Shown here: positions 1 to 64,000 of the stretch, piece by piece
Layout: each line of letters opens with the position of its first letter
How positions within the stretch are numbered: the first letter of the stretch is position 1
From: Octopus sinensis
Lineage: Eukaryota
Direction of reading: 5' to 3'
NCBI RefSeq assembly: GCF_006345805.1
Contig: NC_043010.1
Location: 4,092,001-4,156,000, forward strand
DNA length: 64,000 nucleotides
Program-made: the position numbers and the translations under genes
Notes under the pieces: model-generated
What the model was told of the DNA's origin: nothing
Database searches by the model: none
Seen by the model: only the letters and a program-made list of their open reading frames with translations

Positions 1-140
1 TTACATTCAGGGTTCAAATTCCGCCAAGGTCAACTTTGCCTTTCATCCTTTTGGGGTTGATAAATTAAGCACCAGTTGTGTACTGGAGTCGATCTAATCG
101 ACTGGCCCCAACAATTTTAGGCCTTGGCCTAGAGTAGAAA
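1..140 (+). mobile_element. SINE family A (partial)
   Basis: Core gttcaaattccgccaaggtcaactttgcctttcatcctttt, repeated more than 15 times in the window. Confidence 0.8.
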
Positions 141-729
141 TGAATATACTTTTCAGAAAATATTCTGAATCTAGAAATAATTTTATTTTATAGCGGAGAC
201 TGTATATTTTAGAGATTACATGTGAGTGATTAAGTGATTTACAAGTAAAAATATATTGAATTTACAACAGCAGAAATAGTTGAAAGAGAAAAAATTAAAA
301 TATCTTGAAAGAAACAATAAATCTTATATTTTATTTTGAGTTCAACAATTGTTACAAGTGATTTTTACTCCTATCTTTTACCATTAGGCATGTTTGCATT
401 GTTAAGAAGTTTGTATTGCAGACATGTAGATTGGAATTTAACTCTACTGCTTTGCACATCTTTTATTACAGCCCCAAACTGACTAGTTATTTTAGTGAAT
501 TTTGGTTGACAAAAACTGTTCAGAAGCCTGTTAAGCACACACACATACACATGTATGCATGTATACAAACACACAGACACATCATTACCACCACCACCAC
601 TATCACCACTATCATCATCATCATCATCTTTATATTAACGTACAGTTTTCCATGCTTGCATGGGCCACATGGAATTTCCTAAGGCTGACATTCTACAGTT
701 GGATACCATCCTTGTCATCAACCTTCACC

Positions 730-1440
730 TGTGGCTGTGTGGTAAGTAGCTTGCTTCCCAACTATATGGTTCTGGGTTCAGTCCCACTGTGTGGCATTTT
801 GGGCAAGTGTCTTGACGTATAGCCTCGGGCCAACCAAAGCCTTTGAGTGGATTTGGTAGACAGAAACTGAAAGAAGCCTATTGTATACATGTAAATATAT
901 CACCATGATCAACGTGACTGACCAGGCTATCAGATGTTGCTACACATCGCTGTTCACAATGCACTTCACATTGTTTTAGCCTTCAAATGACACCACCCTG
1001 CTAGCTAAGTGAGCTGGTCAATAGAAGAAAGAGTGAGAGAAAATTGTGACAAAAGAGTACAGCAGGGATCACCACCACCCCCTGCCAGAGACTCATGGAG
1101 CTTTAGGTATTTTTGCTCAATAAACACTCACAACGCCCGGTCTGGGAATTGAAAGCGCGATCCTACAACTGCGAGTCTGCTGCCCTAACCACTGGGCCAT
1201 TGTATATATATGTGCGTGTGTGTGTATCTTTGTGTCTCTGTTTGTCCCCCCACCATTGCTTGAAACTAATGTTGGTGTGTTTATATCCCTATAACTTAGC
1301 AGTTCAGCAAAAGACACTGATTGAATAAGTAGTAGGCTTACAAAGAATAAGTCCTGGGGTTGATGTCTTCAACTAAAACCCTTTAAGGTGGTGCTCCAGC
1401 ATGGCCACAATCAAATCGCTGAAACATGTAAAAGAGTAAA
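730..1440 (+). mobile_element. SINE family B interrupted by a family C copy
   Basis: tRNA-like head gtggctgtgtggtaagtagcttgc..gggttcagtcccactg, central microsatellite, tail ctccagcatggccac. Confidence 0.8.
900..1203 (-). mobile_element. tRNA-derived SINE family C, tail variant 2
   Basis: Head rc ..ccctaaccactgggccat; tail catgatcaacgtgactgaccag. Confidence 0.8.
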
Positions 1441-1601
1441 ATAACCAAAGAATTTCCCTTTTGGCTTGGCATTATTTTCATGCAAGATGAGAAACAAACA
1501 ACATCACTTGCATGGCAGTGATGCTCATCCAGAACCATCACATGATGTCAAGACTAGGGAACACACACACACACACACATGCACAATAAGCTTCTTTTCA
1601 G

Positions 1602-1838
1602 TTTCTTATTTCTTTATTGCCCACAAGGGGCTAAACATAGAGAGGACAAACAAGGACAGACAAACGGATTAAGCCAATTAGATCAACCCCAGTGTGTAAC
1701 TGGTACTCAATTTATCGACCTCAAGAGGATGAAAGGCGAAGTCGACCTCGGTAGAATTTGAACTCAGAATGTAACGGCAGACGAAATACCGCTAAGCATT
1801 TCGCCCGGAGTGCTAACGTTTCTGCCAGCTCGCCGCCT
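1602..1838 (-). mobile_element. SINE family A nested in a family B copy
   Basis: Full-length; cagtttct repeated on both sides. Confidence 0.85.
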
Positions 1839-2836
1839 ACCAGTTTCTGCCTACCAAACCCTCAAAAGGCTTTGGTCAGCCTGGGGCTATAGTTGAAGTT
1901 GCTTTTACATAGTGCTGCACAGTGGAACTGAACCTGAAACCATATGGCAAGGTAGCGCAAGCTTATTAACCACACGGCCATACCTGTACCTACATGTGTG
2001 TGTGTGTGTGTGTGTGTATGTGTGTGTGTTTATTTGTGTGTGTTTGCATCTTTGTGTTTGTTTTTCCTTTTGACAATACCATCGGTTTGTTTACCTCCCC
2101 ATGACTTAACAGTTCACCATAATGCAACTGATAAAATGAAATAAATCCTGGGATTGATCTGACTTTGTCTTTCAAACTGATGCTCCAGTATGGTTGGAAC
2201 CCGATAACTGAAACCAGGAAAAGGGTATAGAATTAACTCTACATTGACCGTATACATCGTTTAATATATTTAAGGATTTTGGCCACACAGTTTCGTTGAA
2301 TATAATTATGAAGTAACTACGATATAACTTATTCGCATGTTAACTTTGGTTTGCTTTTATGGTCGCTAAAAATAGACCATAAAAATATTGTTCTTAAAAT
2401 CATAAAATATTCAATAATATAGTAGAAGTTATTTTGAAAAGAAATTTATATACCACAGTTCTGTGATAATATTGATTTCTGATTTGGCACAGAGCCACAC
2501 ATTTGTAGCAAAGGAGTTTATTCAAATGTATCACTCCTCAATAGGCAACTGGTACCTTCTCACATTATTGAGTCCTAGAAGGACAGAAGACAGAGTTAAC
2601 CCCAGTGGGATTTGAAACTAGAATATGAAAGAATGTGACTAAATGCTGCCAAATATTTAGTTTGCTTTCCCATCTTGTTGAGATCAACTTTGCTTTTCAT
2701 CCTTTCTGGGTTGATGGAATGGATACCAGTTTAGCACTGGGGTCAATAGAAGAAAGGATTTTTCCTAATTTGGGCATAACACTAACATTTTTGAGGGGAG
2801 GTGCTTGTCAATTACATCGACTCCAATATATGACCA

Positions 2837-3062
2837 GTGAGCTGGCAGAACCGTTAGCACGCCGGGCGAAATACGTAGCAGTATTTCGTCTGCCGTCATG
2901 TTCTAAGTTCAAATTCTGCCGAGGTCAACTTTGCCTTTCATCCTTTCGGGGTCGATTAAATAAGTACCAGTTTCGCACTGGAGTTGATGTAATCGACTTA
3001 ATTCGTTTGTCTGCCCTTGTTTGTCCCCTCTATGTTTAGCCCCTTGAGGGTAATAAAGAAAC
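2837..3062 (+). mobile_element. SINE family A, inserted in an older antisense A copy (~2760-3150)
   Basis: Head gagctggcagaaccgttagcacgccgggcgaaat, tail gggtaataaagaa. Confidence 0.85.
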
Positions 3063-3424
3063 AAAATATTTGGCTGGTTCTTTATTTTATTGATTCTAAA
3101 AGGATGAAAAGAAGTGCTGAATGGCAGGATTTGAACTCAGAATGTAAACAACCATAACTAAATATAACAAGATACTTCGTTGAAAGTTCTAATAATTCTG
3201 CCAATTCCACCTCCTCGCATTACACAATAATAATAATAATGATAATTATAATAGAGCAGTAGCTGATTATAGCACAGTTAGTCTCCCCATATTAATAACC
3301 ATAACTGAAAACTGAAAAAGAGAGATTCCTGTGAAAAACTGAAACACTTTTTGATACCTTATTCAAAATAAATAAATCATAACTGCTGCTGCTGTTGCTG
3401 CTGCTACAATATTCTTTTCCATTT

Positions 3425-3570
3425 TTGGCACAAGGTCTGAAAATTTGGGGGAGACAGTGGGGCAGTCGATTAGATCAGTCCCAGTACACAACTGGTACTT
3501 AATTTCTCGACCCCCGAAAGGATGAAAGCAAAGTCGACCTTGGCAGAATTTGAACTCAGAACGTAAAGTT
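3425..3570 (-). mobile_element. SINE family A (partial)
   Basis: Reverse core ccccgaaaggatgaaagcaaagtcgaccttggcagaatttgaactcag. Confidence 0.8.
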
Positions 3571-3603
3571 GCTACTACAATATTAAAAGTCTTTTTCTTA
3601 TTG

Positions 3604-3723
3604 CTATTGTTGCTGTGACTACTACTGCTACTACTACTACTACTACTACAGCTGCTGCTGCTGCTACTGCTGCTACTACTACTACTACTGCTGCTGCTGC
3701 TACTACTACTACTACTGCTATTG

Positions 3724-3763
<40 letters not shown>

Positions 3764-3864
3764 TACTGCTGCTGCTACTGCCACCACTACCACTACTACC
3801 ACCACCACTGCCACCATTACTACTACTACTACTACTACTAGTACTACTACTACTGCTGCTGCTG
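3604..3864. repeat. Compound (ACT)n/(GCT)n/(ACC)n array
   Basis: Direct reading; source of the poly-T/A/V/L ORFs. Confidence 0.95.
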
Positions 3865-4357
3865 TCACATTTTCATACTGAAGATTCTGAACAATCAATG
3901 TGCTTATTCAAATTTATTCATTGAATCTATTATTTTAGTTGTTTCTTTGAATTTAAATTTGTGTGGGTGCAGACAAAAGTGCTAGAAACTAGTATATGTT
4001 TTGCTATCAAAAAAACAAAAAAAAGGAGACATTTAGCTGTGTTTGAGATAACCATTATTTTAGAATTATATATAAAAAAGAAAAAAATAGAAGCCCAACA
4101 GCCCAAGGCAGTTTCACATGAAAAAGAAACGAGTTGTTGACAAACTATTAAGGTTTTAAAATCAATATTATTTTGGCTTAATTGAAACTATTTTGTATGA
4201 CTATTTTGTTAAGGGAAATAATGAAAATACTTTTCAATGGAAATCATTCAAAAATTCCTGCTTTTATTAGAATTTAAGTTTGGCATAAATTTTTATTTTT
4301 TATTTTCTATCAATGGCTTTCAAAATACACTCACTATGCACCAATGAAAACTGTTAC

Positions 4358-4667
4358 CTTTCTTTTACTTATAATTACATTGGTAGGCAATAAATGTCTC
4401 TATTACACCTATGTGCACATTAATTTATAACTCTGCTAATTGACATTATCTCTAAAGTTATTAAATTCTTGTTGTAAAGTAATCAATACTATGATTAGAG
4501 CAATGAAATCATCATTTTTCATATCAAAGTTACGTATCATAAAGCAAAGCTTATATTCAAGTGATTCACATTTTAAGAAGTCAAGCAATGTGGATTAATT
4601 GGTAGAGCTATTGCCAGCATAAGTTTCTAAAGATCTATATAAAGATATGCAGGCTATAAAGGGTTAT
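4358..4667 (-). pseudogene. Possible decayed exon with short hydrophobic stretch
   Basis: Acceptor tgtcttcccttag| and donor AAG|gtaaca bracket LLDFLKCESLEYKLCFMIRNFDMKNDDFIALIIVLITLQQ; several stops. Confidence 0.2.
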
Positions 4668-4838
4668 CTAAGGGAAGACAATACATTACTTCAAAGTACA
4701 AGTACTTTATATACACTGAGCTACCATTAATTTCTATCTATCGAATTCTACCCACTAAGCTTGGCTTGGCTAGTGCTATGAAAAGAATTATTTACACAAT
4801 GTCACATATTGTGGTATCAAATCTGGAGTGGTATTGTA

Positions 4839-5060
4839 AGGCGGCAAGCTGGCACAAACGTTAGTACGCCGGGCGAAATGCGTAGCCGTATTTCGTCTGC
4901 CGTTACGTTCTGAGTTCAAATCCTGCTGAGGTCGACTTTGCCTTTCATCCTTTCGGGGTCGATTAAATAAGTACCAGTTACGCACTGGGGGTCGATATAA
5001 TTGACTTAATCCATTTGTCTGTCCTCTTTGTATTTAGCCCCTTGTGGGTAGTAAAGAAAA
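4839..5060 (+). mobile_element. SINE family A
   Basis: Full-length; ggtattg on both flanks. Confidence 0.85.
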
Positions 5061-5322
5061 AGGTATTGCTATAGCTTCAGATTAGCCAATAGATTGTAAG
5101 TAAAACTGGGTAGGTGGAAACTAAATAGAAGCCTTTCACTTGAATTGTACATGTATTTCAAAGTACCAGCCTGTGTCACTCTGATACCATCTGAGAATGA
5201 CATTAAGGGTAAATGTATTGACCACATACACATTAATTGGTGAGCGTGATTGTTAAGTTGAGACGGAGCAACTGAAGATTCAGGGTTAAAAATTCAGACC
5301 AAGAAAATTCTTCCCCTCTCTT

Positions 5323-5370
<48 letters not shown>

Positions 5371-5373
<3 letters not shown>

Positions 5374-5880
5374 CAGGTTTAACTCATAAGCATGAACTTT
5401 ATCCAAAATCATAACAACAAAATATATACCACCCCCCCCCATATTTCCGAACAGCCCATGGATGGAGCAGAATGTATTTTGTTGGTCAGTTATGGGTTAA
5501 ACATACTGGCACACAAAATTCTAACCTTGAGTTCATTATTCTATGTGGCCTGACCACATTCTTATCAACTTGTCATGACCAGAAACACACACACAAACAT
5601 AGACACACACAAACACACACACACACACACCACACACATGCAGGTTTAACTCATAAGCATGAACTTTATCCAAAATCATAACAACAAAATATATACCCCC
5701 CCCCCCATATTTCCGAACAGCCCATGGATGGAGCAGAATGTATTTTGTTGGTCAGTTATGGGTTAAACATACTGGCACACAAAATTCTAACCTTGAGTTC
5801 ATTATTCTATGTGGCCTGACCACATTCTTATCAACTTGTCATGACCAGAAACACACACACAAACATAGACACACACAAAC
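5371..5880. repeat. Tandem duplication, period 267 bp
   Basis: atgcaggtttaactcataagc at 5371 and 5638; ends in (CA)n. Confidence 0.95.
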
Positions 5881-6278
5881 ACACACACACACACACACAC
5901 AAACATAGACACACACAAACACACACACACACAAACATAGACACACACAAACACACACACACACAAACACACACACAAACACACACACACACACGCATCT
6001 AAAGTAATAAGTTAAAATTAAGATTTAAAATTTCAGTGTTGGGTATGTCCTTGGTAGTGTGCCGATAAAGCGCATACACTGCCTATGGTTACCTGGCATC
6101 ATTCACTGTAATTGTATAATCATCACTGGATCTAAGTTAGGAATTCCTCAGTGTATGTTGAATATAACAGAAACAATAGAGACGGAAAATGGAATAAATG
6201 GAAAACTTGCAGTTTCCTGTTTATTCCATTTTCTGTCTGTATTGTTCTATTATCTATAGTAGCAATAGTAGCAGTAGT

Positions 6279-6288
<10 letters not shown>

Positions 6289-6351
<63 letters not shown>

Positions 6352-6389
6352 TATATATCATACTCTATAAACTCACGCACACACAGTAT

Positions 6390-6440
<51 letters not shown>
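6289..6440. repeat. (AT)n microsatellites
   Basis: Direct reading. Confidence 0.95.
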
Positions 6441-6453
<13 letters not shown>

Positions 6454-6479
6454 CAGGCATTTGTGTGTGTGTAAAGGAT

Positions 6480-6831
6480 AGTCCACACTGTAAAGTGGTT
6501 GGTATTAGGAAGGGCATTCAACCATAAAAACAATGCTGAGGCAGACATTGGATCTAGATGCAGTCATTTGATATATCAGTTCCTGTCAAACCATCCAACC
6601 CATACCAGCATAGAACATGGATATTAAATGATGATGATGATAATGATGATGATGATGATGACGGTGGTGGTGGTGGTGGTGGTGGTGATGTGTAAATGTA
6701 ATGAATGTTGGAAGGTTTGGAAATTGTGATAATTGGTTAACAACTGATGAGTATTTGAGCTTGACTGCATCTGTTGTTTGTGTGTTTTTTCTGTAAATTC
6801 TATTGTCCTGCTTTACTGCGCCACATTTCCA

Positions 6832-6871
<40 letters not shown>

Positions 6872-7380
6872 TACTATCATCATCATCATCATCATTTAAC
6901 GTCTGCCCTTCATACTGGCATGGGTAGGACGGTTTGACAGGAGCCGACCAGGCAGAAGCCTGCACCAGACTTCTGTGACTGTTTTGGCAGGATTTTCACA
7001 GCTGGATGCCCTTCCAACACCAACCACTCAGCAGAGTGGAATTAGTGCTTTTTACGTGGCACAAGCACAGGCATGGTCAGTTTTGGCAAGGTTTTTACAG
7101 CTGGATGCCCTTCCAAATGCCAACCCCTTTACAGTGTGGGCTGGGTACTTTTAAGTGGCAGCTGCACTGACAGGGTCCCCAAGTACTTGCAAGACAAAAA
7201 AAAACAACTTTCGAGAGGTAAGAGGACATTGGAGGTGATATTGTGTCAGATGACCAAAAGGTTATAGTGAGAGAGAGACGGAAACTGGTGTCTTGCTGTG
7301 GAGGAGGTACAAGGTTACTTGGCTGTAGAGAGAGAGAGAGAGATATCGTGAGAGAGAGAGAGATCAAGAATGAAGACAGA
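6480..7380. mobile_element. Inverted pair of family D-related copies (+ ~6480-6690, - ~6880-7380)
   Basis: + copy ends in (GAT)n/(GGT)n; - copy starts with (CAT)n and has two ctggatgcccttccaa cores. Confidence 0.7.
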
Positions 7381-7389
7381 GACAGGTGC

Positions 7390-7730
7390 ACTGCTGCAAA
7401 AGAAATACATGGTTACCTAACCTGAGGGAAGTACAGGAGAAGGAGAGAGAGAGAGAGTGGAAGACAGCAGGATAGAGATGGCAGCAAAATGCAGGGCATA
7501 CTCAGAATATGAATGGGATGGTTGAGTAAAGGAAGAGTGAGATATAGATGGTGGCAAGTGCCAAGGCTTACACTTGAGGTTTGAATGCCATAATATAAGT
7601 GGCAGGATATTGTGGGGGGAAGCGTAATTAAAGAGTGCAGAGGTGGTGGTGGTGGTCGTGGCAGTGGGATAGTGAGTGTTATATATATGAGTGCATGAGC
7701 AAGTAGTTAAGAAATTCACTTCACAACCTT
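7390..7730 (-). mobile_element. CR1/L2-like LINE 3' fragment
   Basis: LFNYASPHNILPLILWHSNLKCK..HL followed by a pyrimidine-rich UTR on minus. Confidence 0.4.
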
Positions 7731-8261
7731 GCCACTGCAAGTTCAATACCACTGTATAGAACCTTATTCAAATATTTTTTTAACACACCATCAGTTCAAG
7801 CCAAGCCTTGGAAGTAAAACTGTGTAGACAAAGTGGAAACCTAGCCTATCAACTGTACTTGTACTTCTAAGAACTGTATCATATTATTATATATATAAAC
7901 TCTGTATGCAGCAGTATTTATAATAAGCTCGATATAATATAATTGATGTGGGTTTAATCATTTTTTAGTCCAAGCTCAACTCTGTTTAAGCAAACCTATG
8001 GTTAATGATATTCCAACAATGACCATTCCATTGTTTTCTTTTGTTTGTAGGTATTTGAAGTTCTACATTCCCAGTTAAATCATTTCCTTATTATATAGGC
8101 TGTGCTTTAAGGGAAATTAGGTTGCTATTTCTAGAAGGTATTCAGTTTATTTGCTTGCTGACCTGAATTATAAAATCATAAAATTTAAAAATTTTTTGGT
8201 ATATTCAAAGGGAGAAATATTTCTTGGTTGCTTAATGTTATAACAACAAATGGAAATATTG

Positions 8262-8450
8262 ATTTCAAACTTTGGCACAAGGCCAGCAAATTTGGAGGAG
8301 AGTAAATCAAATACCTCAACCCCAGTGCGCAACTGGTTCTCTACTTATTTACCCTGAAAGAATGAAAGGCAAAGTTAACCTCGGCAGAATTCGTACTCAG
8401 AATGTGAAGATGAACAAAACGTTGCTAAGGATTTTGCCAGCTTACCACTT
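8262..8450 (-). mobile_element. SINE family A (degenerate)
   Basis: Reverse core ctgaaagaatgaaaggcaaagttaacctcggcagaatt. Confidence 0.7.
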
Positions 8451-8709
8451 TAACTAATTGCAATATTAGTCAAATCACTTTACACAGGTAATATCTCCCC
8501 ATGACCAAACCTGTTTCATAAGATTGGAAATGAAGCATTCTGTTTACATGATTGTGATGCTTATCTATGACTATCAGACAGTTTCCAAACAATGAGACAG
8601 CAACTCACACATATGCAAACAAGAATGCACACACACATATATATATATACGTTTATATATTTATATTTGTATATATGAGTGGACAAATTCACTCATATAT
8701 ATATATACT

Positions 8710-9040
8710 GGCTTCCGTGCCGGTGGCACATAAAAAGCACCATCCGAATCATGGCCGAAGCCAGTGCCGCCTTGACTGGCTTCCATGCTGGTGGCATGTA
8801 AAATGCACCAATCTGATCGTGGCCATTGCCAGCCTTGCTTGGCATCTGTGCAGGTGGCACGTAAAAAGCACCCACTACACTCATGGAGTGGTTGGCGTTA
8901 GGAAGGGCATCCAGCTGTAGAAACGCTGCTACGTCAGACTAGAGCCTGGTGCAGCCTTCTGGCTTCCCAGATCCCCGGTCGCACCGTCCAACCCATGCTA
9001 GCATGGAAAGCGGATGCTTAATGATGATGATGATGATGAT
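8710..9040 (+). mobile_element. SINE family D with (GAT)n tail
   Basis: Three ggcacgtaaaaagcacc-type units, ggttggcgttaggaagggcatccagc, tail ccaacccatgctagcatggaaa..gatgatgat. Confidence 0.85.
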
Positions 9041-9189
9041 ATATATATATACACAAAAGTGGCAGTCAATGCGTTTGGTGAGAGTTATACATATCTTTAA
9101 TAATAATTTGGTTGAGTGTTATTAAAATATATATATATATATATGTTTGTGTGTGTGCATGCACATATATATGTGTACACACACTACAA

Positions 9190-9320
9190 TCTTTGTACAG
9201 TTTCCATCTACCAAATCCACTCACAATGCTTTTGTTAGCCTGAGGCTATAGTACAAGACACTTGCCCAAGCTGCTCAACTTGAAACCAATTGGTTGGGAA
9301 GCAATCTTCTTACCACACAC
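9190..9320 (-). mobile_element. SINE family B head (similar heads at ~1840-1990, 37060-37190, 50420-50570)
   Basis: ccaaatccactcacaa..gctatag..gacacttgcccaag. Confidence 0.7.
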
Positions 9321-9332
9321 CCGTGCCTGTGT

Positions 9333-9335
<3 letters not shown>

Positions 9336-9394
<59 letters not shown>

Positions 9395-9520
9395 TATATA
9401 TATACACACACATACATACATACACACATACATACATACATACATACATACATACATACATACATACATACATACATACATACATACATACATACATACA
9501 TACATGTGTGTGTGTGTGTG
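9336..9520. repeat. (AT)n + (ATAC)n + (GT)n compound microsatellite
   Basis: Direct reading. Confidence 0.95.
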
Positions 9521-10449
9521 TATAGTCCTATATGCCACTAAAGTTATAGGAAAGTCATGGCTGGAATGGTTTTGATCATAGGTATACTCAACCCACTTTT
9601 ATCTTCGTCTAAACAGCATCAACAACAACTGGGAGATGCCTCTGCATACAGCAATAATTGAAAAATATTGACTAAAAGGAAGGGAAAAAAGTGAATAGTT
9701 ATTACTTTTTCTATTTTCTATGGTTATACCAATTTTTAGATTATTGGATGTACCTTTCTTGTGACAGATATTTTATAATTAATATATGTATATATATAGT
9801 AATTGACAAAATTCCCAGACTTATAGAACTCTTTGAAGTTTGTTTTCATTTCATCAGCAAATAGTAAGTCATTCTACATTACTTTAATATTGAATTTCTC
9901 CTTTGAATAAGTATATGTTCAATTTCTACTGAATGTCATAAAATACTTTTTTTTTTATATATTTTATATATATTTTTTCTTTTTGTCTTTTGGTCTTTTT
10001 TTTTTCTACTAGCATACATTAAATTCATTTGTTTCAATAAGAAATGTTTAAGCTTTGCCCATCATTAGAAAATGTTGAGTAACTATAGCTTTCTAATACA
10101 TATTGATGTTTCTATTTTTCATCAAGAATCATATGATCATTATTATCATCATCATTGTCGTCTTTGTCCATTTCCTCCTAATCATCATCATCATCATCCT
10201 CATCATCATTCTATGCACAGATCTATATTAAATTTTTAACAAATAATTATGAATTGATTTTTCTCTCAGTAATTTTCTTATGACAAGTAAAAATATTAAT
10301 TTCTTACATTCTGCTATCGACTGACATTAAAAAAATAATAAATAAATAAATAAATAAATAAAATTATCATAGAGTTAGAATTCATTAAATTCAAATATCA
10401 TACAAGTTGATGTTAAATTCTGAATACATTTTGAATTCATCTTATGCTG

Positions 10450-10489
<40 letters not shown>

Positions 10490-10989
10490 TTGTATGAAAT
10501 TCGATTACACTTTTAATTAGTTCTAAAGACATCAAACATAAATTTTACATCATGCATGCAATGCAATTAAGTGAAGGGAAGGTGTATCATACCATTAGAC
10601 AGTAAATTAAACTTTGCGTCATCGTCATCATTACATAAAATAAATAACAAAAATGTTAAATACTTATTATAATAACTCAACAGAGAGAACATTTTTCAAT
10701 AAAGTAATTATTTCATATTTAACCTATTCTTATACAGACATGTATATGTTGACCGACTTATGCCAGATATTGTTATTTTGGAAATATTTTCACTATTGAA
10801 TATATATGATAAGCATAGACAGAAGAAAATTCTAGAAGCATAAATGTTTGCTTTTGAAATTTTTCGGTGATTTTGAATTCGAACACAGCCAATGCCAGCT
10901 TTGCATTTCATCTCATGTGGTCAATGAAACAAGGTACTAGCCAAGTACTAAAATTGATGGTATTGATGGAACCTGGTATTATTAATGTG

Positions 10990-11137
10990 ATGAGCTGGCA
11001 GAATGGTTAATACATTGAACAAAATGCTCAGCAACATTTCTTCTGGCCCTTTAAATTCTGAGTTCAAAGACACTGGGGACAATGTAATTGACTTAACCTG
11101 CTTCCAAAATTGCTGGACTTGTGCCAAAATTTGAAGC

Positions 11138-11186
<49 letters not shown>

Positions 11187-11225
11187 GTTATTATTATTAT
11201 TATTGTTATTATTATTATATTATTA

Positions 11226-11281
<56 letters not shown>

Positions 11282-11478
11282 GTTATTATTATTATTATTA
11301 TTATTATTAAGCCAGCAAGCTGGCAGAGTCATTATCTCTTCAAGTAAAATGCCTAGTGGTATCGAGGTTAACATTGTCTTTCAGCCTTCCAAAGTATCGG
11401 TCAAGTACTGGGGTCGATATAATTGACTTTCTCCCCACCCTCAAAATTGCTTGCCTTGTGCCAAAATTAGAAAGTATT
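10990..11478 (+). mobile_element. Two degenerate family A SINEs separated by a long (ATT)n
   Basis: Heads gagctggcaga at ~10992 and ~11318; both tails run into (ATT)n. Confidence 0.65.
11139..11308. repeat. (ATT)n microsatellite with GTT variants
   Basis: Direct reading. Confidence 0.95.
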
Positions 11479-11494
11479 ATTATTATTATTATTG

Positions 11495-12020
11495 GGTGAA
11501 AGAGCAGAACATATCATCAAAGTGACACTGGGGCAAAATATATGAAGTCCAGTATACCCATCTGATAAGGTTACACCAAGTACATGCACCACAACCATAT
11601 GTCATGACACGGTGATCTTATATCAAGATAAACAGAGCATGACCTTGCAGGTGGGGCCCAGTTAAAATTTTCTTCAGGTTGAGCAGCTCATCCTGCTCAA
11701 AAGGTCTCTGAATAAAGGTTGTTTCAGGATGTTGAATGTAACACCCATGTTTCCAGAGGCGGATTATTCAAATCCCAAAGAATTCCTACCAACACATGTC
11801 CATAATGCTCTCCCCACTATCTCTGCATGTGTTCAGATATGCATATATTGTCAGCCACTAAGGGAAATGCTCAACCAGTTAAGGTCAAACAACTGACAAG
11901 CAAATCTGGTATTGAATAGAATATTTACTGTAACCCATCTTTTTATACTTAAACAACATATATACATGATGTTAAGATTAGAAGCTATGAGAGCCACTGC
12001 CTGGTACTGCATCAGGGCGT
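11495..12020 (-). mobile_element. Unclassified retroposon 3' fragment
   Basis: GC-richer block ending in an (AAT)n tail on minus; single copy in the window, class not determinable. Confidence 0.3.
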
Positions 12021-12079
12021 TTATTATCATCATTATCAGCATCATCATCATCAGTATCATCATCATCATCATCATTATT

Positions 12080-12292
12080 AAGGTGGCAAGCTGGCAAAAT
12101 CGTTAGCATGAAGGGCAAAATATTTAGTGGCATTTCGTGCATCTTTTATGTTCTGAGTTCAAATTCTGCCAAGTTCAACTTTACTTTTCACCCTCTTGGG
12201 GTCAATAAAATAAGTACCAGTTGAACACTGGGGTTGATGTAATTGACCAGCCCCCTCTTTTGAATTTCAGGCCTTGTACCTACATTAGAAAG
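12080..12292 (+). mobile_element. SINE family A
   Basis: aaggtggcaagctggcaaaatcgttagc head, core, (ATT)n tail. Confidence 0.75.
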
Positions 12293-12319
12293 TATTATTA
12301 TCATTATTATTATTATTGT

Positions 12320-12679
12320 CATTTACTTTTAATCTGCATGTTTGATGCAATCACTTGCCGGGGCACACCCAGCGCCCTAGGGCAAGTGAAGGTTAAGAGT
12401 TGTTGAAATATAGCTGAAAGCTTGGGGAGGGGAAGTAGAGAAATATCTCCATGTAATACAACACAAACATTTACATTGATAGGGTTTTTCTAAGGATGTG
12501 GGCAGTACTTGTTAGCACAATCTTTTGGATTTCCTTAAGACATGGTTCTCCAGGGATATTGTCGAGGTGTTTCTGACATCCCTTTTTTATCATACCTAGG
12601 GCACCTACAATAACAGGAACAGTTTTTGTTTTAAGATTCCACATCTTTTGTATTTCGATTTCCAGGTCCTTGTATTTAC

Positions 12680-12680
<1 letters not shown>
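12320..12680 (-). mobile_element. R4/Dong-type LINE 3' end fragment
   Basis: ORF KYKDLEIEIQKMWNLKTKTVPVIVGALGMIKKG...IVLTSTAHILRKTLSM* plus 3' UTR; flanked by (ATT)n on both sides. Confidence 0.85.
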
Positions 12681-12731
<51 letters not shown>

Positions 12732-13780
12732 CATCATTATTATTATTATGTAGTTGTAGTAGTAGTAGTAGCAGCAGCAGCAGCAGCAGAATACATTGAT
12801 GTATTTTGACTATGACAACAAATATAAGGACACCAGTTTGAATATAGCAGTCAATGATAACCATTAATATTGTTTTGTTGCTTAACTCCAGCTCTGAGTG
12901 AGCAAGCAGGCCTATGATACAAGTCATTTCAGCAAAACCAATCAGTCCATGATCATTCTGTCTTTTATAAGTCTAATGTAATCTTTTCTTTATTTAAGAC
13001 AGTAGGGTGTGATTTGAGGGAGATACGCAACTATTTCTTGATGGTTGAGCAACCATGTAGTAGGTCATTAATGTCATTTACTGAAGATGTTAAGGCTTTG
13101 TTGATGATTTGCTAATTCTCTCAAGAATTCTCTGGCAAATTACCAATCTGAAGGGAATTACTTGTACAGTGATAGTTACAAAGATTTAAATGAACAGTCA
13201 ATCTTTTATTCTTGAAAAGTACCCAAGTCTGCACTAATTAGTTAGCAAAGATGAATTTAAATTGATTCAATTAACTATACATTTTCAGTAAAAAAAAAAA
13301 AAGTGGGGCAGAATGTGGTGTGCCTCATGCTTAGCATAAAGAATGTTTTCACTCCTACTTCTGTACAATATTGTATATCTATTTCATGATTTCCTCACCA
13401 TTACTCCAGCAAGTATAGTGAAGTCTATATTTCTGCTGAAGAAAAGTCTAATAAGACTAAAATACATCCAGAGCTGTTTCTCATGCTTGCTGAAAGGACT
13501 CAGTAATATTAGCCATTGAGCTAATTTCATGTTTTTCCTGACCACTTAGTTATTTCTGCTTAGATATTTAATGTCCATTACTTTAAATATATAAACACTT
13601 ACTTAACTATTGTTTTTTTTCCATATATATATATGACCTCCCTTTGCAAATACCATAAGGGCACAGATAGTGTGCCAAAAGCCAGCTGGAGACGATGATC
13701 TCCTAGGGCTAAAAGCTACAGTAACACCCACCCTTTGTGGTTAGCCATATTGAGATGGCTAGTATACTTCACTTATATAT

Positions 13781-13832
<52 letters not shown>

Positions 13833-13849
13833 GTGACAATTAATGGTGA

Positions 13850-14900
13850 AGCAACATTTTAGTCAACTGTTTCAAGGGCAAAGAGGATGCCTTTACACTG
13901 AAGTAATTAGAGAGGAATCAGTTAAATGTTGATGGAACCTATGGAAGTGGGAAACCCAAGAGTACATGAGGGGAATTAGTGAAGACCAATCTGAGATTAT
14001 TAAGCCTCACAAAGACGATAAGGGACCAGAATGGCAGGTGATTCACCATACTCAGCAAAAACAAGGCCCTAACAGCATATCATTAATGCCCCTGTACTCA
14101 ATCTGTACTTGTCAAGCATTCCTCACAACTCATTTTCATAACATCCACCCCTTTGACCCTGCCCCTCTCTAACCATGACACTATTTCTTCAGAGAGCCCA
14201 CTTTTGTACTACCAGTTATCTTTTTCCCTTAGAATCACTTCCCTTGCCACCCATCCCTCTCTCTCAGCATCATCCTCAACTGCTTGTTTCCCTTTGAATA
14301 CTCAACTCTCTCTCAAAGATGGCCATCAACACTTCCCATTTTTTTCGTCACTATATCTACACCTACATCTCTCTGATCTCCATCTCTTTCACTGTACACC
14401 CTCTCTCTCCTCAATACTTCACATCATCTCACTATTTTTTATTTGGTTGCAATTTTATTATATTTTTACTCTCCTTCACACCTTTTTACATATTGCCACC
14501 TTTCACTCCTCTTCCCTGACCTATTTCTATTCTCTTTTTACTTCTCCCTAACTGAGGTTCCCCATTGACCATGTCTTGACCCATGTTCACCATTCACTGC
14601 ATTCACCTCTAACCAAATATTATCTCCTTTCACATTCATATGGACCTACCCACCCAACCATCTTTGAGTTTCTTTCCTAATTTTCTCTTTATTCGCATTA
14701 TTGTGCTTTGAAGGTATGTTCTGACACTACATCAGCACCATCTTTTCTCTCCTTCTAACTTGAGTAGCCATGTGTCTCCACTGCTGCAAGACACCTATTC
14801 CTGTCCCTCTATCATAACTTAACCTCGCAACACCTAGCACAATGCCACCTCCCTCAAAACTACATCCTCCCTCTGTTCTTGTATTATGAGTTACTTGATG
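13850..14900. mobile_element. Degenerate LINE fragments (RTE-like; + piece ~13850-14030, - piece ~14040-14900)
   Basis: VNCFKGKEDA..NYRG-like words on +; strongly pyrimidine-rich + strand typical of a reversed LINE coding piece further on. Confidence 0.4.
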
Positions 14901-15177
14901 ACCCCACTAGTCTTGGCGTCATGTAAAAAGCACCCAGTACACTCTGTAAAGTGGTCGGTGTTCGGAAGAGCATTTGACTGTAGAAATCATGCCGAAACTG
15001 ACTTTAGAGTTTGATACAGTCCTCTGGCTCATTGGATCCTAACAAACTGTCCATCCCATGCTAGCATGGAATACAAACATTAAATAATGATAATGCTCTC
15101 AAAGTTTCCATTCAAATCAGTTTTGAATACGAATATATGTGACTTTGTGAGGGGGGGGTGATTTATAGTAAAAGTGA

Positions 15178-15219
<42 letters not shown>

Positions 15220-15769
15220 GAGAGAGAGAGAGTAGAGAATCAGGCAAGATAAAAGATTTGAAGTTTCATGTGTAAAGACCCAAATGTTACTTTATGACTT
15301 TCTTTTAATAAAGGGAAAAGGAAACGAAACATAAAAAGTCTGTTAGCCAGATAGAAATAAACAAAAAAAAATCTTAAATTGTTGGAATTATGTTCTGTTA
15401 TAGAAATATCAGACATTTAGTTTACTGCTAGAATAAATAATTAAAAAATCAAATCAAATAAATAAATAAACAACTACATAAATAAAACTGGGTTTATTTC
15501 TGCTGATGCCTGGTTTTTTATTTCCTAATGATGAATCACAAAAAAAAAAGAGTCAAGAGTTTATACTTTTACTTAAAATAGCAAGTAAATGAGAGTAAAT
15601 ATATAAATCCTAAAGTCATCAGTGAAAATGTACATCTATTAAAGGAATATTAGTGTAAATAAACTGACTCGACCAAATTAAAGGGAAAAAGAAAAAAACT
15701 ATTAAAAGAAAATCTATTAACAGGTATGCAAAACATCTGAATAAAGAATTAAACATCTATGAGGATATC

Positions 15770-17010
15770 TATATGTTATTACAGTTATTACTTGAAAGAC
15801 ACAATAAATTGTTCTGATCAATCAAGAAGATTCTATGGAAATGCTGTAAAAACACATTTCTGACTTTGTAAGTCAAATATTTGCAGTATCCTTCAAGAAT
15901 GTTAATTTATTCTATCTCATCGACATTGAAATAAAAAAAAAAAAACATCCGAGAATCAATGTTAGTATCTAATAACAGTGTTCATATACAAAAATGTATC
16001 TACAGTATATGCATAGCTCAGTTGGTCATGTGCTGATGAGCAAGCAGAGATGGAGTAGAATGTCAAATGGTATGTCATTTCTTCTTTCTATATTTTAAGT
16101 TCAAATTCTGAAGAAGCCAGTTTAGACTTTCATCACAACTAAAGGGTCCCCACCTCTCCAAATATATATACTATACGGCCATTGTCATCAATTCATTTGA
16201 CTATAACTCCTTTGTGGAATTCCTTCTCCTTGAAACAAAGTATAAAATGCTTATTAATTGAGGAACATTACACAAATCTCTTTTATATTTACTTCTACTG
16301 TTTCGTTCAAAGTAACATAAGGTGTATCATTTTTGAGGGGAGGGACATAAAAGTTGTGTTGGTTTTGATTTCTTTGAAAAGTATTAATGATAAAAGAGAA
16401 ATGAAGAGTTTAAAAACAAAAATCAAATCACAGACTTTGTTTGCTGGGAATTAGCACTTTCTCCATCTCATACAATAGCATTTAACATATTTTAATTTAA
16501 TCTTATACAACGTGTGTGTGTGTGTGTGTGTGTTATTTCCCATTCACACTTTTGGGAAATAAGAAATTTTGAAACTAATTTGAAAATATGTTAGTGTATA
16601 ATTTGATATGCTGTCAATTATAATGCATTCAGCATGAACTCAGATGTAGATTATGATATAATTTAATTGATTAGTAATTTAATAGTGTAAAATATATATC
16701 AAAAGTATTACTTACCAGCAAATGTTGGTGAATCTAGCTAAGGTATTCTATGTTCAAGTGATGAGTATTTTGATTTTCTATGGTTGCCAATGACATCAGT
16801 GTTAAGCAGGTGTAATTTGTATTGTTATATTGCCAACAAGATGCCATTCATTATATCATAGCTTTCAAATGTCTGGAAACTGGAGTCACATAGCAGCTTT
16901 GAATTGAATAATTAGTTGGCAACAAAATGAATGAAACAAATATCTGACACATAGAAAAAGGTTTCATCAAGATCTAAGTGTTTGTAAACAATCTTTATAA
17001 ATTACTTTGT
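15770..17010 (-). pseudogene. Possible further decayed cadherin exons downstream of the cytoplasmic exons
   Basis: 17010-16716: IVYKHLDLDETFFY...QYKLHLLNTDVIGNHRKS in one frame with in-frame stops, donor CTG|gtaagt; 16228-16170: acceptor tttgtttcaag| GEGIPQRSYSQ / IDDNGR; 15940-15770: LTYKVRNVFLQHFHRIFLIDQNN. Confidence 0.35.
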
Positions 17011-18021
17011 TGCTGTGATCTTTCTAAAATTTACATTTAGACAATTATTATGTTTTACTATATCTATAAGATTTACCAACGTGAAAAATCCCATGTGACT
17101 TTTGAAACAAATTAAAAAGAATTGCTTCCACATTTATTTGTACATGGCTGTATTACCAGTGAACGAGGAAGCTATTTGTAAGAAACTTTAAGACTACTAG
17201 TATGAGCTATTTCATTTTGCATTTATTGAATGAGAAAAAAGAAAAAAAAGAAGCATAGTTTCAATTTTGATAACTTGTTGGCAATTGTTTTTGGGAATAT
17301 TAAACAAATATTGCAATTTCATATGTTTTTTCACTAAAAACAAATATAGCAAAATATAGTAAATAAATTTTGTTTATTTACAACTGAGGATTTATGTACA
17401 ATAAGTCTTTGCGAATATAATGTTTAAATATCTTATACAGCTTTTCACTCTCGTGCTCATGCCACTTTGCACTGAAATTTCACAGTATTTGTCTAAAATA
17501 AAACACTTTGTACTGTTTAAACATTAACATTCAAACAATTGTATGTTGAAATAGTTTTCTTGGTTAAAAATAAAGCGTTTGAACAAAACTAATGGAACAA
17601 TTCTGTGATAATTAGCTGACTCTGGGAAAATACAGAGCATCATATTTTAAAATTAAAAAAGCTAATTCTCTTTTTAAAGTAAGATTATTTTATTTCTTTT
17701 CTTTTTTTTTTATTAAACTAGAAAAACATCAACAACATGAAGCAAAATACAACTGTCAGTAATTACACAGAAGCTAAGTTAATGTTTTTCCTAGAAGAAT
17801 TATGTAGAAATAATTAGAACATTATATAAAATATATTCTGATTTGTGCAATATCTTTCTGTAGCACAGCAGTCATGCTTATTTACAATAATTAGAATAAT
17901 TATAGTGGGGTTTAAACATGTTTACTGTTAATTATATTGACATTTTATATTTGAAAAGAACCTATGTGTAACATTGGTGTTTCTCGTTAGAAAAGACTTA
18001 ATGAATGGAATAAAGTTATTT

Positions 18022-18345
18022 TTATGGTTTTGGTACTTTAGGTACAGATGGCAGGGGTTTGGGGAAAGAAGAGAAACTATTTTTTATTGGTAAATTCCAA
18101 GGTTCTGGGAGATTAGCAGTTTTTATTCTTAAGGATTTAAGATCAATAACATCATTGCAGACAATTTTTTGATCAACAATTGCTTGACAGGAAGGTTTTG
18201 TAGAAATATCCTTGGGTTTGTGTGTTGTCCATGGTAAAGAACTCCTACTTTTGTGTTGCTGTTGATCCTCTTGACAATGCTTGAAACCTCGTAAAAGTAA
18301 ACAAAGAAAACAAAAATGTTCATTGTGAGCTAAGATAAGGCTTTG
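18022..18345 (-). pseudogene. Start-less 107-codon open frame, likely remnant of a long C-terminal coding exon
   Basis: QSLILAHNEHFCFLCLLLRGFKHCQEDQQQHKSRSSLPWTTHKPKDISTKPSCQAIVDQKIVCNDVIDLKSLRIKTANLPEPWNLPIKNSFSSFPKPLPSVPKVPKP*. Long open frame in very AT-rich DNA; upstream 18350-19120 shows only 20-50 aa open pieces in shifting frames. Confidence 0.4.
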
Positions 18346-19124
18346 TTAACATTGATTTTTGTCTAAATTTAACTACTTTGGGTATACTTCTCTCCAGAAA
18401 GTTCCTCCTCTGGTATTTATCTCTATATTACTTAGAATAACAAGATTTTAGATGAATATAGCTTTTGTATACTCTTGTAGATTTTGTAGCATCTTAATTT
18501 TTATCACAATTTGGCTTCTGTTCTTTTTTTTTATTTCTTGTGATAAACAATGTGGAAATCTAATTGTAACTTTCCCTTTTACTTTATAAATAAACTTAGT
18601 CAAATAACATATATTTATGTTGATTTGTTGTTCATAATTTCACAATTCCAAACTGTAAGAATCCTTTCTGTTGTTGAACGTATTTGATATTTGTTGATTT
18701 TTGAAAAATAAATTGCTAATACATCTTTCAGGTTTTTATATTGTTTACTGTCATTAGTTCAGTCTTTCTTTAGCAATATTTAACATTTATTTCCCTTGTT
18801 TATCAGACACATTATAAGCATTATTCACAAGTAAATTGTAAATATAATTTGTGTCAGCAGAGATACTGAATTCTTATATATCTAAATTGTTTTAGATGAG
18901 TTATTACTAGAGAATTTTGAATTGTTAACATCGTCTTTTTTAAGCTCATACAAACTATATTTGTGTTTGTTTATCGACTGAGGATCATATAGATATATAA
19001 GTACTTTTTACAAACTCTTAAAGTTCCAGTTCATCCAACAGGTAGTACAATATTACTTCAAGTAATATTTCAATTATTTTTATTTTTTAGTGGCAACCAT
19101 ATTGGGGAGGATTCGATACTGGGC

Positions 19125-19239
19125 TTACTGACATTTAACATTCAATGAAGAACCATTGATTAAATCTTCTTCCATTTCCAGGCAAATATCTGCCACTTCT
19201 GAGAATGAATTTAGATTTACAAACATTTGTCCCATTTGT
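19125..19239 (-). CDS. Probable last (or penultimate) coding exon
   Basis: ttaatttacag|A CAA ATG... phase 2; (R)QMGQMFVNLNSFSEVADICLEMEEDLINGSSLNVKCQ then TAA at 19127-19125. An alternative donor CA|gtaagc lies at 19129. Confidence 0.6.
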
Positions 19240-19417
19240 CTGTAAATTAATTAGGAAAAATGTTGAAATTTTTGCGTAGTTTTTGAGTTTAATGCAAATA
19301 CTTTTCCTGATGACCAGTCTAGAGCATTTGAAGAAATATTTTTTTTGCAAAAAGGAAATAAAAAAAAAACAACTAAAATCGTAAAATAATTGTTTTTCAT
19401 CAGTATTGAAATCTTAC

Positions 19418-19472
19418 CTTGTTTTTAAGGTAGTAATATTTTTAAGGTAGTAATATTTTGAGTACTTACTAT
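19418..19472 (-). CDS. Small internal coding exon (55 nt)
   Basis: catttacag|AT AGT AAG TAC ... ACA AG|gtaaga. Phase 1 to 2, joining the flanking exons in frame: (D)SKYSKYYYLKNITTLKT(R). Confidence 0.6.
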
Positions 19473-19969
19473 CTGTAAATGCTATACATACTAAAGCGTA
19501 TGTTATACTAATTTGAAACTTCACCACTTTTTCTAATTTCAATTTTCTAATTTTTAGATTTCAAAGTGGATACCAAAATTCTCAACTCAAATGTCTTAGA
19601 GAAAGAATTGATTTGAAAACTAGTAGCACATTAGCTCAGCCACAGTCATACGGCTGGAACTAGTTAATGAATAAAGAGAAAAAAGTTTTGATCCTGTATA
19701 GATACTCAAAATATATACAATTTGCTAATCATGTTAACTGTGTTTTACAAAGCCAATGAAATAATTCATGTACCAGCTTTTGAACAAATTATTCTATATA
19801 AAGAAAACAATGTTTTTAACAGTCTGATCTCTAGAAAATTGTTCTATAATTGTTTGATAATAAATTAAGTGAAGTTGAAAGAGAGGTATTAGATTTAAAA
19901 AAAAATAGGAAAACTGTTAGCCTAGAAGGCTTGTAAATGACGGCAACTATTCTTTTATGATGTACATAC

Positions 19970-20120
19970 CTGGTAAGGTTTCATAATGTACTGTATTTCT
20001 CTCACTCCATCCATGTCCACTGTCACTATCAGAAGACATAGTTGATATTTTATTGAAATGGTCAGTAGGTATGAGCATAAGTTCATGTTCTTTACTAACA
20101 CCAGATGTCACTGCAGCCTC
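19970..20120 (-). CDS. Internal coding exon (151 nt), protocadherin-like cytoplasmic segment
   Basis: Minus strand: pyrimidine tract ...gagtctttag| then open frame EAAVTSGVSKEHELMLIPTDHFNKISTMSSDSDSGHGWSERNTVHYETLP+G, then |gtatgt donor. Phase 0 to 1. Absent from the ORF track (under 60 aa). Confidence 0.75.
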
Positions 20121-22216
20121 CTAAAGACTCGTAATCAAACAAAATGAAGGTGAGAGAAAATTTGTTATATAACAAAAAAAAATAATAAAAAATAGAGAAA
20201 TATAATTTGTTTAATTACAATACACTTAAATTTCTTTTTAAATTAGAAAAATAGATATTCATATAATTTTATCAAACTTCTGAGGCTGTTTGAAAGCTAT
20301 ATGGTACAGTGAAATTTATTTTTAAAATATCAAATAGCTGGTTGAACAATATGCTAAATTTGCAATAAATGTGTTTAAAATATCCTTGTTTGCAATGGTG
20401 GCTTGTGGTTAATTTGTAGTGCACACAGAAATTATTTTATGAATATTATATGTAGCAATACCCATTTATTTTAGTTTAACCCATAGCTATTATTCATAAC
20501 AAATATATTTTAAATATTACTGTAAAACTGTATATGGTGTTGCCTGGGTACATTATTAATTGCTGTATAATGAGCCATTAAAGAGCCATTAGAATCTGCT
20601 TGCTAAAGTATCGCTCGTATCTCTTTTCTAATGCAATGTGTCATTTCCAAATGCATTTAGCTCACAATGAATGAGATCAGATTTCTCAGAAATCCTTGAA
20701 ATATTTTATATCAATCTCTTAGTTCCTTGTGTGAGAGAATGTTCCACAGAATAAGTGTTTTTAATACTGTACGCTTTTAATAGTGTTAAATAATAAAGTG
20801 TAAACTAGCAGCTAGGAATGGATGTTATTAGAAACAATTTCCAACCCATGCTAGCATGGGACACAAGCATTAGATGATAATGCTGAAGACGATGATGATG
20901 ATTATATGTTATCTATATTTCAAAACTTTACATTTACAACTGCATTTTTGTAATGAAGGCATTATATGCAACACTAACATTTAAGTTCTCAGAACAGATT
21001 CTAAACACAGCCATAAAAGCATATATACGAATCAGTAAACTCAAATGTTTAATATTCAAGACATTTGGATTTTATTTCTATAATTTTTAATATGAAAATT
21101 ATTTTTATAATTTTTGTAGTTGCACAATTATTAAAGCAATGGACAAAATACCTAGTTTTAGTAATTATTTTCTGGCTTCAAATCTTGGTGAAAATCACAT
21201 AGCCTTTTATCTTTTTAGGGTCATGAAGATAGTTTAAGGGGATTCTTAGTTATTAAAATGGGTCTCTCATTAACTGGGTTAGTCGCAAAAAACACAAACT
21301 TTGAATAAATACAATAAATACTAGTAATCATATTACAGGGAGCTGTAGGGAGAGTTTATCCAAACTTGTTGAACCTGTCTTGGCTATACAGAGGAAAAAG
21401 GTTAATAAAATAAGTTGTTAGTTAGATTTAGTTAAATTGATTAAGTCCTGCTACTAAAATATGTGTCTTCTTTGTACCTGAGATAGAAATCATTACTTCT
21501 ATCTCAGGAAATTCACATCAAATTACATCTAAAATATTGAAGTATATTCATATGTCTCTATATAAAATGACATACTTTTAATGACAAAAATAAGCTTTTA
21601 ATATCCATTATTTCAGTTTTCTTTTAAAACTATGTATCGAGTATCTAGATGTCTGAAATTAGGAATTTTTGCTAAGACTAATTTTTCATATAGACTATTA
21701 AGCAAATCTTTAGCAATAGAAGCCTCTTTTTTTCTCTTTTAAATATGTACATTTATTCCTACTTTCCATTTAGCTTGATCTCCAATCATCATCAGGTGTT
21801 TTATTCCTGGATTATGCATAGTTACAGGATTGGGTTAAGACTAAGGACCACTGTTTTTTAAACTAAGGGTAACAGTGTTTTTATCAATTAGACAATTATT
21901 CACATCTGTGAGTATGACACCTGATGATGATCAGGCATCACCTGAATCGAAATGTCATGTTAGCATTTTGAATTTTAAAAAATGAGGTTAATTGCCTGCC
22001 AAAATTATATTCTTATCAGCATATCTATCAACATATTTATAGTCACCATTGAATGTCTTATTTGAGTAAGCTGTTTTATTAAAAGTAATCAGATTCAATT
22101 TTATACGATCATTTGGAAGAACAAGAAACCCTTTGGATTTTGCTCTAAATTACTTCAGATATCATATATATATGTGTAAGTATATACATAATATATATAT
22201 ATATGTGTGTGTGTAT

Positions 22217-22297
<81 letters not shown>

Positions 22298-22881
22298 CAT
22301 ATATGTGTGTGTATATATATACATATGTATGTATAAGTATATATGTAGGTATATGTGTCTATATATATATATATATGTATGTATGTATGTATATGTATAT
22401 CTATGTATATACATACACCCGTATGTATATGTATATATGCATATGTATGTATGTATGTGTGTGTATAACTTGAGTCGTACTAATTAGTAAGTCTTTTTGT
22501 TTTCTTTCATAGATTGCTATATTTTAAAATTAGATTTAGTTTAGCAAGCCCTTTTTTTTTATCCAAGTTTCATTGGTTTATAAATATTTCAATATTGCAA
22601 TAAATTCTACAAAAGAAGTATGAAAAAAAATAAAAGCCAAAACAAAATTTTCTTCAATAAATCTAATTGATATCACTAAGAATGACAGCAGTTAAACTTT
22701 GGTTTTGACATTTCAAAAGTGAGAATAAACTCAGGAACATAAATAAAGACAACAGAAAAGAAGAAAAAAAAAAAGGAAAAAAAAAAGAAACAAAGCAAAG
22801 ATAGGAAAGCAAAAACGATCAATTTAGATTCTAGCCAGTTTTCATTATTAATAATAAATAGAAGTATATCTACGATATCGT

Positions 22882-23068
22882 TTAAAAATACATCTGATGA
22901 AATCTATATTTCTGAAACTGTAGAGTTTCTCCTATTTTAATTTTCCTACAAACGATGAATTCTGAAAGGATTCTAGAAATTGGCTTGTAAAGTCTATAAA
23001 ATGTCTGAGGTTTGACATAAGAGATTTGCTTTAAATTATTAAGTATACTATTTGATGCAGCAACTCTT
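22882..23068 (-). pseudogene. Putative exon, copy 1 (possible degenerate last EC/transmembrane/juxtamembrane part)
   Basis: Strong acceptor ttttgtctattctctaacag|; RVAASNSILNNLKQISYVKPQTFYRLYKPISRILSEFIVCRKIKIGETLQFQKYRFHQMYF*. No convincing in-phase donor found. Confidence 0.35.
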
Positions 23069-23487
23069 CTGTTAGAGAATAGACAAAATTGGCAAGAAAG
23101 TGAACATAAAAAATATATAGACACCAATTTATTGGCATCACTCAACTTATGTATATGTTATAAATGTTTACTAGTTTCGCAGCCAATATTGTAATTCTTT
23201 TTTGTTCTCTTTCTTTCTTTCTTCCTGTCTTCCTTTCTTCCTTTCTTTTTTTTTTCCCCCTTCTTTCGTTTTTGATATTAGAAAATTAAACATTTAGTTA
23301 TCATATATCAAGCCAAAACTGAATCTTAGAAAGTGAAGGCTCATAAAAGAAAAAGTAAAGAAGCAAATATATATATATATATTATATATATATATATACA
23401 TATGTATATGTGTGTATATATATATATATACATATATGTGTGTGTATAATATATACATATGTATGTATAAGTATATATGTAGGTATA

Positions 23488-23532
<45 letters not shown>

Positions 23533-23986
23533 ATGTATATCTATGTATATACATACACCCGTATGTATATGTATATATGCATATGTATGTATGTATGCGT
23601 GTGTATAACTTGAGTCGTACTAATTAGTAAGTCTTTTTGTTTTCTTTCATAGATTGCTATATTTTAAAATTAGATTTAGTTTAGCAAGCCCTTTTTTTTT
23701 ATCCAAGTTTCATTGGTTTATAAATATTCCAATATTGCAATAAATTCTACAAAAGAAGTATGAAAAAAAATAAAAGCCAAAACAAAATTTTCTTCAATAA
23801 ATCTAATTGATATCACTAAGAATGACAGCAGTTAAACTTTGGTTTTGACATTTCAAAAGTGAGAATAAACTCAGGAACATAAATAAAGACAACAGAAAAG
23901 AAGAAAAAAAAAAGGAAAAAAAAAAGAAACAAAGCAAAGATAGGAAAGCAAAAACGATCAATTTAGATTCTAGCCAGTTTTCATTA

Positions 23987-24206
23987 TTAATAATAAATAG
24001 AAGTATATCTACGATATCGTTTAAAAATACATCTGATGAAATCTATATTCTGAAACTGTAGAGTTTCTCCTATTTTAATTTTCCTACAAACGATGAATTC
24101 TGAAAGGATTCTAGAAATTGGCTTGTAAAGTCTATAAAATGTCTGAGGTTTGACATAAGAGATTTGCTTTAAATTATTAAGTATACTATTTGATGCAGCA
24201 ACTCTT
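23987..24206 (-). pseudogene. Putative exon, copy 2 (within 1.14-kb tandem duplication)
   Basis: Same acceptor and frame as copy 1; one T fewer (tatattctg vs tatatttctg) changes the end to ...LQFQNIDFIRCIFKRYRRYTSIYY*. Confidence 0.33.
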
Positions 24207-24501
24207 CTGTTAGAGAATAGACAAAATTGGCAAGAAAGTGAACATAAAAAATATATAGACACCAATTTATTGGCATCACTCAACTTATGTATATGTTATA
24301 AATGTTTACTAGTTTCGCAGCCAATATTGTAATTCTTTTTTGTTCTCTTTCTTTCTTTCTTCCTGTCTTCCTTTCTTCCTTTCTTTTTTTTTTCCCCCTT
24401 CTTTCGTTTTTGATATTAGAAAATTAAACATTTAGTTATCATATATCAAGCCAAAACTGAATCTTAGAAAGTGAAGGCTCATAAAAGAAAAAGTAAAGAA
24501 G

Positions 24502-24538
<37 letters not shown>

Positions 24539-26019
24539 CAAGAAAAATTGGCAATGAATCAAGTAATAAAATCAATCAATACTGCCATCATTATCATTAT
24601 TATTATTGAAGATCTTAATGTGATCAAGTATAGTATTGTAAATATTATTTAACATTTTCAAGTAATTAAGCTAAATGCAAAATGTAGCTCTATGAAATAT
24701 AGTTATGTCTTAAGATCTCTCTTCTTTTGAATGCTATTAACAATATTGTTTGCTGTCAACAGAATATTCAATAAAAATAGTATAGCCATATAATATGAAT
24801 TTTATAGATATTTCTGCGCTTTAATTTTCTTCTATTAATTGGAAAGTTCATGTTCTGGATAGCCTACACAGATATTTTTTATTAGTTCTGATACTAACTA
24901 CCTAATAAAGGACTAACATCTTATTTTGTGAGCATTTTAATGTCAAGATGCTTGCCTAAGTTCAGCCAAAAAAAATGTGTTTATTTCTTTTAATTATATA
25001 GTAATGTGATTGTTCTTTATTTTGGGAAAAATATTGTTAAATCTTATTTGCTGTGAAGAAAGAAAGTATGCAAATTTCCTGGACACAACTAAGTTCATAG
25101 CTTAATGATGGCTTTATATTTCTGAAACAGTAATAGCTTTGAAATTGACTAATCTTTGCAGTAAAAAGTCTATCTATGTAATTGGATACTTGTAATAGAG
25201 AAAGAAAAGAAAAGTGAAAGCGATAGAGATAAAGAAAGAGATAAGGAGCAAAAGCGGACACATATTTAATAAAAGTATATGTTTAGCATTATTCAGTTCT
25301 GACATTTTTGTATGGGGGAAAAAGAAAAAAAAAATGTGTATAATAAAATAAGCTTTTTTAATTTCTTATTTTTCTGGGGAGGGGAAAAGGAGCTGTGCTA
25401 AGTCTTTGCAAGCTCTCCCGGACATGGTTCAATTAAAGTTGTTAATGTCCATTTTGAACCATTTGCTAGTCATCACCTTCAGGAAAGGAGTTTCAGATGC
25501 GCAGTGTGCTGGGCCTGGTGATGAGGACCCATACAATAACGGTAATGGAAGGACAACTTCATACAATAATGGTCTTTGATACATTTGTCCTTATCCCAGT
25601 GCATATTGACTTATTTCCAAAATTTTGTATGGAAGCATCATCATCCCTATCATTGTTTTAACATCTACTTTTCCATGCTTGCATGAATCAGATGGAATTC
25701 ATTGATGCAGATTTTCTATGGACAGATGTCCTTTCAGTCACCATCACACACTTGTTTCCAAGAAAGGTAATATTTCCCTATAACTGAACATGTTTCCATG
25801 GAAGATTAGAATAATACTGCTACTATGACAATGACACGCTTTTATTACTATCACATAATGTCTAGAGGAGACAGAATTTATCCATCTATAGATCAAAAAC
25901 TTAATCTGAATACTTGGAGTCTAAAGGCACCCAAGCTTCAAACTGTGGTGTTAAACTGGGTGACAGATTAAGCACGATTTACTTTGGTTTTAAATCTTTA
26001 GACGCATGCGTAGCTGTGC

Positions 26020-26149
26020 AATTTAGAAGCTTGTTTTCTAATCATGTTTTTTTAGGTTCAGTTCCATTGTGCAGCACCTTGGGCAAGTGTTTTCTTCTAT
26101 AACTCTAGGCCAACCAGTTTTGCAGCTGGAAACTTTGAAAGGCCCCATT

Positions 26150-26188
<39 letters not shown>

Positions 26189-26213
26189 CTCTATCTCTCT
26201 ATCTATCTAGCAT

Positions 26214-26304
<91 letters not shown>

Positions 26305-26545
26305 ATCTATCTATCTATCTATCTGTCTGTTTGTCTGTGCATGTGTGTGTTTATCCCCACCCCACCCCCTAATTGCTTGACAGCTGGTACTGGTTTGTTT
26401 ATGTGCCAATAACTAAATGCTTCAGCAAAAGAGACTGACAAAACAAATGCCAGGCTTTAAAAAGAAACAAAAATAAAATACATAAGCATTGGGGTTGTTT
26501 TGGCTGCAGTCCAATGATTGAAACAAGTAAAAGATAAAAGCTAAA
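26020..26545 (+). mobile_element. SINE family B (degenerate) with expanded central (ATCT)n
   Basis: Head ggttcagttccattgtgcagcaccttgggcaag; tail ~26340-26545. Confidence 0.65.
26150..26330. repeat. (ATCT)n microsatellite
   Basis: Direct reading. Confidence 0.95.
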
Positions 26546-27417
26546 ATGAAATAGAATTTTAAACCAAATATTTCTTGTTTAATAACTAAAAATAATGAAT
26601 TAACTGCTATGATTTTCAGTGTAATGCATCAGTCTGAGATAGAAAAGAGAAAAAGGCCTACAAATGGGAGAGAGAATGATTCTTAACATATTGCTGTGTG
26701 GACGCCCCCAAATGATGAAGTAGGCTAGCCCAATGTGTAGATATAGAGGGAGAAGTCTAGACGTCAAGACAGTAGAAGAGTAGGAGCACAGTTGAGCAGA
26801 GAAGAGTTGAGTAGAGGTCATCCGAACATGCGACATAACATATATACACAAGACCACAAATCTGGTCAGGAGGCGTTAGTGGATCAAATCAACACCTGCA
26901 CTTGTAGTTTGTTGTTATCAATTCCAGGAAGATGAAAAGCCACATTGATCTTTGCAGGATTGGGACTCAGAACATGGAATGACAGCTAATTATTGCAAAA
27001 TCTCTTGTTTAATGTTCCAATAAATTTGCCAGTTCACCACCCAACAGATGTGACTAATGATAAATTTCACAAACTATCAAAGATTATCTCAAAATAATTT
27101 GATGAATACTAGTGTTCTACAATAAACAGTATTAATATAAAGATTATTGCAATCAGATGTGAGAAATTATTTCAATCATTACCTTGTGTTGTACTTCTTG
27201 AAAATTAGGTTATAGATTAATTTTTAATTATTAATTTGTTATTCTGCTGTAGTTGATAGTTATTTAAAAATTTTATTGTCATTCAAATAATACCCATTGT
27301 AGCTATTAAAGTTTAAACTGTATGCAAACATATATATGCGCACACACACACACACACAAAACACACTCTCTCTCTCTCTCTTTTGCCACCTCTCTCCCTC
27401 TCTCATGCACATGCACT

Positions 27418-27612
27418 TGAAAAGTAACAAACAAGTATTCACAGACGCACATTTGTGCACCTCCAACACACATTGTTTGTTCGTGTTTACATTGGATGCA
27501 GTCTTAGAACTGCAGTTATTGATGGAACACCACCTTCAAAGGTTTTAACCAATTATAGTGACTTCAGTATTCTATCTTATCGATGTCACGAAGGTCAAAT
27601 GGTAAAACCAGC
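27418..27612 (-). pseudogene. Decayed cadherin-repeat exon
   Basis: Acceptor ctttttcttcaag|; across frameshifts LVLPFDLRDIDKIEY / LVKTFEGGVPSITAVLRLHP / VNTNKQCVLEVHKCASVNTCLLLFK, matching LD-RE..Y, A-DGG-P, D-NDN, V-EN-P-GT order. Confidence 0.55.
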
Positions 27613-28384
27613 CTTGAAGAAAAAGGACATAACTTCAAAATAAAATACTAAAGGTATTTTTTAACAAGCCCCTTTTCTTCTCATTTCTTTTATATGCTTA
27701 CATGTATTGAATATACCCAGTATAAATCTGGTTAAACCTCAAGTTAGTGTGTAATGATGAGTCCTGATGAAAGTGAAATTATTGTGCATTATTACAATTC
27801 AAATCTTTATGTACAAGTGACTAAACATGTTTCTATGTGCCTGAAAATAGTTCTGCTTCTATATTGTCATACTGCGTCACTACTTCTGGTATTGAATTGT
27901 CACAAACAGGAATTTGAGGGCTACAATTCCAAAAGCTTTAGCTTCTAGTAAAATATGAACCCTATTTTAAGCATCGAGTTCATAATTTTTCCTTTTATAA
28001 GAACAAGCTGTTACCAGTCCATATATAATGTGTGTGTGTGTGTGCGCACGCGTTTATGTTTAATTACAGCATCTTAGTCATCTAATATTTACTGAAAAGT
28101 ACCATTCAGTTTGTCCTTCAGCATTTGTAGTGGAGTGAAACATTGTTATGGGCTTGCCCCCACTCTGTGCTTCCCTGTCAGGCTGAAGTGTCCCTTTGGA
28201 ACATCAGCCAATGGTGTTTACCTTTACACAAAACTTGACAGGAAGCTTCAGTTAGTCCCAATGAAGATGGAAATATAAGTAATCAAAGAACTCATCAGAG
28301 AAAGCTGTTTGCATGTAATATGGCACTGGTAACACACCCAGAGCAGTAATTGTGAGAATGCCTCATGGAGAATCTCACAAGAAC

Positions 28385-29140
28385 CTGTCAATTCTTCAGC
28401 TTGACCATCAGTCTGATGAAACTGAATGTACAGGGCCAAGGTGTTGGGTAATCCCCTCTCGTTACCATCAGCAAGTATGAACTAGAATGAGTCCATGCAT
28501 TCACATATATTGGTTTCACCATCGTAGACAACCTCTCTCTACTAACTGAAATTAACAGATGTACTAGAAGAGCAGTTTCAACACTAGCTGGGCTGAAAAT
28601 GAGAATCTGGAAGAAAATGGGGTACACTAAGATTGTCATCTGCAAAGCTTGCATCCTCAGCACACTCCTTTATTGTAGTGAGACCTGGAACATTGACTCC
28701 AAACAAGAGCTACATCTCAATACCTTCCACCTATGCAGCTTGAGATAGATTCTGGGCATCAAGTGAACTGGCTGAGTCACCAGCAATGAGGTTTTGTTTC
28801 ATACACTGATATTAAGCCTCCTCATCTTACAGTAACAATGATGCCTCTGCTGGCTTGACCATGTACTCTGCATGCAAAAGGAAAGAATCTCAAAGGACCT
28901 GCTGCATGAGGAATTGGCATCCGGCAAAAATAAAACACAAAGGACTGTATCCATTTTCATTTCATGGATGTTTGCAAGAAAGACATAATATCTCTTTACA
29001 TGAACATTGAAAGGTGAGAGGAAATTACTGGTGATTGTTCCCACTGGAAAGTGGAACTGAACAAAGGTTTCATAAAATGAGAGGTGAGGCTGAGGTTTGT
29101 TGATGAAGAAAAGGGAAATCAATGGAAAAACAGCATATCT
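28385..29140 (+). mobile_element. RTE-clade LINE RT 3' fragment (degenerate)
   Basis: Recognisable LTISLMKLNV, FTYIGFTIVDNLSL, KACILSTLLYCSETW, NTFHLCSLR-ILGI motifs with stops. Confidence 0.8.
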
Positions 29141-29149
29141 ACTGTTCTT

Positions 29150-30055
29150 TTCTGTTTCTTGTGTTCTTCTTGGAAAAAGCCTCCAAACAGCCCTTAATGC
29201 AATACACATAGGGGCTGAATTTTGTACTCCACTATCAGTCTTAATTATTTCTTTCTGGCAGTCACAAGGTACAGCTCCAGAATTGCTCTGAGGTTTTGGA
29301 ACATCATTAGGATTTATATGTCCTTTCCGAATCCTGTCAATCACATTATTTCTTGTCTGTATTATACCTTTGTGGAATCTCTGTATTGTACCACAAAGGT
29401 GATGGGGAACCAAGAATCAGTATCAGTGCTGATGTCCTTCACAGGTACCCTCATATTGTTTTGTCTCATGTATTGAAACAATGCATAGAACAATGCAAAA
29501 AGTGGCATACCGACTTAACTTGATTTCTCACCTTATTCTCAGTTTTGAAAATTAGTCATATTGTTCCATCAGCTTTAACCTAGCAGAAGAGATATTGCTC
29601 CAAGTATTGAAGAGGGTTACCCTCAGCTGCTGCTTTGAGGGCTTAACAAAAAACCCTGTGTTTTTAGGGTTGCAGAGACATGCAGTCTTCTTCCTTTCTG
29701 GTGCTTTGATAATGACCTAATATAGAGTAACTACTTCTTTGGTAACTCGTCTTTATCACATTGCGTTCTATCTATGCCATGTTGCAGATATTTATCACAT
29801 CTTTATGGCTAGAGACTCTAGTGAAAAAATTATTGACAACCATTTCTGTTGCCTCCACTCAAAACAGTTCTTTTGTTCATTAAATTTGGCTTGTTTACTT
29901 AATTTGGCAAAATATGTGTGGGCGTTGTTGTTAATATTGTTAACAGTATCATTTAAATTGTTTTTATATCTTAAAATATCATTATTTTCCTTGTGAACAC
30001 TTTTTGAGTCTTGCTGTGAAATTGAATTTATTTTCCTTTTGCTTATCATTTTTTT
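29150..30055 (-). pseudogene. Decayed cadherin-repeat segments interrupted by a repeat fragment (~29500-29720)
   Basis: ORF 30049-29795 has DTVNNINNNAHTYFAKLSKQAKFNE (like TV-DINDNAP-F...I-E); 29500-29368 has MRQNNMRVPVKDISTDTDSW (like EN...ISA-D-DSG) with donor AAG|gtataa; ORF from 29413 has HINPNDVPKPQ and KTDSGVQNS. Confidence 0.45.
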
Positions 30056-31400
30056 ATAGTACTTATTAATATAATATTTTATATTACTAAGTGTTGTAAT
30101 TTCAATTTTTTGTTCTCTCTGTTGTCATATTCATTTTCACATTTGAAGGGAGCATTTCCCTACTGAGAAGCTGTTTTGAATTAGATGTAAACAAAAAACA
30201 GCAAGATATGTTTTAAAAATTGACAATCTTATGTCTCTCCCAGAATGGGAGCAAACATCCAATGCATTCCAGGGAAAATTATCCCAAAACGAATATATTT
30301 TTCAGCTATTCCAGTTATTCATGGTAAAAAAAAAAAATCAACATCCCGGAGAGATTCAGCAATGAAATTAGAATGAGCACGGAGCTGGACCATTGTGCTT
30401 GAGTCACACCGTGATGAGGCAAATTATTCAGCACTAAAAACACTGTACTCAACATAGACATAGAAATTGAAGAATTAGACCACAACCACCCATACAAATA
30501 TCTAAGAATAAACGAAACAGCTAAAATACAACACACAGAAATGAAAGAGAAAATCAGGAAAGGGTATTACAGGAAAGTTAGACTAATATTAAACACTGAA
30601 CTCAATGCTAAAACCAAAATAATCGGGACAAACATGCTAAGTCATACCAGTCATAAATTACAGCTTTAACATAATAAACTGGAAGATCAGTGAATTGAGA
30701 AACCCGGATAGAAAAACCAGAAAACTACTAGCAGAGTACCAAAGTCACCACCCCAAAGCAGACGCAGACAGAATATATCAACCCCACCCAGAAGGAGGCC
30801 GTGGTCTGATACAGATAGAAAACTACTATAAAATAACAACAGTTGGACTGGCAAAGTACTTAGAAGCAAACGATGGAAGACTACTGCATGTAGTAAAGCA
30901 ACACAAGAAAAAGAAAATGCTTTTCTCTATACACAAGAAGGTGACAAAATCAAGAACAGAAATGAACTACACTGATTCACTGACCTCAGATGACCTCATA
31001 TCAGAAATGGTCAAAGAGACAAAAAAACAAAATGAAAACTGAATTACAAAAGATACTGAGGAAGAAATGAAGATAAAATCACTTTATTGCCAAAACCCTG
31101 CAAGGCTTGACAGAGAGGAAGTGAGCCAAAGTAAAAGCCAACAGTAGCTCAAAAGCTTTGGACTAAAAGCCAGAATGGAAGGATTGATTCTTGCTGCACA
31201 AGACCAATGCCTGACTACAAACAATTATAAAATCAAAATAATGAAAACAGGCCTCAACACCAAATGCAGAATGTGAAACCAGTGCAATGAGACAGTTGAC
31301 AACATCACCTCAGGCTGCTCAGTCCTTGCTAAGTCTGAATATGTATACAGACACGACAGAGTAAGCAGTTATATGCACTGAACAATATACCAACATTGCA

Positions 31401-31786
31401 GGGGAAGCACTCTGTCGGTTACGACGATGAGGGTTCCGGTTGATCCAAATCAACGGAACAGCCTGCTCGTGAAATTAATGTGTAAGTGGCTGAGCACTCC
31501 ACAGACACATGCACCCTTAACGTAGTTCTCGGGGATATTCAGCGTGACACAGAGAGTGACAAGGCCAGCCCCTTGAAATACAGGTACAACAGAAACAGGA
31601 AGTAAGAGTGAGAGAAAGTTGTGGTGAAAGAGTACAGCAGGGATCACCACCATCCCCTGCCGGAGCCTCGTGGAGCTTTTAGGTGTTTTCGCTCAATAAA
31701 CACTCACAACACCCGGTCTGGGAATCGAAACCACAATCCTACGACTGCGAGTCCGTTGCCCTAACCACTGGGCCATTGCGCCTCCA
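31401..31786 (-). mobile_element. SINE family C nested in the R4/Dong LINE
   Basis: Full-length; 11-bp TSD ccaacattgca / ccaacgttaca. Confidence 0.9.
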
Positions 31787-32110
31787 CCAACGTTACAACA
31801 TCAAAACTGACAACAGGTGGTATAAGCATATGCCAAGCAAGGTACAAGACAATGACTAGGTCACAATCATCTGGGATATGCCAGTTCAAACTGACAAAGA
31901 AATAAAAGCTAATCGTTCAGACATAATAATCAAGGATTGGGGAAAAAACACCTGCTTTCTGATAGACATTGCAGTCCCTTCTAATCAAAATATTGTCAAA
32001 AATGAAGTGGAGATGTTGTCAAAGAACAAGTCCTTGAAATCGAAGTATTCAAAATGTGGGGCATGAAGGTAAAAATAATACCAAAATAATTGGAGTATTG
32101 GGCATGATAA

Positions 32111-33440
32111 AATTATATTAGTATCTATTAATTCATGTTAGCATGGATATAATTGATTTTTTTTGCCAAATTTAGCATCTTCTCAGCCATAAAGTGAATC
32201 AAAAATATTATTCTCTCAGACCCTATACAATCAAAGGAAAAGTATGATATATAGAATATATGAAATCATTGGAGAGATTTGGAGAATGGTATCAATAAAT
32301 ATGTCTATATGAGGATATTTAGTATATATTCAAATTCAAACTGTTTGAGTAATGAGGGCCATTTTCAATATCAAAATAAATATCAAATGGAAATTGTAGC
32401 TGTGATACCTGTGCCGGTAGCATGTAAAAAGCACCATTCGAACGTGGCCGATGCCAGCGCCGCCTTGACTGGCTTCTGTCCCGGTGGCATGTAAAAAGCA
32501 CCAACCGATCGTGGCCGTTGCCAGCCTTCCCTGGCACGTAAAAAGCCCCCACTACACTCATGGAGTGGTTGGCGTTAGGAAGGGCATCCAGCTGTAGAAA
32601 CACTGCCAGATCAAGACTGGAGCCTGGTGCAGCCCACTGGTTTCCCAGACCCTGGTCAAACCGTCCAACCCATGCTAGCATGGAAAACGCACGTTAAACG
32701 ATGATGATGATGATAAAAAAAGATATGAACAAAAATGTAGAAGCTATACCTGGATCCTCAACACTACACACTGTCTAAAAAATAGCACTGCAGAGAACAG
32801 CCCATAGCCTACGCAAGACACTATCAATTCAATAATACAATCAAAGCAAAGCAGCCCACAAATACACGATACATACTCTATAGCATTTACCCAGTGAAAT
32901 AAACTTCCTCCAGCAATCCAGAAAGCCAACACATTACACACCCAACATACAATACAAGCAGTAATAATAACAAAAGACTGCACCACACCTCAAGAGAAGA
33001 AAAAAAGGACACAATACAGTATCAGAAAGAGTTTGCACACCCCCAACAGCAGAAAAGAATGCACGGCAGCAACACAGAAGTGCAGCAGGTAATGCAGCAG
33101 AAATTTGCCTCACTCTACCAAATATTGAACAGTTACATGATGATGATGATGGTGGTGGTGGTTGTGGCGGCGACGGTGCTGATGATAATGGTGATGATGA
33201 GTATGGAAAGTTTGAATTTGAATATATACTAAATATCCTCATATAGGCATATTTATTGATACCATTCTCCAAATCTCTCCAATGATTTCACATATTCTAT
33301 ATATCATACTTTTCCTTTGATTGTATAGGGTCTGAGAGAATAATATTTTTGATTCACTTTATGGCTGAGAAGATGCTAAATTTGGCTAAAAAAATCAATT
33401 ATATCCATGCTAACATGAATTAATAGATACTAATATAATT
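32111..33440. repeat. 232-bp inverted repeat (32111-32342 / 33209-33440)
   Basis: Arms are reverse complements; I see two mismatches; 866-bp spacer. Confidence 0.95.
32400..32712 (+). mobile_element. SINE family D inside the LINE insertion
   Basis: As above. Confidence 0.85.
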
Positions 33441-33706
33441 AGGTTTGTGTTTGAGTCTGTGTGTTTATTAGCCACTAGTATAATGAGGTAAACTTATGAG
33501 GTTAAAGCTCTGTTTGAAGAATAATTGCCAGTTGAAATGTACAAGGATGATGAAAACAACAACAAAAACTAAAGTTCTTGTAGGACATAGGTCATACTTC
33601 CCAATAGTAAGTAAATACTCAAAGTTAAAATGTATTTGCTTCAAGAAAATATACCCAATTTTTTCAGCATATTTTAAAAAATTTTCCATATTTTTGTGGT
33701 ATGGGC

Positions 33707-34130
33707 TTTCTTATTTCTTTACTGCCCACAAAGGGCTACACACAGAGGGGACAAACAAGGACAGAAAAAAGGGTTAAGTCGATTATATTGTCCCAGTGCG
33801 TAACTGGTACTATTTATTTATAAGGCGGCGAGCTGGCAGAAACGTTAGCACGCCGGGCGAAATGCTTAGCGGTATTTCATCTGCCGTTACATTCTGAGTT
33901 CAAATTCCGCCAAGGTCGACTTTGCCTTTCATCCTTTTGGCATCGATTAAATAAGTACCAGTTATGCACTGGGGTCGATATAATCGACTTAATCCATTTG
34001 TCTGTCCTTGTTTGTCCTCTCTGTGTTTAGCCCCTTGTGGGTAGTAAAGAAATAGGCACTTATTTAATCGACTACAAAAGGATGCAAGGCAAAGTTGACC
34101 TTGGCAGAATTTGAACTCAGAATGTAGCAA
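33707..34130. mobile_element. Family A SINE (+, 33823-34056) nested in an antisense family A copy
   Basis: Host pieces 33707-33815 and 34057-34130 are contiguous parts of one minus-strand copy. Confidence 0.8.
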
Positions 34131-35667
34131 CAGACCTTCACGGAATTTGAAGTTGACCTCAGCAGAATTGAGCTTTCTAAAACAGCTAAAATAAGATATC
34201 TGAAGCTAAGATATACAAGGGTTATTAAGAATTCAATAGGAGACACTGCTATGATTGTTTTGTAGAAAGGAGATTTATTTGTGCTTTGGATTCATTAGAT
34301 GTTACACGATTGCGAAATTCTTATTTTGCAATATGAATCTGGCAATTTAAAATAAATCATCCGGTGATTGTTATATGACAATAAATATATGAGAAAAATG
34401 ACAGAGAAACATCATTGAGCAAATGAGACTCAAGTCAAAATCCCAGTCTTTTAGTTGCTATATCTGCATCTTGTCTCTTGAGGATATAACTACTAAATTG
34501 CTTAAGAATAAGACTAGAAATACACTTGTATGTAGAATTCATTAATTCATGTCTTTAAGTCTGCTTGATAAAGGCTGGCTTGGAACTAAACAGCAACATT
34601 AATTCATATACTACATGGTGTGTTGCATAATTTAACTCACATTATTGAACTAATTATCTGGACATTATTTAGTGCGACACCAGTCTGACTTTGGTTCTGG
34701 GTGTATACGCTAAATTAGTTTCTACAGATTTGAAATTACAATCCCTCATTTGTTAAACATACAAGTTGTTGTTTACACCCAAATCAGCTTTGATTTAGCA
34801 AACGTATGACCAAAAGGATTCCAGCACTGACCATAATATTTGTTGTCCAGAACAAGTGTAAATCAAACTACACTTTCTAATATGTCTTTTTTTATGGTGG
34901 GGACAATAGAGTCCGATATGAAGAACATTTTTCTGCTTTTGATTGGTAGTCATGTGGTAATATAGAAATACCCTTATTAGCTGACAAATCTAGGTGTTCT
35001 TCCTAGCTGTTAAAATCCTTAAATTATTTTAGCGCAAAACTAAAAATACATTCTCATATACAATTAATACATATACCCTCTGGTATGTTATGCAATTTAC
35101 CTGGTGGTGCACATACAGCTAACCAATCAGTAATATAATTTTGTAGATATATTTTATTTCTGAGATTTCACTCTTTATTCAGTTACGTTCCAAAATAATT
35201 CCATAACTTCAACAAATCTAACTTATTTCCACTTCATGATAGACTTTTATGACATCACTTTACTTCAGACTCTGTTGCAGTCATCAAATACCCTTTCTAT
35301 TTCAAGTCATTTTGATTTTGGCGATCAATGTAAAATCAAATCTAAGTTGAATTTAGTTATTCTTTTTGTAAGAGAAAATTTGCTTATTCTAATTAAATTT
35401 AGTTTGTTGTAAAAATCTTAAAATATACTTTATGACTTGAAGATATATTTTGCTATTTTCATCCTAGGATGCCTTTTGATAATATTCTTCTCTTCATTGC
35501 CATTCATTTGCATTTCTGCATACAATTCTTAAGGAAATGCATCTTGCATTAAAATCTCTGTGCCAATCATATACGTTCTTATACACAAAATGTACAGATA
35601 TAGCTGAAATTTATATGACTACACATATCTGCCAACCTATATACAGCCTTGTATATATATATATATA

Positions 35668-36082
35668 TATTTCTTTACTGCCCACAAGGGGCTAAACATA
35701 GAGGGGGCAATCAAAGACAGACAAAGGGATTAAGTCGATTACATCGACCCCAGAGCGAAAATGGTACTTTATTTATCGACCCTGAAAGGATGAAAGGCAA
35801 AGTCAACCTCAGTGGAATTTGAACTCGGAACATAATGACAGATGAAATACCTATTTCTTTATTACCCACAAGGGGCTAAATACAGAGGGGACAAACAAAG
35901 ACAGACATAGGTATTTAGTCAATTACATCGACCCCAGTGCATAACTGGTACTTAATTTATCGACCCCGAAAGGATGAAAGACAAAGTCGACCTCGGCGGA
36001 ATTTGAACTCACAACGTAACGCAGACGAAATACCGCTAAGCTTTTCGCCCAGCGTGCTAACGTTTCTGCCAGCTCGCCGCCT
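35668..36082 (-). mobile_element. Family A SINE dimer
   Basis: Two consecutive reverse copies joined at gaaatacc|tatttc. Confidence 0.85.
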
Positions 36083-36882
36083 TCCAGCCTTGTATATAGC
36101 CTGGTACAAACACACAAATGAAATTCTGATTTCATTTAAAGCCATTGAATGTATGAATATTGTGACATAACTAGAACTATGACAATATTCACTTAATGCA
36201 GCTTAATAAGGCAGTGAATACCTAAGTGACAAACAACTGTTCATATTTCCAAAATTAATTTTCATTTTTAAGCTTATACCTATCTAATTGTCAACCAATT
36301 ATATATTTTTCATTAATAAAACACAACAATAAGCAAACAAAAGTAAAATCGTTTTTGATTTCTATAAATTGATTTGACTCCTAATCATTTTGGATACAAA
36401 CACAATTTGAACTCTTTAAATCAATCAATATATGATTACATTTTGATAAGGATCTATTCATACTAGCAACAAGGAAAACATTTTTAGAAAATAGTTCCTA
36501 ATGTAAATCATAGGGAACTTGGCTTAGTTGTTGAATTCCTTGTTAGTGACAAATACCAAAAGTTTTCGAGCTATGAATTATTTGTGAACTCTTAGCGAGA
36601 TATTTGCTCAGTTGTTTAATATTTATACTGTAGCATTATTTTTCATATTACAGTCCAGTCAGCTTATTGCTAAAGCAAGGATATTTGATATATAGAAAAG
36701 TATGAGTGGGTCTATATACACAGTATCAGCTTGATCTTCCAATGCTATAGAAATTTTTGACTGTTGGAAAAGTTACTTGTAATTTAGCAAACCATGTCTC
36801 ATTTTTTAATGCCAGAGAAAACAGTGATCAGGATTTGTTCAAATGCCAGTGAAGGGATAGATACAAATATATGCATACATTT

Positions 36883-36934
<52 letters not shown>

Positions 36935-38059
36935 ATATATATATATATCAGAGTTATTAGTGAGGGATTATCAATCCGGACAAAACACTTTATAAGCTCT
37001 CTGCTAGTACACCAGGCTAACAAAGACACTCACACATAAATATATATATATATTTACATACAGCAGGCTTCTTTCAGTTTCTGTTTACCAAATCCACTCA
37101 CAAGGCTTTGGTTGGCCTGAGGCTATAGTAGAAGACACTTGCCCAAGGTGCCATGCAGTGGGACTGAACCCAGAACCATATAGTTGGGAGAAAAAAAAAT
37201 TTTGAACTATTTATCTGCTTGGGGCATACAGCATTTCAGTAAAAGGAAGCTATACACATTTCATAATTTTGCTGTTTCCTTTTAGATTTTAGATTTTGCT
37301 TCTGATTTGTTTTGTTGCATTAGTGAAATATCAGACCACCTTGACTGATCTGATCACTTGGACATACATATGAAATATAATGAAAATTGAACTTATTATC
37401 CCTGTCATATAAAATCAGAGCATTATTATAGCAATTAAATATCTTCATTGCACATCAACTTGGATAGCAGATGTATTTTATGATATGCTGAGTATGGCCA
37501 TGCACTTAGAATCATGATTGTAAATGAGCATTATTACTATCATACTGATGACGCTGTTTGTCTCCAGTCTTCCATGAAAAACATTCCTGGCTGTCAGGAA
37601 ATATTACCTTGCTTGGAAACAGGTGAGGGCTGGTGACAAGAAGGGCATGCAGCCATCAAAAACCTGCCTCAATAGATTCCACTTGACAGATATAGGCATG
37701 GAAAAGTGGACATAAATAAGAATGGTGATGATGATGAATGAGCATCCATCATAATTAGGTTTAAAAAAATCTGGCAAAAAGTGCATATTATGTTTGAACA
37801 AATGCATTACTATTTGTGAGGCACCAGCAAATTGCTGCTTGCAGAGAACTTATTCTTTCAACCTATAAACCATATTTGTGAGCTACAGTGCTCTTGATAA
37901 TGATGATCAATGATGAAGTTATTGATTTTTTTTCTTTTTAAAGTTCTTGAGTTGATTGGAATTTTCATGATGCTTGAAATATAGTTTCAAATTTTAGCAT
38001 GTGGCCAACAGTTTTAGGAGAGTGACTGAGTCAATTATATTAGTTCCAGTACTTGAGTG

Positions 38060-38365
38060 GAACTTATTTTATTAACCCTGAGAGAATGAAAGATAAAGTT
38101 GACCTTAGTGGTATATGAATTCAGGTGAGCTGGCAGAACTGTTAGCACGCCGGGCGAAATGCTTAGCGGTATTTTATCTGCGTTCTGAGTTCAAATTCCA
38201 CCGAGGTTGACTTTGACTTTCATCCTTTCGGGGTCGATTAAATATGTACCAGTTATGCACTGGGGTCGATATAATCGATTTAATCCGTCTGTCTGTCCTT
38301 GTTTGTCTCCTCTGTGTTTAGCCCCTTGTGGGTAGTAAAGAAATAGGTATTTGAACTCAGTATAT
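38060..38365. mobile_element. Family A SINE (+, 38126-38346) nested in an antisense copy
   Basis: TSD-like ggtatatgaattcag / ggtatttgaactcag. Confidence 0.8.
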
Positions 38366-39754
38366 GAAGAGCCAAAATGATTACTGTGCAGCACTTTGTC
38401 CAATGCATGACAATTCTACCAGCTCAATACACCTCGTGATGTTTGTAATATGAAAAGAAAAAAAAAAACCTGAAGCCTGTTAAGGTTTGAACTGTTTGTG
38501 AATTAAATCATTGTTACTTATATTGAATAATGTTGTAAGTCAAGACTTAACTCACTATCTGTAAGAATGATTTTTTTAATTAATTATTGAATTAATGTTA
38601 TCAAGAAAGATTTAAACTTGTAAAATAACTCCAAACATTCCTTTAAATATCTGTATGTATGAAATAACAAAAGCCATATTACTATTAGAAGAATGGTATA
38701 TAAGAATGAAAGGAATATAAAAGAAAAGATGAGGCAAATTACAAATAGTTGACTGGGCAAGAAAAATACATAATTTTCTAGGAGGACATCATTACATGCT
38801 TATATAGATTAATAATGAGATGATCTGAATTAGCAAATTAGAGTTTTCTATGAGAAAACTTTCAATCATTAAAATCTCTAATTTATTAATTTAACAATCA
38901 AATCCATCTAATTTTGCTGACTAACAATAGTTAGGCTTCTATACTAACTTATCTATTTGTTTCCATAGACAAATAAATATAATTAAAATGTTTTCTTCTC
39001 ACATTCCAGAGAAACATTGGAAAGAGTCAAATTAGTTTAAATTGATTTAGATTGCTAAAGTGAGCTTTTCACAAAAGGCAAAGACATTATTATTTAATAC
39101 TTATTTATTTATATGTTTTCTTTTAGTTTAGTAGAATAATTTGGTCAGAATAAGCAAAACAAAAGAAATTGTAAGGTAAACTTGTATAGTAAATTCCTTA
39201 GATTGCATTACCATTCTAAGCTTCCAGTATAGATACCTATCTAATAAAAGATGCTGTATAATTTTTTAGACTTTTGTTTTACATCAACTACTGTGGAAAA
39301 TTAGATTAATTTGTTAAGGTTTATGTGGTTAATGTTAAATTAAAATTTTTGTTAGAAAGAAAAATCTAATGTTAAGGTGTAAATATTATTATAGCTTTTT
39401 TTTTGTTTTTGATAAGACAATGTTTATTGGGAAATATATGACTGTGAGTCAGTGAGTCATGGAAATATTTTGTAGTCCTGGTAGACAATACTGAAAACGT
39501 ATTACCTTAAAGTATGGCAATGCATTGAAAGAACCACTTTAACTCATTTACCTCATTCTATCCTGGTCAAACTGAGTTGGGAAGTAGTTCAGGAATCCAG
39601 AATGCCAAATATTTTTACTGTTTTAGGCTCAAAAAGAAACTTATTGGAGAGCAACAAGTGATTTGTTTGCTTGCAGTCCAATGACTGCAGGGTAACGAAG
39701 TTTGGGTTTTATGTTGATATCACCAGGTTGCCATTGGTGAAATTATCATTACTG

Positions 39755-40048
39755 ATGCACGTAAAAGCACCATCCGTTCATGTCCGTTGTCAGCCTCGCC
39801 TGGCCCCCATGCCGGTGGCACGTAGCACCATATGTTCATGGCCGTTGCCAGCCTCGCCTGGCCCCCGTGCCGGTGGCACGTAAAAGCACCCACTACACTC
39901 ACAGAGTGGTTGGCGTTAGGAAGGGCATCCAGCCGTAGAAACACTGCCAGATCAGACTGGGCTGATGCAGCCTTCTGGCTTCACTGACCCCAGCTGAACC
40001 GTCCAACCCATGCTAGCATGGAAAGCAGACGCTAAATGATGATGATGA
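39755..40048 (+). mobile_element. SINE family D
   Basis: As above. Confidence 0.85.
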
Positions 40049-40049
40049 T

Positions 40050-40660
40050 ACTATCTCAGTTGAGAGTCTTGCTACTTCAGAATGGAAAGATGGTGATTGT
40101 CATGTCTTTTACCATCCTCACAGCCTGACCCTACTGGTTTCCACTTGTGACCAAAACTTGGATGTCAAACACATTTGACAATATCATGGAGAGAAGCAGC
40201 TGGCACCGAGACAGCAGGAAGATTGATAATGTGTAGGGGTCAGAAACATTTGTTGTAGATATTATGGTATTGGTGACACAAAATGGAAGGCTGAGTAATT
40301 TGCTGATTTGGAAACAGTTGTTATTCAGCTAGGTACCAGTCAACCTTGAAAGTGTATGGCATATAGCCAAATGCTGCCGTGGAGCTTGGAAGTAGAGCTG
40401 AAACATGCTGATACTGGTCAAGAGAATTAAACAAGGCTATTCAAGACTTTATAGTACTGGATGGTCTCCTATTTATGTTAATTGATGCAATGTCTGCAAA
40501 ACTGAGGTTGATTCATATCTTGATTATATCAACAGTTTTGTATGTCCTGATCAAGGGGTTCTGTGAAGCTGTGGTGAACCTGATTGATGAGAGTATGGCA
40601 AAGGCCAGTAATGATAGACATGTTGGAAGTGCTTAATTAGTGTGGACTGAAAATCAAGGT
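40050..40660 (-). mobile_element. Degenerate LINE fragment
   Basis: GC-richer, coding-like on minus with many stops; resembles the RTE endonuclease-RT linker. Confidence 0.4.
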
Positions 40661-40813
40661 TTCTGTGTCTAACAAGAATGAGACATATTGTCATCTGGCA
40701 TCATGAATTAGGATATTAAATATTTCTTTCTTAATGAAAAACAATTTATAATTGGGTAACATTATTTCCTTTTAATGGAAATATTAACAATGAAAATGAG
40801 TTTTTTTTATAAC

Positions 40814-41710
40814 TACAAGTTGTGTTCAAAAAATATCCAACTTTATTTCTTCCTGCCAAAACCAATGCCACATGGGAAAAGTCCTTTGCGTGGGAGGTGA
40901 TGCACCCCGCCTGTGCAGGCATTAATGTTTACATGCCAGTAGGCCAAGTCAGTTCCCAACTGTACACCTAGAATACAGAAATGCAGCATACGCTTGTCAG
41001 ATTTTCATTTTCATGCAAGATGACTGAATGCATTGAGTAGAGACCATAAATCTTTGTCTCATCACCAGTGATGGTGGCCTTCATGAAGTCTGAATTGTGA
41101 TTTGCACAGTCCAACAGGTCCTGAGTGACATCCACGTGGAATTGCTGCTGCTGTTCCACCAGCTCCTTGTGGAAGAATTTTGTGGAAACTCTCCACATGC
41201 ACAAATCTTCCATTAAAATGGAATGCATTGATCCTGTGCTTTGTAAGCAATTTCCTGAATTGCTACATAGTGGGCCTCTATGACTATTCTCCAAACTTTC
41301 TCAATTGGTTCCTCATTTCAGCTTGTGGATGGCCTGTCTGAGTGTGCCTCGCTCTCCACAGAAATTTGACCATGTTTAAAGCAGTTGTACCAGTCTTTGA
41401 CCTGACTTTTGCCCATGGCATCATTGCCAAGGGACTACTGAATCTTCTGGATGGTTTCAACTTGAGCATCATCAAACTTTTGGAAAAACTTGATGCAATA
41501 TTTCTGTTAGATGTGTTCGGTGAAAATGAAAATACAAGTATGCACTACCCATGGGTATAACAGCCAGGAACTTACACAGCCTACCAGGGTGAAAATTTCC
41601 ATGCATGTGTAAAAAGGGTGGCGTCACCTGCCACTCAAAGCATTTTGTCCATGTGGCATCCGTTTTGGCAGGAAAATATAAAGTCAGATACTTTTTGAAT
41701 GTACCTCATA
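40814..41710 (-). mobile_element. Internally deleted mariner element (~0.9 kb)
   Basis: Imperfect ~50-bp TIRs (tacaagttgtgttcaaaaaatatccaacttt..cctgccaaaac / rc tatgaggtacattcaaaaagtatctgacttt..cctgccaaaac) starting with TA; transposase MWRVSTKFFHKELVEQQQQFHVDVTQDLLD..ITGDET. Confidence 0.85.
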
Positions 41711-41829
41711 TAAACCCAATAAAATTAAGTAGAAAGATGTATAAAGTAAAACAAAAAAAAAAAAAATCTATATTGAAATTATGTTAACAAGTAAAGTTAG
41801 ATGCGACTGGAAAATAAAAAAGTCATTAT

Positions 41830-42969
41830 CTCAAATGGAAACAGATTTTACCAATTATACCAGATAAAATTGTAAGTGTGAAAAGGCTATTATATGGGGC
41901 CCAAAGATTGGTATGCAACAGTGTCAGAACAGCAAGAGGAAAGAAACTGGGTAAGCATTAGTCAAACACTATCTATTCACAAGTGTTTCTAGCTTGTGGA
42001 ACTTGAATTCAAAGACTGATTGGACAACAAGTGAAAGGATTGGTGAACCAATGGTGATAATGTCTTTCTTTGAGGTCACCTGTACCAGGTAAAATGTGGT
42101 GTCATCAAAGCCATTTATGTCATAGTTAACATTTATAGCCTCAGATTTGGATGAGTCAACCTCAAATTTAACACCCAATAAATCTGAGTAGAGGTCATAA
42201 CAGATACTGTTAACAGGTCTCACAATTTAAATTCTAGATTGAAGTGAAGGACTCAAAAGCAGCATATTTTTCATCTTTACCAAAGGTTAGTTCCTATCCA
42301 GATCAGAAACATTGTCAGGTTCTGAATAGGGAATATGTATAGTGAAACACATGGATTATTCCCATTTATACTATCTGATATTGACTTAGCATTTACCAAT
42401 AGTGCAATGCTTACAAATTTGTATTGTTCAAGAATATGGTTGTACATAGTTTTTAGGTTTGTTTTCTTTTGAGACAATGATTTTTTTTCCTTTGCAGTTT
42501 TACTTAACTTTATTTGTTAATGCAATTTCAATGTAGATTGTTTTTTGTGTTTTTTTTGTTTACATTTATGCATCTTTCTACTTGATTTTATTGAAATGAT
42601 TACAGACTTTCTTTGTGGGTTTATAGCCATCAAAAAACTCATTTTCATTATTGATATTACCATTAAAAGGAAATAGTGTTACACAATCATAGATTATTTT
42701 TTCATTAAGAAATAATTGTGTGATGAAGTCTTTTGATGAAATGTGTATGTAGTTAAAGAATATTTGGAATATCTCAGAAGCTGGATATATGAGGTAGCTA
42801 CAATAAATTACCAGATCATATGATGCCAAGGGAAATAATGGCAACATAACATTCCAGTGAAATGCTAGGCCTTTTAGTTGTTGTATTTCTATTAGATTTA
42901 GTTAGAATAAGTATTGAAATGATTCAAAGTGACAAGGCTTTCTTCATTGGAGGCTGTGATTCTAACTAT
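41830..42969 (-). pseudogene. Large decayed exon: cadherin-like ectodomain pieces plus possible hydrophobic TM remnant
   Basis: Acceptor aattatttcag| at 42970; successive minus-strand open stretches (ORFs 42847-42578, 42477-42277, 42223-41969) with SDSINGNNP, IPYSEPDNVSDLDRN, VNYDINGFDDTTFYL; hydrophobic SLFTLTILSGIIGKICFHLR near 41880-41830. Confidence 0.45.
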
Positions 42970-44347
42970 CTGAAATAATTAAATATTTTAGGCTGACTTC
43001 AACATCGTGTAAATGAGCATACTGAGCGGAAGAAGTCAATTCATGAAAATAAATTACGTTTGGAAAACGAAGCAAAATCGATTGGAAAAAAAGTTAAGAA
43101 AACAAAGCAGCTTAAATATTGCAAAATACATAACAATAAAATAAATTTGGATAGAATTATATGAAAAAAAAATTATATATATATATATAAAACGCAACCC
43201 TAAAAACATGGTAGCCTTTAATATTTTGAGCTGAGCTTTTAAGAGGTAATATGTTTCACACACACTTTATTGTTAAAAGCATTATTAGATCAGCATATGT
43301 AATGCGACAGAAAAATAGTTTAAATGCTGAAAGCTAACTTGAACTAATAAAACAATATTTCCCTTTGGGACCAAATATTTGATCCAGAAATATTTAAAGT
43401 ATTTAACATTATTTCCTATATTTCCTGATTTAAATACATTATATCGTAATTTTATAGACATTTTCCAAAATACATTTAAAGAACTACACACATACCTACA
43501 AACAGCAACACATGTATGTGTTTTAAGATAGAAGGAGAAAGAGAGAGAGCACATCCATCCATCCATCCATCCATCCATCCATCCATACATACATACATAC
43601 ATAGACACATAAATACATACATACATGATTGTATATGTATATGCAATATGAGTCATACATGTACAAAATGAAAGGTTCTTTGAAAAGTTATTTTGCAAAA
43701 AAACGATGAAGTTTTAACATTGAAAGTAAATTACTATAATGATTTCATAAAAAGAGAGTTATGCCTTTGAGCTAATTAGTTATTTGATTTAACTGACAGT
43801 GGAAAATTCAACTTAATCATTAGAAAACAAATCAAGTCTGACCGTATACATAAATTGCTATCATAGCATGTTTAACGGAAGTAAATTAGCTCAATAAATT
43901 TATGATAAAGTGCATGTGATGTGACAAAATGTATTGTTTATAATATATGAACTAACTTTATATTAGAATATAAAATAGCATTATACAAAAGCATAGAATA
44001 TAAACAAACAAGTTAATATGTTATGGCAAATGAGAAGAAAAATGGTTTTAGTGTGTTGTTAATCATTCAGAGATGCAATATCTTTCCTTCATTTATTACC
44101 TTCACAGTTTACATACAAGTTCAAATTCCTTAGTATACCATTTGTAATAAATTAAGCAAAGTGACTTTTCTAATATAGAAGAAGAATGAAGTTTATGAAC
44201 CTCAGTTTATTTACTTTTACAGTTAATTTAATGATTGAGAAGACGAGTAGTTAGATGTTTACTTATTCATAAATGCATACTGTGTGTTGGAAGGGAGTTT
44301 GAAATCTCATATTCTTCCAATATTCAAGTTATTGGTTCTTAAATTAT

Positions 44348-44726
44348 GGAGGTGCAATGGCCCAGTGGTTAGGGCAGCAGACTCGCGGTCATAGGATCGC
44401 GGTTTCGATTCCCAGACCGGGCGTTGTGAGTGTTTATTGAACGAAAACACCTAAAAGCTCCACGAGGCTCCGGCAGGGGGTGGTGGTGATCCCTGCTGTA
44501 CTCTTTCACCACAACTTTCTCTCACTCTTACTTCCTGTTTCTGTTGTACCTGTATTTCAAGGGGCCAGCCTTGTCACTCTCTGTGTCACGCTGAATATCC
44601 CCGAGAACTACGTTAAGGGTACACGTGTCTGTGGAGTGCTCAGCCACTTACACGTTAATTTCACGAGCAGGCTGTTCCGTTGATTCGGATCAACCGGAAC
44701 CCTCATCGTCGTAACCGATGGAGTGC
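44348..44726 (+). mobile_element. SINE family C
   Basis: tRNA-like head ggaggtgcaatggcccagtggttagggcag..ggtttcgattccc (A/B-box-like); TSD gttcttaaatt. Confidence 0.9.
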
Positions 44727-45426
44727 TAAGAGAGAGAAGTTCTTAAATTGGTTGGTTTTCTTTAACTCAACACATTTTGGGAGTCAATTCCAGATTCTAT
44801 GCATTCTGTTATACAGTTTTTGTTTTCCTAGCATTTTGCATCGATTTATAAGTAATCTGTATGTATGGCCTTCATTGATGACTGATAGAATTCAAAGTTG
44901 GTTTTTCAGGCTACACAATGCACATCACATTTCATTTTGTTCATTCCTTTAATGATCATTTTCCCCAGGCTGTCATAGGTTTGGATGAGAGATTATTTGA
45001 GACAGGATTTTATGGCCATATCTTCTTTCTATCGTTAATTTTTACTTCTCAAGTATACGCATTCTTAGCCCTGAAATATTCAAAAGCACAGTGCAGATGG
45101 TTATAATATCAGTGAGAAATTTAAACCTCACCACTACTTTGCTCAACTGTGGCAAGCATGGAATATTGATATTCATGCACTTTCTCAAGTGTGCATGCAT
45201 GTGCAGGAATGCACATATATAACAAGCTCCCTGAAGGTTCTATCTTTCAGATTCCCTCATCAGGTATTGTTCAGCATGGGACTATAGTAGAAGACATTCA
45301 AAAGTGGGACCAAACTCAAAACCATATGGTTGAAATATTGAAAATAAATCAAATATCTAAAGTACAACTTGACATGGGTTGGGGTTTCAATAAGGATTGG
45401 ACCGACATGCATCATGCCTAACATAC

Positions 45427-45665
45427 ATATGAGTGGGTTACAACACTTGTCCTTTGATATCTATCAGCAACAGAAAAGCTTTGTCTCTTTTCTGAAGGAA
45501 GTAACTGACTTACAGATGTTTCTGTGTACTTCTGTGGTATCATAGATGTATGAATAGTTCTTGGAGGAAGGTACGCTTGGATTTTTATTGTCATTAGCTG
45601 CTCAGAACAAAGTAGTTTTTGGCTCATATGCAATCGGAGTTATGTTATAGCCATGTGGTGCTCAT
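45427..45665 (-). pseudogene. Decayed cadherin-repeat exon
   Basis: HGYNITPIAYEPKTTLF*AANDNKNPSVPSSKNYSYIYDTTEV then frameshift to QSFSVADRYQRTSVVTHSY and donor TAT|gtatgt. Motif order YNIT-A / NDN-P / Y-I-E / SA-D-D / V-YS follows an EC repeat. Confidence 0.55.
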
Positions 45666-46489
45666 GAAATAAAATATGAAATAAGGTCCTACACATGTGG
45701 GAGAAATGATACGTAGTGATATTAAGCCTTTCCTGTACCACAAAGTACAAATTAGTGATTATCAACAGCAAGGTAAAAGTTAGTCAATGATAGTGTCAAA
45801 AGACAATGTGAGGATGACATGTATGGAAGCTGAATGATTCTTCCACTGGATATAGATTCAGAGAAATTCTAGGCGAAGTGTTTATTGAAAACGGGGAGGA
45901 TGAGAAAGCAGCATATAACAGAGGACAACTGAGTATTTCTATGAGACATCTGGCTGTGAACTATAGACTGGATTTGTGGTTGCTTCGAGGTTACAGCTGA
46001 CAGAAGGTGGTAGACTCAATCTCTGGAGATAAAACTGGATAACTGTCATGCTCATGATTGCTGTTGAACCAGAAACACTTGCCAATGAGTGTCCTCTAGA
46101 CAATAAACCTCTCTTTTTCTTTAATGACATGTCAGTTTTGGAGAAATCTTGAGTCTTGAGAAGATCTTCGCTTCTCAAGTGGAGATGGTCTTAATTGCCA
46201 TTTGGTAATTATGATATATCTTCTAGGTGTGCAGTTAATTTTAATAGGTGAAGAATTTACGTTGTTGGGTATTTGATATTATGTTTGTGTTTGTTGATGC
46301 TAGAAAAAAAGTACCAAACTAAGAGAAGGCCTGAAACGATTAAATAACAGGAAGAAGCAAAGAACATCATCAAGTTGCCAAAACTTATGAGTTGTTGAAT
46401 AAGGAGAATGTATTAGAGAGAGAGAGAGAGAGAAATTGGAGAAGGAGAGAGAGAGCCAATCCCAGATAAACCAAACAGGTAGCATTTAT

Positions 46490-46920
46490 TGAAGTCGACA
46501 GTTATGCAGTTAAAAGTGTGATTAAGGATATGAAGACAGGGAAGGCAGCTGGACTTCCAAGAGTTGTTGCTGAAAATATCTGAGAAAGTAGATAACACTA
46601 GTCGCTTGCATAGTAAATCAGGTACTACAGATAGGCGTCATTCTTAATGACTGGTGCAACATTATCATTATCAACTGCTATAAAGACAAAGGGGATGCTC
46701 TGGAGAGAGGCAATTAAATTGATGGATCAGCTTATGAAAGTTACTGAATGAGTTAACAAAGTAATCACTAGAAATCCATGCACACCATGTAAAGGGATAC
46801 GGTTAGCAATGAATTCAGCCAGAAATTGAGCATGCAAGCAAGTGTCTATCAGGCCATAACTGAGGAGTTTAAAGCTAGCTTCTTACAGGGACACCTGTCT
46901 GCCATGGACTTAGTTATAGT
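46490..46920 (+). mobile_element. RTE-type LINE RT fragment
   Basis: IKDMKTGKAAG, VIPNDWCNIIIINCYKDKGDALERGN-like sequence. Confidence 0.65.
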
Positions 46921-46924
46921 TGAA

Positions 46925-47265
46925 ACAATCATCATCATCGTTTAACGTCCGTTTTCCGCGCTAGCACGGGTTGGACGGTTCGACCGGGGTCTGGGAAGCC
47001 AGGGGCTGCACCAGGCTCCAGTCTGATCTGGCAGTGTTTCTACAGCTGGATGCCCTTCCTAACGCCAACCACTCCGTGAGTGTAGTGGGTGCTTTTTATG
47101 TGCCACCGGCACAGAAGCCAGTCGAGGCGGCGCTGGCATCGGCCACGTTCGGATGGTGCTTTTTATGTGCCACCGGCAAAGAAGCCAGTCGAGGCGGCGC
47201 TGGCATCAGCCACGTTCGGATGGTGCTTTTTATGTGCCACCGGCACAGAAGCCATTCGAGGCAGT
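46925..47265 (-). mobile_element. SINE family D with near-identical ~66-bp internal tandem units
   Basis: ggtgctttttatgtgccaccggc..agaagccagtcgaggcggcgctggcatc repeated at ~47088, 47155, 47221. Confidence 0.85.
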
Positions 47266-47586
47266 GCTTAATCTTCTCGTTATTTACTTTTTCATTAATA
47301 TATAATCACTTTTCTGATTCTGATATTAATCCCTGATGAACTCTGATTGCACACACCTATTGGATTCAAAAACCTTTATACAACTGCAGAATGAATGGTT
47401 TGTGTGTGTGTGTGTGTTAGTGGGCAAGGGATATATCTGTGTTTGTACACACACATGCATGCACACCCTCACACATACTCATATATATGCATACACACAC
47501 ACATGCATATTTATATACATATACATACATATGTGGAAACATACATAAGCTGCATTATATCAGATAAAACTTTAAAATTTCTCAAC

Positions 47587-47965
47587 TTAATGAACACAGT
47601 AAACTAGGTTGGGTATAGTAATATGCTGAAAATATTTGATAAATATTTCATTACTACACAGAACACTATTTTTGACTGAACTGGGCGGCAGCAGTTCACA
47701 GGCACTGGAAGCAGATAAATCAGTAGATATTTTTATGTGTTTGCTGCTCACTCTCTTTGAAAACTGGAAAACAGAGAGAGAGTGAAAAACATCTAAGCGT
47801 GGCTTTCTGTTAGTATCAGCAACAGAGCTTTTCCTTAAGTTTTTAAACTGATGAGAGCCTTTGCCAGTTACAGAAGTAGAAGGAACTGTCAGACGTGTTG
47901 AATGTATTTTGTGATTGAACTTCAACATTGAATGTACAGCATTCAAAGTGAAAGTAAAACCAAGG
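47587..47965 (-). pseudogene. Cadherin-like exon, still open for ~125 codons
   Basis: Acceptor acatttatttattag|; ...RLTVPSTSVTGKGSHQFKNLRKSSVADTNRKPRLDVFHSLSV... resembles L-V-ATDKGSP-LS...V-V-DTNDN-P-F. Confidence 0.5.
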
Positions 47966-48129
47966 CTAATAAATAAATGTACAAATGCAAATGTTGTTGT
48001 TGTTTTTTTTAACCCCAGTTCAACCTTGATGTGAGCAAAGCTATGATCAAAGACATTCAAGCCATGGCTATCCTGTCTTTTCAGACATACTGCATCTCAG
48101 ACTAAAATAGCTAATATGTATTTCCATTT

Positions 48130-48340
48130 TCTGAGAGAGATTTGGTTGTTGTTTCTAACAAAATGAGGGATTGCAGAGAGGCACTCCCATTAGCAAATGT
48201 TGTGTCTATAGGAAGCTGTGCCAGGGTAAAAGAAAGGAGATAGAAATAAATGTAACAGCAGCAGGGTCATGTGGTGACTTGTCGTATCAAGAAAAACTCT
48301 GCTTCCATTGGCTTTTCAAGTTGTTGATGCTATCAGTTAC
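48130..48340 (-). pseudogene. Possible decayed cadherin segment
   Basis: YDKSPHDPAAVTFISISF and LPIDTTFANGSAS in shifting frames; weak similarity only. Confidence 0.25.
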
Positions 48341-48564
48341 TTCTCTTTTACTCTTTTACTCGTTTCAGTCATTTGACTGCGGCCATGCTGGAGCACCGCC
48401 TTTAGTCGAGCAACTTAACCCCGGGACTTATTCTTTTTTTTGTAAACCCAGTACTTATTCTATCGGTCCCTTTTTGCCGAACCGCTAAGTGACGGGGACG
48501 TAAACACACCAGCATCGGTTGTCAAGCAATGCTAGGGAGACAAACACACACACATACACATATA

Positions 48565-48602
<38 letters not shown>

Positions 48603-48772
48603 CATATATACGACAGGCTTCTTTCAGTTTCCGTCTACCAAATCCACTCACAAGGCATTGGTCAGCCCGGGGCTATAGCAGAAAACACTTGCCCAAGATG
48701 CCACACAGTGGGATTGAACCTGGAACCATGTGGTTGGTTAGCAAGCTACTTACCACACAGCCACTCCTGCCC
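48338..48772 (-). mobile_element. SINE family B, full length
   Basis: Reverse complement of the 57460-57865 copy. Confidence 0.85.
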
Positions 48773-48860
48773 AATCCTTGAGAGAAGTGCAATAATTTTT
48801 CTTTTTCAGTAGTAGAATGGAATTTGAACTCAGAATGCTCAGAATCGGAACAAATATTGA

Positions 48861-49055
48861 TTTCAAGTTTTGGTGCAAGGAAGAGAATGAGTTGATGACA
48901 TCAGAATCAGTGCTCAACTGATACTTATTTTATCAATCCTGAAAGGATAAAAGACAAAGTCGACCTTGGTGGAATTTGAACTCAGAACATAAAACTCGGA
49001 AATGCTGCTGAGCATTTTGCCAGGTGTGCTAACAATTCTGCCAGCTCCCTGCCTA
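48861..49055 (-). mobile_element. Family A SINE with 15-bp TSD
   Basis: tcggaacaaatattg on both sides; preceded by an older family A remnant. Confidence 0.75.
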
Positions 49056-49265
49056 AGTCGGAACAAATATTGCCGAACATTCCATCTAACCCTCTGACAA
49101 TTCATTCCTTTATTCCACCAGTCTGGACTGGTCCTTTTTTAACCCCTGATGGAGGAAAGGTAAACTTGACTTCAGCAGGATTTGAACTATATGTGCAGTG
49201 TGTCAGAACAACTACAATGGGGTATTTTATCCAACCTGCTAATGTCTCTAACAATTTACTGCTGT

Positions 49266-50070
49266 TGGAGGGGGGGTATAGAAGGGGAATAAAAGGATTG
49301 AATTAAATATAAACCACAATTTGGAAGATTTCATACCAATGCCATTTATTAAGGTAGTGTATGATGTTAAAAGACATTGTTCATACTTTAGTTTAATGGT
49401 GGATGGAAGCACTCCGTCGGTTACGACGACAAGGGTTCTGGTTGATCCAATCAACGGAACAGCCTGCTTGTGAAATTAACGTGTAAGTGGCTGAGCACTC
49501 CACAGACACGTGTACCCTTAACGTAGTTCTCGGGGATATTCAGCGTGACACAGAGAGTGACAAGGCCGGCCCCTTGAAATACAGGTACAACAGAAATAGG
49601 AAGTAAGAGTGAGAGAAAGTTATGGTGAAATAGTACAGCAGGGATCACCACCATCCCTGTCGGAGCCTCGTGGAGCTTTAGGTGTTTTCGCTCAATAAAC
49701 ACTCACAACGCCCTGTCTGGGAATCGAAACCACGATCCTATGACCGCGAAACAGGAAGTAAGAGTGAGAGAAAGTTGTGGTGAAATAGTACAGCAGGGAT
49801 CACCACCATCCCTGCCGGTGCGTCGTGGAGCTTTAGGTGTTTTCGTTCAATAAACACTCACAACGCCCGGTCTGGAAATCGAAACCGCGATCCTACGACC
49901 GTGAACCGCTGCCCTAACCACTGGGCCATCGTGCCTCCACTGGAGGGGTGGATATAGAAGGGGAATAAAAGGATTGAATTAACTATAAACCACAATTTGG
50001 AAGATTTCACACCAATGCTGTTTATTAAGGTAGTGTATGATGTTAAAAGACATTGTTCATACTTTAGTTT
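49266..50070. repeat. ~129-bp direct repeat flanking a SINE (49266-49394 / 49941-50070)
   Basis: tggaggg..tatagaaggggaataaaaggattgaatt..catactttagttt on both sides, a few mismatches. Confidence 0.95.
49400..49940 (-). mobile_element. SINE family C with internal partial duplication
   Basis: Segment aggaagtaagagtgagagaaag..gaaac..gatccta repeated (~49599-49749 and 49750-49900). Confidence 0.9.
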
Positions 50071-50777
50071 TATGACTATGAATGAGAATCCAGTTGCAAC
50101 TTACACAGAATTTAATGTATTTGTTACATATGACAATGTTCAAAATTGTATGTTTAAACTCAGTAAATGTAAAACATTTAAAATTAATGGAAAAAAACTG
50201 CTTTCAGTATTTCATATTAGAATGATTTTGCTCTAATAATTTCCAAAAATTTTTGAATTTGCAGAACTACTCAACACATAGTGAGTACTCATTTGGTTGA
50301 TTAGCTGAAGTTCCAGCTCATTGAATTAGTATTGTTGACAAGCAGTGTGTAGGGACAAGCACAAACGCAAAGACATGTACATTATCATAGTCAAACACAC
50401 ACACACACACACACGGATATATGATGGGCTTCCACACAGCTTCTGTGTACCAAATTCATTCACAAGCCATTGTTCAGGCTGGAGCTATAGTAGAAGATTC
50501 TTGTCTAAGATGGTACCCTTTGGGACTGAACCCAAACCATGTGGCTACAGAGTGAGCTTCTTACCACACAAAAAAAATTTTGAAAATTGCATATAATGAA
50601 ATGTTTTAACAGGATTTCGAAAACAGCCCCATTTTTTTCAATTAAATTGTTAGACATTTAAATGAACAACAGAGGGTTTAATTCTTCACAGTTGGCATGT
50701 AATGTTCATCTTAATATGTAGCTATTCTATAACATGGTGCAACAATCTAAGAACGTTAACAATTATATATATATATA

Positions 50778-51091
50778 TATCATCGTGATCATCAACGTGA
50801 CCGACCAGTCTATCAGATGTTTCTACACATCGCTGGTCACAATGCTCTTCGCATTGTTTTAGCCTTTCAAATGATGCCACCCCACTGGCTAAGCGAGCAG
50901 GCCAACAGAAGAAAGAGTGAGAGAAAGTTGTAGCAAAAGAGTACAGCAGGGACCACCACCACCCCCTGCCAGAGCCTCGTGGAGCTTTAGGTGTTTTCGC
51001 TCAATAAACACTCACAACGCCCGGTCTGGGAATCGAAACCACAATCCTATGACCGCGAGTCCGCTGCCCTGACCACTGGGCCATTGCGCCT

Positions 51092-51092
<1 letters not shown>
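50778..51092 (-). mobile_element. SINE family C, tail variant 2
   Basis: Same tail as the 900-1203 copy; sits between microsatellites. Confidence 0.85.
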
Positions 51093-51181
<89 letters not shown>

Positions 51182-51315
51182 ACAGATGTATGTGTATTTT
51201 ATTTATATATGTGGTTACATATTGGTAAAATCATATCTACCTATCTACCTATCTACTAGACAGGTAGTAGTTACTACTGGTTAAAACAGTGAATATAATA
51301 TCATGCTTCTTTAAG

Positions 51316-51452
51316 CTATTGTGCTGCTACAGGTGGGAATGATCTACTGAAGTTGCACAGATCCCACAATGGTTTTTCTGTGCAGAGTAGGAAAAGCAAA
51401 ATCCATATCTTGACATTAATAACTGTCACAGTGTTTACAATATATAGCCGTA
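51316..51452 (-). pseudogene. Possible decayed cadherin exon
   Basis: Acceptor attcttttcatgttag|; NTVTVINVK then frameshift QDMDFAFPTLHRKTIVGSVQ (like TVTV-V-D-ND--P-F...Y-GSV-E). Confidence 0.35.
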
Positions 51453-51716
51453 CTAACATGAAAAGAATACAATATTCACAAGAGAGGGAAGCTGTGTTAC
51501 AGAGAGAGATCAAGCAATTCCGAGAGAAGAGGTGAACAGAAATACTATAGAGAAATGGGCAACTTTGATCTATGACACTTTTATACCTAGATCATGTGTG
51601 GGTGTGTGTGTGTGTGTAAGCGTATAGCTTATATATCTTTTTTATTATTTATAAATATGTGTGTGTGTATACATGCATATATCTGTATATGTTTTTACTA
51701 TGTGTGTGTGTGTATG

Positions 51717-51765
<49 letters not shown>

Positions 51766-52628
51766 ACATACACACATATAGAAATATGTTATACATTTAT
51801 GTGTAAGTATATATTTAAATGAAAGTATATCTCTATATTTCTAAGTGTATGTATGTACGTATGTATGTATGTATGTATGTATGTACGTATGTATGTATGT
51901 ATGTATGTATGTATGTATGTATGTATGTATGTATGTATATATATATATATATTATATATATGTGTGTGTGTGTGTATGTGTGTGTACATATGTACACATA
52001 CACACATATAGAAATATATATGTTATACAGTTATGTGTATGTATATATTTAAGTGAAAGTATATTTCTATATTTCTATGTGTATGTGTGTGTGTGTGTGT
52101 ATACATATATATATATATGTATATATATATATACATGCACAATTTAAATGTAAGTGTGTATATGTGTAGCAATCATAATACAAACATAATACAATGCCTT
52201 TGAATCTATACAAATAAAAAAAACTCCTTCCTACATTTCTGCTAAATGTAGAAGGTATCAACTCAAAAATAACATGAGCAAAAATGGAAGACTGCTTATG
52301 TAGATGGCTGGATTGCTCAACCCCATCCCTTTATTCTAGGAAACAACCACTACTGTATCTATCACGTGCATACTGTACTGAACATTACAGACTTCACTTC
52401 TATTCACACAGAATGAGCAGGCTATAAGAAAAAATGAAAGTAAAACCAGCATTTTCCTCCATGATACACTTAACACAAATGCAAAGGTTATATTTTCAAA
52501 TGGCTACTGTGAGTCCTGTACCTAACCATTGAGGTACAGGGATCCCTGTACCTAACTATTGAGCTCCACATGACATCCCTAACAGAGCTTCTGTAAGTAC
52601 CCTAATGAAATAAGTCCTTCATATAAAT

Positions 52629-53133
52629 CAGTGGTTTCCAAACGTTTTTGGACAGTAAACTTTTAGGTTTTATTTCTATTTCTTTTTGTTCTTTGATTAT
52701 GCTTCAAGAAAACAAGCAACTTTATTCAGATTATTCAGAGATGCAGCATGGATTTTTGTCAGTGAACAGGTCACGGTCTTAAAGTGAAGAAAATATTTTG
52801 ACAAATTAAACTTAAATGTTGAAGTGAATCGAACGGCTTTTGTGTGTTTCTTAAATGACTTACGAACACCTTCCACACTGCAATTGTTTTCGTTTCAGCA
52901 CACGATCTCAGATCAAATCACTTGCTATGCAAGTACATCTCCTTTATTCAGATTGATTTTTTTAAACCGGAGTTTACCATTGAAAAATAAAAGAGGCATT
53001 GCCATTCGTTGCCCCCACCCCTCATTTTGGCCATCCTTTTACCATCCCATTTTTCTTCAGCACCTCCTTGTATCTTTCCACAGTCTCCCATCCCAGGGGG
53101 GACGGTGTACACCACCCACTTGGCGAACCACTG
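52629..53133. mobile_element. hAT-like MITE (older)
   Basis: TIRs cagtggtttcc / gcgaaccactg; flanks atataaat vs acataacc match 5/8. Confidence 0.5.
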
Positions 53134-53139
53134 ACATAA

Positions 53140-53520
53140 CCGGACAGTTTATTGATTGTGTCTGGTATCTGTGTCTCTTATCAAAAGTTCCTACCTTTGG
53201 GCTCCATCCATTCCTCTTTTCCTGGATATGAAGCTTCCTGTCAGATTGTACCATTGCAGTGTGAGTCGACAGGGCTCTTTCTGAACCGTTTTTGATTTAT
53301 TCGTGTGTGACCCAAGTTCAGTTTTGTCCTGCACTCTCTTCTACATACCAAAGATCTACTTACAATCACATCCACTAATGCATTCCTGATGTACTTGTCT
53401 CTTGTCCTCTTAATCCTCATTGCTTTTTTGTCCAACCGACTAAACCCCTAACTGACCACTGCATCTCAGTTCTTCCTCCTCAGAACATCATCCCTCTGGA
53501 ACCTTTTACCTGATCTTCTT
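53140..53520 (-). mobile_element. RTE-type LINE RT 3' fragment
   Basis: AMRIKRTRDKYIRNAL..CRRECR resembles the DRIRNE..LRWFGHV region. Confidence 0.45.
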
Positions 53521-54424
53521 TTTCCTTCGGGAGTCAATTTGAAAAAGTTTAAATGGCAACATTAACAGTATGACTCTCTCATTCTCTGTCTCACTCACTC
53601 ACTCTCTCTCTTTTCCTCTCATCTTGGACACACTGCAACAAAGACCATGGGCTCTGCACTTTCCTTAAAAGTCATTAAAAGCAAAAACAAAATAAAGTCA
53701 CCGATGATTCTTTCCCATAGAGAGGTTAGATGAAAGTAATGTCACCTCACTTGGCAAAAGCAAAGGCTTTGAACCTGTCTGCTCTAAGGATCCTCTAATT
53801 AAGCTGTCCATGTATGAGTTTAATCAGTGCACTTGTGGTGCACCTGAGCGCTGTTTGCAATAATTTCATTATTATTAACATTGACTGAAAGTTTTATGTC
53901 AGATCACAACTTGGCAGTGTGTGCTGATGGGACTCTCACGGATCCTCCTTATATCAACTTTAGATCCTTCTAGGGTTTGCTATGTCTCTCACATTCTAAA
54001 ATTTACACAAAGGAATACCTCCCACCCACATGCACACACACACGCATAATATTAAATGGATGGTGCTAGAAAAGGAAATCCAACCAAAGTAGATATTGGA
54101 ATATGATACAGTCTGCTGGTTTGTCAGTCCTGTTGAACCAGCAAAGCCATACCAACAAGGAAGATAGACATTAAACAATGATGATGATAACAATGGTGAT
54201 GATGAAGATGACACACACACATATACAATTATATAAACACACACACATACTTGCACACTCACAAATACATAGACATATGGGTGTTTAATTTATAACTGTG
54301 GGTCCAACAAAATGTACCTCACACACACACACACACACACACTTTTATTCCTTAAGCAAGAATCTTGTTGATAGTGACTTCTAGGTATTGTCGCACTGGC
54401 CAAAACTTCAAAGTCAATTCTACC

Positions 54425-54842
54425 AACATTCTTACTCTTTTACTTTTTTACTTGTTTCAGTCATTTGACTGTGGCCATGCTGGAGCACCGCTTTTAGTCA
54501 AGCAAATCGACCCCAGGACTTATTCTTTGTAAGCCTAGTAATTATTCTATCAGTCTCTTTTGCCGAACCACTAAGTAACGGGTATGTAAACACACCAGCA
54601 TCAGTTGTCAAGCGATGCTGGGGGGACAGAAACAGACACACAAACATACATACATATATATATATCTTATATATACATATATACGATGGGCTTCTTTCAG
54701 TTTCCATCGACCAAATTCACTCACAAGGCTTTGGTTGGCCTGAGGCTATAGTAGAAGACACTTGCTCAAGATGCCACCCAGTGGGACTGAACCCGGAACT
54801 ATATGGTTCCTAAGCAAGCTACTTACCACATAGCCACTCCTA
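54425..54842 (-). mobile_element. SINE family B, full length
   Basis: As above. Confidence 0.85.
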
Positions 54843-55304
54843 CTCTAGAAATGTATAGAATAATCCATCAGATTAATGGGAAATGAATTTTATTATAACT
54901 GAAACTAAAAACAAATATTAATGTGTGTGTGTTTGTGTGTTTGTGAACTCTATAGAATTCTTGATTCTTGAGATTATCTGCCCTGCTCAAGTGGATCTAG
55001 TCTTAATTGCCATTTGGTAATTCTGACATATTGTCTAAAGGTGGAGGTAATTTTAATAACTCTGAAATTTATGTCGAATACTATTTTGTATATCTTTGTT
55101 TATCTATGCTGTTCAAATCTATGCAATTGGCCACTGTTAGTTATTTCTTTCAAATCATTTTTGCTTAATGTGTGTGTGTGTGCGCGTGTGTACATATTAC
55201 GTGCGTGCGCGCACTTATACACATGAATGGAAATTGTGAAGCATATTTTTTTAAAAACTTAGTATAAAACAAATATTGTCTTTATTGTAAACAAGTTATT
55301 GAAA

Positions 55305-55703
55305 TCTTTATATATAAAAGTGAGGTTGTGCTGTCTGTCTCCTACGATTTAGATTCCTAACTACTCCCACATTTTGCAGTGCAGTTTAACCAGTGCAGTT
55401 TAACTTATAGTCGTGATTCATATTGAGCCCTTCTGGGTATTAGCGCGTGTCTACGATGAGTCTATGATTTTTAAAATAATTTACCATAATTTTTTTCCCT
55501 TTTTAATGCATTTTTCCGCTATTATATAAGGGAAGTAACTCTCTAAAAATGTCTACGATGAGTCAACGATTTAAAAAAAAATTTACCATAATTTTTTTCC
55601 ATTTTTAATGCATTTTTTTGCTATTCTTTGGCTATAACTCTCTAAAAATGCTTATATAGTTATTTCCCTTAGAAACCCGAGCAACGCCGGGCGATTCTGC
55701 TAG
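55305..55703 (+). mobile_element. Non-autonomous Helitron-like element
   Basis: a|TCTTTATATATAAAAG start; 3' hairpin cccgagcaacgccggg then CTAG|t; no TSD; internal ~100-bp duplicated unit (tgtctacgatgagtc..atttaccataatttt). Confidence 0.75.
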
Positions 55704-56104
55704 TGAATTATAAGAGTCACTGGAAAAACTTGTGGGCTTGTGTATATTTGTGTATGCTCACGTGTGCGTGTTTGTTATGTTTGTGCGTGCGTGCGTGCGT
55801 GTGTGTGTGTTCCCGTTTGCTCTTGATGACCCGCATGTGTGCGCTCCTTTGAGTGGAGGTGTCTTAATGTGTATGTACGTGTGTGTATGTGCGTGTCTGT
55901 CTGTGCGCGCGTGTCCCTGTCTGTGTCTGTTGCATGTGTGTGTGCACATGTATATCCAAGTACTTGCTTGTGTTTGGGGCCCATGTGGGGACAGGCACGT
56001 GAGATCTTGCCTATATTTGAGCATGTGCGTTGATACGCATGTCCTGTATGTGTAAAAGCATGTGCGAACATGTATATGTATACGGGCGTGCGTCTGTGTG
56101 TGTC

Positions 56105-56122
56105 CCCTTGCCATAGCATGCA

Positions 56123-56162
<40 letters not shown>

Positions 56163-56245
56163 GCCATAGCATGCAACATGTGTGTGTGTGTGTGTGTGGT
56201 GTGTGTGTGTGTCCCTGCCATAGCGTGCATCATGTGTGTGTGTGT
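56105..56245. repeat. Three-unit minisatellite ccctgccatagcatgcaacat(gt)n
   Basis: Units at ~56105, 56159, 56213 with variable GT length. Confidence 0.85.
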
Positions 56246-56649
56246 GTTGTAGAATGCTGAATGCAAGTTTTGTGTATCTATAAGAATTATCTAAATCTGC
56301 CGATCATGTAAGCCATTTCAAAGACCCGATACAGAGAATAGTTATCTCCCTTGCACAACCTTTTATAGAATGTGAATTGAAATTCCAATATCAGAAATGC
56401 TTCTAATTTTCTCATTCCATACAACTAAGTTTTAAAATCTTTACTTCTTCGCTTTTCCTCGATTCAGTCATCAGACTCCAACGATGCCAGAGTACAGCAA
56501 TCAAGGACGTGAATTGATCATTTCTCTATACTTTTTAAAATCTTAGTGGACTGTATCGAATGACTAAACTGTTCCTTGATAAAAATAGATCCAACCACTT
56601 CATACCGGGGTATTGGAAAAGCAGACAGAAACGAGTGCGCGCACACACA

Positions 56650-56905
56650 CACACACACAACTTAGATAAATGCATCAAACTGCCGGCATCATTTGTGAGT
56701 TGTCGGAGCACTGCATCCTTCAAAACTTCCATGCTTCCTCAGATTCGCCAACACTACACCTGATTTCCTCCCCTCCATACACACGCAAGCATGTATCTGA
56801 CTCATACATTGTTCACTTCCAGACATTTGTACATTACTGCATATGCTTTATATGCACTTTTGACAAGTTGTGGTGCACCTGAGCACTGTATACAATAATT
56901 TCATT
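56650..56905 (+). mobile_element. CR1-like LINE 3' end with (ATT)n tail
   Basis: KLPASFVSCRSTASFKTSMLPQIRQHYT*; 3' end gtggtgcacctgagcactgtatacaataatttcattat also seen at ~53835-53875. Confidence 0.6.
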
Positions 56906-56917
56906 ATATTATTATTA

Positions 56918-56965
<48 letters not shown>

Positions 56966-56970
<5 letters not shown>

Positions 56971-57120
56971 TAGTTTTATTTTTATAACGTGCTTTCACTT
57001 CACTACCGAGCGCAGCTCTGTGTGCCTTGGGTATGTGCTGTGATTTGTTGTGATGCTCTGATGGTTACTGTATTGAAAGTGTTTTGCATAGGATGTGTGC
57101 AGTGCCCAGTAGTGCAAGTT
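56966..57120 (-). mobile_element. R4/Dong-type LINE extreme 3' end
   Basis: Minus strand reads ALLGTAHILCKTLSIQ* followed by a short UTR and an (AAT)n tail. Confidence 0.7.
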
Positions 57121-57459
57121 TCTGTATGTTATATGTGTTTAAACATATATACTTACACACATGTGTGTAAATATTTTTTTACATACATATATACTTACAT
57201 GAATGATAAGTGAAAAGATGTTAAAGGATTTATGGATAGTAGGTACATACAATGGGTCTCCAGTAAAACCAAATGAATAAACTCCGTTATGTGCAGGGAA
57301 GCAGGATCCACATTAAACAAAAAGAGTTGGTTATAGGCAATTTATCATTTGAGCTGATGTGGTTGTAATAGGATGAAACATGAACATTTAGTCCCACAGC
57401 ATCAAATCAATTCATAATATATCTATTTATATATTGAAAGAAGTTATATATAAATATAT

Positions 57460-57865
57460 AGGTGTAGGAGTGGCTGTGTGATAAGTAGCTTGCTTACGAA
57501 CCACATGGTTCCGGGTTCAGTGCCACTGCATAGCACCTTCGGCAAGTGTCTTTTACTATAGCCTCGAGCCAACCAAAGCCTTGTGAGTGGATTTGGTAGA
57601 CGGAAACTGAAAGAAGCCCGTCGTAAATATGTATATATATATATATATATGTATGTGTGTGAGTGTTTGTGTGTATGTTTGTCCCCCAACATCGCTTGGC
57701 AACCGATGCTGGTGTGTTTACGTCCCTGTAACTTAGCGGTTCAGCAAAAAAGACCGATAGAATAAGTACTAAGCTTACAAAAAATAAGTCCTGGGGTCGA
57801 TTTGCTCGACTAAAGGCTGTGCTCCAGCATGGCCACAGTCAAATGACTGAAACAAGTAAAAGAGA
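57460..57865 (+). mobile_element. SINE family B, full length
   Basis: ggtgtaggagtggctgtgtgataagtagcttgc head to gactgaaacaagtaaaagag tail. Confidence 0.85.
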
Positions 57866-57936
57866 GTGGAGGAAGTTATATATAAAAATATACAAAAATG
57901 TATATGAAGAAACCATGAAAGATCCATAGGGTTCAC

Positions 57937-59000
57937 TCTGTTGTGTTGCCAGCAATCTGTGGCAGGGAGCTCCATCATGCAGGAAAGTCTCACCTTCATC
58001 CAAGTTTGGTATCAAATTGTCCTTCAGCAACTGGATGTATTTGGCACTAGTCAAATTACCAACAATTTTAACCAACTTTTTTGAACCATCACTTTTTATG
58101 TGTCCCCAAAGCATCAGACTCTTACCCCAAATCTCCACTGTTTTCATAATGTAACATGGGTCATTTCACTTTCTTAGAGGCCTTCCGACAAATTCTCGCT
58201 TATTAGAAAGCAAAACAACCCACGATACATGATGAAAACAGTGAAGTATGGGGGGTAAGAGTCTGATGCTCTGGGGACACAGAAGAAGGGATAGTTCAAA
58301 GAAGTTGGTCAAAATCGTTGGTAATTTGACTAGTGTCAAATACATCCAGTTGCTGAAGGACAATTTGATACCAAACTTGGATGAAGGTGAGATCTTTCAG
58401 CATGACGGTGCTCCATGCCACAGATCAGGTGCAACACAACAGTGTCTGACTGGTGAAGGTGTTGCCATATTGAAAGATTGGCCAGCTCAGAGCCCTGACT
58501 TAAATATCATTCAGCAAATGTGGACAGAACTAAAGAGAAGAGTTTGTCAGAAGAATCCACACAATCTTGAAGAGTTGTGGGAGTTCAGCCACAGAGAATG
58601 GCATCTCATACCTGTGAAGGATTTGTACACATCTCTTCCCGGGCACATTCAAGCTAATGGAAGCCACACAAAATATCAACAATGTACAGTAACTTCTTGA
58701 AATGAACATTATGGAATAAATTTTCATTATAGACATTTTTCTGTTTTAAAACACTGTATCTTGATAGGTTTATGTGAGGTGGCCGGAAACATTTGCCTGG
58801 CCATTTTTTATGGTCGTCTTGCATCTTCCCCTCTCATTCAGAACCCCTGCTACAAAATATAATGATTAGGTATGGAAATAACTCCATCAGGGCCAATGTT
58901 CCATCTGTAAAAAACGCAATGTGAAACATCCACTTACAAGTTGGCAGTTGCTAGGAATGTAGAATAGTTTAAAGTGGCCGAAGACTTTTGCATGGTACTG
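57937..59000 (+). mobile_element. Tc1-like element 3' part with inverted duplication of the DDE segment
   Basis: ORF 58248-58700: FQHDGAPCH..WPAQSPDLNIIQQMW..GSHTKY; right end ..aagacttttgcatggtactg|TA; minus-strand copy of the same segment at 57937-58153. Confidence 0.85.
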
Positions 59001-59041
59001 TATATATGTGTATATATATATATATATATATAATTATTATG

Positions 59042-59076
<35 letters not shown>

Positions 59077-59094
59077 CATTATTATTATTATAAA

Positions 59095-59232
59095 TCAAAT
59101 TCCCCTGAGGTCGACTTTGCCTTTCATCCTTTCAGGGTTGATAAATTAAGCACCAGCTGCGTACTGAGGTCGATCTAATCGACTGGCCCCCCTACCCCAA
59201 AATTTCGGGCCTTGTGCCTAGAGCAGAAAAGA
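59095..59232 (+). mobile_element. Family A SINE (5'-truncated) between (ATT)n arrays
   Basis: Core present; tail cttgtgcctagagcagaaaagattattatt. Confidence 0.8.
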
Positions 59233-59257
59233 TTATTATTATTTTTATTATTATTAC

Positions 59258-59296
<39 letters not shown>

Positions 59297-60779
59297 ATAG
59301 TAATGATTTAAAAAAAGGGGATTTCTGTGATTTATGTTTGTAATATCAACATCTGCCATATCCCTTTTCCACCTTAAGTTCAGTGGTTTAAATTCTCAGT
59401 ATCTTCAGGTTTCGTGTCAACGCATTTTCTCCCACCAGTTATCTCCCTTATTCAATATATCCAAATTAGTTTTTTCCATATATTTTTCTCTTTTCCTTAT
59501 ATTTTTCAGAAGCTCTCTATGTGCTTATTTTCCTCTAAATCTGCAAACTATTAGAGATGATGTATTATACAAATAAATTACTTATCTAAAGAAGATAGAA
59601 ACGATATTTTTAAAATTCAGAAACATATTCTGAGATCGTCCCTGACAGTTGCTATTTTTTAAGACTTTCCAGTTTAATTAACAAAAAAAAAAAAAAATAA
59701 TAATAATTACGACAATATATTTATCTTCCAACATTGAAAACTTACAGTTAAAATTATTCATATTTATAGAAATTATAAAGATGGCCAAACCTGAAATTTT
59801 TCATTTATAGATTAGATTATAATTGATTAAAAGCTCATCATAGATTAATTGCTTGTGTCTTGAATTATTTGTTATTGGAGAAACATGTAATATATTTATA
59901 CAAGAAATAATTTAACTGATTGATAAATGTATCAATTTTACCTCCAGTTCATTCTGTTAGTGCCTATGTAGATGTGCACGGGGAAAGAGACCTGCTCAAC
60001 CCCCACATCATCACCTTTGACCCTGTTGAGCATCCAGGATGTGATATGTGGTGGGAGAGAGGGTTGTACCAGTAATTGGTTATTTCATATTGTAGCTAAG
60101 TGGAATAGATTAATGTGAAATGAAATGCCTTGTCCAAGAGCACAACACACTGACCAGTCCAGGAACCAAAACCATGACAATTAGCCAGACACCCTAACTG
60201 TAGGGCCATGTGCCTTTTCTATATTACCAGACAGCATTTTGTTTATGATACACACAAAATAGTGAATCTTTTTTGTGCAAGATAAAAGAAAAAAAAACCC
60301 TCTTTGCTGCTAAAGACAGAATTTCTATAAATATTTTACTGCTTCTATTAATTCTAATTTTGATCCCAAGTCCTGATTATGTTACATAGGGGACAAAATC
60401 TTTTATTTACTCCTGTCTGTCCAACTTCTCCCTATCTCTCTATCTATACTTATAATTTTACATATAATTATAACTGCAACATCTTCTGTATTTAGGTGCC
60501 AACTATGTGAAAGTTGCTTCAGCAAACTCGGTATCATAGAAGTGTTGTCAGACTTTTTGGTATGGCTTCATACCATTAAATGTTTGCAGCTTTCATAGTC
60601 TCCATGTTTCAAATTTTCCAGTCTTCCTAAATATTTCTTAAAAAATGCAATTAGCAAACACTATTACAGATCCAATAACTTTATCCTAGAACCATGCAAA
60701 AGTGTTATTACCTATTTTCTTCAAAATTCATAAATGATTTGTCCTCATATTTCTGAATTATTTAAGAAATATGTTAAGG

Positions 60780-61162
60780 AAGGAAGCACTCCATCGGTTA
60801 CGATGACGAGGGTTCCGGTTGATCCGATCAACGGAACAGCCTGCTCGTGAAATTAACGTGCAAGTGGCTGAGCACTCCACAGACACATGTACCCTTAATG
60901 TAGTTCTCGGTGATATTCAGCGTGACACAGAGAGTGACAAGGCCGGCTCTTTGAAATACATGTACAACAGAAACAGGAAGTAAGAGTGAGAGAAAGTTGT
61001 GGTGAAAGAGTACAGCAGGGATCACCACCATCCCTGCCGGAGCCTCATGGAGCTTTTAGGTGTTTTCGTTCAATAAACACTCACAACGCCCGGTCTGGGA
61101 ATCGAAACCGCGATCCTACGACCGCGAATCCGCTGCCCTAACCACTGGGCCATTGCGCCTCC
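60780..61162 (-). mobile_element. SINE family C
   Basis: Full-length; TSD ttaagaaatatgt. Confidence 0.9.
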
Positions 61163-61432
61163 ACTTAAGAAATATGTACCTATATCATGACAAGGACAAC
61201 AAGAAATGTTATTAATTTTCCCAATATTTATATTGTTTAGAGAGTGGTGAGAGGGTGGGAGAGAGATATTCTCAAATAAGATGCCTGACACAAATGTTTG
61301 CAACTGAACAGTCTCCCCTAAAATCACCCAAGGACCATATGGGTTGTTAAAACTGAGCAGCCTGTTGGATCAGCAACCCAATCAGGCTAAGAATGGTTCA
61401 GAATGTAAAGACTTGGAAAAAATACTGTAAGC

Positions 61433-61742
61433 CAGTGATTTTCAGACTTTTTTGTCGTGACCCATTTTATTTATCTTGCGACCCACTGAAGGGGTCATGA
61501 CAAATAAGAAAGAAAGAAAAAAAAATGCACTTGCATATTTTTTCTTTCCTTCTTATTTGTCATGGCCCATTTTATTTATCTCATGACCCACTGAAGGGTC
61601 AGGACCCACAGTTTGGAAAACGCTTTATATGCTGTACTGTGCACCCACTTATGTTTTTCTCTTTCCTTCTTGTTTGTTATGACCCATTTTATTTATCTCA
61701 CGACCCACTGAAGGGTCGGGACCCACCGTTTGAAAAACACTG
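61433..61742. mobile_element. hAT-like MITE
   Basis: TIRs cagtgattttcaga / tttgaaaaacactg; perfect 8-bp TSD ctgtaagc (61425-61432, 61743-61750); three internal copies of cccattttatttatct..gacccactgaaggg. Confidence 0.85.
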
Positions 61743-62114
61743 CTGTAAGCCATCTTGTCTCGCACTCTAAGGACTCTATCTGTTCATCACCCTTTCCTAC
61801 ATCTGTGGTCATTAAGTTGATATTATTAATTGTTGTTTCCTGCAATAATCAATTGAGATGATCACCCATTGCTGAATTCTTCTCATGACACAGAAGTCAA
61901 GTAAAATACTATGTTAGTCTACGATAAGAATATGGAAAAATTTTGGAGATCACAGGAAAATTTGTAAATTAAAATATTTCCTTTAATATTTACTCAATAT
62001 CTATATGCCTTATTTGAAACCATTATTATTATTCTCTTTTCTACTTCAAAATTATTTTTCATATATCTTAAACTATAAAATATATTTTAGTTGCAATGAT
62101 TCACCATGATATAA

Positions 62115-63345
62115 ATCAGCCGGGAACAAAATCAAGATCTCTACACTGTATTCATTGATCTGATCAAAGCTTTCGATTCTATTAACAGATAAGACCTCTG
62201 GAAAATTATATAGAAATTTGGTTGCCTATAAAAATTCATTAACATGATGCATGTAGGCATTAACCTGATCATGTAGGCATGCAAGCTTGTGTCTTGAATG
62301 ATGGAGAATTCTTGGCACCCTTCTCTGATACTAGTGGTGTGAAGCAGGGCTGTGTTCTAGTACCCTTCCTCTTCAGTTTCCTGTTTAGCGCAGTGCTTTA
62401 CAATGCATTCTCCCATGAAACACCTGGCAATCAGATTAGATAAAGTAGCTTCTTTGTTGCTGATGATTATACTCTGAATGCAAACTCCGAAGCAGATCTT
62501 AAGCATATTTTAGATGACTTTGCTTGCATCAACTTGTGATGATTTTGGATTTACAATCAGTCTCAAAAAAACTGAAGTTATGTACCAGCCTGCTCCTGGG
62601 AAAAAAAAACCTTACATTGAATCACTCCTGAGAGCCAACAATCAACCTCTGCAAGCTGGAGAGAGATTAACCTACCCCTGGAGTATACTGTCAGGGAGTG
62701 TTCACATTGATGAAATCAGCTTCTTTTTGGATGTCTTCATCACAAAGTTTGGAAAAGACCTGGTCTGACTATAAAAGCGAAACTCCACAAATACAAAACT
62801 ATCATGATGACTACACTACTTCATGGTTGTGAAACCTAAACATTTTACTAAAGATATGCAAAAAAAAGCAAAAAAACTTCCTCACTTCCACTTAACATTC
62901 CTCCAAAAAATTATTAACATCAGGTGGCAGGATAAAGTTGCCAACACTGTGCTCAGGAGAGCTAATATATCAAGCATGTATGCTTTCTTGAGAAAATTCT
63001 AGCTGTAGTGGAGGGGAAATGTAGTGGGTGCCATCTCCAGATTCCCCAAACAGATCTTCTTTGGTGACCTAGCAGCTGGTTTTCAGTCACATGGGGGACC
63101 AAAGAAGAGATACAAAGATATGCTGAAGACATGAAAGTGTGTAACTTAGAGCAGTTTACTTGGGAGTATCTTGCTCAGGAGTGCTGGAGTACAAAACTCT
63201 GAATTTAATAAGACTAGGGAAGCTACACAGAGAAGAGGGCTACATGGAAAGCAAGGGTCCCGTTAGGTCCTGACTCTGCTATTATGTACCTCCACTGTAA
63301 CTGTGGATTCCATGCCAAATTGGCGTAACAAGCCACCTTAGAGTG
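62115..63345 (+). mobile_element. RTE-clade LINE RT fragment (degenerate)
   Basis: QNQDLYTVFIDLIKAFDS, GVKQGCVLVPFLF, LFVADD, FGFTISLKKTEVMYQPAPG, NIRWQDKVAN, PKQIFFGDL motifs. Confidence 0.85.
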
Positions 63346-63434
63346 GTTCCATAGTGACTTTATACTCCATAGAGTGTAAAGCTGATAACCAGGTCATCTT
63401 CAAATACATGAAAGACAAACCTAATAATAAATCT

Positions 63435-63621
63435 GCAGGTATGGTTGTGTAGTAGGAAGTTCACTTCCCACCGACATGGCTCCAGGTTTAGTCCTTCTGC
63501 GTGACACCTTGGGCAAGCGTTTTTACTATAGCCCCAGGGCAACCATAGCCTAGTAAGTGGATTTGCAAGACTGAAACTGAAAGCAGTTTGTCGTGTGTGT
63601 GTGTGTGGTGTGTGTGTGTGT

Positions 63622-63664
<43 letters not shown>

Positions 63665-63865
63665 TGTGTGTTTGAGCCCCACATTTGCTCAACAACCTGT
63701 GTTTATGTTCCCGTAAACTCGCAGTTCGACAAAAGAGACCGGTAGAATAAGCAGGAGGCTTTAAAAAATAATGATTCTAGGTTCGATTCGCTTGCTTAAA
63801 ATTCTCGAAGACGGTGCCCCAGCATGGTCGCAGTCTACTGACTGAAACATGCAAAAGGTAAAATA
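63435..63865 (+). mobile_element. SINE family B (diverged)
   Basis: Same head, core and tail with central (GT)n. Confidence 0.75.
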
Positions 63866-64000
63866 GTTAACTATTAAACCTGTACTAGTTGCCTCCCTTA
63901 CTTACATTACCGCTGCACTTTTGCTTTATTTCCTGTTATTTGTTTCCAATGGTCTCTTGACAGTTGCTTTGTATTTTTCTTCATGTAACTCAGGTACGTC

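What the first reader, a model, noticed from the sequence alone, without database searches (positions are those of the whole stretch)
19125..20120. Three intact, in-frame cytoplasmic exons amid decayed ectodomain exons: a possible shared constant region
Seen: exons of 151, 55 and 111-115 nt with canonical AG/GT sites and phases 0-1, 1-2, 2-stop give a continuous 105-aa peptide with SSDSDSGHGWSE and EVADICLEMEEDL. From memory these resemble the SDSGRGGSE and ELC-EIDEL-type motifs of mollusc protocadherin tails (needs checking). Unlike upstream segments they have no stops. Inferred: they may still be spliced, possibly to an intact ectodomain exon beyond the right edge, analogous to the variable/constant layout of vertebrate clustered Pcdh genes. 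Chance survival in a pseudogene is the alternative.
Basis: partly seen in the sequence, partly recalled or inferred. Interest (0 to 1): 0.75.

Follow-up and report, generated by a model that had tools for sequence, protein, structure and literature searches.

The report
Protocadherin-type tail exons, partly mispredicted
One of the three proposed exons is a real, strongly conserved coding exon related to the cytoplasmic tails of octopus protocadherins. The other two are chance open frames, the true last exon lies 1.7 kb further on, and nothing here shows a shared "constant region".

Summary
The window is octopus-like genomic DNA and the feature is on the minus strand. The 151-nt exon (20120-19970) is real. 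It is 149/151 identical to a related species against about 88% in the flanking introns, and both changes are synonymous. It belongs to a multi-copy exon family. The 55-nt and 115-nt "exons" are not real. The first carries a window-specific 17-nt tandem duplication and loses its frame and donor in the related species. The second has an in-frame TAA there. The same intron offers 734 equally open AG/GT chains. It matches annotated two-exon octopus genes (LOC106880961, LOC106870845, CAI9732409; tblastn E 5e-14). The corrected tail is 138 aa. Its first exon is homologous to the penultimate tail exon of bona fide octopus protocadherins (hhalign E 3e-6; 0/200 shuffles) and has the same exon phases. 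No cadherin-like sequence exists anywhere in the 64 kb, so the "decayed ectodomain exons" are not confirmed. A shared constant region is neither shown nor strictly excluded: at least six paralogous tail units exist, array protocadherins carry private tails, and published work denies constant-exon splicing. The upstream partner lies more than 44 kb away.

The parts
19970..20120 (-). Penultimate coding exon, 151 nt, phase 0 in and phase 1 out. It encodes EAAVTSGVSKEHELMLIPTDHFNKISTMSSDSDSGHGWSERNTVHYETLP plus the G of a split codon.
   Evidence: AG at 20122-20121 and GT at 19969-19968. 149/151 identical to the related-species contig against about 0.88 in introns, with both changes synonymous. 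Paralogous copies P0002, P0003, P0005, P0128, P0130 and P0131 all end at YETLP/A followed by a donor.
18022..18287 (-). True terminal coding exon, 266 nt including the TAA stop at 18024-18022. It completes the Gly codon (G|GT) and encodes FKHCQEDQQ...NDVIDLKSLRIKTANLPEPWNLPIKNSFSSFPKPLPSVPKVPKP*.
   Evidence: tblastn with P0130 (O. vulgaris CAI9732409) gives E 4.8e-14 and with P0131 (O. bimaculoides XP_014786627) E 8e-10. Smith-Waterman scores are 168 and 125, reached by 0 of 2000 shuffles. The poly-pyrimidine tract plus AG acceptor is in the same phase as in L008 and L009.
18288..19969 (-). Intron between the two real exons (1,682 nt). It contains both rejected 'exons'.
   Evidence: Follows from the two-exon structure of the annotated paralogs, whose introns are 4.8 kb in L008 and 9 kb in L009. 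Identity to L001 is intron-like, 0.82-0.89.
19418..19472 (-). Rejected as intronic sequence with a recent tandem duplication.
   Evidence: Perfect 17-nt x 2.2 tandem repeat at 19422-19459. Against L001: 30/39 identity, a 16-nt gap and loss of the donor.
19125..19239 (-). Rejected as a chance open frame.
   Evidence: In-frame TAA in L001/L002, and the alignment ends at 19197. No above-chance similarity to protocadherin last exons. The intron holds 27 alternative open terminal candidates.
20121..20165 (-). Conserved acceptor flank (poly-pyrimidine tract and branch region) of the real exon.
   Evidence: About 97% identical to L001 over 20164-20125. It is also retained between paralogs: L008 9916-10115 matches window 20162-19961.
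17709..17714 (-). First AATAAA downstream of the stop codon (307 nt into the presumed 3'UTR). A candidate polyadenylation signal.
   Evidence: Pattern scan. Inference only.

Best explanation
The locus holds the last two coding exons (151 nt at 20120-19970 and 266 nt at 18287-18022, minus strand) of one member of a multi-copy gene family conserved among octopods. Together they encode a 138-residue, probably disordered cytoplasmic tail. Its features are a serine/acid patch (SSDSDSGHGWSE), a YETLP exon end, an NDVIDLKS block and a proline-rich C-terminus (WNLPxxNSFxSxxKPLPxVP).

Shown. Both exons are real. Exon 1, and a paralogous whole tail, are under strong purifying selection between species. 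Exon 1 is homologous to the penultimate tail exon of genuine octopus protocadherins and has the same intron phases.

Inferred. The unit descends from, and most likely still serves as, the private 3' end of a protocadherin-type transmembrane gene. The large ectodomain/TM exon of that gene would lie more than 44 kb upstream, beyond the right edge of the window. That layout is typical of long-intron non-clustered protocadherins, not of a shared constant region. The tail would work as a docking segment, through phosphorylatable Ser/acidic and Pro-rich motifs, for intracellular partners.
For: - Exon 1 selection: 149/151 identity against 0.88 in introns, P = 1.3e-6, both changes synonymous. A second orthologous pair of a paralog shows the same, 146/148 against 0.77-0.90.
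- Whole-tail paralog: 127/128 identical between O. bimaculoides and O. vulgaris.
- Terminal exon: tblastn E 4.8e-14 and 8e-10, with the same acceptor phase in three loci.
- Link to protocadherins: hhalign of A2 against A3 gives probability 88%, E 3.3e-6, score 37.4, against shuffled controls of 10.4 +/- 2.0 with a maximum of 16.8.
- Gene structure: the genes for XP_052828955 (L010) and O. sinensis protocadherin beta-15 (L007) have a roughly 150-nt penultimate exon that starts in phase 0 and ends in phase 1 just after YEE(I/L)P, followed by a short terminal exon.
- Location of a paralog: P0130 lies on the O. vulgaris chromosome that carries protocadherin arrays, about 260 kb from P0017 and on the same strand.
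- Upstream coding sequence: exon 1 starts at a conserved acceptor directly after an in-frame TAG, so upstream coding or non-coding exons must exist.
Against: - No annotated protein among 1.84 billion representatives joins this exon family to cadherin repeats. The only annotated members are 124-128-aa 'uncharacterized' proteins.
- No cadherin-like sequence lies within 44 kb upstream in the window, 10 kb in L008 or 7 kb in L009. Array protocadherins, by contrast, keep their tails 0.3-5 kb away.
- The homology to protocadherin tails covers only 31 columns.
- Pfam finds nothing in the tail.
- Similarity to a PCDH9-like octopus or oyster tail is not significant.
- pN/pS over the first 13 codons among paralogs is too noisy to prove they are translated.
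- There are no transcript data.
Confidence: 0.55

Rival explanations
1. Stand-alone tail-only gene. A partial duplicate of a protocadherin 3' end has become an independent small gene. It would encode a soluble protein of about 125 aa that starts at Met14 of exon 1 (MLIPTDHF...), with any upstream exon non-coding, as the public annotations model its paralogs.
For: - Three independent annotations predict exactly this: XP_014786627 (LOC106880961), XP_014772563 (LOC106870845) and CAI9732409.
- No ectodomain exon lies near any of the three loci examined.
- Tail-only isoforms are also annotated for a true protocadherin-type tail (P0126, P0127).
- Codons 1-13 show no clear coding signature among paralogs.
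Against: - The Met is not conserved: paralog P0003 has W-V-I at that position.
- The frame is open from the acceptor in all copies, and VTSG..KE is conserved upstream of the Met.
- Annotated CDS starts at the first internal ATG are the usual artefact of 5'-incomplete models.
Confidence: 0.3
2. The tail exons are a constant region shared by several upstream variable ectodomain exons, as in vertebrate clustered protocadherins.
For: - The tail unit stands alone, with a phase-0 acceptor that needs an upstream exon and more than 44 kb of upstream sequence free of cadherin repeats.
- Paralogous units are likewise isolated.
- The exon is under strong constraint.
Against: - There is no junction evidence.
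- At least six paralogous tail units exist, not one per cluster.
- Protocadherin genes examined in arrays each carry private tail exons.
- PMC9068888 states explicitly that cephalopods do not use shared final exons.
- There is no sequence similarity to vertebrate constant regions: no Pfam hit, including Cadherin_tail.
Confidence: 0.08
3. Dead relic. The open frames are chance survivals in a decaying protocadherin pseudogene.
For: - No ectodomain lies nearby, and the locus is packed with repeats.
- The exon is absent from all annotated proteins.
- Exons 2 and 3 are indeed chance ORFs.
Against: - Exon 1 has 2 substitutions in 151 nt where about 18 are expected, and both are synonymous.
- Splice sites and flank are conserved.
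- The terminal exon is intact, with family motifs.
- A paralog is 127/128 identical between two species.
Confidence: 0.04

Closest known systems
Annotated but uncharacterized two-exon octopus genes: LOC106880961 (XP_014786627.2) and LOC106870845 (XP_014772563.1) in O. bimaculoides, and CAI9732409.1 in O. vulgaris
   Same: - Same two exons with the same split-codon junction after HYETL(P/A).
- Same motifs (DSGHG.SE, N[DN][VI]I[DN]LKS, WNLPxxNSFxSxxKPLP).
- 46-49% identity over the tail.
- Isolated from cadherin exons.
   Different: The window copy is a distinct paralog and is not present as an annotated protein in the databases searched. Its intron is shorter, 1.7 kb against 4.8-9 kb. The public models start at an internal Met.
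Tail exons of bona fide octopus protocadherins, e.g. XP_052828955.1 'protocadherin gamma-C4-like' (O. bimaculoides) and 'protocadherin beta-15' (O. sinensis)
   Same: - The penultimate exon is about 150 nt, phase 0 to phase 1.
- It has ..VTS.. near its start and ..SG..WSE....YE(E/T)(I/L)P at its end.
- A short terminal exon with a Pro-rich end follows.
- The homology is significant in a profile-profile comparison.
   Different: - In those genes the donor lies 9 nt further on.
- Their terminal exons are unrelated in sequence.
- Their tail exons sit 0.3-5 kb behind their own ectodomain/TM exon. Here none lies within 44 kb.
Vertebrate clustered protocadherin (alpha/gamma) constant exons
   Same: Small 3' exons that encode the C-terminal cytoplasmic tail and lie far from ectodomain exons.
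   Different: - There is no detectable sequence relationship (no Pfam hit).
- This unit is multi-copy.
- There is no evidence that it is shared.
- The literature denies this mechanism in cephalopods.
Vertebrate delta (non-clustered) protocadherin genes such as PCDH7, PCDH9 and PCDH11X
   Same: The gene plan is one giant ectodomain/TM exon, very long introns and short 3' exons carrying conserved cytoplasmic motifs (my own knowledge of these genes; CM motifs per PMC7339444). A DSG(H/R)G-type motif occurs in zebrafish and oyster relatives.
   Different: The resemblance is a 5-7-residue motif only. Profile comparison with PCDH9-like octopus and oyster tails is not significant, and Pfam 'Protocadherin' does not hit.

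Membership tests
Octopus 'HYETLP / WNLPxxNSF' two-exon tail family (LOC106880961-like) | Exon of about 150 nt with ..DSG(H/T)G(W/C).E....HYETL(P/A), ending in a phase-1 donor | tested here: met
   Window 20120-19970. Alignment A2 has 9 invariant columns. Donors checked in six loci.
Octopus 'HYETLP / WNLPxxNSF' two-exon tail family (LOC106880961-like) | Terminal exon with N[DN][VI]I[DN]LKS and WNLPxxNSFxSxxKPLP, followed by a stop | tested here: met
   Window 18287-18022. tblastn E 4.8e-14 and 8e-10. 0 of 2000 shuffles reach the score.
Octopus 'HYETLP / WNLPxxNSF' two-exon tail family (LOC106880961-like) | Purifying selection between species | tested here: met
   Exon 1 is 149/151 identical against 0.88 in flanks. 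Paralog tail 127/128. The orthologue of the window's terminal exon could not be obtained.
Protocadherin (cadherin superfamily) gene | Six or seven extracellular cadherin repeats (Pfam PF00028) and a TM segment encoded in the same gene | tested here: not met
   None in the 64-kb window on either strand. No annotated protein joins this tail to cadherin repeats. The exon could lie outside the window, so this is 'not met within the window' and not proof of absence.
Protocadherin (cadherin superfamily) gene | Cytoplasmic tail homologous to that of proven protocadherins | tested here: met
   hhalign probability 88%, E 3.3e-6, 31 columns. Shuffle control 0/200.
Protocadherin (cadherin superfamily) gene | Tail exon-intron plan of octopus protocadherins: phase 0, about 150 nt, phase 1, then a short last exon | tested here: met
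   L007 and L010 against the window. The donor is offset by 9 nt.
Clustered-protocadherin constant region (variable/constant splicing) | The same 3' exons spliced to multiple alternative upstream variable exons | not testable with these tools
   No transcript or junction data are available. Indirect evidence is against it.
Clustered-protocadherin constant region (variable/constant splicing) | Sequence similarity to the vertebrate constant domain (Pfam Cadherin_tail PF15974) | tested here: not met
   No Pfam family at E<=10 for the 138-aa tail or for four relatives.
Delta-protocadherin cytoplasmic motifs (CM1/CM2/CM3) | CM2-like DSG(K/R/H)G(D/G)S block within a conserved cytoplasmic domain | tested here: inconclusive
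   SDSGHGWSE resembles oyster SDSGRGGSD and zebrafish DSGHGDS in the alignment of PMC6339937. Profile comparisons are not significant, and that paper found no vertebrate CM motifs in octopus protocadherins.

The most novel reading that the evidence does not exclude
The HYETLP/WNLP tail units form a small set (at least six) of isolated, highly conserved 3' exon pairs with no ectodomain exon of their own. Each would be joined by very long-range splicing to several distant protocadherin ectodomain exons, or expressed as tail-only proteins that modulate protocadherin signalling. That would give octopus a partial, independently evolved analogue of the vertebrate variable/constant system, contrary to the current literature.
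Probability: 0.1. Interest if true: 0.75.

Novelty: new member of a known kind. Interest (0 to 1): 0.3.

Why it matters
How cephalopods wire large brains with over 160 protocadherins is an open question, and almost nothing is known about what their cytoplasmic tails do.

This locus adds one more copy of an octopod tail family that is very strongly conserved: 127/128 residues between two species for a paralog. That family is currently annotated only as short 'uncharacterized proteins', and here it is linked by homology and exon structure to genuine protocadherin tails.

Knowing whether these isolated tail units are 3' ends of long-intron protocadherins, independent tail-only proteins or shared exons would show how intracellular signalling diversity is organised in this independent expansion.

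In practical terms, the case shows that canonical splice sites plus open frames are not evidence in AT-rich introns. Two of the three proposed exons were false, and the true last exon was missed.

Tried and rejected
Rejected on cross-species disablements and on the abundance of chance chains.

2. **My own interim model.** This spliced exon 1 directly to an acceptor at 19200-19199, giving ...HYETLP-E-VADICLEMEEDL..., and was prompted by 'YEELPETLDLNICEIP' in O. sinensis protocadherin beta-15. I rejected it for three reasons. The similarity is at chance level. Homology with the related species stops exactly there. The annotated paralogs pointed to the real exon at 18287.

3. **Cadherin remnants in the window.** Searched by motif, tblastn and an octopus protocadherin HMM, and nothing was found. 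The only 'protocadherin' hits were a SINE wrongly included in the annotated protein P0098.

4. **Extra conserved exons upstream.** Looked for by tblastx and blastn against paralogous loci and by conservation against L001. Only exon 1 and its flank are shared. A conserved 100-nt patch at 20713-20614 has stops in all frames.

5. **Downstream 'DIC.E' exon in paralog contigs.** None found.

6. **Pfam on the peptides.** Only a noise hit to SwaI-like.

7. **Delta-protocadherin / PCDH9-like tail comparison.** Not significant.

8. **pN/pS of codons 1-13**, to decide whether translation starts at Met14. Too few sites.

9. **Rfam and tRNA scans of the window.** Empty.

10. **Literature search for the LOC identifiers.** Nothing found.

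11. **Albertin et al. 2015.** Not held in the library.

Full report
**Context.** The window is AT-rich (24-43% GC), repeat-laden animal DNA with no long ORFs apart from transposon debris. Its relatives are all octopod sequences. The finding lies on the minus strand.

**Checking the observation.** The three segments exist as described.
- 20120-19970 is 151 nt, 19472-19418 is 55 nt, and 19239 runs to the stop at about 19125.
- Each has AG/GT borders.

Whether this exceeds chance was tested in two ways.

First, I found an orthologous genomic contig from a related species (L001/L002, Logan assemblies of SRR11869394 and SRR11869385) through a short ORF that covers exon 1. It aligns to window 21237-19197 at about 85%.
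- Exon 1 is 149/151 identical, with two synonymous changes. The introns on either side are 0.88 identical, and the probability of two or fewer differences is 1.3e-6.
- The 55-nt segment falls in the worst-conserved bin. It shows 30/39 identity and a 16-nt gap that breaks the frame, and the GT donor is missing. The gap exists because the window carries a perfect 17-nt x 2.2 tandem duplication at 19422-19459 inside the supposed exon.
Homology stops at 19197 in two independent contigs.

Second, I enumerated the real intron. It holds 72 open AG...GT internal candidates, 27 open terminal candidates and 734 two-step chains compatible with exon 1's phase. Shuffles give about 42, 15 and 229. Open frames with canonical dinucleotides therefore carry no weight here.

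**What exon 1 belongs to.** An exhaustive phmmer search of 1.84 billion representative proteins found only four real relatives. All are short ORFs called on genomic contigs, and all begin at the acceptor and read through the donor after YETLP/A. Exon 1 is thus one of a family of paralogous exons.

Octopus proteomes are present in that library. Several annotated octopus protocadherins have tails with the same landmarks, for example ...PIEVTSYGDNRPSSNYPTDTLTSRKSSGQCWSERSSRQYEEIP... in XP_052828955 'protocadherin gamma-C4-like'.

A profile search then recovered short annotated proteins:
- P0131, XP_014786627, LOC106880961, O. bimaculoides, 124 aa;
- P0130, CAI9732409, O. vulgaris, 128 aa;
- its O. 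bimaculoides orthologue P0132, LOC106870845.

These continue after HYETLP(G/A) with LKS...N(D/N)(V/I)I(D/N)LKS...WNLPTRNSFTSY.KPLP..P.

**The true terminal exon.** tblastn of these proteins places that continuation in the window at 18324-18046 (E 4.8e-14 and 8e-10).

The acceptor, ttttgttttctttgtttacttttacgag|GT, is at 18289-18288 and matches the phase and context of the annotated acceptors in L008 and L009. The split codon G|GT gives Gly. The frame runs to TAA at 18024-18022, and AATAAA follows 307 nt later.

The corrected product is 138 aa: EAAVTSGVSKEHELMLIPTDHFNKISTMSSDSDSGHGWSERNTVHYETLPGFKHCQEDQQQHKSRSSLPWTTHKPKDISTKPSCQAIVDQKIVCNDVIDLKSLRIKTANLPEPWNLPIKNSFSSFPKPLPSVPKVPKP.

I had briefly favoured a direct splice to an acceptor at 19200-19199, which would give YETLP-E-VADICLEMEEDL. 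I dropped it. The motif similarity to the protocadherin beta-15 last exon is at chance (p 0.35-0.62), and the related species diverges at exactly that point.

**Selection.**
- Besides the window/L001 pair, a second paralog pair (L003 against O. vulgaris L008) shows 146/148 identity in the exon against 0.77-0.90 in the flanks.
- The complete two-exon tail of that paralog is 127/128 identical between O. vulgaris and O. bimaculoides.
- Between paralogs, pN/pS for codons 14-50 is 0.4-0.7. For codons 1-13 it is too noisy to interpret.

**Relation to protocadherins.** A profile of the window-type tails (A2) aligns to a profile of tails physically attached to cadherin repeats (A3). The probability is 88%, E 3.3e-6 over 31 columns. 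The score of 37.4 compares with 10.4 +/- 2.0 (maximum 16.8) for 200 column-shuffled controls.

Gene structures agree. In L010 (XP_052828955) and L007 (O. sinensis protocadherin beta-15) the penultimate exon is 147 nt in L007 and about 150 nt in L010. It enters in phase 0 and leaves in phase 1 just after YEE(I/L)P, with the donor 9 nt further on than here. It is followed by a short terminal exon.

However, profile comparison with those PCDH9-like tails is not significant, and Pfam recognises nothing in the tail.

**What is not there.** No cadherin repeat, intact or decayed, can be detected anywhere in the 64 kb. The only 'protocadherin' matches are copies of a SINE that was wrongly incorporated into the annotated protein P0098. 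The paralogous units are similarly isolated, with 10 kb clear on each side in O. vulgaris and 7 kb clear upstream in O. bimaculoides. Array protocadherins, by contrast, carry their own tail exons within 0.3-5 kb. P0130 sits on the O. vulgaris chromosome that carries protocadherin arrays, about 260 kb from P0017 and on the same strand.

**Interpretation.** The best reading (0.55) is that these are the private last two exons of a protocadherin-type gene whose large upstream exon lies beyond the window, across an intron of more than 44 kb. The main rival (0.3) is an independent tail-only gene, as annotated.

The shared constant-region idea (0.08) has no positive support and faces three objections:
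- the multiplicity of tail units;
- the private tails of array genes;
- the explicit statement in PMC9068888 that cephalopods do not splice variable first exons to shared final exons.

It cannot be excluded without transcripts. A dead relic is very unlikely given the selection signal.

**Verdict.** The exon family is already present in public annotations as uncharacterized proteins. This is therefore a new member of a known, though unstudied, kind.

Noticed in passing
window 22100-24350: A roughly 1.14-kb segment is tandemly duplicated at 93-100% identity (for example 22910-23209 equals 24048-24347 exactly). Each copy contains a TA/CA-rich microsatellite block. It is either a very recent duplication or an assembly artefact, and it lies inside the presumed long upstream intron.
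   Followed up: partly
window 6900-7150, 8700-9040, 32319-32714, 39757-40056, 46928-47336 and others: Many copies of one SINE-like repeat, which translates as ...LAWVGRFD...FLQLDALPNANHS... The same element forms the C-terminus of the annotated O. bimaculoides 'protocadherin beta-2-like' protein P0098, which looks like an annotation error in that public record.
   Followed up: partly
window 58245-58697 (+) and 57842-58165 (-): Two inverted fragments of a Tc1/mariner-type transposase. The plus-strand copy hits Pfam DDE_3 (E 4.9e-9). The minus-strand copy repeats the same GKSLMLWGH...KLVKIVGNLTS...LDEGE peptide.
   Followed up: partly
window 20614-20713 (-): A 100-nt intronic patch about 0.5 kb upstream of the real exon is 97-98% identical to the related species, against a background of 0.88, but has stops in all frames. 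It may be a conserved non-coding or splicing-regulatory element, or just noise.
   Followed up: partly
proteins P0018, P0023, P0026, P0027 and P0134 (O. bimaculoides / O. sinensis); locus L010: Several annotated octopus protocadherin models share a nearly identical EC4-EC5 block (NIDVNFISTQNHNTATILEDIKVGSFIAYVMVTDNDVGHNGQVNCHIKDDTFKLQSMGSKEYKIVLKKAVDRET...) behind different EC1-EC3 sequences, and two share a penultimate tail exon but differ in the last exon. This could reflect gene conversion, chimeric gene models or real alternative splicing.
   Followed up: no
locus L004 (paralogous exon copy), position about 307: This paralog of exon 1 has a GC (GCAAGT) donor in place of GT after YETLP. It could be a minor-class GC-AG intron or a disabled copy.
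   Followed up: no
locus L011 12082-16112 (O. vulgaris): Immediately downstream of the cadherin-repeat gene P0008, a separate 191-aa gene with no Pfam domain is annotated. It is probably the TM and tail part of the same protocadherin split off by the annotation. This shows that tails are often annotated as orphan genes.
   Followed up: no
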